Shown in pieces: positions 1 through 64,000 of a stretch of 64,000 nucleotides of DNA. The notes under the pieces are model-generated. The model worked only from the letters and a program-made list of their open reading frames with translations. It did no database searches and had not been told where the DNA came from. The DNA is from Narcine bancroftii (taxonomy: Eukaryota): NCBI RefSeq assembly GCF_036971445.1, contig NC_091470.1, forward strand, positions 108,872,001 through 108,936,000, written 5' to 3'. The position numbers and the translations under genes are program-made. How positions within the stretch are numbered: the stretch's first letter is position 1; every line of letters starts with the position of its first letter.

Positions 1-2185
1 GGAGATCAACCCATTCCATGACAGATTCTCAACTAGCCCACGCCACAGGCAAACCCAGGAAGGCGGTCCAATCTGCTGACAGCTGTGCACACTCAGGAAG
101 GGGACATTGCTGGCAAACCCAGTGTTTCCCCCAAGGGCCCTTTGAACTGAGTAGCTATGCCAGGACCAGTTCAAGGTTAGCTCCATTGCAGCTGGCCTGG
201 AGTCACACAAAAGAAACTGCTCTCGACCCTCTCTAAAGCATATATGTGAGTCAGATGTTTTTAAGATGATCTGGTTGTCTCACAGCCACTAATTATAGAC
301 ACTTAGATTCCAAGATTTTTTTAAAAAAACTTTATTCACAGCATTTAAATTTCCCAGCTGTTGTGCACAGATTAAAGCAGCATATTATTTGCCCAGTCTT
401 CTGCTGTCCAGCACAGTAACAGAGACAGTTTACTTCCATGTGCTGGAAGAACTATGCAGACCACACACACCAGAACAAAGGGAAAAGTTCATTCAAAAGA
501 ACAAAAGAGAAGGAACAGAGAAGCCCCTCAAAACCTAATGGCAGGCGTGCAGTTGGTTTGAGATGGGCAAACACATAAGGCTTTCAGATCCTCTTTCACT
601 GAACCGTCCTGTGTTTTAAGAAACCAGTCAGCTGATCGTGCATTTCTACAATTGCCAGTTTCCTGCTGCAATCACTTGTGCTAGAGGTATCTGGTGTTCA
701 AGCCAAAGCACATCCACCACAGGCTCCGAGAAGGAACCCAGCACAGCAGCGCTGACTCCGAGCCCCACTCTACCATGGTCTTTTGGTCAATTTATGCGTT
801 CCTGTTCAAACTAAAACAATTTAAAAAAAAATAACCTCTTGCTCAAATCACCTCAAGTGGAACTGAATTAATTCACTGAATGCTGCTCAATGGACAACAG
901 TGAAATGAGACAGCAAGGGTCCCGGACATGGGGGTGGGGGGGGTGAGGTGGGACTCACTGGCAGCTCAAATCTCTGAAGTCATTTGTCATCCCTTTCCTG
1001 ACATTGAAATCACATTGAAATTCTGGCACGTTTATAAAAAGTCATCATACATTGCAGACAGCCTTTTGTTGCTGGTGTTTGTCCCCAATCATGACTGTGG
1101 ATCTGCATTCATTGAGTGGGCAGTGATATTATTCCTTCACTGTGTGAAATTGTGAGCCACTGACACATTGATCAAACCTGAGGCTTTTAAAAAAAATAAA
1201 TACAGAAGAAGCATGGCTAGCATTTAATGCCTACCCCTCACTGCCCCTGAGAAGGCAAGTCATTGAAGGTGCTCCCACTTCATGTCAGTTTGTTTACATT
1301 TCCAGACTTGTCATCAGAGTATGTATATGACATCACCTACAACCCCGAGATTCTTTTTCCTGTGGTCAAGACAGAATTACCACTCATTGGCCCTTTTTCC
1401 ACTGGCATCCCAGTTAGTTGGCTATGCTGTGTCCTGGTTAAAGAAGCAGTGTTTGCTGTTGCCACTTTTAACTGGGACACAAACTGCTTTCCCACTAACC
1501 ACAATTCATCCCCAGGGATAGGAACGTCTACCTTCAACATAGTCCCAGGATGCAACTCATCCTTTTTCCACTGGTTTAATTGGGACGCTGGCATCAGCTG
1601 ATGCTGGGGACGTGAGTAGGAGTTGAGGCCGTCAATCCCCAGTGTGATTTGACATCAGTGTGGTGATTGAATTGCTTCTCCACTAGACCCTTAATCAGTA
1701 AATTGGCCGTCAATTCCTGGAACAAGGTTCCAGTAGAAAAGGGGCTATTGGTTATGCAAAAAAAGCTGTACACAACATACACATGTAGACAAATAAAGTA
1801 GACAGATAAAGAAATTCAACAAACTGACTGTGCAATACAGAGAGAATCAAAACAACAATGGTTAAGTGCAAAGGTTTGCATGTACATGTTGAATACAGTT
1901 TTTGTTTTGCACTAGTGGTCATTCTGCCTTGCCCACAGGAAAAAAAATTTCAGGGTAGTATGTGATGTCATGTATGTATTCTGACACCAAGTCTGAAATC
2001 TGTGCCGAAGAGATGGAAGTTTCAATATTTAGACAGAACGAGGCTCTTGGGACAATTATATTTCAATGTGTAGGTCCTACATTTTGAGACTTCTAGCACA
2101 GAGGTGAACAACATTATGACAAGGAGGAAGGCCTCAGGCCCAAAACGTCAGTTATATATCTTTACCTTTGATGGTCGCTGTGAGA

Positions 2186-3362
2186 ATCAGAATTTATTGG
2201 CACGAACAAGTTATGAAATTTGGTGTTTTGCAGCAGCCTTATAGTGTAAACATTCATATTATAAACCATCTGACAATAATAATACATAAAAATAACAGTG
2301 CTCGAAAAGTGAGGCAGTGTCTTTGGTTCATTGATTATTCAGGAATCTGATGGCGGAGGGGAAGAAGCTGTCTGTGTGCTGCTGGGTGCTCGTCTTTAGG
2401 CTCCTATACCTCCTTCCCGATAGTAGCAGAGTGAAGAGGGCATGGCCTGGGTGATGGGGGTCCTTGAGGATAGAAGCTGCTTTTTTTTAAAGGAACCGCC
2501 TCATGTAGATGTCCTTGATGGAGTGAAGTCTGGTGCTTGTGAGGTTGCAGGCCAAGTTAACAACCCTCTGGAATTTATTCTTGTCCTGAGAGTTGGCACC
2601 TGCATACCAGGCTGTGATGCAACCAGCCAGAATGCTCTCCACAGTACACATGTCGAAGTTGATGAGAGTCTTCAGTGACCTACCAAATTTTCTCAAACAC
2701 CTCACAAAGTACAGCTGGTGGTGGGTCTTCTTCGTGATTGCATCAACACGGAGGCTTCAGAACAGATCCTTGGAGATGTTGACATGCAGGAATTTAAAGT
2801 TCTTGGCCCTCTCCACAACTGAGTCCTCAATGATGACTTGGTCATGCTCCCCTGACTCCCTCCTGAAGTCCATAATCATCTCCTTGGTTTTGCTAATGTT
2901 GAGTGCAAGGTTGCTGATGTGACACCACTCAAAGAGCTGATCTATCTCCCTCCTGTACCCAGCCTCATTTGTGATTCTGTCAACAACTGTGGTGCCATCT
3001 GCAAACTTGTAGATAGCATTGGAATTGTGCCTGGCCACACAGTCATGGGTGTATAATGAGTAAAGCAGTGGACTAAGCACACATCCTTGGGGTTGATAAT
3101 CAGCGAGGAGGAGACATTGCTTCGTACTGACTGTGGTCTTCCAATGAGAAAGTCAAGGATCCAGTTGAGAAAGCGGGTACAGAGGCCCAGAGTTTGTAGC
3201 TTCTTTACCAGGATGGAGGGAATAATAGTACTGAAGGCTGATCTGTAGTCAATGAAGAGCAGCCATATGTATGGATTGCTGTATTCAAGGTGATCCAGCT
3301 GAGTGGAGAGCCAGCAATATTGCATCTGCTGTAGACCGATTGTGACGATAAGTAAATTGCTG
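2186..3362 (-). mobile_element. Rex1/Babar-type LINE, 5'-truncated decayed RT and 3' end
   Basis: Minus-strand ORF pieces LFIDYRSAFSTIIP, LSPLLYSLYTHDC, KFADGTTVV and LNISKTKEMIMDFRR are RT motifs of the Rex1/Babar clade; frameshifted. Confidence 0.85.
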
Positions 3363-5746
3363 AGTTCCTCCAGCATTTCTGTGTTTAGACTACAGTCACA
3401 GTGTCCACAGACCTTCGTGTTTCACTCAGTGATCAGGAGAGTCCACTTGATCCAAATACTGCAATTCTTCCCACTGACTCTCCAAGTCAATGATGCTCTG
3501 AGCCAACTCATGAACTAGTCGTTTCAGTGGGCGGAACAGCTCAGGTTCCTGACCCACATCTTGCAGGGCCTTCTGGGCCTGGGTTGCATATGTATTCACC
3601 ACATTAAACATGGGTTTGAATTAATTTGCTAAGTATAGTATTTGTGAAGATCACTTTTGACATTGTGATTTTTACACCAATAATCGGATCAGGTAGCGGA
3701 GTAAGCAAGTTGGAACCATATAATATTACATGGCAGAAAACAGGCCCTTTGGCCCTTCTAGTCTGTGTTGAACTATTATTCTGCCTACTTCTACTGACCT
3801 GCACCCAGTCCATATCTTTCCATACACCTCCCATCCAGGTACCTGGCTACAGAATATTCATCCAAAATGCACCAAAAGGGACCGAGTCATCTTGAATACC
3901 ACTGACAGAAAATTATATTGGTCACAGGGCCAATTTCAGAAGGACATTAAACAACATTGTTATTTCACTGTGAGAAACAAACTTTTAAATGCACAGAACT
4001 GAATCAATGAATGGGGTTGAATTCTAGGCATCTGACAGCACAGAAAGAGCCCATTCAACCTGTCAATCCCATGCCAACAATAGTTTTGTTAAAATGATCC
4101 AACAATTATTGGAGCAACTCCACAGGAGGACAAGAAACCGACTGTGGGATGGAGCATTCACTGTAAACTGCTCCTTGCACTCATACCACCACACAGAAAT
4201 TTCAATCTCAGCCATTTGGTGGCTGCAACCAATTAGTCTTTATGGGAATGTGTCCCGCTCAAGCAATAGTGCCAGTCTATGTCCCTTTTCCAAATTAGTT
4301 TTAAGCATTCTTGTTGGGAGGAAAAATATTCCCCATTCTCTGCTCCAAACCTTCTCTATTAATCGCACACCAATGTCCCAGAGTTTTTGCCCATTCAATT
4401 ATTTTTATTTCCATTTATCTGTACCCCACAGTCATGGCATGGAAACAGGCCATTCAGCTCATCATACCAATGCTGAAAATCGACACAACCCACACTTACC
4501 AGCACGAGCCCCATAAGCCCTTCTACACCCTGATGACTTTGGTGCTCACTTAACCATTGTGAGAGTACCCCTTTCCACAACCCCCTCAGACAACAGTAAA
4601 ACACAAAAGTGTATGAAGAGCTCAGGAGGTCAAACCATAAAGATAAAGGTACATAACCAACATTTCGGGCTTGAGCCCTCCATCAAGGTATGGAAAGTCA
4701 GAAACGTTGGATATATATCTTTGCCATATGCCTGCTGAGATTCTCCAGCATTTATTCCACTCAGACAACAGTCCTCCATATTAACCCCTTCGACTCAGTC
4801 AATTTTTAACCTTTCATAATATATACTCCGGACTGGGTCCATGGGTAGACGACATACAAATCAACTGGTAGTTGGGTATGAAACCCGACCCGGAAGACGG
4901 GGACATGGAGCTTGTTGGAGATCCCTGAAAGCAGGGACATGGGGTCCCAAGGGTTAAATATTTAAAAAAACCGGTTCAGAACAGGACTCCCGCTTGGATG
5001 AATGCTTGCGCCGCTGAGGGGTGCAGAGAGCTGACCTAAATGTCCCTTCAGCGTAACTAGAGGCCCATCCGTGTCCGAGAGACGGGCGTTTCAACACAGG
5101 AACCGCATCCCTGCTGACAGCACCGCAATTTCCCCTCGCATCCCTCCCTCGGAAGGCAGAGGGCTTTGAAGACGGACAGTCAAAACGCTTCATAAAGGAA
5201 CAGCTGCTACTTCTGAATGGGGTGGTATTGAACGGCGCGACCATGCAGGCCGTTAGTTCTAGTTTGGTGTTTAACAAAAAGCCAGCACTTTTTTTTTTGT
5301 TTTGCACAGCGTGCCATCGAATGCAACGCTGGTGTGGGCAGAGAATCATTCCCCCGCCCGCCCCTGAGGCCAAGGAGAGATGCTCAATGTGTGGCTCTGT
5401 CCGCTCCGGCCCTCTCCTCGCCAGTGCAGGAGACGGGAGAGTGCCAGAAGCAACAGACCAACTTCATGCTCCCGGAGACAAGTCACTCAGCTGGCTGGTT
5501 AATGCTTCTCCCTCAACCAAATCGAGCTTGTTCGTGCTGCAGAACAGGGGGTGGACCAGTTGATTTAAAAGAACAATCGGCGCCTTTACACCTAGAGATC
5601 TGAGGAACCCGTGCAATACAACGCTCAGAAAGACGGAGTGGTTCACTGCACGTCGATTGTTCCCCAGATGAGTCAAGACTAGTCAAGGAGAAGGCAGTCG
5701 ATAGATTAATTCTGAACACCAACAAGGGAGATTCCCATTTTATTAC

Positions 5747-5935
5747 CTTGCTCGAAGCCTCTTTATTCTATCAATGCAACCAGCCAACAGTCGGACGTCG
5801 TTTGACAAGCTGCTTGGGGAATAAAAAAAAGTCAAGCCATCGCTCCGGCTCCTTTTAAAGAGAAGGTAGGGCCGCCCGCATTACAGATGATTGATGGGCC
5901 AGCCGACCAATCACTGGCGGGGACCGATTGGCAAC
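5747..5935 (-). promoter_or_regulatory. Putative CCAAT/GC-box promoter and first exon of an unidentified minus-strand transcript
   Basis: CpG-rich patch (~4980-6000). CCAAT 5907-5911, ATTGG 5927-5931, GGCGGGG 5916-5922, TTTAAAA on minus strand 5853-5859, and a donor-like CAAG|GTAATA at 5747/5746. No coding exon identified. Confidence 0.35.
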
Positions 5936-6113
5936 ATTGTCTGGAACGGTGCCGACACCAATGAACGTGGACTACTTTGGGGGCAGCGTGCAGACAATGA
6001 CAAGAGTGCGTCAGCTGGTATTTGTACGATCCAGTGATCATTGGGGTCTAAGAGGGCGAGCAAGTTCTTGGGAGTCACTTTCTCGGAGAATCTTTCCCGG
6101 ACCCAACACGGAT

Positions 6114-7125
6114 TTCAGATTCAGGTTTATTGTCAGAGTAGATACATGACATCACATACAGCCCTGAGATCCTTTCTCCTGCGGTAAAAGCAGAATAACC
6201 ACTTATTGGCAGTGCAAAATAAAAACTGACCCATGCAAACAAATAAAGAAATGTAAACAATAATGAGAAAAAAGTCAATAAGGTCCAAAAGTCAGAGTCC
6301 TGATTGAGTTTGTTGTTGAGGAGTCTGACAGTGGAGGGGTAGCAGCTGTTCCTGAACCTGGTGGTGCCAGTCTTGTGGCACCAATACCTCTTTCCTGATG
6401 GCAGCAGCTAGAACAGAGTGCGCACTGAATGGAGTGGATCCTTGATGATCGCTGCTGCTCTCCGACACCAGCGTTCCCTGCAGATTTTCACGATGGTGGT
6501 GTGGGTTTTACCTGTGGTGACCTGGGCTGTGTCCACTACCTTTTGCAGGGCTTTCTACCCAAGGGTATTGGTGTCCCTGTACCGAACCATGATGCAGTCA
6601 GTCAGCTCACTTTCCTCCACACAAAGGTAGAAATTTGCCAGGGTTTCTGATGTCATACTAAACCTCCACAAACTCCTGAGGAAGTAGAGGTGCTGACATG
6701 CCTTCTTCACAATGCCATTTGTTGTTGGGACCAGGAGAGATACCACAAGATAGTGACTCCCAAGAACTTAAGTTTGCTTACCCTCTCCACCTCTGATTCC
6801 CCAATGGTCACTGGATCATACACCTCTGGTTTTCCCTTCCTGAAGTCAATAATCAGCTCCTTGGTTTTGGTGACATTGAGTGTGAGGTTGTTGTTGGTGC
6901 AGCATTCATCCAGGTTTTCAATCTCCCTCTGATATGCTGACTCTTTTCCCCTTTTTATACAACCACTACCATGGTCAGCAAATTTTTGAATGGTATTGTT
7001 GTACCGAGCCGCACAGTCATAGGTGTATAGCAAGAAGAGCAGGGGGCTAAGAATGAAGCCCTGTGATGTTCCAGTACTGATGGAGATGTTCTTACCAATC
7101 GTCATTGATTGTGGTCTGGAGGTGC
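6114..7125 (-). mobile_element. Rex1/Babar-type LINE 3' fragment
   Basis: ORF 6707..7141 contains GTSQGFILSPLLFLLYTYDC, KFAD, LNVTKTKELIIDFRK and KFLGV; the 3' UTR resembles other copies in the window. Confidence 0.85.
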
Positions 7126-7359
7126 ATGTGCACACATGCATATATATGATTTAACATATACACATAAACATATAGACATACATATGCAGAAACATACTGA
7201 AGAATTATTCATCAGTATACTGAAATCAAGTGGGGTGAAGCACAAAAGCCTGCAGACACTGTGATTGTTGTAAAGAAAACACATAAAAATGCTGGAGGAA
7301 CTCAGCTGGTCTATGAGAGGCAAAGATATATTATTGACGTTTCAGCCTGAGCCCTTACC

Positions 7360-7806
7360 ATAGAACACTACAGCACAGAAACAGGCCCCTTCAGCCCTTC
7401 TAGCCTGTGCCAAACCATTTTTTTTGCTTGGTCCCACTGACCTGCAACCCTCTCCCATAGCCCTCCATACCTCCCATCCATGTACCGGTCCAAACTCTTC
7501 TTAAATGTTAAAATTTGAGCCCACATTCATCACTTCATCTGGCAGTTCATTCCACCTTCCCTCTCTGTGTCAAGAAGTTCCCTCCAAACTTTTCCCCTTT
7601 CACCCTTAACCCACATCCTCTGATTTGTATCTCACTTACCCTCAGTGGAAAAAGCCTACCTACATTTATTCTGTCTATTCCCCTCATAATTTTAAATACC
7701 TCTAACAAATCATCCTTCATTCTTCTACGCTCCAGGGAATAAAGTCCTAACCTGTTTAAACTATCCTTGTAACTCAGTTCATGAAGTCCTGACATCATCC
7801 TAGTAA
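7360..7806 (-). mobile_element. CR1 LINE 3' fragment
   Basis: ORF 7547..7798 LGLYSLERRRMKDDLLEVFKIMRGIDR is the CR1 ORF2 C-terminus. Confidence 0.85.
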
Positions 7807-8619
7807 TTTCGAGACCGTTGCTGGAAGAGGAGGAGCTAGGAACTGAGGAGAGCTGTGACCTTCTTCAAGGAATAAGCAAAACACAAGAAGGTGCCAGAAT
7901 AAAAACTGAAGACTGGCCAGGGGAAGAGTCCAGATGACAAAAGGTGTTAATTGGATATGATAAGCAGAAAGGTGAGAATCAATTTTGGCTCTGTGAAAGG
8001 AGCAAAAGGAAAAGTGGGGGTGGGGGATTGGGGAAGAGAGAGAGATAAAAAGAAGGCCCTTTTATAGAGAAAAAATTGCGACTGTAAAGGCAGAGATTCT
8101 CCACCCTTACGGCGCTGAGCCTACCTCCGTGCGCGGCTCCAAGACACCGAATCCAACCCTTCCTCAGGCTGGTCACACAGGTGGAGTGGACTGCTCCACT
8201 TCACTCCATAATTGTGTTGCTGTTCCAAGTGGTTGGCTAGGGGCAGGCTGAGACACAGGAGTGCCAATTAAAAAACCCCGACTGCTTGCACAGTAGAAAA
8301 TGCATTGGAGGTACATTCTTATCAACGGCCCTAGAATTCAGAGTAAAAAATTGAGTTTTAATTGGGGAGATCTAAGGCCGCTATTTTCTGATATAGGGCT
8401 CTTTCCCACTCAGCCCCTATGTATGACGTCATGTCAGTGGGCAGCGCTACAGTACCAGTCACCCCGCCTCCATCGGCTCCGGAGGATGCAACGAGGTGCC
8501 ACTGTTCGTGAAAGCGACACTGTAGCAGCCCTTTAGGCCTTCTCTATAAAAAAGGTAGGCACAGATTTTTCTCCACTGATGATGCCGGCCTCGAAGTGGT
8601 GCCCCTCCCTAAAAACACC

Positions 8620-8632
8620 TAGAGAGAGAGTG

Positions 8633-8670
<38 letters not shown>
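8620..8670. repeat. (GA)n microsatellite
   Basis: Visible GA dinucleotide run with a few interruptions. Confidence 0.95.
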
Positions 8671-8674
<4 letters not shown>

Positions 8675-9451
8675 AGATTGGGAAAGACGACGGGCTTAAC
8701 AGAAACTGGAGAAGTCGATGTTAATACCATCCAGTTGGAGTGCCCAGACGGAAGATGAGCTGTTGCCCCTCCATTTTGCAGGTGGTCTCAGTCTGGTGGT
8801 GCATGTCCACATGTAAAAGCAAGCCATCCTTGTTTTGTCATACAATGTATTCAACTGATAAGGTAGTTATAAATGGAACGGGAATGGTTTTAGAACATGA
8901 TTTGCATTTCAAACTCCTGCATTGATTTAATCAAAGTTCCTCAAGGTGTTGTGTTACAAACTGCTAGAAGCAGCTGCCAAAGTCTGTGGCAAGAGCCATC
9001 AGTCACTTTGCGAAGTGTGCAGACAGGTGAACTTTAAAAGTGTTGAGGATCCTTTGATATTGGAGAGGATGTGGTGAGCAAACAGCAAACCTTGAACATG
9101 CCTCACTGAACTCACTGTTTAAATCAAGTTCAGTGTTTCACACAAAGCAACATGTGCAGTATGCATTCCCAGGGGAGAGTGAGGATTATTTGGGAAATCC
9201 AATCCATCTGTCTGCCCATCTGCATCAGTTTGACACCAGCATAAGAGGTGCAATAATTCCTGATTGATTGAGCAGACATTCCCATGATCTCACAGACACA
9301 AGGGGTGGAGATCTCCTGTGAAGGAATCAAATGGAAGGAGTTCCCACTTGTTGCTGCCCTCTGCTGCAAGAGAGTCATAGTGGTTTCCTGCATGGAAACA
9401 GCCCCAACAGACCAACTCGACCGTGCTGACCAAGTTGGCGACCTGAGTTAA

Positions 9452-10842
9452 CCTTATCTGGCAGAACTTGGCTCATTTCCCAGAGGTTGATAGAGAAGCT
9501 GTCCTCACTGTGGCTCAACACCCCTTTCTGTAACTGGAAGACTGTAGCCTGTCTGGTCAGTAGCAGGACATCAAGCACTATCATGCCATGCACTTGCACA
9601 CCTCAAGGCTGTGTGCTGTGCCCGTTCCTGTTCACGCCATTGATCCACGACTTCATCACCAGATCTAGCTTCAACAGTGTCATCAAGTTTGCAGGTGACA
9701 CAACAGTAGTTGGCCTTGTCAGCAACAACAATGAGTCGCACTGCAGAACTGAGGCGCAAACTCTCGTAGTACGGTGGGAGAGTAAACACCCGAGTCTCAT
9801 CATGGACAAGATGAAGGAGATGATCGTGGACTTCAGGACAACCAGGAACGACCACCCTCCACTACATATCAACAACTCTGTCGTAGAGAGAGGGGAGAGC
9901 ACCAAATTCCTTGTGATCCACTTAACTAGTGACCTATCGTGAACACGCAACATCTCCTCACTTATCATGAAGGTGCAACGGTGACTGCACTTTCTGGAAA
10001 ACCTGAAGTGGGCAAGACTACTGGCCACCATTATGTCAGCCTTCTACAGGAGCTCTATCGAGAGTACCCTGGCCGGCTGCATCACAGTGTGGTTACGGTT
10101 GCTGCAGAGAAAAGGATCAGAGGGAGTGCTGAATTCAGACTTGGTCCTAAGCTATATAAAGCTTGGAGGCCCCTTGTTAAAAATTACAATACAAATTATT
10201 TTCATATGAATGCATTTACTGATGAGATATTTATCATTTGGATGGCTTGATCTCTATCATAGATTATAATATAGTATGACCTGGAAACAGTACTTAAGTG
10301 TAATTTTTAAAATAGTTTTAACATACATTAATATATTTTTGAGGCCCCTGCGGATTGTGAGGCCCTCACAAGCTTGTTGAGCTTGTGCCTAAATCCAGCA
10401 CTGATCAGAGGTCAATCCACAGACCATAAGAGCAGCAGAGAGGATCACTGGAGTCCCCCTGCCTCCCCCAATCGACGCGATCTACCGGGATCGATGTCTG
10501 AAGAGGGCGTGCAAAATCATTGAGGACCCCTTCCACCCTGCACTCAGCAGCTTTCAGCTACTCCCGTCAGGGAAGAGATGCAGGAGGATCAGAGCCAGCA
10601 CCGCCAGGCTGAGGAGCAGCTTCTTCCCGTGGGCAGTGAGAACGCTGAATGACCAAAGGGACCGCTCACACTGACCACCCGAGACTCTCATATTTAGGAA
10701 ACAATATTTATTTATTTGTACTTATGAATACTTGTCCTGCATATGCATTATTTGTCTGTATGTGTGTCATGTCTGGTTGTGTGTCGGCATGTTTTGCACC
10801 AAGGACCAGAGAACACTGTTTCATCACATTGTACTTGACTTG
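9452..10842 (+). mobile_element. Rex1/Babar-type LINE 3' part, interrupted by a hAT MITE
   Basis: ORF 9487..9942 TPQGCVLCPFLF, KFAGDTTVVGL, KMKEMIVDFR; LINE sequence resumes at 10404 and ends in a cttga-type tail. Confidence 0.85.
10124..10403. mobile_element. hAT-type MITE (280 bp)
   Basis: Perfect 8-bp TSD ATCAGAGG (10116-10123 and 10404-10411); imperfect TIRs GAGTGCTGAATTCAGAC / GCCTAAATCCAGCACTG. Confidence 0.85.
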
Positions 10843-10975
10843 ATATCTCTCCAAACCATGAGCGAGCTTTATTTGCCAGAACTTGGCCCATATCTCTCCA
10901 AACCATTCCTATCCATGTTCCTATCACTGTTGACATGTCTTTTAAGCATTACAACTGTTCTCACCTCCACCACTT

Positions 10976-11210
10976 AAATTTAGACATACAGCACAGTAAC
11001 AGGCCCATGTGTCCGTGCCGCCCAATTTACACCCCATTAACCTACACCTCTGGTATGTTTCGAAGGATGGGAGAAAACGGAGCCCCCAGAGAAAACTCAC
11101 ACAGACATGGTGAGAACGTACAAACTCCTTACAGAGAACCTGGGATTCAAACCCCAGTCCTGATCGCTGGTGCTGTAATAGCGTTGCGCTAACTGCTATG
11201 CCCACCCTGC
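10976..11210 (-). mobile_element. V-SINE (tRNA-derived, HE1-like); further copies at ~13008-13210, 39020-39245, 47690-47905, 55315-55560, 56245-56440
   Basis: Minus strand reads GGAGTTTGTACGTTCTCACCATGTCTGTGTGAGTTTTCTC (V-domain-like), preceded by a B-box-like GGTTTGAATCC. Confidence 0.75.
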
Positions 11211-11611
11211 TACTTCTTTTGGCAGTTCCTTCCATATACATACCATCTGTATAAAAATGTTGTCCCTCAGTTCACTTTTAAACCTCGTCCCACCTCACCG
11301 TAAATCCATTGTGTCTTCTCTTATTGCTTTCATAATTAAAAATAAGATTACCCTTGCCCTGTTCAAACTGATCTCTCTCTAACCTCTGCACCATGTTCTG
11401 TGTTTTATTTGTTGTACTTATGTATGTATGTATGAATTAACAGGCTGGAGAGCATGCAACACAAAGGTTTTCACTCTACCTCAACACACCTAACAATAAA
11501 CTTGACTTGTACTTGATCAGAATATTTACATAATTCACAAATTAGGAATTGTCCTCATCCAGGATGCATTCCAGCCACTGTGGAATCCACCCTATTAAGA
11601 ATGGTCTCCAG

Positions 11612-12140
11612 CAGTGGTGTCACCCAGTACAGTAACTTGTGGCGTCACACACCAATCCCCCCATGGCTACTACTTCATCCTCAAAAAAAGTTATTGATAT
11701 AGGTTCACAAATACTAATGTCCACAATTTAGTTGCAAAAACATCAGAAAATTTGACAAAAGCAGTGACTATAACATCCCCAGCAGCAACAAAAACAACAG
11801 CGCTTGCTTGTGGCGCGTGCAAATGAAACCACGTGATTTAAAGCATCATTGTCATTGGGTAATAATTAAAGCTCTGACTGGAGCACATTAGAAGATTCAA
11901 AAAGTAAATGAACGTCGAGCTTTAGCCTTGTAGGTCTATTGATACATGTAAGATGGGCTCATGAAAAATGTTTTCATTGTTGTAACTAACAACAGGGATA
12001 TTTTTATAATAAATAATACATTTCTGCTAAAATGCTGAACAAAAATTTTATAGACAGTAATTTTGGTGTCACCCCCCCCTGAAGGTGTCACCTGGTACAG
12101 TCTGCAACCCACCCCCCCCCCCACTTCAGTGATGCCAGTG
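11612..12140. mobile_element. hAT-type MITE
   Basis: Ends CAGTGGTGTCAC / GTGATGCCAGTG; 8-bp TSD GTCTCCAG / GCCTCCAG (7 of 8 match). Confidence 0.65.
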
Positions 12141-12489
12141 GCCTCCAGTGAGCCAACGGACACTATGCATTCCCTCTCCACACACACTCAGGCGTGGACA
12201 CATCCTCGGAAGAGGGGAAGAAGGTGCTTGGCTCAGGTGGACCCATCGGTGCTCACTGTTAGGTCAGGCCCAGGGACTGACTGGCAAGGAGTTTCTGCCC
12301 GCCACACCCATTTCTCCACACCAGGGTCTCTAAGATTAAAAGAGAAATGAAGTTGTCATCCTGGGCCCAGAGCAGACTCAAATTTAGCAACTGTTTTTGA
12401 GGAACTGGAGAGAGACAATATGTTCAAGATCAAGGAAGTATTTCTCTGGGGACAACAAGATATCAGAAACTAAAAAAAAAACCCAGAAC

Positions 12490-13630
12490 ATTATAGCAAA
12501 GTTCAGGAGTGCTGCCAACCTATATAAACCTACTCAACAATCTAATCCTTCCCTATCTCACGCTTATAACCCTCTGGTTTTGTTTTTTTTGCATCCATGT
12601 GCTAAGAGTCTTTAAAATGTCCCTATTGTACCAGCCTCCACCACCAGTGCTGGCAAGGCATTCCAGGCACCCATCACTCTCTGCTTAAAAAACATCTCCG
12701 CTAAACTTTTCTCCCCTCACCTTAAACACCTCTGGTATTTGCTACTGTAGCCCTGGGAAAGACATGCTAGTTGTCCATCCTATAATGCCTCTCATAATCT
12801 TATAGGCCTCTATCCTTCTTCACTCCAAAGAGAAAGGTCCTTGCTCTGTTAACCTTAAGACCCATTCTCCAATCCAGGCAACATCCTCTGCACCCTCTCC
12901 ATAGCTTCCACGTCCTTCCTGTGATGAGGGGACCAGAACTGAACACAATATTCCAAGTATGGTCTTATTAGCATTTTTTAAATACTTTTAAAAAATCTTT
13001 TTTTTTCATTTAGACATACAGCACATCAACAGACCCCTCTAACCCACAAGACCATGATACCCAAATACCTGTAACCCCCCCCCCGTATGTTTTGAAAGGT
13101 AGAGGGAAAAAAACCAAAGCAGAAGAACGTACAAACTCCTTACAGACAGCACCTGATTTGAATCTGGATGCTACAGTAGCATTGCAGTAACCACTACGCT
13201 AACCAGGCCACAATTTTATAGAGCAGCAACATTACCTCATGGATCTAGAACACAATCCCCCAATTCAGGAAGGCCAGCCTACCATAGGCCTTCTTAACTA
13301 CCCTATTGCAGGCAATCTTGAGCATTTAATCATTAACCATGTACTCCACCTTCAAGTTCGACCTTCCATAAGACTTCACTTCTTATTTATCCAGGATTGA
13401 ACCGTATTTGCTATTTTCCTCCCAATTCTGCATCCTGTTGTAACCTCTGATAACGTCTACACCATCCACATCACCTCCAATCTTTGCACCATCTGCAAAC
13501 TGACTGACCCACCCCTTCCACTTCTTCGTCCAGGTCATTTATAAAAATCACAAGGATCAGGGGTCCCAAAACAGATCCCTGTGGAACTCCCCTTGTTTCT
13601 GACCTCCGACCCTCTGCTTTCTGCAGGAAA
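12490..13630 (-). mobile_element. Decayed CR1 fragments with a nested V-SINE
   Basis: ORF 13471..13722 contains [22 protein letters not shown] (CR1 RT); CR1-like 3' sequence toward 12490. Confidence 0.7.
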
Positions 13631-14499
13631 GCCAATCCAGGCCCCATTGCAATAGGAACAGAGGCCAATACTGTCTCACTCCATATCCTATTAGTTTTAA
13701 GAATGTTTATTTTGTTTTGCAACTACTCTACATTAAGGATCAGGATGTTCTCATGACCAACATCCAAGATATTAATATGACTTATTGATCTTAGTGGAAC
13801 AGTCACAAGCAGCAAGTCCTCTTGGCATGTAAGATTCAACAAACTAATCAAAACTGCATCATCCTCTGACAAGAAAACAATCTGTTCCTACCCTACCTGC
13901 AAAGGCACTCGAAGTACCCAGTCAGTGCATCCTTCAAGACCTGTCCAGTGCATTGTTAATACACACTGTGGAAATTTCCACAATTCTAATCAGAGATCGT
14001 TAACATGAAAATTAATTCTGTTCCTCCCTTCACAAATGTTACCTGACCTGATCAATTCATTTCAGACGTGAACAGCAGTGAGAACGTTGAACGGCCCAAA
14101 GGAACTGCTCACACTAACTATCTGAGACTCCCATGAAATAATATTTATATATTTATTTGTATATATGAATTCTTATCCTGCCTATGTATTGTTTGTATGT
14201 ATGTGTGTTATGTAAGTTTTGCACTAAGGACAGAGAACGCTGTTTCGTGAGGTGGTGCTTGTCCAATCAGATGACAGTAAACTTGACTTGAGCATCTGCT
14301 GTATCTGGATGTACTGAAACTCGACAAGTAATAAGGCATGAAACACGAAAGTCTGTAACGAGGCATCCACTTTCACTTTGTGTTTATTTCCCTTGGATCT
14401 GAAGGTTCACTCTTACTTGACCTGGGAATGATCTAGTAAAAGTGGAGGAGCATTGAAGGTTTTACCCAGATACAGCTGAATGTTTGAACACAGAGAGCT

Positions 14500-17400
14500 A
14501 ATGCATTGGTCACCATTGGGCACAATGCATTGGTCACCATTGGGCACAATGACTTGGTCACCATTGGGCACAATGCATTGGTCACCATTGGGCACAATGC
14601 CTTGGTCACCATTGGGCACAATGCATTGTCACCATTGGGCACAATGACTTGGTCACCATTGGGCACAATGACTTGGTCACCATTGGGCACAATGCATTGT
14701 CACCATTGGGCACAATGACTTGGTCAACATTGGGCACAATGCATTGGTCACCATTGGGCACAATGACTTGGTCACCATTGGGCACAATGACTTGGTCAAC
14801 ATTGGGCACAATGCATTGGTCACCATTGGGCACAATGACTTGGTCACCATTGGGCACAATGCATTGGTCACTATTAGGAACAATGCATTGGTCACAATGA
14901 CTTGGTCACCATTGGGCACAAAGACTTGGTCAACATTGGGCACAATGCATTGGTCACCATTGGGCACAATGACTTGGTCACCATTGGGCACAATGCATTG
15001 GTCACTATTAGGAACAATGCATTGGTCACAATGACTTGGTCACCATTGGGCACAATGACTTGGTCAACATTGGGCACAATGCATTGGTCACCATTGGGCA
15101 CAATGCATTGGTCACCATTGGGCACAATGCATTGGTCACTATTAGGAACAATGCATTGGGCACAATGACTTGGTCACCATTGGGCACAATGACTTGGTCA
15201 ACATTGGGCACAATGCATTGGTCACCATTGGGCACAATGACTTGGTCACCATTGGGCACAATGCATTGGTCACTATTAGGAACAATGCATTGGTCACAAT
15301 GACTTGGTCACCATTGGGCACAAAGACTTGGTCAACATTGGGCACAATGCATTGGTCACCATTGGGCACAATGACTTGGTCACCATTGGGCACAATGCAT
15401 TGGTCACTATTAGGAACAATGCATTGGTCACAATGACTCGGTCACCATTGGGCACAATGACTTGGTCAACATTGGGCACAATGCATTGGTCACCATTGGG
15501 CACAATGACTTGGTCACCATTGGGCACAATGCATTGGTCACCATTGGGCACAATTGCTTGGTCACCATTGGGCACAATGACTTGGTCAACATTGGGCACA
15601 ATGCATTGGTCACCATTGGGCACAATGACTTGGTCACCATTGGGCACAATGCATTGGTCACTATTAGGAACAATGCATTGGTCACAATGACTTGGTCACC
15701 ATTGGGCACAAAGACTTGGTCAACATTGGGCACAATGCATTGGTCACCATTGGGCACAATGACTTGGTCACCATTGGGCACAATGCATTGGTCACTATTA
15801 GGAACAATGCATTGGTCACAATGACTTGGTCACCATTGGGCACAATGACTTGGTCAACATTGGGCACAATGCATTGGTCACCATTGGGCACAATGCATTG
15901 GTCACCATTGGGCACAATGCATTGGTCACTATTTGGAACAATGCATTGGGCACAATGACTTGGTCACCATTGGGCACAATGACTTGGTCAACATTGGGCA
16001 CAATGCATTGGTCACCATTGGGCACAATGACTTGGTCACCATTGGGCACAATGCATTGGTCACTATTAGGAACAATGCATTGGTCACAATGACTTGGTCA
16101 CCATTGGGCACAAAGACTTGGTCAACATTGGGCACAATGCATTGGTCACCATTGGGCACAATGACTTGGTCACCATTGGGCACAATGCATTGGTCACTAT
16201 TAGGAACAATGCATTGGTCACAATGACTTGGTCACCATTGGGCACAATGACTTGGTCAACATTGGGCACAATGCATTGGTCACCATTGGGCACAATGACT
16301 TGGTCAACATTGGGCACAATGCATTGGTCACCATTGGGCACAATGCATTGTCACCATTGGGCACAATGACTTGGTAACCATTGGGCACAATGACTTGGTC
16401 ACCATTGGTCACAATGCATTGGTCACCATTGGGCACAATGCATTGGTCACCATTGGGCACAATGCATTGGTCACTATTAGGAACAATCCATTGGGCACAA
16501 TGCATTGTCACCATTGGGCACAATGACTTGGTCACCATTGGGCACAATGACTTGGTCAACATTGGGCACAATGCATTGGTCACCATTGGGCACAATGACT
16601 TGGTCACCATTGGGCACAATGCATTGGTCACTATTAGGAACAATGCATTGGTCACAATGACTTGGTCACCATTGGGCACAAAACTAGGTCAACATTGGGC
16701 ACAATGCATTGGACACCATTGGGCACAATGACTTGGTCAACATTGGGCACAATGCATTGGTCACCATTGGGCACAATGACTTGGTCACCATTGGGCACAA
16801 TGCATTGGTCACTATTAGGAACAATGCATTGGTCACAATGACTTGGTCACCATTGGGCACAAAGACTTGGTCAACATTGGGCACAATGCATTGGTCACCA
16901 TTGGGCACAATGACTTGGTCACCATTGGGCACAATGCATTGGTCACTATTAGGAACAATGCATTGGTCACAATGACTTGGTCACCATTGGGCACAATGAC
17001 TTGATCAACATTGGGCACAATGCATTGGTCACCATTGGGCACAATGACTTGGTCACCATTGGGCACAATGCATTGGTCACCATTGGGCACAATGACTTGG
17101 TCACTATTAGGAACAATGCATTGGGCACAATGCATTGTCACCATTGGGCACAATTACTTGGTCACAATTGGGCACAATGACTTGGTCAACATTGGGCACA
17201 ATGCATTGGGCACCATTGGGCACAATGACTTGGTCACCATTGGGCACAATGCATTGGTCACTATTAGGAAAAATGCATTGGTCACAATGACTTGGTCACC
17301 ATTGGGCACAAAGACTTGGTCAACATTGGGCACAATGCATTGGTCACCATTGGGCACAATGACTTGGTCACCATTGGGCACAATGCATTGGTCACTATTA

Positions 17401-20400
17401 GGAACAATGCATTGGTCACAATGACTTGGTCACCATTGGGCACAATGACTTGGTCAACATTGGGCACAATGCATTGGTCACCATTGGGCACAATGCATTG
17501 GTCACCATTGGGCACAATGCATTGGTCACTATTTGGAACAATGCATTGGGCACAATGCATTGTCACCATTGGGCACAATTGCTTGGTCACCATTGGGCAC
17601 AATGACTTGGTCAACATTGGGCACAATGCATTGGTCACCATTGGGCACAATGACTTGGTCACCATTGGGCACAATGCATTGGTCACTATTAGGAACAATG
17701 CATTGGTCACAATGACTTGGTCACCATTGGGCACAAAGACTTGGTCAACATTGGGCACAATGCATTGGTCACCATTGGGCACAATGACTTGGTCACCATT
17801 GGGCACAATGCATTGGTCACTATTAGGAACAATGCATTGGTCACAATGACTTGGTCACCATTGGGCACAATGACTTGGTCAACATTGGGCACAATGCATT
17901 GGTCACCATTGGGCACAATGCATTGTCACCATTGGGCACAATGACTTGGTAACCATTGGGCACAATGACTTGGTCACCATTGGGCACAATGCATTGGTCA
18001 CCATTGGGCACAATGCATTGGTCACCATTGGGCACAATGACTTGGTCACCATTGGGCACAATGACTTGGTCAACATTGGGCACAATGCATTGGTCACCAT
18101 TGGGCACAATGACTTGGTCACCATTGGGCACAATGACTTGGTCAACATTGGGCACAATGCATTGGTCACCATTGGGCACAATGACTTGGTCACCATTGGG
18201 CACAATGCATTGGTCACTATTAGGAACAATGCATTGGTCACAATGACTTGGTTACCATTGGGCACAAAACTAGGTCAACATTGGGCACAATGCATTGGAC
18301 ACCATTGGGCACAATGACTTGGTCAACATTGGGCACAATGCATTGGTCACTATTAGGAACAATGCATTGGTCACAATGACTTGGTCACCATTGGGCACAA
18401 TGACTTGGTCAACATTGGGCACAATGCATTGGTCACCATTGGGCACAATGACTTGGTCACCTTTGGGCACAATGCATTGGTCACCATTGGGCACAATGAC
18501 TTGGTCACCATTGGGCACAATGCATTGGTCACCATTGGGCACAATGCATTGGTCACCATTGGGCACAATGACTTGGTCACCATTGGGCACAATGCATTGG
18601 TCACTATTAGGAACAATGCATTGGTCACAATGACTTGGTCACCATTGGGCACAAAGACTTGGTCAACATTGGGCACAATGCATTGGTCACCATTGGGCAC
18701 AATGACTTGGTCACCATTGGGCACAATGCATTGGTCACTATTAGGAACAATGCATTGGTCACAATGACTTGGTCACCATTGGGCACAATGACTTGGTCAA
18801 CATTGGGCACAATGCATTGGTCACCATTGGGCACAATGATTTGGTCACCATTGGGCATAATGCATTGGTCACCATTGGGCACAATGACTTGGTCACCATT
18901 GGGCACAATGACTTGGTCAACATTGGGCACAATGCATTGGTCACCATTGGGCACAATGACTTGGTCACCATTGGGCACAATGCATTGGTCACTATTAGGA
19001 ACAATGCATTGGTCACAATGACTTGGTCACCATTGGGCACAATGACTTGGTCAACATTGGGCACAATGCATTTGTCACCATTGGGCACAATGCATTGGTC
19101 ACCATTGGACACAATGCATTGGTCACTATTAGGAACAATGCATTGGGCACAATGCATTGTCACCATTGGGCACAATGACTTGGTCACCATTGGACACAAT
19201 GACTTGGTCAACATTGGGCACAATGCATTGGTCACCATTGGGCACAATGCATTGTCACCATTGGGCACAATGACTTGGTCAACATTGGGCACAATGCATT
19301 GGTCACCATTGGGCACAATGCATTGGTCACTATTAGGAACAATGCATTGGTCACAATGACTTGGTCACCATTGGGCACAAAGACTTGGTCAACATTGGGC
19401 ACAATGCATTGGTCACCATTGGGCACAATGCATTGGTCACTAATAGGAACAATGCATTGGTCACAATGACTTGGTCACCATTGGGCACAATGCATTGGTC
19501 AACATTGGGCACAATGCATTGGTCACCATTGGGCACAATGACTTGGACACCATTGGGCACAATGCATTGTCACCATTGGGCACAATGACTTGGTCAACAT
19601 TGGGCACAATGCATTGGTCACCATTGGGCACAATGCATTGGTCACTATTAGGAACAATGCGTTGGTCACAATGACTTGGTCACCATTGGGCACAATGACT
19701 TGGTCACCATTGGGCACAATGCATTGGTCACCATTGGGCACAATGCATTGGTCACCATTGGGCACAATGCATTGGTCACTATTAGGAACAATGCATTGGG
19801 CACAATGACTTGGTCACCATTAGGCACAATGACTTGGTCACCATTGGGCACAATGCATTGGTCACCATTGGGCACAATGACTTGGACACCATTGGGCACA
19901 ATGCATTGTCACCATTGGGCACAATGACTTAGTCAACATTGGGCACAATGCATTGGTCACCATTGGGCACAATGCATTGGTCACTATTAGGAACAATGCA
20001 TTGGTCACAATGACTTGGTCACCATTGGGCACAAAGACTTGGTCAACATTGGGCACAATGCATTGGTCACCATTGGGCACAATGCATTGGTCACTAATAG
20101 GAACAATGCATTGGTCACAATGACTTGGTCACCATTGGGCACAATGACTTGGTCAGCATTGGGCACAATGCATTGGTCACCATTGGGCACAATGACTTGG
20201 TCACCATTGGGCACAATGACTTGGTCACCATTGGGCACAATGACTTGGTCACCATTGGGCACAATGCATTGGTCACCATTGGGCACAATGACTTGGTCAC
20301 CATTGGGCACAATGACTTGGTCACCATTGGGCACATTGCATTGGTCACTATTAGGAACAATGCATTGGTCACAATGACTTGGTCACCATTGGGCACAATG

Positions 20401-23400
20401 ACTTGGTCACCATTGGGCACAATGCATTGGTCACCATTGGGCACAATGCATTGGTCACTATTAGGAACAATGCATTGGTCACAATGACTTGGTCACCATT
20501 GGGCACAAAGACTTGGTCAACATTGGGCACAATGCATTGGTCACCATTGGGCACAATGCATTGGTCACTAATAGGAACAATGCATTGGTCACAATGACTT
20601 GGTCACCATTGGGCACAATGACTTGGTCAACATTGGGCACAATGCATTGGTCACCATTGGGCACAATGACTTGGACACCATTGGGCACAATGACTTGGTC
20701 ACCATGGGCACAATGACTTGGTCACCATTGGGCACAATGCATTGGTCACCATTGGGCACAATGCATTGGTCACCATTGGGCACAATGACTTGGTCACCAT
20801 TTGGCACATTGCATTGGTCACTATTAGGAACAATGCATTGGTCACAATGACTTGGTCACCATTGGGCACAATGACTTGGTCAACATTGGGCACAATGCAT
20901 TGGTCACCATTGGGCACAATGCATTGTCACCATTGGGCACAATGACTTGGTCAACATTGGGCACAATGCATTGGTCCCCATTGGGCACAATGCATTGGTC
21001 ACTATTAGGAACAATGCATTGGTCACAATGACTTGGTCACCATTGGGCACAAAGACTTGGTCAACATTGGGCACAATGCATTGGTCACCATTGGGCACAA
21101 TGCATTGGTCACTAATAGGAACAATGCATTGGTCACAATGACTTGGTCACCATTGGTCACAATGACTTGGTCAACATTGGGCACAATGCATTGGTCACCA
21201 TTGGGCACAATGACTTGGACACCATTGGGCACAATGCATTGTCACCATTGGGCACAATGACTTGGTCAACATTGGGCACAATGCATTGGTCACCATTGGG
21301 CACAATGCATTGGTCACTATTAGGAACAATGCATTGGTCACAATGACTTGGTCACCATTGGGCACAATGACTTGGTCACCATTGGGCACAATGCATTGGT
21401 CACCATTGGGCACAATGCATTGGTCACCATTGGGCACAATGCATTGGTCACTAATAGGAACAATGCATTGGTCACAATGACTTGGTCACCATTGGGCACA
21501 ATGACTTGGTCAACATTGGGCACAATGCATTGGTCACCATTGGGCACAATGACTTGGACACCATTGGGCACAATGCATTGTCACCATTGGGCACAATGAC
21601 TTGGTCAACATTGGGCACAATGCATTGGTCACCATTGGGCACAATGCATTGGTCACTATTAGGAACAATGCATTGGTCACAATGACTTGGTCACCATTGG
21701 GCACAATGACTTGGTCACCATTGGGCACAATGCATTGGTCACCATTGGGCACAATGCATTGGTCACCATTGGGCACAATGCATTGGTCACTATTAGGAAC
21801 AATGCATTGGGCACAATGACTTGGTCACCATTAGGCACAATGACTTGGTCACCATTGGGCACAATGCATTGGTCACCATTGGGCACAATGACTTGGACAC
21901 CATTGGGCACAATGCATTGTCACCATTGGGCACAATGACTTGGTCAACGTTGGGCACAATGCATTGGTCACCATTGGGCACAATGCATTGGTCACTATTA
22001 GGAACAATGCATTGGTCACAATGACTTGGTCACCATTGGGCACAATGACTTGGTCAACATTGGGCACAATGCATTGGTCACCATTGGGCACAATGACTTG
22101 GTCACCATTGGGCACAATGACTTGGTCACCATTGGGCACAATGACTTGGTCACCATTGGGCACAATGCATTGGTCACCATTGGGCACAATGCATTGGTCA
22201 CCATTGGGCACAATGACTTGGTCACCATTGGGCACATTGCATTGGTCACTATTAGGAACAATGCATTGGTCACAATGACTTGGTCACCATTGGGCACAAA
22301 GACTTGGTCAACATTGGGCACAATGCATTGGTCACCATTGGGCACAATGACTTGGTCACCATTGGGCACAATGCATTGGTCACTATTAGGAACAATGCAT
22401 TGGTCACAATGACTTGGTCACCATTGGGCACAATGACTTGGTCAACATTGGGCACAATGCATTGGTCACCATTGGGCACAATGCATTGGTCACCATTGGG
22501 CACAATGCATTGGTCACTATTAGGAACAATGCATTGGTCACAATGACTTCGTCACCATTGGGCACAATGACTTGGTCAACATTGGGCACAATGCATTGGT
22601 CACCATTGGGCACAATGACTTGGTCACCATTGGGCTCAATGCATTGGTCACCATTGGGCACAATGACTTGGTCACCATTGGGCACAATGCATTGGTCACC
22701 ATTGGGCACAATGCATTGGTCACCATTGGGCACAATGACTTGGTCACCATTGGGCACAATGCATTGGTCACTATTAGGAACTATGCATTGGTCACAATGA
22801 CTTGGTCACTATTGGGCACAATGACTTGGTCAACATTGGGCACAATGCATTGGTCACCATTGGGCACAATGCATTGGTCACCATTGGGCACAATGCATTG
22901 GTCACTATTAGGAACAATGCATTGGTCACAATGACTTGGTCACCATTGGGCACAATGACTTGGTCACCATTGGGCACAATGACTTGGTCACCATTGGGCA
23001 CAATGACTTGGTCAACATTGGGCACAATGCATTGTCACCATTGGGCACAATGACTTGGTCACCATTGGGCACAATGACTTGGTCAACATTGGGCACAATG
23101 CATTGATCACCATTGGGCACAATGCATTGGTCACCATTGGGCACAATGACTTGGTCACCATTGGGCACAATGCATTGGTCACTATTAGGAACAATGCATT
23201 GGTCACAATGACTTGGTTACCATTGGGCACAAAGACTTGGTCAACATTGGGCACAATGCATTGGTCACCATTGGGCACAATGACTTGGTCACCATTGGGC
23301 ACAATGCATTGGTCACTATTAGGAACAATGCATTGGTCACAATGACTTGGTCACCATTGGGCACAATGACTTGGTCAACATTGGGCACAATGCATTGGTC

Positions 23401-26400
23401 ACCATTGGGCACAATGCATTGGTCACCATTGGGCACAATGCATTGGTCACTATTAGGAAGAATGCATTGGTCACAATGACTTGGTTACCATTGGGCACAA
23501 AGACTTGGTCAACATTGGGCACAATGCATTGGTCACCATTGGGCACAATGACTTGGTCACCATTGGGCACAATGCATTGGTCACTATTAGGAACAATGCA
23601 TTGGTCACAATGACTTGGTCACCATTGGGCACAATGACTTGGTCAACATTGGGCACAATGCATTGGTCACCATTGGGCACAATGCATTGGTCACCATTGG
23701 GCACAATGCATTGGTCACTATTAGGAACAATGCATTGGGCACAATGACTTGGTCACCATTAGGCACAATGACTTGGTCACCATTGGGCACAATGCATTGG
23801 TCACCATTGGGCACAATGACTTGGACACCATTGGGCACAATGCATTGTCACCATTGGGCACAATGACTTGGTCAACGTTGGGCACAATGCATTGGTCACC
23901 ATTGGGCACAATGCATTGGTCACTATTAGGAACAATGCATTGGTCACAATGACTTGGTCACCATTGGGCACAATGACTTGGTCAACATTGGGCACAATGC
24001 ATTGGTCACCATTGGGCACAATGACTTGGTCACCATTGGGCACAATGACTTGGTCACCATTGGGCACAATGACTTGGTCACCATTGGGCACAATGCATTG
24101 GTCACCATTGGGCACAATGCATTGGTCACCATTGGGCACAATGACTTGGTCACCATTGGGCACATTGCATTGGTCACTATTAGGAACAATGCATTGGTCA
24201 CAATGACTTGGTCACCATTGGGCACAAAGACTTGGTCAACATTGGGCACAATGCATTGGTCACCATTGGGCACAATGACTTGGTCACCATTGGGCACAAT
24301 GCATTGGTCACTATTAGGAACAATGCATTGGTCACAATGACTTGGTCACCATTGGGCACAATGACTTGGTCAACATTGGGCACAATGCATTGGTCACCAT
24401 TGGGCACAATGCATTGGTCACCATTGGGCACAATGCATTGGTCACTATTAGGAACAATGCATTGGTCACAATGACTTCGTCACCATTGGGCACAATGACT
24501 TGGTCAACATTGGGCACAATGCATTGGTCACCATTGGGCACAATGACTTGGTCACCATTGGGCTCAATGCATTGGTCACCATTGGGCACAATGACTTGGT
24601 CACCATTGGGCACAATGCATTGGTCACCATTGGGCACAATGCATTGGTCACCATTGGGCACAATGACTTGGTCACCATTGGGCACAATGCATTGGTCACT
24701 ATTAGGAACTATGCATTGGTCACAATGACTTGGTCACTATTGGGCACAATGACTTGGTCAACATTGGGCACAATGCATTGGTCACCATTGGGCACAATGC
24801 ATTGGTCACCATTGGGCACAATGCATTGGTCACTATTAGGAACAATGCATTGGTCACAATGACTTGGTCACCATTGGGCACAATGACTTGGTCACCATTG
24901 GGCACAATGACTTGGTCACCATTGGGCACAATGACTTGGTCAACATTGGGCACAATGCATTGTCACCATTGGGCACAATGACTTGGTCACCATTGGGCAC
25001 AATGACTTGGTCAACATTGGGCACAATGCATTGATCACCATTGGGCACAATGCATTGGTCACCATTGGGCACAATGACTTGGTCACCATTGGGCACAATG
25101 CATTGGTCACTATTAGGAACAATGCATTGGTCACAATGACTTGGTTACCATTGGGCACAAAGACTTGGTCAACATTGGGCACAATGCATTGGTCACCATT
25201 GGGCACAATGACTTGGTCACCATTGGGCACAATGCATTGGTCACTATTAGGAACAATGCATTGGTCACAATGACTTGGTCACCATTGGGCACAATGACTT
25301 GGTCAACATTGGGCACAATGCATTGGTCACCATTGGGCACAATGCATTGGTCACCATTGGGCACAATGCATTGGTCACTATTAGGAAGAATGCATTGGTC
25401 ACAATGACTTGGTTACCATTGGGCACAAAGACTTGGTCAACATTGGGCACAATGCATTGGTCACCATTGGGCACAATGACTTGGTCACCATTGGGCACAA
25501 TGCATTGGTCACTATTAGGAACAATGCATTGGTCACAATGACTTGGTCACCATTGGGCACAATGACTTGGTCAACATTGGGCACAATGCATTGGTCACCA
25601 TTGGGCACAATGCATTGGTCACCATTGGGCACAATGCATTGGTCACTATTAGGAAGAATGCATTGGGCACAATGCATTGTCACCATTGGGCACAATGACT
25701 TGGTCACCATTGGGCACAATGACTTGGTCAACATTGGGCACAATTCATTGTCACCATTGGGCACAATGACTTGGTCACCATTGGGCACAATGACTTGGTC
25801 AACATTGGGCACAATGCATTGGTCACCATTGGGCACAATGCATTGGTCACTATTAGGAACAATGCATTGGGCACAATGCATTGTCACCATTGGGCACAAT
25901 GACTTGGTCACCATTGGGCACAATGACTTGGTCAACATTGGGCACAATGCATTGTCACCATTGGGCACAATGACTTGGTCACCATTGGGCACAATGACTT
26001 GGTCAACATTGGGCACAATGACTTGGTCAACATTGGGCACAATGACTTGGTCAACATTGGGCACAATGACTTGGTCAACATTGGGCACAATGACTTGGTC
26101 AACATTGGGCACAATGACTTGGTCACCATTGGGCACAATGACTTGGTCACCATTGGGCACAATGCATTGGTCACCATTGGGCACAATGACTTGGTCAACA
26201 TTGGGCACAATGCATTGGTCACCATTGGGCACAATGACTTGGTCACCATTGGGCACAATGCATTGGTCACCATTGGGCACAATGACTTGGTCACTATTAG
26301 GAACAATGCATTGGGCACAATGACTTGGTCAACATTGGGCACAATGCATTGGTCACCATTGGGCACAATGACTTGGTCACCATTGGGCACAATGACTTGG

Positions 26401-26519
26401 TCACCATTGGGCACAATGACTTGGTCACCATTGGGCACAATGCGTTGGTCACCATTGGGCACAATGACTTGGTCACCATTGGGCACAATGCATTGGTCAC
26501 CATTGGGCACAATGACTTG
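14500..26519. repeat. ~12 kb tandem array, 24-bp monomer TTGGTCACCATTGGGCACAATG(CA/AC), with ~134-bp and larger higher-order periodicities
   Basis: Continuous tandem repeat with sharp edges. Variant monomers include TTGGTCACTATTAGGAACAATGCA, a 14-bp TTGGTCACAATGAC and 22-bp TTGTCACCA forms. ORF-track offsets of 134, 339, 790, 1672 and 1928 bp. Confidence 0.98.
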
Positions 26520-27468
26520 AGCAAATTGACAACAAAGGGGCCTGCATATTGCAGCAGAGAGATGAGCTATTGTGATGACTCACAAACAACACTGATCTTT
26601 TAAACTAATTCGATAACACCCATGACAAACCAAAACTAGCACTAAATGCAGTTTTTTCCTCTCCAAAAATACTTTCTTCCCAATAAAATATTTACAAAAA
26701 AGAAAACCGATCAAAGTCTCTTCCCACCCTTACTTTCATAGCTATACATTTCCATCAATGTGCATTTTTACATACAGAATGAAACATGGAAGTCTGCAGA
26801 CACTGTGATTGTAGTAAAAACACACAGAAAAGCTGGAAGAACTCAGACGGTCTCGCAACGTTTATAGGAGATAAAGGTATATCACTGACATTTCGGGCCT
26901 GAACCTTTCATCAAGGTATAAGCAAAGAACAGGAACGTAAACAAACTGCTCTACAGAGAGAATTTTAAAAATCATCAATAAAGTGCAAAAGTTCTTAAGT
27001 GATTCCCTGAATGAATTTGTCGTTGAGGAGTCTGATGGTGGAGGGGTAGGAGCTGTTCCTGAACCTTGTGGTGCGAGGCTTGTGGCACCTGTACCTCTTT
27101 CCTGATGGATTCTCGTAGGGAATCAAGGATCTTCACCAATCTTATCGAAGGCTTTACAAAAATTCAAATATTCCACATCCACTGGTTTCTTCCTTAGAGC
27201 TCATATCTACAGGCACATGCCTCAAAGAATTCCAGTGGATAAGTCAACCAGGACTTGGCTTTTATAAATCCACATTGACTGTGCTCAATAATATTATTTT
27301 TTCTGTCTCTTGGTATCACATACTTCATGATTAATGCATTTCCCCAACTCCTGGTGTCACTCAGTAGGTCCCTGATTTCTTTCTCCTTCCTTTCTCAAAT
27401 AGAGGGTTCATGTTTATGGCCATCCAAGCTGCAGGAGCCATTCCAGGATTTATCCGTTTTCATGCTCT

Positions 27469-27765
27469 TGTGGCAGCTCACCAATAGGCAGGCGAATCGG
27501 CCCTGCGTGTAAGCCACGCAGCGGGGCAGCCGGCCAAAATGGCGCTGTCGGGGGTGTTCCCTTCCTCCCAGCACAGGGCTCAGAAGCCCGCGATGGGGGA
27601 CCAATGACGCCCGGGTGATGTCAGCGCCCTCCTGCTCGTTTCTCAGCCAGGTCGGGGCTGGGAGTAAAAGTACAGCCCAGCAGCCTGCAATAAACTAGTC
27701 TGCTCACTGAGCTCAACCCGTCTGGTTGTGTGTGTTCTTTCAGTAGCAGTGTAGCTGCTGCTACA
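27469..27765 (+). repeat. 5' LTR of the Gypsy element (297 bp)
   Basis: Begins TGTGGCAGC, ends GCTGCTACA, immediately followed by the PBS. Confidence 0.9.
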
Positions 27766-27805
27766 ATTGGTGACCCCGACTGGTTCAAACGTATTTAAAC
27801 CCATC

Positions 27806-30800
27806 ATGAGTGAGCCTGGGATCAGCGCTATAACTGGAAAACTGTCTGAATTCTGGGTTCAGGAGCCGGAGACCTGGTTTGGCCACGTGGAGGCTCAGTT
27901 TCACCTCCGCCAGATTTCATCCAACACTACCAAATTCTACCATGTGGTCGCTGCCCTGGACCAGGCTACCACCAGACGCGTGCTGCACCTCGTTCAGCAC
28001 CCACCCGCCGAAGACAAATATGAGATCATCAAGCGAGTGCTTACCGGATCCCTCGGACTATCCAGACACCAGCGTGCTGCTTGGATGCTACACCTCAACA
28101 CTCTGAGGGATAGGTCCCCGATGGAGCTGATGGACGAGATGCTCGCACTCATGGGTGAGCACACCAACTGCCCACTCTTCGAGTGCATTTTCCTCAACCA
28201 TATGGCTGGGGTCATCTGGCTGCTGCTGGTCCAATAGAGCTTCACTGACCCGAGGAATGTTACCCAGAAAGCCCAAGAGCTATGGCTCACACGATTCCCG
28301 GAGGGCTCAGCGGTCCAGCAGGTCACAAGACACAGGCACAACCACGCCAAGCCTGCCTCTAATGCTGCGGTAGAGCATCTGGCCCCTGAAGGGGCCCCCA
28401 AGAGCATCATCAAGGCCATAGCATCTGCTCCAGGCCTCTGCTTCTACCACCAGCACTGGGGAGCCAAGGCTCGGAAGTGTCATCAGCCCTGCTTGTTCCA
28501 GGGAAACGACCAGGCTGGGTGGCCAAGGACACAACCTCCTCTACCTGTGGGACTCAGTCAGCGGCCGGTGGTTCCTCATCGACACTGGAGCCCAGATCAG
28601 CGTCATCCTGGCCACAGCCATTGAGTCCAGGAACCAACCTCGTCGACCTCCCCTCCGTGCAGCAACGCAACAGCAATCCGCATGTATGGAGACAAGACAG
28701 TCCATATCCAGATCGGCCAAGAAATTTCGCATGGAGGTTCACCGTCTCGTACATCCTGACTGCCATCCTGGGTGCAGACTTCCTCCTCGCACACGGGTTT
28801 CTGGTGGATATTTGAGGTAGGCGCCTGGTGGATGCCCGTACCTTCCAGGCCGTTCGCTTCGACACCTCCCACTGGGAGCATCTGCAGATGGCTACGATCA
28901 GCATGCCCAGAGATGAGTTCCAGCAAATCCTGAATGAGTTCCCGACACTCCTCAATCCACAGTTCTCCACTGCCTCACTGCGCCATGGGGTGTTCCACCA
29001 CATCACACCCAGGGCCCACTGGTTCACGCCATGGCACTCCGGCTCCTGCCTGATAAGCTCCGATGGCAAAAGAGTTTTCGCACCTGTTGGAACTGGGGAT
29101 CATTCAGTGGTCCGACTGCCCATGGGCTTCACTGCTCCACCTGGTCCTGAAAGCCTCCGGCGGCTGACGTCCCTGCGGAGACTATCGACGGCTCAACGAG
29201 GCAACAGTTCCTGACCGTTACCCCATCCCTCACATCCAAGACTTTATGGCCAACCTGCACGGTAAGAGGGTTTTCTCTAAGATTGACCTGGTGCGCGGAT
29301 ATCACCAGATCCCAGTGCACCCTGAGGACATACCCAAGACAGCCATCATCACCCCCTTTGGGTTGTTCAAATTCTCAAGAACACTGCTCAGATCTTCCAG
29401 CGCCTCATGGACTCTGTGGGCAGGGACTTGGATTTAGTCTTTGTTTATTTGGATGACATCCTCGTCGCCAGCAAGAACTGGTCACAACACAAGGCCCACC
29501 TACGCGCCCTTTTCTCCCGGCTGGCCAATTTCGGCCTTACCATCAACCTGGCCAAGTGCCAGTTCAGGAAAGAGTCCATGCAGTTCCTGGGCCATAGCAT
29601 CACAACCGAAGGAGCCATTCCCGCTGCCGCGAAGGTTGCCGCTATCAGGGAGTTCTCACTTTTACAACTGCTTCATCCTGGGATCTGCACGCATCATGCA
29701 GCCCCTATTCACCTTCATCGCAGCCAAGCATAAAATGCTCACTTGGAGTCCAGAAGCCTGCACTGCATTCGAGGCCACCAAGGACGCCTTCGCGAAGGCC
29801 ACCATGCTTGCCCACGCGCACACCGACCTGTATATGACACTCTCTGTCGATGCCTCTCCCACAGCCATCGGTGCCATCCTGGACCAGCAGGTGAATGGAC
29901 ATTGGAAGCCACTGGAATTCTTCAGCTGCCTGCTCCTCCTGCTGGAACGCAAGTATAGTGCTTTCGACCACGAGTTACTGGGCATATACCTGGCGGTGCA
30001 GCATTTCCGCTATTTTTTGGAGGGGAGGACTTTTACCATCTTCACCGACCACAAACCCCTCACCCAGGTGCTCGTGATGGCAAAGGATCCCTGGTCAGCC
30101 TGCCAGCAGTGTCACCTCTCCTTCATGTTGGAGTTTACCACCGACATTCGGCACAAGACGGGGAAGGACAATGTGGTTGCCGATGCATTCTCACGTCCAG
30201 CCATCTGCGCGCTGACACCCAGCCTCGACTTCGATCAGCTCGCCCGGGACCAGAAGTCTGATGAGGAGATGAGGGCCTTCAAGACTGCCATCAAAGGCCT
30301 GCGGTTCTGAGACCTCCCGACTCCAAGTGGTGAAGACACCATCCTGTGCGATATCTCCATGGGCACCGCATGAACAGTGGTTTCCCAGCAGTTGTGCAGG
30401 CTGCGGAAGCAGATCGCGGGCTGAACCAGAACATGCACCCATTGCCAGATACACCAGGGCGCCCGTACAGGAGTTTGAGCACGTCCGGGAACAGTTCAGC
30501 CACATTCACGTGGACATCGTCGGGCTCACCCATTTCCCAGGGCAACTGTTACCTGTTTATGATAGTGGACCGTACCACTCACTGGCCTGAGGCGATCCCA
30601 ATGCCAGATGCCTCCACCAACTCCTGAGCACTATTGCATGGTTGGGTCTCCCGGTTCAGCATCCCAGGTCACCTCACCAGCGATCGGGGTGCCCAGTTCA
30701 CATCTGCACTCTGGGAACAGCTCGCCAACAGGTTGGGGATCCAGCTACACTGCACCACGGCCTACCACCCGCAGGCCAATGGACTGGTCGAACGTCTGCA

Positions 30801-31240
30801 CCGACCGCTGGAGATTGTGAGGTGCTCCTGGGTATCCGCTCCACTCCCAAGGAAGGCATCATCTGCTGAGCTGGTCTACGGTGCACTGATGGCATTATCT
30901 GGTGAGTTCATCAATGCACCTCACTATCTCCAGCGGTCGCTGCACAAGCTACTTCCTTACCTCAGGGCATGCTTGGACTCGTTCGAACCCCCATCACCAC
31001 CCAGGCATGGCACCCGCCCGTCTCACATTCCCAGCAAACAGCTTTCCGCGGAGTACATTTTCATTCAGTGGGGGCCGACCGCGGCACCTCTGCAGCGACC
31101 GTATGAAGGGCCGTACAGCGTTCCAGCTCCATGTTCACTCTGGACATTGGCGGCAGGCGGGAGCTGTTTACCATGGACAGGCTGAAGCCAGTGCACCTCG
31201 ATCCCACTGAGCCCGTGGTCATTGCCCATCCCAAGAAGTG
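27806..31240 (+). pseudogene. Disrupted gag-pol of the Gypsy element
   Basis: Gag EFWVQEPETWFGHVEAQF with premature TAG at 28235; CHCC knuckle CFYHQHWGAKARKCHQPC 28439-28492; GGGAAAC slippery site 28501-28507; FLIDTGA protease; [12 protein letters not shown] / YLDD RT; SVDAS / FTDHKPL RNase H; LTSDRGAQF / YHPQANGLVER integrase; PYEGPY. Many frameshifts. Confidence 0.9.
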
Positions 31241-31400
31241 AGGCCGCCTGGCAAAAAAAGACATTTTTTGGAGGGGGTCTGTGTGGTGGCTCACCATTAG
31301 GCAGGTGAACCGGCCCCGCTTCTAAGCCACGCAGTGGGGCAGCCAGCCAAAATGGCGCCATCGGGGGTGTTCCCTTCCTCCCAGCATGGGGCTCAGAAGC

Positions 31401-31665
31401 CAGCACCACTAGACTGAGGAACAGCTTCTTCCCACGGGCAGTGACAATGCTGAACAACCAAAGGAACTGCTCACATTCACTACCAAGACTCTCATATTTA
31501 CGAAGCAATCTTTGTTTATTTATTTGCATATATGAACACTTGTCCTGCGTATGTAGTTTGTATGTGAGTTATGTCTGGTTGTGTGTCTGCGTGTTTTTGC
31601 TCTGAGGACCTGAGAGAATGCTGTTTCCTTGGCTTGCGCTTGTTCAGTCAGATGACAATAAATGA
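31401..31665 (+). mobile_element. Rex1/Babar LINE 3' end fused to the truncated 3' LTR
   Basis: Same sequence as LINE 3' ends at 10590-10840 and 48260-48510. Confidence 0.75.
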
Positions 31666-32862
31666 TTTGTTTTCTTCCTTGAGGATCGTTTTTGAAGCAT
31701 TTAAATCACCTGCCAATTCATTCAGCTTCATTTACCATCTCTGGGCAGAAGGCACCCACATTTGTCTTTTTCACATACCTACAGAAGTACTTGCATATTC
31801 TATTTACCTGGTAACCTTCTGCTGAATTCGAAAATGTTCCCAAAGCTCTAGTTTCTTCCTTTTTTCTGGTGACTTTCTGAGTTTCCCTTGGATTTGGATC
31901 TTTGAGATACATCAGTTTTGAGCCCCTTGTAATTATCCTCACTTTGTTTTTTTTTAAACTAATATGAATTTCATGTATTTTCTCATTTGCACTGGACCCT
32001 GGATTCCCTGGTATTTCTGGGATATTGGTGTTGTTCTAAAGGTCTAGAAGGCTCCATTATTGGAACATTTAGAATGTAACTTACATGAAATTCTTTAACT
32101 TTGTCTACCATAAGGAAGACAGAGTTGCCACTTGTCCAGTGTCTCTCCCTGAAATGAGGACCCAGTGATGAATGAACTCGCATCCTCTGGTTCACAAGAC
32201 CCATACTCTAACCACTGAACCTTTGGAGCCTCCTTTAGTGGAGAGCACCAAGTGGAGTCTCCTCCATGTCCTGATGCACACACTCTCCCGAATGGAGACA
32301 CGTGTGCCCCCAATGTTCAGTCTGCTGCTGAACATATTGTGAAACCCTTGACATCCACACAATCTTGTCACACATTCAACATCCAAAACCTGTCCTGTAC
32401 TTTCACAGATCTCCTGTTTCTCACCCTCATTTCCAATTGTAGTGAAGGGACAGAGAACGACTGCAAAATAACTGTGGAACTAGAAGACCCTTTCCATCCA
32501 ACACACAGTATCTTTGAACCACTGTCATCAAGGTGGGTGGTATAGGAGCATCAAAATCAGGACTGCCAGCTGGGGAATAGCTTCTTCCACAGCCCACGAG
32601 ACTGATGAACAGTATCCTGTAACCATGAAATCATCCAAAATATTGATGTATACCCGTACTAATTTTGATTCTTTATGATCTGTGTAGTGTATTTTAGTGC
32701 ACGGTCTGGAGAGATGCAGTTTCTTCAGGTTGTACATGTGCAATCAGATGATAAACTTGAATGCTTTTATTGTGATTCAAACATTATATGCAGGAGACAT
32801 GGCACCCAAATCCCATGACTGAATGTTTCTGCACAGGGAATGAACTGCGTGTTTATTTCATC

Positions 32863-32992
32863 TCATTTCCCAATAGCTTTCCATATGGGACATTCAACAT
32901 TGGGGCTGTCCTTCCTATGGACTCGATATCGACAATTTTCACGATCAAAAATTGCCTCACAGTCTTTTGAGAACTTGACTGGTTTTGTGAAC
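32863..32992 (-). CDS. MSMB: MSMB-A exon 4 (last coding exon; absent from ORF track)
   Basis: Acceptor ctccccag|G; FTKPVKFSKDCEAIFDRENC...ECPIWKAIGK-TGA; polyA signals on minus strand at 32852-32857 and 32766-32771. Confidence 0.93.
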
Positions 32993-35900
32993 CTGGGGAG
33001 GAGATCAGAAATTCAATTCAGTTGCACAGAAAGGACAGATTTAGAAGGAACCCACTCAGATTATGGGGTCCATACTTATTCTGGGTTGGAGCAGGCAGCA
33101 ACACCCACTCCCCCACACTCATCATTGACATTTCAAACATGAATTGAATCTGCCTTCGCCACAGTGCGTGCCAGACCCATTCCACTCGCCACGTGTCTGG
33201 ACGTTTCTATCGGGTAATTGTTCGCTCTCGTCAGTCAGCTTCATCGTGACCTCTCTCTTACCTCCAAAACCTTATTGCTCTGGCTGATCCAAAATCTACC
33301 AAGGAGAACAACTTCAACTTTCCCAGCCTCACCATTCACAGAAATCAAGGATTAAAAACACAGGTGGTGGAGGAACTCAGCAGGTCTCACAGCATCCATA
33401 GTTGGTACATACGAACTGTAATAAGAGCAGGAGACGCTCACCTGGCCCGTTGAGACTGCTCCATCATTCAGTCAAATCACAGCTGATCGAACCATCAGCT
33501 CATCTCCACCTTCATGTCACAGCTGATCTCCACCTACCTGCCTTTTCCCCATGTTCCTTAATTCCTCTACGGAAAAAAAATCTATCCAAACTGGTCTTAA
33601 ATATGTTTACTGAGGTAACCTCTACTGCTTCCATGGGCAGTGAATTCCACAGATTCGCCACCCTCTGAGAAAGCAAACATCTTCACGGTCTGAGTAAAAA
33701 TGTATCACCAACGTTTCAGGTCTGAGCTCTTCCTCAAGGACCTTTACCACAATCACAGCATCTGTACCCTTTTGTGTTTCACACCCCAAGTGATGGCCCC
33801 ATAAGTCAAACCATATTGGCAAAGGATGCCAATGCACCACTCAACTGAAGCCACAAGCTCCCACAAATTGATTGGGAGCCATTCATAATTTGCCTGATTC
33901 CTCACTGACAACCCATCAGATCACACGCTGCAGGTCACAGCGTGCCCAGAGAACAGAACCACTCAAGAGAGAGTGAAACACTAAAGTCTGCAATGTAGTA
34001 AAAACACAGATGTACTGGAGGAACTCAGCAGGTCTTGCAGCACAGAGGCATATCTAGGGCATGGCAGGTGCCCTGGTTGCAAATTGAGTGGGGGGGGGGG
34101 GGTTGCCACTGACAAGTCAGACAAGCCATTCTCAGGTCAAGGAGGAGGAGAAGCAGCAGCATGCACCATTATAACGCTTCAGGTACCATCACAGCTCGGT
34201 GTGTGGCCGCCATGAAGGGAGGGAGGGGAGGAACGAAGGAACTTGGTGCAGATCAGAATGAGCAAAGGTGAGGAAAGGGTCACGGGGTTGGAGTGCTGCC
34301 GGGCCCTAGAGGCAATGGAGCTGTGGTGGGCGGGGGGGAAATATCAGTGCTTGGTGGGCGGGGGGGAAATATCAGTGCTTGCCATAGGTGCTATTTTTCA
34401 TAGATTCACCCCTGTTGCAGAGTCCATAAGAGGTAACGTTATATTACCAATGTTTCTGGCCTGAGCCTTCTTTCAAGGTATTTAGTATTCTAACCCAGTG
34501 GTTCTCAACCTTTCTTTCCCCCCACTCACTTACCACCTTAAGTAATCCCTTTCCACCAGACTTCACTCCATCAAGGACATCTACAAGAGGCGGAGACTTA
34601 AGAAAGCAGCCTCTATCCTCAGGACCCCCACCACCCAGGTCATGCCCTCTTCACTCTGCTACCATCAAGAACTCAGCATCACAAGAACAGCTTCTTCCCC
34701 TTTCCCATCAGATTCCTGAATGATCAATGAACTGCACACACTGCCCTATTTTGACTTTTTGTGCACTATTTTTATTTATTTCTGTAAAGCAGTTAAGAAA
34801 GGTTTGCACTGTCACAAACAATAAAGTTTGCAACTTGTTCAGTAACAATCTGATTGTGATTACTAACCACAGAGCACCTTTGGGATCCTGCCCCACTCCA
34901 ATCCATTCCTCTAGTCTCCCATGACTACACCAATGTTCATGGAGCTGATGTCTTACAGCTCCAACAACCAGTTCACTCCTGACCTCAGGTTTTGCTGGTG
35001 AGTTTGTGAACTTTCTCTGGGTTCACCATACACATAAATCAAGGAGTAAAAACACAGAGATGCTAGAAGATCATCTGGGTGTTGTGGTGAGAAACACAGA
35101 CAGTTACACCTTCGCCTTGTTGTTGAGGGGATTGGTGGAATCTGCATGGGGGTTTGATGGGGATTTTTGGAGAATCAAATGATTTTGGGTTGCATTGGTG
35201 TCAGCACTTATAAACATCAAACTTTTTGGACCACTTTTTTGGGCCAACAAAGGAGAGGAGTCAACGTTTACACAGGTCAAAACTTTGACCTCAATAAGTA
35301 CCAGCGTCATTCAAGGCATTGGGAGTTCAGATGGACGGGTGGCCAGGAGCTCCTGTGACCGGATAACTGAAGGTCCGGTGTCAGGGCATCAGGAGCTTGA
35401 ATGAGCGAGCAGTTGGGTCCAAAAATAATAGGGTCAACTTTTACTTGGTTATGTGGAAAACACAGGATTTTTAGGCCAAAAAAAAAGGGAAGGTTACACA
35501 AGTTGATGGCCAGCAGGGACTCAGCAACCCTATTTGGTTAACACCTGCTATCACTTTACTATTCCCATCCAATGGGATCCCCCCAACAGCCCTCCCCTTC
35601 GACATGCATCCATATCCAGATCCCACATGATACTAGAATCTGGCTCCATTTTGCTTCGAAGGAAGCCCATGGTTTGGGCTGCCCCTTGTGTCACACCCAT
35701 TAATTCCCAATGCAGTGCCAACCCTGCCACTTGCACCCTCCCTGGCATTGGTAACACCCAGATGAAAGGCTCAAGCCCAAAATATCAGTTATGTATCTAT
35801 ACCTGTGCTACATAAATTGTTGGACCTGCAGAGCTTCTCCAGCATTTTGTGTTTTTACCTCAACCACGGTGTCTACAGATTTTCGTGATTTACTATTGAT

Positions 35901-38388
35901 AACACCCATTCGAGTCCTCTGGTGCCGGTTCACGGGTTGGGACCAGATCATGCACGCCATGCGGTTCAGAGCGTGGCGATGGAGGATTGCTTACATCTCA
36001 CAGCAACGGTATCCTTCTTCAAAGCACGTGCACTTCATGCAGTCGTGATTCTTCCAACTGTCTCCTATTTCATGAATCGTCCCATCGGATTTGTCGGTGC
36101 AGCTCGTGAAGTCTCGGGCCTCGCTCAGCTCTGTCGGTGAAAGAGGCAGCTGTTGGTCAGTATCCCAGCAGGGAGCGGTGTGACCCATGGGAGTGGCAGC
36201 GTTGACCCAGTGCTAATGGGATTTAGAAATGAGCCCACACGGGACCTTGGGGGAAAAGAGACAGGTTCTGCCCGGGGGAGGGCAAGTTGCTTAACATCTG
36301 GGACTTGGCTGCACCATCGAGTTTCTCCTGGATTTTTGGAGGCTTCAAATGCAGGAAACTGAAGCAAAACAATCTGCTGGAGGAACTCAGCAATGGTCGT
36401 TTCGGGTCTGAACCCTTTAACAATTGATGCTGCTTGAGCTTCTTCAGTAGATTGGGGCTTTTTTTTTCCACTCAGGGTTTTGTCTTCAGCACCTAACCAA
36501 ACCACCAGCTCCAACCCCAAAGGAATATTGGCATCCGGAGCCCAATCCTGCCTGCCACCACCGGGTGGTTGGGGGGGGGGGGTGGGGGCGCTGAGTCACT
36601 GATTACTATGCAAGCCCTTGGGCCAATTTGATGCCCAGAATTCACCCAGACTGTGGGTTCTGGTTGGAGCCAGTCACTGGTTTGGCTCATTCTCAACCAT
36701 TCCTAGATTGTGGGTTGAGGGGAAGGGGCTGTCATTCTCGCCGGGACCACGACAGCCCTGTGATCGTAAGCCAGTGGCTTCTACAGTTGAGTGTTAACTG
36801 TCGAGTAAACAATGAGAAGACGGGCAGGTCAGGCAGCAGCAGTGGAGAGAAAGGAAGACATTAGAGAAATAGAGAGTCAGCTTTTGGGCTGGAACTCTTC
36901 TTGAATTTCAAACCATTGAGTTCCTCCAGCTTCTTGTTCTATCCTCTAGTTCCCAGCAACTGTAACTTATTGGCTTCTCTTGAGCTACATATCGGTCAGG
37001 TTACAGGAGCATAGAATCAGAGGACACTACAGCACAGAAGCAGGCCCTTTGGCCCATCAGGTCTGTGTCACATAATTCATACTTGGACACAGTTTTGTGT
37101 CATGGCTGGACGACAGGGCAGCACTCTCTCAGCTGTGGATCATCCCTCGCCACTCTCAGACTAACCCATAACACACACGGGAGCAGAAATAGACTATTCA
37201 GCCTATCAAGTCTGCCCCACCATTTAATCATGAGTTGATCCATTCCCCCACTCAGCCCCACAACCTTTGATGCCCTGGTCAATCAAGAACCTATCAATTT
37301 CTATCTTAAATATGCCCAATGACTCAGCCTCCACAACCACCTGTAGCAATAAATTCCACAGATTTACCACCCTCTTGCTGAAGAAATTCCTGTGCATCTC
37401 TGTTCTAAGTGGACAAACTTCAATCCTGAAGTTGTGCCCTCTTGCCCTAGACTCTCCCACCATGGGAAACAACCTTTCTACATTTGCTCTGTCCACGCCT
37501 TTCAACATTCAAAATGTTTCAACGAGACCCCACTCTCATTCTCCTAAATTCCAACAAGTATAGGCCAAAGGCAGTCAATCCTTTCATTCCCAGAATCATC
37601 CTTGTGAATCTCCTCCACACCCTCTCCAGCGTCAGCTCATCTTTTCTTAAATGAGGAGCTCACAATTCTTCAAGTGAGGTCTCACCAATGCGAGATAAAG
37701 CTTCCACATCACATCCCTGCTCTTATATTCTATTCCTCTTGAAATGTATTGCATTTGCCTCCTTCACCACCGACTCAAACTGCAAATTTACCTTCAGGCT
37801 ACCCCGAAGGAGGACTCCCAGATCCCTCTACATCTGGACACCTTCAGTTTTCCCCATTTAGAATGTAATCTGCTCGTTTATTTTTTTTTTCTCCACCAAA
37901 GTGCATGACCGTCCACTTTTTCAACATTGCATTTCATTTGCGACTGCTCTGTCCTTGCTCCTAATCCATCTCCTACAGCCTCCCTGTTTCTTCAACGCTA
38001 CCTTCTCCTCCGCCTGCAAACTTGGCCATCATCAACATATAAAAAGAGGCAGCCAGCCATCCCCGAATGATCCCTGTATTCTGACCGAGTGACAAGAGGG
38101 GAGGCAGGGCCGCCTAGTGTTAGCGCTGAGCTGCGAGGGTGATGGTCGCCCAGATCAGGCTGAGAGTGGAGTCTCGGACTACCAAAGTCATCGCCTTCCT
38201 CCTTGGAATACATGTAGCAGGCGGATTCCGACAGCGGGACAGCGGGAAGCAGCAGAACGATGCACACCAGGAGTGTCTGCAGAAGAAGGGGGAGAAAGAG
38301 TTAGGTCACCGAAAACCATGCAAGGAACGGCACGCAAAAGCTCATCCGTACATACCATGACCATCCCGAGCAGGCTGGTTCCTCCCAT
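32863..38388 (-). CDS. MSMB: Beta-microseminoprotein (PSP94/MSMB family) paralogue A; complement join(38356..38388, 38183..38276, 35995..36130, 32863..32992); 130 aa from the first ATG
   Basis: Spliced product MGGTSLLGMVM-TLLVCIVLLLPAVPLSESACYMYSKEEGDDF-E-LSEARDFTSCTDKSDGTIHEIGDSWKNHDCMKCTCFEEGYRCCE-M-FTKPVKFSKDCEAIFDRENCRYRVHRKDSPNVECPIWKAIGK*. Signal peptide plus 10 Cys in the PSP94 pattern (W-x4-CxxCxC-x6-CC); GT-AG introns in phases 0, 1, 2; AATAAA after the stop. Which of three in-frame ATGs in exon 1 is used is unknown. Confidence 0.93.
34043..34414. mobile_element. hAT-type MITE nested in a Penelope-derived repeat, MSMB-A intron 3
   Basis: Ends CAGAGGCATATCTA / TAGATTCACCCCTG; flanks TTGCAGCA / TTGCAGAG; host repeat resumes afterwards. 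Confidence 0.6.
35995..36130 (-). CDS. MSMB: MSMB-A exon 3
   Basis: cctctttcaccgacag|AG ... TGTGAGAT|gtaagc; encodes SCTDKSDG...WKNHDCMKCTC...YRCCE. Confidence 0.93.
37170..38065 (-). mobile_element. CR1 LINE 3' fragment in MSMB-A intron 2
   Basis: ORF 37224..37508 LFPMVGESRARGHNFRI...RNFFSKRVVNLWNLL is the CR1 ORF2 C-terminus. Confidence 0.85.
38183..38276 (-). CDS. MSMB: MSMB-A exon 2 (signal peptide and Cys1)
   Basis: ctttctcccccttcttctgcag|ACA ... TTTG|gtagtc; the donor is weak but phase-compatible with exon 3. Confidence 0.88.
38356..38388 (-). CDS. MSMB: MSMB-A exon 1 coding part
   Basis: ATG...GTCATG|gtatgt; 79-nt intron 1; phase 0 as in mammalian MSMB. Confidence 0.8.
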
Positions 38389-38432
38389 CGTCGGAGCGGG
38401 ACCACCTCTGTCCTGGAGACACTGGCCGCTGT

Positions 38433-38446
38433 CTTTTTAACCCTCC
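38433..38446 (-). promoter_or_regulatory. TATA-like box of MSMB-A
   Basis: GGAGGGTTAAAAAG ~45 nt upstream of the first ATG; positionally homologous to GGAGGGATAAAA in gene B. Confidence 0.6.
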
Positions 38447-38929
38447 AATTTCGCTGCCAAACCGGTCTCACGACCCTGCTGACGCTGCCTGTGTCCCTTC
38501 CAATCAACTTAATGTCGAGGCCGTCAGCTCATTGGTCAGATGTCGTCCCATCGGAAGATTTGTCCCAATGCTTTGAAAACCAATGGAGTAGATCACCTGC
38601 CCACCTCCCAAATAGGCATCCCTGGAAAATCTCATTGGAATCTGGAAGTCGCATTTAATCACCTAGTTACCCGTTGCCCTGAAATTACAAACGTGTTTCT
38701 CTCGAATTCATCCAAACACGTGGCGAAGACTGGTGCAACCAAACTGGATATTTTATACTTTCACCCGGGAGCGCATAATGTGTCGTCGGTGTGGGGTGGT
38801 CGAAAAATTGAAAGGACCTCTCACTTGCAGGGACTTTGCACCCATTGCTTCTTGGTTACAAGCCGTGCAACTCAGTCTTTATCCCCCTGCGGGGCAATAA
38901 TGTCCGAAAAAAGAGGTTTCCAATGAGAT

Positions 38930-39360
38930 TTTTTTTAAAAAACCCACAATGGTGGAGAAACTTAGCAGGTCTAACTTTGGGTTTCGGGCTTGAGCCCTTC
39001 ATCAAGTTACCTTAATTTTTAAATTTAGATCCAGACATGCAGCAGGGTAACACGTCATTTTGGCCCATGAGTCCGTACCGCCTAATTTACACCCCATTAA
39101 ACGACCCCGAGTCAGTTTCGAAAGGAGGGAGGAAGCCGGAGCCCCGGGGGAAACCACGCAGAAACGGGTAGAACGGACCCTTCCAGACCCCTCGGGATTC
39201 GAACCCCCGCCAAGGACACTAACCACTACCCAACCATGCCCGCCCACTTGATGAAGGACTCAAGCCCTAAACGTCGGTTATGTATCTTTGCTTACATAAA
39301 GTTTGACCAGATGAGTTTCTCCAGTGTTGTTTTTAATTCAACCACGGTGTCTGCAAACTC
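38930..39360. mobile_element. Penelope-derived short repeat with inverted arms, split by a V-SINE (family has many copies across the window)
   Basis: Arms ...GGGCTTGAGCCCTTCATCAAGT and ACTTGATGAAGGACTCAAGCCC... face each other; the recurring motif AATGCTGGAGGAACTCAGC(A/C)GGTC also abuts GIY-YIG-like Penelope remnants at 56460-56760. Confidence 0.65.
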
Positions 39361-40979
39361 TACAATTTCCAATGAGAGATCCTTCTCCTTGGCCTTGCCT
39401 TCAGCCACGCCAACCTGCGGATATGAAGAGGTGACCTTGATGCAGTGAAGCAGTTGTGAAGCAGGGTCTTCAAACTGAAATTCTCTTTCTACAGATGCGC
39501 CTGACATGCACAATGGCCAGAATTTGCAGTTTTTTTTTATTGCCATGTAATATTTCCTGCACCTTACTGTTTCTTAGCGTCGCCCAAGCATCACCCCCGA
39601 GATCAGGAGTAAGAACAGAAGAAACATGAACAGCTGCAGGCCACTCGGGCTGTCAAGCCCATCCTACCATTCAGTACGATCTTGGATCATATACCTGGGC
39701 TTCAAGTCAGTTCCCCAGAGCCCTCACTTCCCAGAAATATATCTACCTAAAACCACCCCTCCATGACTCCCTGCACTTCACATTTGACTATCTGGTCCCT
39801 TCTGATCCTGACAACGGGAGAGGAGCGCCTGTTGCACTCCCCCGACGCGTGGTCAGTCCACCTATTCCTCACAGAGGCCAAGTTGCACACAGCCTCAGGA
39901 ATATTCCTCTGGTAAAATGTAGAAACGCTGGAGGAACTCAGCAGGTCCCTGGAGCGCTGGCGGCTATGGATTGGGTCTCGGAACCGGGTGGAGCTGGGTT
40001 GGGGGGGGGGGTGGGGAGCGTGGGGCGCCTTGGGACAAAACCCAGGTGTCGTCCGTCACCAGCGTCAGTGAACATGGGGATGGACCCTGGATCTTCCGCA
40101 AGGTTGGAATGGCTCCTTTGCACGGATCACTCCACGGGCCAACTTTGTCTCCATCAGACGTGAGTGAATTCCATGACTCCACAAACTGTCCGTGATCATG
40201 GAGACATCTGGAACAATCCCAACCCCTGCGTTCGCAAGGACACATGGACAGACCCCCCACCCACACCGTTCAACGGACTGATCCATCCCATCGCTCGGGT
40301 GCGTGTGCGCCAAAGGAGGGAGTGGCGAGGTTGGCACTGCATCGGGAATTGATGGGCGTCGCAGAGGGGACACCCCAAACCAAGGGCTCCCGCGGGATCT
40401 GGATCTCGATCGAGGTCGGGCGGGGATGTTGGGATCCCATAGAACAGTCGTACCAGAAGTAATTCACGCAGCACCGACACAGACCCTTCACCCCACGGAG
40501 TGCCTGCAGACCACAAGACACCGGCACCCTACATCCCCATGGAACTCCCCGCAGATTCTAGCAATCCCCTGGGCACGAAGGACCACGCGAAACAATAAAT
40601 CCTCAGATTTATTGTCAAAATACATACAACCCCGAGATTCTTTTTCCCTGCAGGCGCGGCAGAACTACCACTGTAAAAAAAACCTGTACACCTGTAAATA
40701 AAGAAAGAAATATAAGCAGACTGACTGCAACACAGAGAGGAAAAAAAGTCAGTAAAATGCAAAAGTAAGTCCTTAAATCTCCTGGGATTCTTTAAGGAAT
40801 TTGAGGGATAAAGAGATTCCCCATCCAATCCTGTCGCCGGACCACTTTATCTCCGCGGTGGTAGGGAAATCTTCCATCGGATGTTCGTCAACCTGTCAAT
40901 TTAGTTAACTTGCTTGGCAGCAGGCTGGAGAGAAAGGGGTGCAGAACCGAGGGTTGAACGACCCGCGTGGCAGTGGAAC

Positions 40980-40991
40980 GGAGGGATAAAA
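40980..40991 (+). promoter_or_regulatory. TATA-like box of MSMB-B
   Basis: GGAGGGATAAAA followed by a 5' UTR (CTCCAGGACAGAGG) shared with gene A. Confidence 0.6.
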
Positions 40992-41044
40992 CCCCTGCGG
41001 CGCCGGTGCCTCCAGGACAGAGGGTGGCCCGTTCCGGCGGCAGA

Positions 41045-41068
41045 ATGAGTCTGTTCGGGATGAACCCG
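41045..41068 (+). CDS. MSMB: MSMB-B exon 1 coding part
   Basis: ATGAGTCTGTTCGGGATGAACCCG|gtaggt; homologous to exon 1 of gene A (SLLGM vs SLFGM). Confidence 0.8.
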
Positions 41069-43655
41069 GTAGGTGCGGGATTCAGGGAGGGCACTTGCTG
41101 CTCGCTGCGTCTTCTCTGGTACCGCACGCTTCCTTCTCCGAGCTCAGAGGGGCAGGCACCACCAGGGACCTCAGCGCTTCGCTCACCTCGCTCCGCTTTC
41201 GCCCTTTCTCCTGCAGAAAGTCCTGCTGTGCATCGTTCTGCTGCTTCCCGCGGTGCCGTTGTCAGATTCCGCCTGCTTCTTTGCGGAAAAGGATCCGAAT
41301 TCCGACTGCATTGACAATTTCGACGGATCGGCGCACGGGGTCGGAACACAATGGAGGAATTCCCACTGCATGCAGTGCTCTTGTATGGAGAGCAATTACC
41401 GGTGCTGCGATCTGTAAGCGTTCGCCGTGCGCATTCTCTCGCTTCGCCAGGGAGATTGTGGTGGTGGTTGGGGGGTGGGAGGGGACGGGATACGACGGCT
41501 TGGTGAGGGACTGAGTGGGACAGCGAGATAGGGAAAGAGGACGGTCGGATGCCGGTAGAGAGGAGAGAAGGGAGGTGCATTTGGCGAAACTCCGTCAACC
41601 ACCACAGGCTCCTTGGAACCCGCAGGGAGAGGGGGTCCCTTCTCTGGACACGCTGTGAACCGCAGTCACTCTCTGGCAAGACATTCGGAAAGGAATCAAG
41701 GAAGGTCTAAACTCCCAGTCAGTGTCATGTGGTGGGTTTCGGTTCAACATCACACCACGAAGAAACAGGATTTAAAGTCTCCAGACGCCGTGGTTGAAGT
41801 AAAAACACGATGCTAGAGAAACTCAGCAGGTCAAACAGGGCTAAAACTTTGGTTATGTATCTTTATCTTTACTATATGAAGTACACTGTTTGACCTGGTG
41901 AGTTTCTCCAACATTTTACTCCACTCAGACAACAGTCATCCACATTAACCTTTGGACTCGGCCAATATATATTTCATATCTACTCCAGATTGGGTTCATG
42001 GGTAAATCTAGACCAGCATGCTACCTTTCAATACTAGTTAACATTGGGGTGCTTAGGAGGCCAAAACTGGAAAAAATAGAGAGGGTAATACAGTCAAGTC
42101 AAACTGTGTACTTTATATAGCAAAGATAAAGATACATAACCAATGTTTAGGGACTGAGATCTTCATCAAGGTACGAGCAAAATGTAGGCTGGAACCTGAA
42201 TGAAATGGGGATGGGAAGGGGCAGAGCGAGGAGCACAGTCCCCACAGGCAGGAGGTAATAGGTGGATAAGGGAGGAGGGCACACCAGCAAATGGGGAGGG
42301 GAGATGGGTGGAGAGCTGGAGGAAGGAAGACCAAGGGATGGGGGAGAACAGGGAGTCAGCTATCAAAGGAGAACCACTTCAAGGTAGTTTCAAAGGAGAA
42401 CGTTGTTGTTCGGGTTTGTGTGGGTCCCACAGGTTAAGAACCAGACCAAAGTGGAGGTACAAAGCACATGTTTATTTTTGGGGATGGAATTGAGATAACA
42501 GGGTTGATATGTCAAGCAAACTTCTACACATACACAGTATGCAGGGGGTAAATATACACTTTCGGATGAAGAGGGGGAAACCGACAGAAACTGTGGAAGT
42601 TACAAGAGCATACACATTCAACAATCAGATCAAAGTGATACTATGTGCCCCCACCCTTTGACCAGCATGGACACAGCTCTGCTACCTAGCCTTGAGACTC
42701 ACCCCAACCCAGTGTGGAAGGTGATACTTACATGCCACGAAGAGTCCAAAGAGGCAGAACAAAGGGGCACATGGCCCTTTATAGTTCTGTGGACAAAGCT
42801 GGGGGCCAATCATAAGTGTCAGTGTGGACCCCGTTGGTTGCTGTGGCCAATGGCTTGAAGCCAAGTGCAGGGGCTCAGCAGGGGTGATTCACCTGGGTCA
42901 ATTGGCTGAAGGTCAGGGCTGAGTCTGGGCAGGCTGCCTGGACTGTAGCACCTGGTGATCTAGATGAGTCAATCGTAAGGGTCACCTTGATGGCTTGGGA
43001 TGAGTCTTTGACCTTGATTGGCAAGTAATGTGTCCTCTGAACAGGAGCGCAGCAGCACCACTCAATGGTGGATGCTGCTTCTCCATTACAAACGTCAGTG
43101 ACAGGGATCTCCCAGTAGCCAACCATTTCAATTCTGTGCCCCATTCCCATGCTGGCATGTCTGTCCGTGGCCTCATGCACCATCAAACCAAGGCCACCTG
43201 TAAGCTGGAAGAGCAACACCTAACTTTCCATCTGGGCACTCTCCAACTGGATGGCATTAACATTGAATTCTGCTAGACAACTCTCCAATCTCCATCCCTC
43301 CCCCATCACTCTATCATCTTTCCTCCAGCTCTCCAGTCCCTTCCCTCTCCACTCACAGAGATAACCCTCCTTCACCTGTTTGCTGGTGTGCCCTGCCTCC
43401 CTTATCCACCTATCACCATGTTCTCCCACTTTCCCCTCCTTCCCCCACCATTTTGTTTGGGCACCTATCTACAAAACATGGTTTTGTTTCTGAATTGTTC
43501 ATCATTAGATTTATGATCTGTTCCCTAGGGCAATGAGACCAATTAATTACCCAAGTGAATGCATCGCAGTCTTGGACCATGAAAGATGTGTTTATCGAGT
43601 CCACTTGAGAGAAGATCCTTCGATTGAATGTCCAGTTAACACATTTATTGGGTAA
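41045..43655 (+). CDS. MSMB: Beta-microseminoprotein (PSP94/MSMB family) paralogue B; join(41045..41068, 41217..41413, 43529..43655); 115 aa
   Basis: Spliced product MSLFGMNP-KVLLCIVLLLPAVPLSDSACFFAEKDPNSDCIDNFDGSAHGVGTQWRNSHCMQCSCMESNYRCCD-L-AMRPINYPSECIAVLDHERCVYRVHLREDPSIECPVNTFIG*. Signal peptide, 10 Cys, GT-AG introns in phases 0 and 2. Confidence 0.93.
41217..41413 (+). CDS. MSMB: MSMB-B exon 2 (equivalent to fused exons 2+3)
   Basis: ccctttctcctgcag|AAA ... TGCGATCT|gtaagc; open reading frame from the signal peptide to the CC motif. Confidence 0.93.
42407..43043 (-). mobile_element. LTR-like element in MSMB-B intron 2
   Basis: Termini TGTTC...GAACA; AATAAA on minus strand near 42470; flanked by Penelope-like pieces. 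No matching TSD found. Confidence 0.45.
43085..43470 (+). mobile_element. Penelope-like element 3' fragment (GIY-YIG C-terminus); inverted counterpart ~42090-42350
   Basis: ORF 43028..43276 DLPVANHFNS...KLEEQHLTFHLGTLQLDGINIEF is typical of the Penelope/Poseidon endonuclease end. Confidence 0.75.
43529..43655 (+). CDS. MSMB: MSMB-B last coding exon (absent from ORF track)
   Basis: ctgttccctag|G GCA ATG ... ATT GGG TAA; three Cys align without gaps to gene A exon 4. Confidence 0.93.
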
Positions 43656-43729
43656 TGAGGAGGATTCGACAAGCAGTTCACTTCCTGTGAGGTGAACACA
43701 GACACTATACTCTAGTCTGTAATGTCACA

Positions 43730-43872
43730 NNNNNNNNNNNNNNNNNNNNNNNNNNNNNNNNNNNNNNNNNNNNNNNNNNNNNNNNNNNNNNNNNNNNNNN
43801 NNNNNNNNNNNNNNNNNNNNNNNNNNNNNNNNNNNNNNNNNNNNNNNNNNNNNNNNNNNNNNNNNNNNNNNN
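43730..43872. other. Assembly gap (143 N)
   Basis: Run of N. Confidence 1.
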
Positions 43873-46473
43873 TCCCTTCTCCAAATGTATCTCGATGTGG
43901 GAGAATGGATGAGGCTGCCTGACAGATCTAAGAAAATCACTTAGAAACTTGACATTTCCAAATCTAGCAGTTGATAAACAGGGGCAGAACTTGCCAATTA
44001 GGTCCTCTAATCTGGCCTGACCTTCAGTCGTTTCATGGGTAATCTGCCCCACATTCCATCTCCTCTTCTGAACCCATTCTCCGGGAAGTCCTGAATTCCC
44101 TGACATCTGAGTTAGCACACCTGAAGGAAGGCTCAGGCCCAGATTTGCCTCTTGCCTTTCATGGATACTGCGTGACCTGCCTAGTTTGTGTCGTGCACTG
44201 GACTCCAGCATCTGCAGAATTCTTTACTGGCCATTTTTAGGCCCACAGCGTAACTGCAATTAAAGTATTGTTTGGACCCTGGAAATCTTTCACTTTGTGT
44301 GAGAATTGAATGATTTAGATTTAGATTCAGGTTTCTGATTTATTGTCAGAGTACGTACATGATAGCACATACAACCCTGAGATTCGCTTTTCCTGCGGGC
44401 ACAGCAGAATTATCACCAATTGTTAGTGCAAAAAATAAACTGCACACAGCATGAAACGAAACAAACAATAATATGATAACAAATGATAACGAATGTAAAC
44501 AAACCGACTGTGCAATACAGAGAGAACAAAAAGAAAATCAATGAAGAGGCCTTAATGAGTCCCTGATTGAGTTTGTCATTGAGGAGTCTGATGATGGAGG
44601 GGGAGCAGCTGTTCCTGAACCTGGTGGGGCGAGTCTTGTGGCACCTGTACCTCTTTCCTGATGGCAGCAGCAAGAACAGAGCGTGAGCTGGGTTGTAAGG
44701 GTCTTTATGGATGATTGCTGCTGAGAGAGGGTTGAGAGTTTAGTGTTGGGGAAATTTTTGTTTCAGACCTGAGACATTTCAATGTAATATTCAAATATCT
44801 TCAATTACAGCACAGTACAGGCCCTTAACCCACAATATTGTGCCAACCTATTTAAACATACTCAGCAAGCTAAACCCTCCCTACCTCACACCCATAACTC
44901 TCTATTTTTCTTAACTCCATCAGTCTTTTCAATGCCCCTCTTCTATCGGCCGCCAGCACCCATGGCATTGCATTCCAGGCACCCACTACTCTCTTTGTGA
45001 TGGTGCCCCTAACTATAGATGCCCCAACCAGAGGAAGCATCATTCTTCCATGTCAAGAAATTACTCTATGTCATGCAATAGCACAGAATATGTAATATTA
45101 CACAAAATTGCCTTCTGCCTGCCCTAAGGCAGACAGAGAGTTAGCATTAGTATCGCCAGGAACCCCTTACAGTAAGAGAGAAAGACAACCAAAAAAGAAT
45201 CTCTCCAGGGACACGGAGTGTCTGTGAATTCGCCTCCACTGCTCCCGCAGCGTCTACAGCATTGTTCCCTCTAAGCTGTGTCCGTGTACATGCGCACGCG
45301 CATTTTGCAGGCTGCGTACAAATGGTATTAATGTGTGCACATACTGAACAAAGCAGTTCAAAGTAGAGAATAAAATCTCAACTAAATACATTACTTAAAA
45401 AAATGCCAATACATGAGAGATGGGCTGCGCCAAAACTATCTTGAAACAATTTCAGGTTATATTTGCACAAACATTCAGTGCACACATATTGTTGTCACAA
45501 GAAAAAAAATTGCACAACGTAAGATTTTTGCACATACTGACTACTCAAAATTAAGGGGAACTTTGCACAGTAGCCACATAGTTTGCTGTTCGATTCATTG
45601 GCAACGCAAGCTCCAGATCCAAACCTCCAATGTGATCAGGAAGCCTTGAGCACCCAAGGATCTAGGGGAGTCCGTCTTGCCATGCCATAAGAATGCCAAA
45701 CGATCAAATGAACAGCACACATTAACCATCTGAGACTCTCATATTTGTTTATTTGTACAGATTAAATACTTGTCCTGTATTGTTTGACCGAATGTGTCCA
45801 GTTGTGTGTCTGCATGTTTTGCATCAAGGACCAGAGAATGCTGTTTTGTTGGGTTGTACAATTAGATGACAACAAACTTGACTTGACTTGCCCTATCCCC
45901 TGCTAACCTTCCCATGAGATCTATTCCGCTGCTGTCTGTGGCATCATCTGTGGTCCTCGTGTTGAGATGGTTTGTGCGTGAAATCAGGGATCCAATTTAG
46001 AGGTCAGGCAGGCACAGTAGAAGTGAATAAACCTTGTTCAAATGATCTTGCAAGACACCACCTCATCAATCATCTGTCCGGACAGCACTAGGGTGCATTC
46101 TACCCGGGGGCTATCTTGCTTCTGTGTGTCAAAGCAAAGGTTAAAAGTCAGCCTGAGGAATGAATCAGAATTTATTGTCATGGTCATGTCACGAAATTCA
46201 TTGCTTTGCGGCAGCGTTACGGTACAAACGTTTATATAAATTACCTTTCAAAGTAAATAAAAATAGTGCAAGAAAAAGAAAAAGTCAAAATGAAGCTGTG
46301 TCTGTGGTTCATTGTTCATTCAGGAATCTGATGGCGGAGGGGAAGTCACTGTCCTGGAATATCCCAGAAAATAACTTTTGCTCACACCAAGTTGAATAAT
46401 TACATCTGGATATTTCTCCTAGTCTTAGATAACTTTTAGATGTAAAAGTCTGATCACAGACCTATTGAGTAGC

Positions 46474-47190
46474 CAAGTTTATTGTCATCTGATTGTACAA
46501 GTATAATCCGACAAAACAGCATTCTCTGGTCCTCGGTGCAGACACACAACCAGACGTAACACACACACAGACAAACAATACACACGCAGGACAAGTATTT
46601 CATCTGTACAAATAAATAAATCTTCTTTTGTCAGTCTGAGAGTCTCTGAGGGTCAGTGTGAGCAGTTCCTTTGGTCATTCAGCATTCTCACTGTCCCATG
46701 GGAAGAAACTGTTCCTCAGCCTGGCAGTGGACTCTGATATGCCTGTAATCTCTTCCCCGATGGGAGCAGCTGAAAGATGCTGTGTGTGGGATGAAAGGGA
46801 TCCTCAATGATTTTGCGCATTCTCTTCAGACAACTATCCCAGTAGATCATGCCGATGGTGGGGGGAGGAGGAATCTTCAGAGGTCTTCTCTGTCAATGTG
46901 GTTCTATGCATTGACCTCCGATCCATTTCTCTGGAGCAACCGTACCACACTGTAGTGCAACCAGGATGCTCTCGATAGAACTCCTGTAGAGAGTTGACAT
47001 AATGGTGGCCAGTAGCCTTGCCTGCTTCAGTCTTCTCAGAAAGTGCAGTCGCTGTTGCTCCTTCCTGACAAGTGAGGAGATGTTTATTGTCCATGATAGG
47101 TCACTAGTTAAGTGAGCACCAAGTTCCTCCACTCTCACCACTGCAGAGTTGTTGAAGTGTGGTGGAGAGTGGTCATTCCTGGAGTCCACA
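46474..47190 (-). mobile_element. Rex1/Babar LINE 3' fragment (others at ~44315-44725 minus, 48120-48515 plus, 54780-55645 minus)
   Basis: ORF 46893..47189 LTSDLSWTINISSLVRKEQQRLHFLRRLKQ...YRSSIESIL. Confidence 0.85.
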
Positions 47191-49713
47191 ATACTTGCTT
47201 CTTGTGGGACTGACAGGGTGAGAGAAAATCACCTCCCTCCCACCTTATTATAACATTTCCCGAAACAAGGAACAAAGTTTTGTAGGATGCAACAGTGAGC
47301 AAATATTTGTCTTTTCAATGAGGACAGTCAGTTTGTGTACTTTGAGATTAAATATATTTGACAAGTCAGGTGGATGAATCAATGTTACATGGCAAAGTGC
47401 CTCTAGTAAATTGATAAACTATTTGTTTCAAAACCTTGCCCAGTTATTTTAATGGAGCCAGACCAGCCCATGGATTCATAGAGCCTTTCCACATAGAAAT
47501 AGTCACTGAGTTCACTCAGTGATCTCCAATCACCCATTAATATAAATCCAGCACTGGTCCCATTTTGGTATCCCTGCATCTCCCCATGGAGATCCTACCA
47601 CCCAGATGCACACCAGGAGCATTTTACAATAACCAACTAAACTACTGGAAGGTGCGAGGAAAGCAAAGCATTCCAGGGTAATCTCACCATTAGCATAATG
47701 ATGTTACAGAACCAGCAATCGGGACTGGGGTTCGAATCGCGCACTGCCTGTATGTTCTCCCCATGTCTGCATGAGTTTTCCCTGGGGTTGGAGAGTCAAG
47801 TTTTTTCCCACCCTTCAAAAATATTCCCAGGGTTGAAGGTCAATTGGGTGGCCCAGGCTCGTGGGCCAAAAGGGCCTGTTACCGTGCTGCAAGTCTAAAT
47901 TAAAAAAATTAAAACTCTACAACTCTGGGTGGAAGGATCGAACCAGGGTCCATGAAGCTGTGAAGCACAAGGTGCCCCTTAAAAGAATAGGAGGTGATTA
48001 CATGGAAATGTAATGGATAGAGGATAATACACGTGAAATATGAAAGTCTGCACACACTCCGATTATAGTCAAAGCAGAGAAATGCTGTCTTGCAGTGCCT
48101 GTCATCTCATAGTCATTCTCCCGCCCCCCCCCCCCCCTCCACCAATCGATGTGATCTAGCGGCATCATTGTCTGAAGAGGGTGCACAAAATCATTGAGGA
48201 CTCCTTCTACCCTGCACACAGCATCTTTCAGCTGCTCCCGTCGGGGAAGAGATACAGGAGTATCAGAGCCAGCACCACCAGGCTGAGGGACCGCTTCATC
48301 CCACAGGCAGTGAGAATGCTGAATGACCAAAGGAACTGCTCACGTCTGAGACTCTCATATTTCCGAAACAAGACTGATTTATTTATTTAAATAGATGAAT
48401 TCTTGTCCTGCATATGTATTGTTCATCTGTATATGTGTTATGTCTGGGTGTGTGTCTAAGTGTTTTGCACTGAGGACTGGGGAACACTGTTTCATCAGAT
48501 GACAATAAAGTTTGACCATAGGAGGTAAAGATATATAGTCGACGTTTCCTCAAGGTAGGAAAGTCTCAGGCCCGAAATGTCAGTGATATACCTTTACCTC
48601 CTATGGACACTGCAAGACCGGCTGAGTTCCTCCAGCATTTCTGTGCTTTGATGAGAGGATCATGAGAGATGGTTTCCAGAGGCTGGATAGTCTTGAGTTG
48701 CTATTGTGGTGAGAACTCCCTTTGGAAATCTCTGGCCTGAAGGGAACTCTAAGCAGGTCAGACTGGTCAATTGCATAGAGTATTGGCTCAGAATTTCCCT
48801 CTTAGGTACTCCCTGTATACCACAGCCCCGCACATAATGGAGGCGAAAGGCACAATCAACATCCCCATTTAACCACTGGATCTGGTTTCCTGGATCAATC
48901 TTTTCCCGATCATCCTTTCCAGCATCTTCGTTGGAACACAAAATTAGTTTTGTTTGTCTCCATTCTATCAAGAGAGTCTCTGAGCTGAAACGGGCAGAGA
49001 GACCTCAGAGGGATGCAAAGATGAGAAACCACAGATGCTGGAATCTGCTCTGTGCCATAGTCCAGTCTGACCTGCTTTCAGTTCCCTTCAAGTTCTCATC
49101 TAAATAGAAACACAAGACTCTCCAGCCTCCATTATCCTCTCATCTAAACACAGAAATGCTGGAGGACTATCAACCGGTCTCGCAGTGTCCATAGGAGGTG
49201 AAGATATATTACCGACATATCGGGCCTGAGCCCATCCTATCCTGAGCAAGGAAAAAGGAAATGAGCATCAGCAGATCAAGCAACATCGATGTTTCAGGTC
49301 ATGATACAAGGTCTCGACCCGAAATATAATGATCCTGCTGGATAAAATGAGGTTTGATTTTCGCTTCGGAGTGGATGAGTGCAGTTAAATTTTGCACTAC
49401 CAATTAATGGTAATTTTGCTGCGGCCACAGGAAAAAGGAATCTCAGAGTTGTATGCAATATCATACAGTAAATCTGAAATCTGAAACCATTTTTTTCAAA
49501 AGGTTTGAACAGTACAGGCCCTTTGGCCCTCATATATTTTACCAGAAATATATTCCTTAAAAAAGTAGTAAACTCACCCTACTCTGTATTATTCTTTCAT
49601 CCATGTGCCTGGGTAGGAGTCTCTTAAATTCCCTTAATGTTTCAGCCTACATCACCATCTATGGCAAGGCAATCCTGGCACCCACAACTCTGAGTAAATA
49701 AACATACCCCCTC

Positions 49714-52700
49714 AGACTATGGTGGGCAGAGGTGTGGTGTCAACCTCTGTGAGCCAGAAAGGTAGGGATAAAAGGAAAAGGGCAATAGTTATAGGGGATT
49801 CAATGGTTAGGAGGACATCCAGAGGTTTTTGTGGACATGATAAGGAAAACTGGATGGTGGTTTGCTTCCCTGGTGCCAGGGTCTGGGGTGTGACTATGCG
49901 CATTCAGAACATCCCAAAAGGGGAGAATGAGGAGCCTGAGGGGGTAACACTAAGGGGGTAATCTCTGGATTTCTTCCTGTGCCATGTGACAGTGAAGGCA
50001 GTAATAGAATTAGGTGGAGGTTAAACACGTGGCTAAAGGGGTGGAGTAAGAGACAGGGTTTCAAGTTCATCAGATGAACTTATACCACTGGGACCTTTTT
50101 TTGGGGAAGATGGGACCTATACCGTAATGATGGGTTACATCTTAATCCCAGAGGGACCAGTCTCCTGGCGGGGGCATTTGCTAGGGGTGTTGGGGGGGGT
50201 TTAAACTAGTATGGCTGGGGACAGGGTTTCAAGTTAAGCAGGACAGCAGGGTGAAGGTTAGTAGGCTAAGGAAAGAGACAAGTTTGAATAATTTGAGGGA
50301 GGAAAAGCAAGAAGTAGTAAAAAGATGTTGTAGTGAAAATTGTGAGAATGGAAGAGAGGAGGATATGCAGAAGGTAGGAAGTATGAAATTCCTGAGATGT
50401 ATTTATTTTAATGCGAAAAGCCTAGTAAGGAAGCTGGATGAGCTAAAGGTGTGGATTGACATGAGGCATTATGATGTTGTGGTCATTAGCGAGACGTGGT
50501 TGAAGGAAGGTTGTGACTGGATGTTCCAGGATTTCGCTGCTTTAGATGTAACAGAGTTGGGAGATTAAGAGGGGGAGGTGTGGGCATTACTTGTCAGGGA
50601 GGATATTACAGCAGTGCTGAGGCAAGGTAGACTGGAGGGCTTGTCGAGGGAGGCAGTGTGGGTAGAGCTGAAAAATAATAAGGGTGAGGTTACTATTATG
50701 GTGGTATATTATAGGCCTCCAAATGGGGAAAGGGAACTAGAAGAGCAAATGTGCAAGGAAATAGGTGAGATGTGCAGGAGAAATAGGGTGGTGTTGGTTG
50801 GGGATTTCAATTTTCCATGGATTGGGAAACGCAGTCAGTAAAAGGGCAGGATGGCTTAGTATTTATGCATTGTGTTCAGGATTGCTTTTTGCAGCAATAT
50901 GCTGAGACGCCAACTAGAGGGGGAATGGTTTTAGATCTGTTGTTTGGGAATGCAATGGGGCAGGTGACGGAGGTAAGGTTTAGAGAGAACTTCAGATCCA
51001 GTGATCATTGGTCCATTAGCTTTAGTTTAATGATGGAAAGGGATAGGTCGGGTCCGAGGTTGAAGGTCTTCAGTGGGGGAAGGCCAGATTTTGAGAAATG
51101 AGAAAGGTATTTGCAGAGAGTTGTGTGGGCTGATCTTTTTGCCAGGAAGGATGTAGAGGAAATTTGAGGGGCATTTAAGGGTGAGAATTTGAGAGTACAG
51201 GATCTTTATGTTCCAGTCAGGCCGAAGAGGAAGACTAAAGGTTCGAGGGAGCCGTGGTTTTCTGGTGAAATTAAGAAGTTGGTTCTGGACAAGAGGGAGG
51301 CCTATACCATATATAAAAAACAAGGGTTTGAGGAGATGTATGGTCATTACTTAGATTGTAGGAAGAACCTTAAGAGGGAAATTAGAAAAGCAAAAAGAAG
51401 GTATGAGCAGTCCATAGTTAATAAGGCAAAGGTGAAACCAAAGGGTTTTTACAGATATGTGAACAGTAAAAGGAGGGTTAAGGATAGAATAGGTCCACTG
51501 GATGATGGGACTGGTGAACTATGTCAGGAACCATATGAGATGGGAGAAATATTGAACAATTTTTTCTCATCCTTATTCACGAGGGAAAGGGACATTGGGC
51601 TGTATGAGATAAGAGGAGCAAAGGACTTAGTTATGGAAAGGATAGGGATTAGTAAAGTGAGAGTTTTGGAGCTTCTAAGGTCAATTAAGGTGGATAAGTC
51701 TCCTGGTCCTGAGGGGATTTTTCCCAGAACTTTAAGGGAGGTCAGGGAACAAATAGCGGGGGCACTGACAGTGATTTTTCAAAGATCACTGGAGGAGGGG
51801 GTGGTACCACAGGATTGGAGGATTCCAAATGTTGTTCCATTGTTCAAAAAAGGCAGTAGGTGTAGGCCAAGTAATTATCGGCCAGTAAGTTTGACTTTGG
51901 TGGTGGGGAAGGTTATTGAGGGTATTCTTTGCATATCTGGATAGGCAGGGATTGATTAGGGGCACCAGCATGGGTTTTTAAAAGGAAAGTCATGTTTGAT
52001 GAACCTTGAGTTTTTTGAGAAAGTGACAAAAAAAGGTGGATGAAGGTGGATGTGATCTATTTAGATTTTAGTAAGGCTTTTGATAAGGTTCTGCATGGAA
52101 GGTTAATAAGGAAGGTTCAGTCACTAGGAATTAGTAGAGAGATTGTGACATGGGTTCAGAGGTGGCTGGGAGATAGACAGCAGAGAGTCATGGTGGACAA
52201 CTGTATGTCAGGTTGGAAGCCTGTGACGTGGGGTGCCTCAGGGATCAGTGCTGGGTCCCTTGTTGTTTATCATTTTTATTAATGATTTAGAGGAGGGTGT
52301 GGTTCACTGGGTAAGAAAATATGCGGATGATACGAAAATAGGGGAGTGGTGGATAATGAGGTAGATTTTCTTGGATTACAGCAGGATTTGGTTTGTTTGA
52401 AAGAGTAGGATGAAAGATGGCAGATGGAATTCAATGTGTTGCATTTTGGTAAAAATAACCGGAATATGACATATACAGTTAAAGGGAGGGCATTGAGGCA
52501 CGCAGAGAGCAAAGGGAGTTGGGGATTATGGCACAGAGTTCATTGAAGGTGGATTCCCATGTAGACGGGGTAGTTAAGAAGGCATATGGTATGCTGGCCT
52601 TCATAAATCATAGTATAGAGTATAGGAGCTGGGAGGTGATGCTGCAGCTGTTTAAGGCATTGGTGAGGCCAGGTTTGGAGTACTGTGCTCAGTTCTGGTC

Positions 52701-53227
52701 TCCAAATTATAGAAAGGGTATAGATAAGGTGGAGAGGGTGCAGAGAAGGTTTACAAGGATGTTGCCTGGCTTACAGCATCTGGATTACAGGGAGAGATTA
52801 AGGAGACTGGGATTTTATTCATTGGAATGTAGACGACTGAGAGGGGACTTGATGGAGGTATTTTAAATTATGAAAGGAATAGATAGACTAGACATAAACA
52901 GACTCTTTCCCTTGAGGGCAGGGGAGGTTGGAACAAGAGGCCATGAGTTAAGGGTAAGGGGGAAACATTTTAGGAGAAATATTAGAGGTGGCTTTTTCAC
53001 TCAGCAAGTGGTGGCAGAATGGAATGATCTTCCGAATGAGATAATTGCGTCAGGGTCGCTTCTGTCATTTAAGAGAAGGTTGGATGTGTACATAGAGGTG
53101 AGGAGGTCGGAGGGTTATTGGCGGTGAGCGGGAGGTTTGAGCTAGTGGAGTTGTTCTAGTGAACCGGTGTGGACTCGAAAGGCCGACATGGCCTGTTCCA
53201 CTCCGTAAATGGTTATATGGTTATATG
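49714..53227 (+). mobile_element. CR1 LINE: ORF1 esterase C-terminus plus near-complete disrupted ORF2
   Basis: AIVIGDSMVR...CFPGARV (SGNH esterase); YFNAKSL / ISETWL / YYRPPN / GDFNF endonuclease; KSPGPEG, NYRPVSL, YLDFSKAFDKV, YADD RT; tail of ATGGTTAT repeats at ~53207-53227. Many frameshifts. Confidence 0.93.
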
Positions 53228-53399
53228 ACATATATATAGAGATATATAGAGATATATCTCTATATATCTCTATATATAGAGATATATATATTGTGTGCTG
53301 CAGGGAACTATTTTATTTTTACATTAAAGAATGATTATGCTTCACATCTCTGTGTGCAAGCGTATTTCTAATCCTCAGGTACTAACAATGAAAAACAAT

Positions 53400-53924
53400 A
53401 TAACGTTGAACAGAAAGATAATTTCAGATTTGCTGTATCATGTAGGAAGTTGTAGAAACATGAAATTAATTTTTATTGAATTTAACATGTTTAATCGCAT
53501 AATGAAGCTGACAGATTGCGTTAGTTCAACTGACCTAAAAATGTTTCACCGCTGATTTTCATTTGTACTCAGCATCTGATGCCTCTCATGTCAGTGTCCA
53601 ACAGTAGTCAGCCGGGATTGATGGATTACAGTTGCCCTGATCCAGCTTTTCCACGGGCGCAACGTCCTGGTGAAACTTTTCACCGTGTTCATCACTGACT
53701 GCACCGAGATCAGCCGGGAAGTGCAGAAAATTAATCTTCAATGACATGTTGCACTTAATGGTTTTGTCTGCTTGAAGTGGACTTAAAATATGACAAAAAT
53801 AGGTTATATCTAAAAAAAAGGTACGTGATAGGAAATTTTTAAAGGCGATTTTCTTGATCTCAGCCAAAAATCCATAAAATACACCCAAAAGTGTTCAGAA
53901 AGCAAACTCTTTTTTTGTCCAGTG
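53400..53924 (-). mobile_element. Chapaev3 (CMC) DNA transposon internal-deletion derivative
   Basis: Minus-strand end TTA|CACTGGAC at 53924, then transposase C-terminus CNMSLKINFLH..ADLGAVSDEHGEKFHQD..ADYCWTL. Family assignment is from motif recall. Confidence 0.65.
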
Positions 53925-56800
53925 TAATCAGGTCTCCCAGAGCTCCCTGCACTCCGAGTACTGCACAAAACTGAAACCTCAAAGATGTGGCTAGTTCTAG
54001 CAAGTAACCATTATAACGCAAAAGAAACAGTTAGAATGTGCTGTGTTGTACTGAGAGATACAAGGTTACAAGGTGCATACTGGCAACTTTGACTGGTCCT
54101 GTTGTCTTTGAAAAGCAACAAAATCTAAGAAGTCCTTCCTTCCCCCCATCCCACCCCCCCCCCCACACCACCCTCATCTCTCTACCAGGCAAAGTGGCTG
54201 AAGAGATGGTCCTTTCCATTCGCGGTCAATGAGAAAACGAAGATGACTGAAAGAAATAAACCAAGAAAATGTTCGACCGCATGAACCCCCACTCTCACCC
54301 ACAGCAGGAAGTTGGGGGTAGCAGGAAGAGGGCTATTTCCCAGATGAGCCACTGAACTAAGGATCCGTCCCTCTCTGGGAGGTTTTCGAGTCCTGTTCCT
54401 CTCTTGACCAAGATCACTGACAATAAATGGTGGGTGAAAGACTGGAGGCTGCAGACACTGACTGTAGTAAACACACCGAATTGCTGGAGGAACTCAGCCG
54501 GTCTCTTCAGCATCTATAGGAGACAAAGACGCATTACTGACATTTCGGGCCTGAGCCCTTCTTCATGGGAAAATCAGAAAAGGCATAAGCAGGATGTATC
54601 AGAAAGTCTCTGAATTCAAACAATGGGGGAAGAATCCAGACCAACAAAAGGTATTAAATAAATATAATAAGGGACTAGGTGGAATTTATCATGTCTGTAT
54701 GAAAGGAGAGAAACTGGGGGATGGGGTAAGAAGGGGGTGGGGGGGGTGGTTTAGTACAGTGTGTCAATTATCTCAGCATTTAAAAGTTCAGATTTATTTT
54801 CAAAGTACATCACATACAATCCTGAGTTTCTTTTCCTGCAAGCACGGCAGAATTACCACTTATTGATGTGCAAAAAAGCTACATTCAAGAAGATGCACAC
54901 ATGTAAACAAATAAAGATTGTAAACAAACTACAACACAGAGAGAAAAAAATCAATGAAGTGCAAAAAGTAAGAGTCTTTAAATGAGTCCGTGATTGAGAT
55001 TTTTGTTGAGGGATCTGAAAGTGGAGGGGGAGCAGCTGTTCCTGAACCTGGTGGTGCGAGTCTTGTAACACCAATACCTCTTTCCTGATGGTAGCAGCGA
55101 GAACCGAGCATGTGCTGGGTGGTGTGGGTCCTTGATGATCGCTGCAGCTCTCTGACGACAGCGTTCCCGTAGATGTTGTCGATGGCGGGGAGGGCTTTGC
55201 TTGTGATGTTGAGGGCATTGTCCACTACCTTTTGCAGGGCTTTCTGCTCAGGGGTACTGGTGTCCCATACCAGACCGTGATGCAGCCGGTCAGCTCGCTT
55301 TCCACCACAAAAAATGGTAACATAACGGTCAGCTCAACGCTGTTACAGCGCCAGTGATCGGGGCCAGTGGTCGAATCTGGCATTGTCTTGAAAGAGTTTG
55401 TACGCTCTCCTTGTGCCTGCATGGGTTTTCCCCGGGGGCTTCAGTTTCCTCCCACCCTTCAAAATGCACCTGGGGTTGTAAGTTAATTGGGTGTAATTGG
55501 CCCGCACAGGCTTGTGGACCCAAAGAGCCTGTTACTGTGCTGGATGTCTAAGTTTTAAAATTCAAATGTTTGTCAAGGTTTCTGATGCCATACCGTATCT
55601 CCACAAATCCTGAGGACGTTGAGGCACTAATGTGCTTTCTTCACAATTTGTCTACATTATAACAGTGGCCACATTTCATAAGCAATTCATTGGTTGTTTT
55701 AGTACCTTGGGATGTGCCAGGGATTGATATAAATACAAGTCTTTCTTTTCCAGAGCCTGGATGGTAACCAGCAGCATCATCTGCCACTAAACTCTGTCCT
55801 CGATACAAAGTATTAGGAACTCCTCCTGATGCACATTGCAACCAGTGTGCTCCAGATTCTGATTGAGAGGATTTTCTGTGTTGCCTTTTATATTGAAGGA
55901 ACGTAGTGGAGTTCCTCGTCGTCTATGGAGAGTCCCCTCTTCAGGACCATCAGTGAAGACCCAGAGCACCAGTGATGGCCCAGGTCAGTCTACATTCCCA
56001 CCTCAGTCTCTGTGCATGTACATTGAGGGGAAGTTTTACAGGGCTGCCTGAGTGGTTCAGCCCAGTCCAGCCAGATGGGACATTACCCACAACAGCCAGG
56101 AGTAAAACACTTCAATCATTAAAGGAAAGGAGGTGCAGTATTCTCTTCCTCAATTACAAAAGTCTCCAACTCAGCTGATCAATGTGGGAGCATTAGATCT
56201 GTACCATACAGACATATTCATAAAAATACCCTTGTTTAATTTTAATGATAGAACATGGTAGGAGGTCCTTCCACCCCATGAAACCCATGCTGCCCAATTA
56301 ATCTAACAATCTCGTATGTTTTGGATGGTGGGAGGAAACCGGAACACTTGGAGGAAACCCACACTGGTCATGGGGAGAAGGTACAAACTCTTTACAGACT
56401 GTGCCAGATTTGAACCAGGGACAGTGATAGCATTGCAATGACCCTGTCAGATTTGGAGGGAAACACGAAAGTCTGTGATTGTCGTAAAAACGCATAGAAA
56501 TGCTGGAGGAACTCAGCCGGTCTTGCAGTGTCCCTAGGAGGTAAGATGTATATAACCGATGTTTTGAGCCTGAACCATGTGGTCTCCGCTACATTGGAGA
56601 GATTGGACACAAAATGGGAGATCACATCGTGAGCACCTTGGGGTCTGTCTGCCGTAACAGCGTGAATCTCCCAGTGGCCACCCATTTCAGTTCCCTGTCC
56701 CATTCCCTTGCTGACATATTTATTCATGGGCTCATGCACTGCCGTTAAACCCACCACCCCCCCACCTCATCTTCTTCCCCCGTCTTCTTTCCTCTAGTTC

Positions 56801-56837
<37 letters not shown>

Positions 56838-56915
56838 TTCAATTTTTAAAAATGTTTTTTTTATTAAACACAATGAAGAAAAGGGAACAAAACTGAAAAA
56901 ACAATATGGCGTATA

Positions 56916-57436
56916 CAGTGAAACCCTGATTTAATGTGATCCAATTTAACACAAAATCGGATATAACATCCTGGATACAGGGCTTGTGGCAGGCCAGCAA
57001 GTGGTGGCACTGTGGAGTTCTAGCCGCCAGGTGCCCCGCAGATCAGCTGGAGACGCACACACCGGCAGCCGCTGGTCGAAGCAGAAGGCCGGGCCGGTCC
57101 GACCGCAGGCGGCTATCGCAGCACAGTGGGTTGTTGTCTAGCTGCAGCATGGACGGGCAATGCGCTCTCTTCCAACATGGCCAGCGCATGGCCAACTGCC
57201 TCAGCTTGTACAGCTGCTGAAGGTTCTACTCCTGTGCAGGGAGCTGATGCCCAAGCAATGCAGCTAGAGTGTGGCCAGGTAGGACTGGGATTCGGTTGAA
57301 ATGGAGGTGAGGCAGGTTGAAACCCTGCTGGTGATGTTCTCGCTGTATATGTGAAACCCTGATTGAGAATAACCTCGCGTTTTTCATGATGCTGCTTTGT
57401 GGATCCAAATGATTGCTTTATAATGGGGTTTCAGTC
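56916..57436. mobile_element. Tigger/pogo-like (Tc1/mariner) non-autonomous element carrying host-gene sequence
   Basis: TA|CAGTGAAACCCTGATTTAA at left, TTATAATGGGGTTTCAGTC|TA at right; extra left-end-like copy at ~57350. Confidence 0.7.
56968..57345 (-). pseudogene. Fragmented LINGO-family (LINGO3-like) LRR/LRRCT coding sequence
   Basis: Collinear minus-strand peptides SENITSRV, CLTSISTESQSYLATL*LHCLGISSL, NLQQLYKLRQL, LAMLEESA, LQLDNNPLCCDSRL, FDQRLPVCASPADLRG and CHKPCIQD, separated by deletions and frameshifts. Confidence 0.8.
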
Positions 57437-57726
57437 TATTAATATAAAACTTCAAACTGTAAAAACTCGACCTCCCTCCACTGCCATGGGTGGAAATGAA
57501 AAAAAAAATCAAAATTATGAAAAACTCCACCTCACCTACTCTAATAAAAAACACAGCTTAATCCTTAATATTTGGTAGTGTTTGGCTCCTACTGTAAATC
57601 AAAAAACAAAGGTAAGACTATATTTCATCTGGAAGAGCGTGTACATCTAATCACATTAAAAACATTTACGTCACATGAAAATAAGACACATATCTTCAAA
57701 TTTCACCGGTAGATCAAATACATGAG

Positions 57727-57964
57727 TGTGATAGTACAGATTCTATCACCAATGTGTATATGTACATATGTACAGATGGTAGTGTAGGATGACTGTGATT
57801 GGCTGAGAGTGTAGCCACACCTACTGGCAGGTCTTAAAATTTGCTCCTAGCCAGACCAGGTCATTCTGGACTGGTCGACCTATTTGTGATATGTTCCAGT
57901 CTTTTAGTTAATAAAATCCTTAGTTTGGATCAACAAGTCTTTGGTTCTTTTGACGTGCATTACA
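57727..57964 (+). mobile_element. Solo LTR (238 bp)
   Basis: TGTGAT...ATTACA termini, ATTGG box, AATAAA near 57910, flanks ATGAG / ATGAT. Confidence 0.75.
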
Positions 57965-59117
57965 ATGATATCTAATTTTTTTTCTAGACTTAAACAGGAC
58001 ACTTTTGGAGGTCTTGAGTCTTTCCATTTGATTTTTCTAGCCAACAATGTAGAGAAGAGCACACCCAATGAACAGGTACAGAAAATCTTCCTATGTCTTG
58101 GTCAATAGCTCCCGACAAAGTAGTTATTGAATTGGGTCATAGCTCCACCCGGATTATAATCGAAAAGGCATTAAAAATTTCTTTCCAATAGTTTTCTATC
58201 TCTCTCTCTCTCTCTCTCTTTTTCTCTCTCCTCTTTCCCCCTGTATCCTTTCACAGAGCCAAAACCAATTCTCATCTTTCCTCTTATCATAACCAATTAA
58301 CATCTTTTCGTCTATTGGTCTGGACTCCTCCCCTTCCCGTTCTTCCCCCTCTCTCCCCAGTCTTAATTCAGCTGCTGCCTGCTTTTTGCTTATGCCTCAG
58401 GCCCGAAATGTCGGTGATATATCTTTACCTCCTATGGATGTTGCGAGACTAGCCAAGTTCCTCCAGCATTTCTGTGTGTTTTTACTGCTGGATATGGAAC
58501 CAAGGCAAGGGGGAGCAGTCATGGGCTTGAGAGCTGAATGGCCTTTCCTTCCTTACCTTCTCTGATATATTCCAAGATGTGTGGGGTTCCAGGGAAGGAG
58601 CAATGAGCCTGGAAACTCACAGATCGAGAATGGGCATGAGGGACAAAAAGGAGCTTTCTCATCGCTGAATGTATTTGCTCCCTGGTCCAGTAAATTCAGT
58701 GACAAAGTAATTGACTCAATGAAGAACCATTTCACCTTGAAGAGTTAAAGAAAGGGCGGAGTCACGTGATGGAGTAGTGGCCGGACGGTGAACTCCAGCC
58801 CTCTCCACAAAGGCACAAAAATAAAAATTAAAGAAAAGTGAGTATAAAGGTGGAAAGAAGATGGCGACGAAAAAAGAAAAATCGAAATCAACGGTAAGAA
58901 GAGAGGAAGAGAAGACAACGGAGGAAGAAGGAGAAGGCCTTACCTGTTCGAAGAGGCCCGCGGTGGAGAGAGAAACCCGCTCCCTCAGGTCGGTAGAAAG
59001 TGGACTACAAAAATGGCTCGCTGAGCCGAGTAAAAGTGCGCAATCGCGCATGCGCATGCAAAAAAACACACCGACGGGAGGGGTGACCAGCTGGGGAGTC
59101 AATCTCCACAGCCGGAA

Positions 59118-60083
59118 ATGACAGCTGCAGAACACCTGCAGCAAGAGGAGAACATAGAAGACAACGAAAACAAGAAAGAAGAGAAGAAAAGGGCAACAAA
59201 GAAACAACAGATGGCCAACCCAGAGGAAGAAGAAGAGGAAGAGGAAGAGTACAGTGAAATAGAAGAAGGGAAAGGCAAGATAAAGGATTTACTTTCTCTT
59301 ATTAAAGAATACATGGAGTCATTTAAAGAATGGCAAGCGCAAGAATTTAATGATTTAAGAAGAAGAATAAACAATACAGAAGAGAAAATGAATAAAATAG
59401 ATATGACCTTAACAGAAATGGGAAAGAGAATGGACAAGATGGAAGAGCAGGAAGCAGCAGTAGAAATGGAGGTAGAGGACTTAAAAAAGAAATTAGAGGA
59501 ATCTAATAAAAAAGTTATAGAGACACAAGAACTGTTAGCTCAGAAAATAGATATAATGGAAAATTATAACAGAAGAAATAACATAAAGATAGTGGGCCTT
59601 AAGGAAGATGAAGAAGGCAAGAATATGAGAGAGTTTATAAAAGATTGGATCCCCAGGATCCTAGGATGTCCAGAACTACAGCAAGAAATGGAAATAGAAA
59701 GGGCACATAGAGCATTGGCCTTTAAACCACAACCACAACAAAAGCCAAGATCTATTTTAGTAAAATTCCTAAGATATTCTACAAGAGAAAAGGTACTGGA
59801 GAAGACAATGGAAAAAGTAAGAGAGGGCAACAAGACACTGGAGTACAAAGGGCAATAAATCTTCATTTATCCAGATATAAGTTTTGAACTCCTGAAGAGG
59901 AGAAAGGAGTTCAATACAGCAAAGGCGATTTTATGGAAGAAAGGGTATAAATTTATACTAAAGCATCCAGCGGTATTGAAAATATTTATTCCAGGACAAC
60001 AAAACAGACTATTCTCGGATCCAGAGGAAGCACGAAAATTTGCAGAACAATTACAAAATAGACTGAGGGATGAAGACATGTAA
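59118..60083 (+). pseudogene. L1 ORF1 with one premature stop
   Basis: ENYNRRNNIKIVGLKE, IERAHR, PRSILVKFL; TAA at 59856-59858, then the frame continues IFIYPDISFELLKRRKEF...EDM*. Confidence 0.9.
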
Positions 60084-60754
60084 CGAGAGTACAAAAGACT
60101 GAGAACTAAAAAGACACATAAGTTTTGAACTCCTGAAGAAGAGAAAGGAGTTCAATACATTGAAAACGATCTTATGGAAAAAAAAACTATTCTCGGATCC
60201 AGAGGAAGCAAGGAAATTTGCAGAACAACTACAAAACAAGCAGAGAGATGAAGATATGTAATAAGAGTAAAAATTACCACGATTTATATGTATGTGGGTA
60301 AAGAGGGTAAAGTATCTGTATTTACATGAATGTATCTGTATTTAGAGGAAAATATAGATAGTATAGACAAGAATTAATAAGGGAAGGAAATGGAATAGAG
60401 GGAATAAGGAGGGAACTAAAAGAGTGACCTTTGTTACATATGAAAAGTGAAATCTTTTCTGGGGGGGGGCTGGGTGGGGGGGGAGTTGCGGTCACTGTAA
60501 AATCAGCTGACGCTTGCGAGTGAATTCGCAAATCCAAATGGAAAGGGGAGATGTGGTTGTCCGACAAGGGATAAAGGACAACTCAGGAGGGGAAGGGGAG
60601 ATTGGGGCTAAAGAAGTTTTAAATAGGAGAATAAGGAAAATGTTTGATGTTTTAGGAATGTTGTCTTATAAAGGGTCAAAACAAGAAAACAGAAAAGGAT
60701 AAGAAGGAAAGGTAATGATGGAGAAATGGAAAGGGAAGATAAACAAAGTATAAA

Positions 60755-63700
60755 ATGGCTACGTTGAACTATATGACTTTAAATATTAATGGAATACATA
60801 ACCAAATTAAAAGGAAGAAACTGCTAAATTTACTGAAAAAAGAAAAAATTGATATAGCATTTGTGCAAGAAACACATTTAACTGAATTGAAGCACAAGAA
60901 ATTAAAGAGAGATTGGGTAGGACACATAACAGCAGCATCGTATAATTCAAAAGCAAGAGGAGTAGCTATATTAATTAGTAAAAATGTGCCATTTAAAATA
61001 GAAGAGGAAATAATAGATCCAGCAGGGAGATATGTAATGATAAAATGTCAGATATATTCGGAGTTTTGGAATCTACTCAATGTATATTCACCTAACGAAG
61101 AAGATCAAAAGTTTATGCAAGATATCTTTTTGAAGGTAGCAGATACGCAAGGGAACATATTAATAGGAGGGGATTTCAACCTGAATTTGGATTCAAATAT
61201 GGACAAAACTGGGAAAAAATTAACAGAAAGAATAAAGTAACCAAATTTATAATTAAATCGATGGAAGAAATGCAACTTTTGGATATATGGAGGAAACAAC
61301 ACCCAAAGGAAAAGGAATATTCATATTACTCGGCTAGACATAAAACATACTCAAGAATAGACCTATTTTTGTTATCAGCTCGTATGCAAGATAGAGTAAG
61401 AAAAACAGAATATAAAGCTAGAATACTATCGGACCATTCACCCTTAATATTGACAGTAAAGTTAGAGGACATCCCTCCAAGAATGTATAGATGGAGATTA
61501 AACCCCATGTTACTTAAAAGGCAGGATTTTAGAGAATTTATTGAAAAACAAATAAAAATGTATTTTGAAATAAATACGGAATCAGTGGAAGATAAGTTTA
61601 TACTATGGGATGCAATGAAAGCATTCATTAGAAGGCAAATAATAAGTTAAGTAACCAAGATGAAGAAGGACTATAATCAGGAAACAGAGCAGTTGGAAAG
61701 GGAAATAGTAAATATAGAAAAAGAATTAGCAATGAAGGAAGATACAACTAAAAGAAGAGAATTGGCGGATAAAAAAATAAAATATGAAACACTACAAACA
61801 TATAAGGTGGAGAAGAATATAATGAAGACAAAACAGAAATATTATGAACTAGGTGAGAAAACGCACAAAATCCTAGCATGGCAGCTTAAGACAGAACAAG
61901 CTAAGAAAATGGTATTGGCATCAAGGAAAAAAGACAAACAAATTACATATAATCCAAAAGAAATTAAGGAAAACTTTAGAGAATTCTATGAACAATTATA
62001 CCGAACTGAAAACGAAGGGAAAGAAGGGAAGATAGAGGAATTTCTAACTAAAATTGAACTACCAAAACTACAAATAGAGGAACAAAATAAATTAACAGAG
62101 CCATTTGGAATAGTAGAAATACAAGAGATAATAAAAAAATTACCAAATAATAAGACACCAGGAGAGGATGGATTCCCAATAGAATTCTACAAAACATTTA
62201 AAGACTTATTAATTCCGGCCCTCCTGGAAGTAATCAACCAGATTGATAAAACACAAAGCTTACCAGATTCATGTAAAACAGCAATAATTACAGTAATACT
62301 AAAGCAAGGGAAAGATCCACTCTCACCAGCGTCATATAGACCAATATCTTTACTTAACACAGATTATAAGATAATAGCTAAACTATTAGCAAACAGATTA
62401 TGTATGTACCGAAAATGGTAAATTTAGACCAAACTGGATTTATCAAAAAAAGACGCACAACAGACAATATTTGTAAATTTATTAACTTAATTCATGCAGT
62501 AGAAGGGAATAAAGCACCTACAGTAGCAGTTGCTTTAGACGCAGAGAAGGCCTTTGACAGAGTAGAATGGAATTATTTGTTCAAAGTATTGCAAAAATTC
62601 AGTTTACCGGAGAAGTATATTAATTGGATTAAAGCATTATATAAGGGACCGTTAGCGAAAGTGACAGTAAATGGACATGTATCAAAGCAATTTAACTTAA
62701 GCAGGTCAACATGGCAGGGATGCCCACTATCACCTTTATTGTTTGCGTTAGCTATAGAACCACTAGCAGAATTGATAAGAACAGATAATAATATAAAAGG
62801 AATAAAAATAAAAGACAAGGAATATAAAATCAGTTTATTTGCGGATGATATTATAGAGTACTTAACAGAAGCAGAACTATCAATAAAAGAATTATATAAG
62901 AAATTGAAGGAACATGGAGAAGTGTCGGGTTACAAGATAAACGTAAATAAAAGTGAAGCAATGCCTATGAATAATGCGGATTTCTCAAAATTTAAGAAGG
63001 AATCACCATTTAGATGGCAAATGCAAGCAATAAGATACCTAGGTGTACAAATAAACAAAAATCTCGGCCAACTATATAAACTCAATTATTATCCACTAAT
63101 GAAAAAAATTACAGGACGATTTAGAGCATTGGAAATATTTACCACTAACACTAATAGGAAGGATAAACTGTATTAAAATGAACATTTTTCCAAGGATATT
63201 ATACTTATTTCAGGCATTGCCAATACAACTGACAGAGAAATTCTTCAAGGAGTTAAAGAAAATAATAAGGAAATTTTTATGGAGGGGGGGAAACCGAGGA
63301 TAGCACTAGATAAATTAACAGAATGGTATAAACAAGGAGGCTTACAACTGCCAAACTTTAAAAATTATTATAGAGCCGCACAATTAAGATACCTATCAGA
63401 TTTTTATCAAACAAGGGAAAAGCCAGATTGGACCAGATTAGAATTAGATAAAATAGGGGAAAAGATACCTGAACACATATTATATAAATGGGATGAAAAA
63501 TTGGTATAACATAGAAGTTCTCCAGTATTACATCATCTCCTCAATATTTGGAAGAAGATTCATGTAGAAAGAAATAAAACAAATTATCAATTACCAAAAC
63601 TAATATTGACGCAAAACAAGTTACTCCCTTTTACAATAGATAACCTTTCCTTTAGAGAATGGGAAAAAAAAGGGATTAAAAGAATAGAAAATTGTTTTTC

Positions 63701-64000
63701 AGGAAATAGATTCTTATCCTTTGAACAAATGAAAGATAAGTACAATATAACTCAAGATACAGCGCTGGCATATTACCAATTGAGATCCTACTTGAAGGAT
63801 AAATTAGGAAGCAGTTTGAGTTTGCCAGAGGGTAGTAACCTTGAATATGTGATTACAGATACAATGATAATCAAAAGATTTATAACAAATATGTATATTA
63901 AACTGCAAGAAAAGGAGAATGAGGAAACAAATGGTAAAACTAAACAAAAATGGGAACAAGATTTAAATATAAAGATAAAAAAGGAAACATGGGAGAAGTT
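60755..64000 (+). pseudogene. L1 ORF2 (endonuclease-RT), disrupted
   Basis: TLNINGI, VQETH, GGDFN, SRID, LSDHSP; KTPGEDG, YRPISLLN, LDAEKAFD, QGCPLSP, FADD, YLGV. Frameshifts near 61215, 62400, 63110 and 63280; stop at 61648. Confidence 0.92.

Follow-up and report, generated by a model that had tools for sequence, protein, structure and literature searches.

The window analysed here, a stretch of 64,000 nt of Narcine bancroftii DNA, contains a 521-bp element (56916-57436) that reads as two transposon-type ends around a GC-rich interior (Table 1). The TA-flanked inverted ends by which a sequence-only reading had first recognized it are both present, and the boundaries they give agree with the contig joints and loose ends considered below. 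As inverted repeats the ends are imperfect; 15 of 24 letters pair, which was the best value among 1,000 downstream positions (next best, 12), and the gapped end-pairing score was reached by 14 of 500 shuffles. The right end is decayed, two of its three outermost letters differing from the left end. Between the arms, 56968-57338 (371 bp) has a GC content of 60%, compared with 33% and 41% in the left and right arms and 38% and 32% in the 200-bp flanks; the earlier description of a GC-rich island in AT-rich DNA thus holds for the island and its immediate surroundings, but not for the window as a whole (45% GC). Neither a second copy of the element nor a further transposon end of the same pattern was found within the 64-kb window and, as the sequence-only reading had it, the element is invisible in the ORF track, there being no ORF of 120 aa over it.

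Table 1. Features of the element and of the host repeat around it (positions of the window).
Feature	Position	Strand	Basis
Host repeat to the left of the element, LINE 3' tail-like with A-run and poly(A) signal	56850..56913	-	Depth; inspection
TA, left copy of target duplication	56914..56915	.	Sequence; joints across the element in paralogous host repeats
Left arm: TIR of ~24 nt and two subterminal copies of a 7-nt core	56916..56967	+	Common to elements with other flanks, some with other interior
LINGO (LINGO3-type) coding relic, 378 bp	56968..57345	-	Protein and DNA chain alignments
Inner end-like motif: exact 14-letter copy of 56918-56931 behind a TA-rich spacer	57346..57364	+	Left-end orientation; joined to relic in other contigs
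Right arm including right TIR (57413-57436), outermost letters decayed	57365..57436	-	15/24 pairing; boundary from joints
TA, right copy of target duplication	57437..57438	.	Sequence; joints
Host repeat beyond the right end, 3' untranslated-like	57439..57720	-	Depth 107-1,465 (X4, 57440-57560); 57561-57720 by inspection

The interior had been proposed to be a patchwork of a LINGO gene on the strength of six short peptides, all of which were recovered on the minus strand in the claimed order, across three frames. In ordinary searches the LINGO likeness is weak or missing, but it rises far above chance once frameshifts and long deletions are allowed. Comparison of single minus frames with the PDB and Pfam did not find LINGO, and word-index searches with single frames returned none among 60 and none among 34 candidates at E 10. 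Two matches in a library of 1.84 billion were dismissed as spurious, both being to long repetitive proteins with 15-22 stretches, and the proximity of one 60-aa frame to LRR clusters in the Atlas (0.89) is a lead only. With tblastn, 20 of 122 LINGO proteins gave E < 0.001 in the element and 5 of 122 did so elsewhere in the window; a LINGO profile ranked the tile of the element fourth, behind satellite tiles.

References for a more tolerant comparison consisted of these 122 proteins, for which a quick tree of 70 (52 near-redundant bird rows being dropped) served as a lineage overview only, together with two genes, L001 and L002, obtained by a degenerate motif scan of metagenome contigs; two bacterial motif matches, L003 and L004, were left out. 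None of the references was recognized as coming from the lineage of the host. L001 and L002 are vertebrate LINGO genes present in the metagenome collection as host DNA, and the 605-aa product of L001 matches the solved structure of LINGO1 (4OQT) at E 2e-202 in the PDB and clusters with LINGO3-named proteins. When deletions and frameshifts were tolerated, all 122 LINGO proteins scored 112-176 against the element (median 138); the shuffled maxima, 88 and 91, were measured for two of the 122, P0046 and P0004. For P0004, which was not picked by score, the value was 152; 300 dinucleotide shuffles averaged 65 (sd 8.7) and peaked at 91, the maximum over 300 other window tiles was 105, the opposite strand gave 56 and the reversed protein 67. 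The best protein, P0046 from Xenopus, reached 176 against a shuffle maximum of 88 and a window-tile maximum of 96 (opposite strand, 51; reversed protein, 66), and the corresponding z values were 10 (P0004) and 13.7 (P0046). Alignment of DNA chains gave 165 for L001 against a maximum of 86 in 60 codon shuffles, and 84 against 71 for L002. The protein-search check proposed for the LINGO claim thus had a divided outcome, plain searches being weak or silent and the deletion-tolerant alignment lying well above chance; with chain alignments this far above shuffles, the interior is, as judged from sequence, LINGO-derived host coding DNA.

The aligned pieces are colinear and correspond to LINGO3 residues ~87-95, 104-106, 187-198, 201-230, 332-341, 347-367, 371-398 and 402-413, such that the relic represents in 378 bp some 990 bp of LINGO coding DNA (residues ~87-416), with frameshifts and stops present. 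The pieces at residues ~87-95 and 104-106 lie beyond those first read and extend the relic to 57345, the edge of the inner end-like motif; the LINGO relic lies within both ends of the element, and does not run outside them as it might had two small elements landed beside a pseudogene. Four terminal pieces were rejected as chance: the three that close the L001 DNA chain (codons 496-593) and the one that closes the protein chain (530-537). By hand count, 50 of 87 residues are identical to LINGO3 (P0004) and 42 of 87 to LINGO1 (4OQT), the only paralogues compared, and the captured paralogue is likely to be LINGO3.

How the element came to lie where it does was approached through contigs from four public sequencing runs on the same organism (X1, X2, X4 and X6), which were aligned to 56840-57560 at 80% likeness; X2 and X4 represent one sample, possibly the source of the window, and X1 and X6 are putatively RNA. 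Of the 139 substitutions, 66 indels, 51 joints, 368 loose ends and 1,164 pieces, the results concern 40, 12, 15, 24 and 32, respectively. Joints leading from 56907 directly to 57437, with a short TA-rich stretch between, were seen in at least seven contigs of X4, at least seven of X2 and at least one of X1, and seven further joints among those listed link 56899-56907 to 57436-57444. The flanks belong to a high-copy repeat, the summed depth in X4 rising to 11,684 on the left and 1,465 on the right against 7.4 for the contig of the locus; right-side pieces of this repeat are, among those listed, 83-89% alike. It may be the tail of an L1; its portion at 57961-58200 found no match in Pfam or the PDB. 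Since all 521 bp are missing from these paralogues of the host repeat, both boundaries are fixed and separate elements beside a pseudogene are disfavoured: the element was inserted as one unit at a TA in the host repeat. The empty sites in question are paralogous host-repeat copies, as distinct from orthologous loci. Inside the same host repeat, at 57727-57962, lies a TG...CA stretch of ~240 bp with a near 5-bp duplication which, by inspection, is solo LTR-like.

The sequence-only reading would have been undermined by a single-copy relic, which this is not. At the best-covered sites of the insert (57195, 57198, 57228, 57254 and 57296), a variant letter occurs in 20-27 contigs of X4 and 14-24 of X2, and the contigs covering parts of the relic in X4 are ~87% identical to it. 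Among the listed pieces, the 14 from the insert are 83-94% alike (pooled, 87%), those from the left arm 89% and those from the host repeat 86%, so that the family is old, roughly of the same age as the host repeat. The junctions between arm and cargo recur as well. Ten contigs of X2 carry arm-like letters before 56969, one contig in each DNA run (X2, X4) spans arm and insert with eight extra letters at the junction, and the relic is joined to the inner motif in contigs covering 57203-57359 (X2, X4) and 57276-57357 (X1, X6). As these contigs cross the large gaps of the relic and the junctions of arm and insert, they are not simply LINGO genes.

The left arm is also found in other company. Unrelated letters precede 56913 in 14 contigs of X4 and 16 of X2, agreement among the left flanks being 0.43-0.48, and eight contigs of X2 continue the left arm with a different interior behind 56966; with other flanks and other interiors, the arm belongs to a wider family, and the mixed left flanks may alternatively come from arm-sharing relatives without LINGO. 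In X4 the ratio of summed depth to locus depth starts at ~20 where left arm and insert meet, drops to 5-8 in the middle, climbs to 30-80 over 57190-57314, and then falls to ~10 around the inner motif and to ~4 in the right arm. Summed depth does not equal copy number, and "tens of copies" is a rough estimate. Coverage peaks at 57190-57239, with about three times the depth of the left junction, and some copies may be arranged otherwise, given this uneven depth. The right arm is thinly covered (depth 31 against 7.4 at 57365-57389 in X4), and two contig types stop matching at 57357-57359 with 890-1,700 letters remaining, perhaps because sub-families have different right arms. Among the 32 of 1,164 pieces, where contigs are short, only the contig of the locus itself spans both arms, and a second copy in full length did not appear. 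A deep contig of X1 (record 1, 3,588 nt) and X6 (record 26), with depths of 57 and 44, matches 56913-56967 and has another flank and another interior, followed inward for up to 2.6 kb; it is a candidate for an autonomous partner or for further cargo.

These observations bear on a reading without movement as a unit, in which small elements lie beside a decayed LINGO pseudogene or the whole was spread by the LINE-like host repeat or by segmental duplication. The pairing of only 15 of 24 letters between the ends, the poor match of other contigs to the right arm and the position of the element within a retro-element-like tail would all suit it. It is very unlikely, however, given that host-repeat paralogues without all 521 bp join at TA, that left ends have mixed flanks, and that arm/cargo junctions on both sides recur in contigs 10-17% different.

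The direction in which the copies differ is informative of their descent. When the 30 listed substitutions of the insert were applied together, the mean LINGO3 score rose by 41, whereas random substitutions matched in type shifted it by -39 +/- 12, none of 120 trials reaching the observed value; applied singly, 15 raised the score, 7 lowered it and 8 left it unchanged (counting only shifts of at least one point, 9 raised it and 2 lowered it). Letters of other contigs thus shift the relic towards LINGO3: LINGO DNA is the ancestor of the family, decay has gone further in this copy, and the LINGO origin of the insert is upheld on a second line. CpG decay as the main cause of the differences was not supported, 10 of 21 transitions restoring a CpG compared with an expected 40% (p 0.31). 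With its stops, frameshifts and mismatched right end, this copy is likely immobile and makes no protein. It shows no sign of function: no Rfam match was obtained in 54,000-60,000, and no unusual fold was found (z -1.27). Captured fragments are described as yielding siRNAs against their donor genes in plants (PMC12187468, in its available text), and the relic could by analogy give rise to small or antisense RNA directed at LINGO3, or else serve as a regulatory element. Such retention for function is most improbable, however, for an insert that has no open frame, that in this copy decays away from LINGO3, and whose divergence from other copies is about that of the host repeat (87% vs 86%).

Most of the cargo loss is explained by two large deletions, of ~240 and ~300 nt, to which several small ones are added. 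Both are shared: the 300-nt deletion is crossed by a contig covering 57121-57321, and the 240-nt deletion by those covering 57203-57359 and 57276-57357, with only 3-12 gap letters. Together with the left junction, which recurs likewise, they provide the common junctions and deletions that the sequence-only reading had asked of other copies. Smaller differences divide the contigs. Those over 57235-57321 have 96 letters against 87 here, matching a 9-nt deletion of this copy, and a 2-nt indel at 57233 separates at least six contigs of X4 and at least five of X2, in which two letters are missing, from the remainder. Among the joints listed, four appear to skip the middle of the element (56997 to 57181, and 57007 to 57188, 57192 or 57276). 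This distribution fits early large deletions, amplification and then further loss in sub-lineages; the serial internal deletions that had been postulated accordingly have indirect support, the large gaps being common to the copies and the small ones apparently unshared. An imperfect direct repeat of 11 nt (57176-57197) lies at the junction of the 300-nt deletion and is possibly a repair scar.

Stepwise trimming has a rival in a single patchy repair, by which a broken transposon was filled with ordered short patches of LINGO3 through repeated template switching, so that a long intermediate never existed. Animal Pack-TIRs form mainly by microhomology-based filling of gaps (PMC8277862, in its available portions); moreover, the two large gaps are common to all copies seen, and the 11-nt direct repeat at the 300-nt junction is of the sort that end-joining repair can leave. 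Against this, every piece is in order and on one strand, and other contigs seem to keep eight letters at the left junction and nine within 57235-57321 while others skip more, differences which imply that at least the small deletions were later and separate. We regard an origin of the patchwork in one repair event as unlikely, although for the two large gaps it is conceivable.

With respect to its class, the element is supported by its sequence as a Pack-type element that is old and present in several copies; its TA target and short ends place it in the Tc1/mariner/pogo group. The label "Tigger" is presumptive, being suggested by end motifs. Members of the pogo superfamily are described as having a TA duplication and ends of up to 40 bp (PMC7386202, in the text available); both features are present here, and both are also features of Tc1/mariner. 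No Pfam transposase was detected in the three minus frames and the interior is accounted for by LINGO, so that the element is non-autonomous. Patterns of its junctions and ends gave no matches in the metagenome, genome and viral collections. In possessing TIRs the element agrees with the general Pack-TYPE / Pack-TIR definition, to the extent given in the available text (PMC12187468), and the proposal that it is a Pack-type capture of host coding DNA is strengthened by the finding of a LINGO-derived insert within the ends, in many copies, and absent from the host-repeat paralogues.

Comparison with known systems draws on the available parts of the sources cited. Tan et al. (2021) reported 370 Pack-TIRs in 100 animal genomes, of which 4 of 281 unique ones were multicopy (PMC8277862); that survey concluded that Pack-TIRs in animals are scarce, for the most part present once only and seldom mobilized by transposition, and those in several copies tend towards GC-rich cargo (PMC8277862). 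The multicopy cases, exemplified by Pack-hAT-N8_XT with CAPSL in frog and Ssk-FB4 in fly, resemble the present element in having a GC-rich host cargo of a few hundred bases between TIRs, a target duplication and several copies (PMC8277862). They differ in copy number, with 3-5 copies in the examples and at least 20 contig variants here, and in their cargo, which here amounts to ~38% of the donor span, is derived from a coding exon and is old (~87% alike). To pass the filters of that survey, cargo had to measure 80-120% of its donor and be 90% identical to it (PMC8277862), whereas the cargo here is 378 of ~990 nt relative to LINGO3 orthologues and would fall outside them. The plant Pack-MULE and Pack-CACTA elements are likewise non-autonomous TIR elements that carry gene fragments and are amplified by transposition (PMC12187468, PMC6379663); the present element is unlike them in its TA target, short ends, superfamily and vertebrate host, and plant Pack-TYPE elements carry fragments of several genes where this one carries ordered pieces of one donor gene. 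With pogo/Tigger-type MITEs it shares the TA duplication, ends of up to 40 bp, small size and lack of coding capacity (PMC7386202), and it departs from them in an interior that is host gene and not transposase remnant. A LINGO-carrying transposon, or multicopy Pack-TIRs of cartilaginous fish, were not encountered in the literature covered, which took in few subscription journals and had repeat databases outside its scope; the word "shark" is absent from the main text of PMC8277862, and its supplements may list cases from cartilaginous fish.

The inner end-like motif raises the question of how the cargo was first enclosed. An extra copy resembling the left end had been noticed near 57350, and 57351-57364 is indeed an exact 14-letter copy of 56918-56931 in the same orientation; with up to two mismatches allowed, the window has no third occurrence of the motif. 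The element could be composite, in that two elements in direct orientation lay in or beside LINGO3, 57346-57436 being the remnant of the right one, and the outer ends mobilized the DNA between them. Several facts point this way: the 14 identical letters stand in left-end orientation right at the cargo boundary with a TA before them, and the junction of relic and inner motif recurs in other contigs. A Tyr codon of the donor as the TA target was considered and rejected, as residue 87 of LINGO3 is never Tyr in the 122 sequences; the TA is hence not LINGO-coded, which again favours a composite. Conversely, the match to the left end extends for only 14-16 letters before the sequences diverge, and the fold of the 88-bp module does not stand out from that of shuffles (z -0.23). 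Right arms of Tigger-like MITEs may also normally contain inner copies of the end core in inverted orientation. On balance we hold a composite origin to be possible but doubtful; capture by two elements is a route described for Pack-CACTA in Arabidopsis (PMC6379663, in its accessible portions).

Taken together, the locus is best read, with a probability of roughly 0.8, as an old multicopy non-coding element with transposon-type ends around a deletion-riddled piece of LINGO, likely LINGO3, that was likely spread by a transposase of the Tc1/mariner/pogo type supplied from outside. In a first step, at least ~1 kb of GC-rich LINGO3 coding exon would have become enclosed between the left and right ends of a TA-targeting transposon, either by gap repair or through two neighbouring elements. 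Two large deletions would then have removed most of the cargo early, since other copies share them. To judge from the differing flanks and the empty sites, the shortened element would next have transposed to tens of places, while smaller deletions appear to have continued in sub-lineages and produced a series of shorter forms. The last step can be read at the locus itself, where this copy landed at a TA in a high-copy host repeat and later decayed. The cargo was likely a passenger, since transposition depends on the ends alone, and a reduced length likely makes an element more mobile.

Host coding DNA that has been captured, shrunken and spread has rarely been reported in animals. Here, coding-exon cargo in tens of copies would escape BLAST, Pfam and HMMER because of its deletions, and it illustrates what the filters of the survey by Tan et al. 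would miss. The copies would give a datable series of a transposon trimming its captured cargo. Composite capture, for which the descriptions to date come from plants, could be tested directly in a vertebrate by means of the inner end-like motif. More speculatively, Tigger-like MITE families of this vertebrate lineage might be built from captured host exons so compressed that standard searches no longer recognize them, of which this family, with its graded deletion series and composite inner end, would be one; we consider this conceivable rather than probable. If it were true, TIR transposons of animals would often capture and amplify genes, and existing counts would be too low, since cargo with deletions does not pass the published filters.

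The remainder of the window is rich in other repeats. Its SINE and LINE tails may indicate a cartilaginous fish, and both the LINGO cargo and the ORF1-like protein described below point to a vertebrate. From 14500 to 26530 extends a 12-kb satellite of 24-nt units with higher periods of 48 and 134 nt, which matches itself at ~63% on the opposite strand and gives weak false LRR matches. At 29438-30310 lies the RNase H domain of a reverse transcriptase of the LTR-retrotransposon type. Between 50000 and 53200, the skew of G over C is 0.4-0.7 and a stop-free frame of 258 aa without a Pfam match is found, likely as part of a simple repeat. Finally, the plus strand of 58800-64000 holds an L1-like element with an ORF1-like protein and pieces of endonuclease and reverse transcriptase, broken into several frames; the nearest clusters to its ORF1-like protein are chordate.
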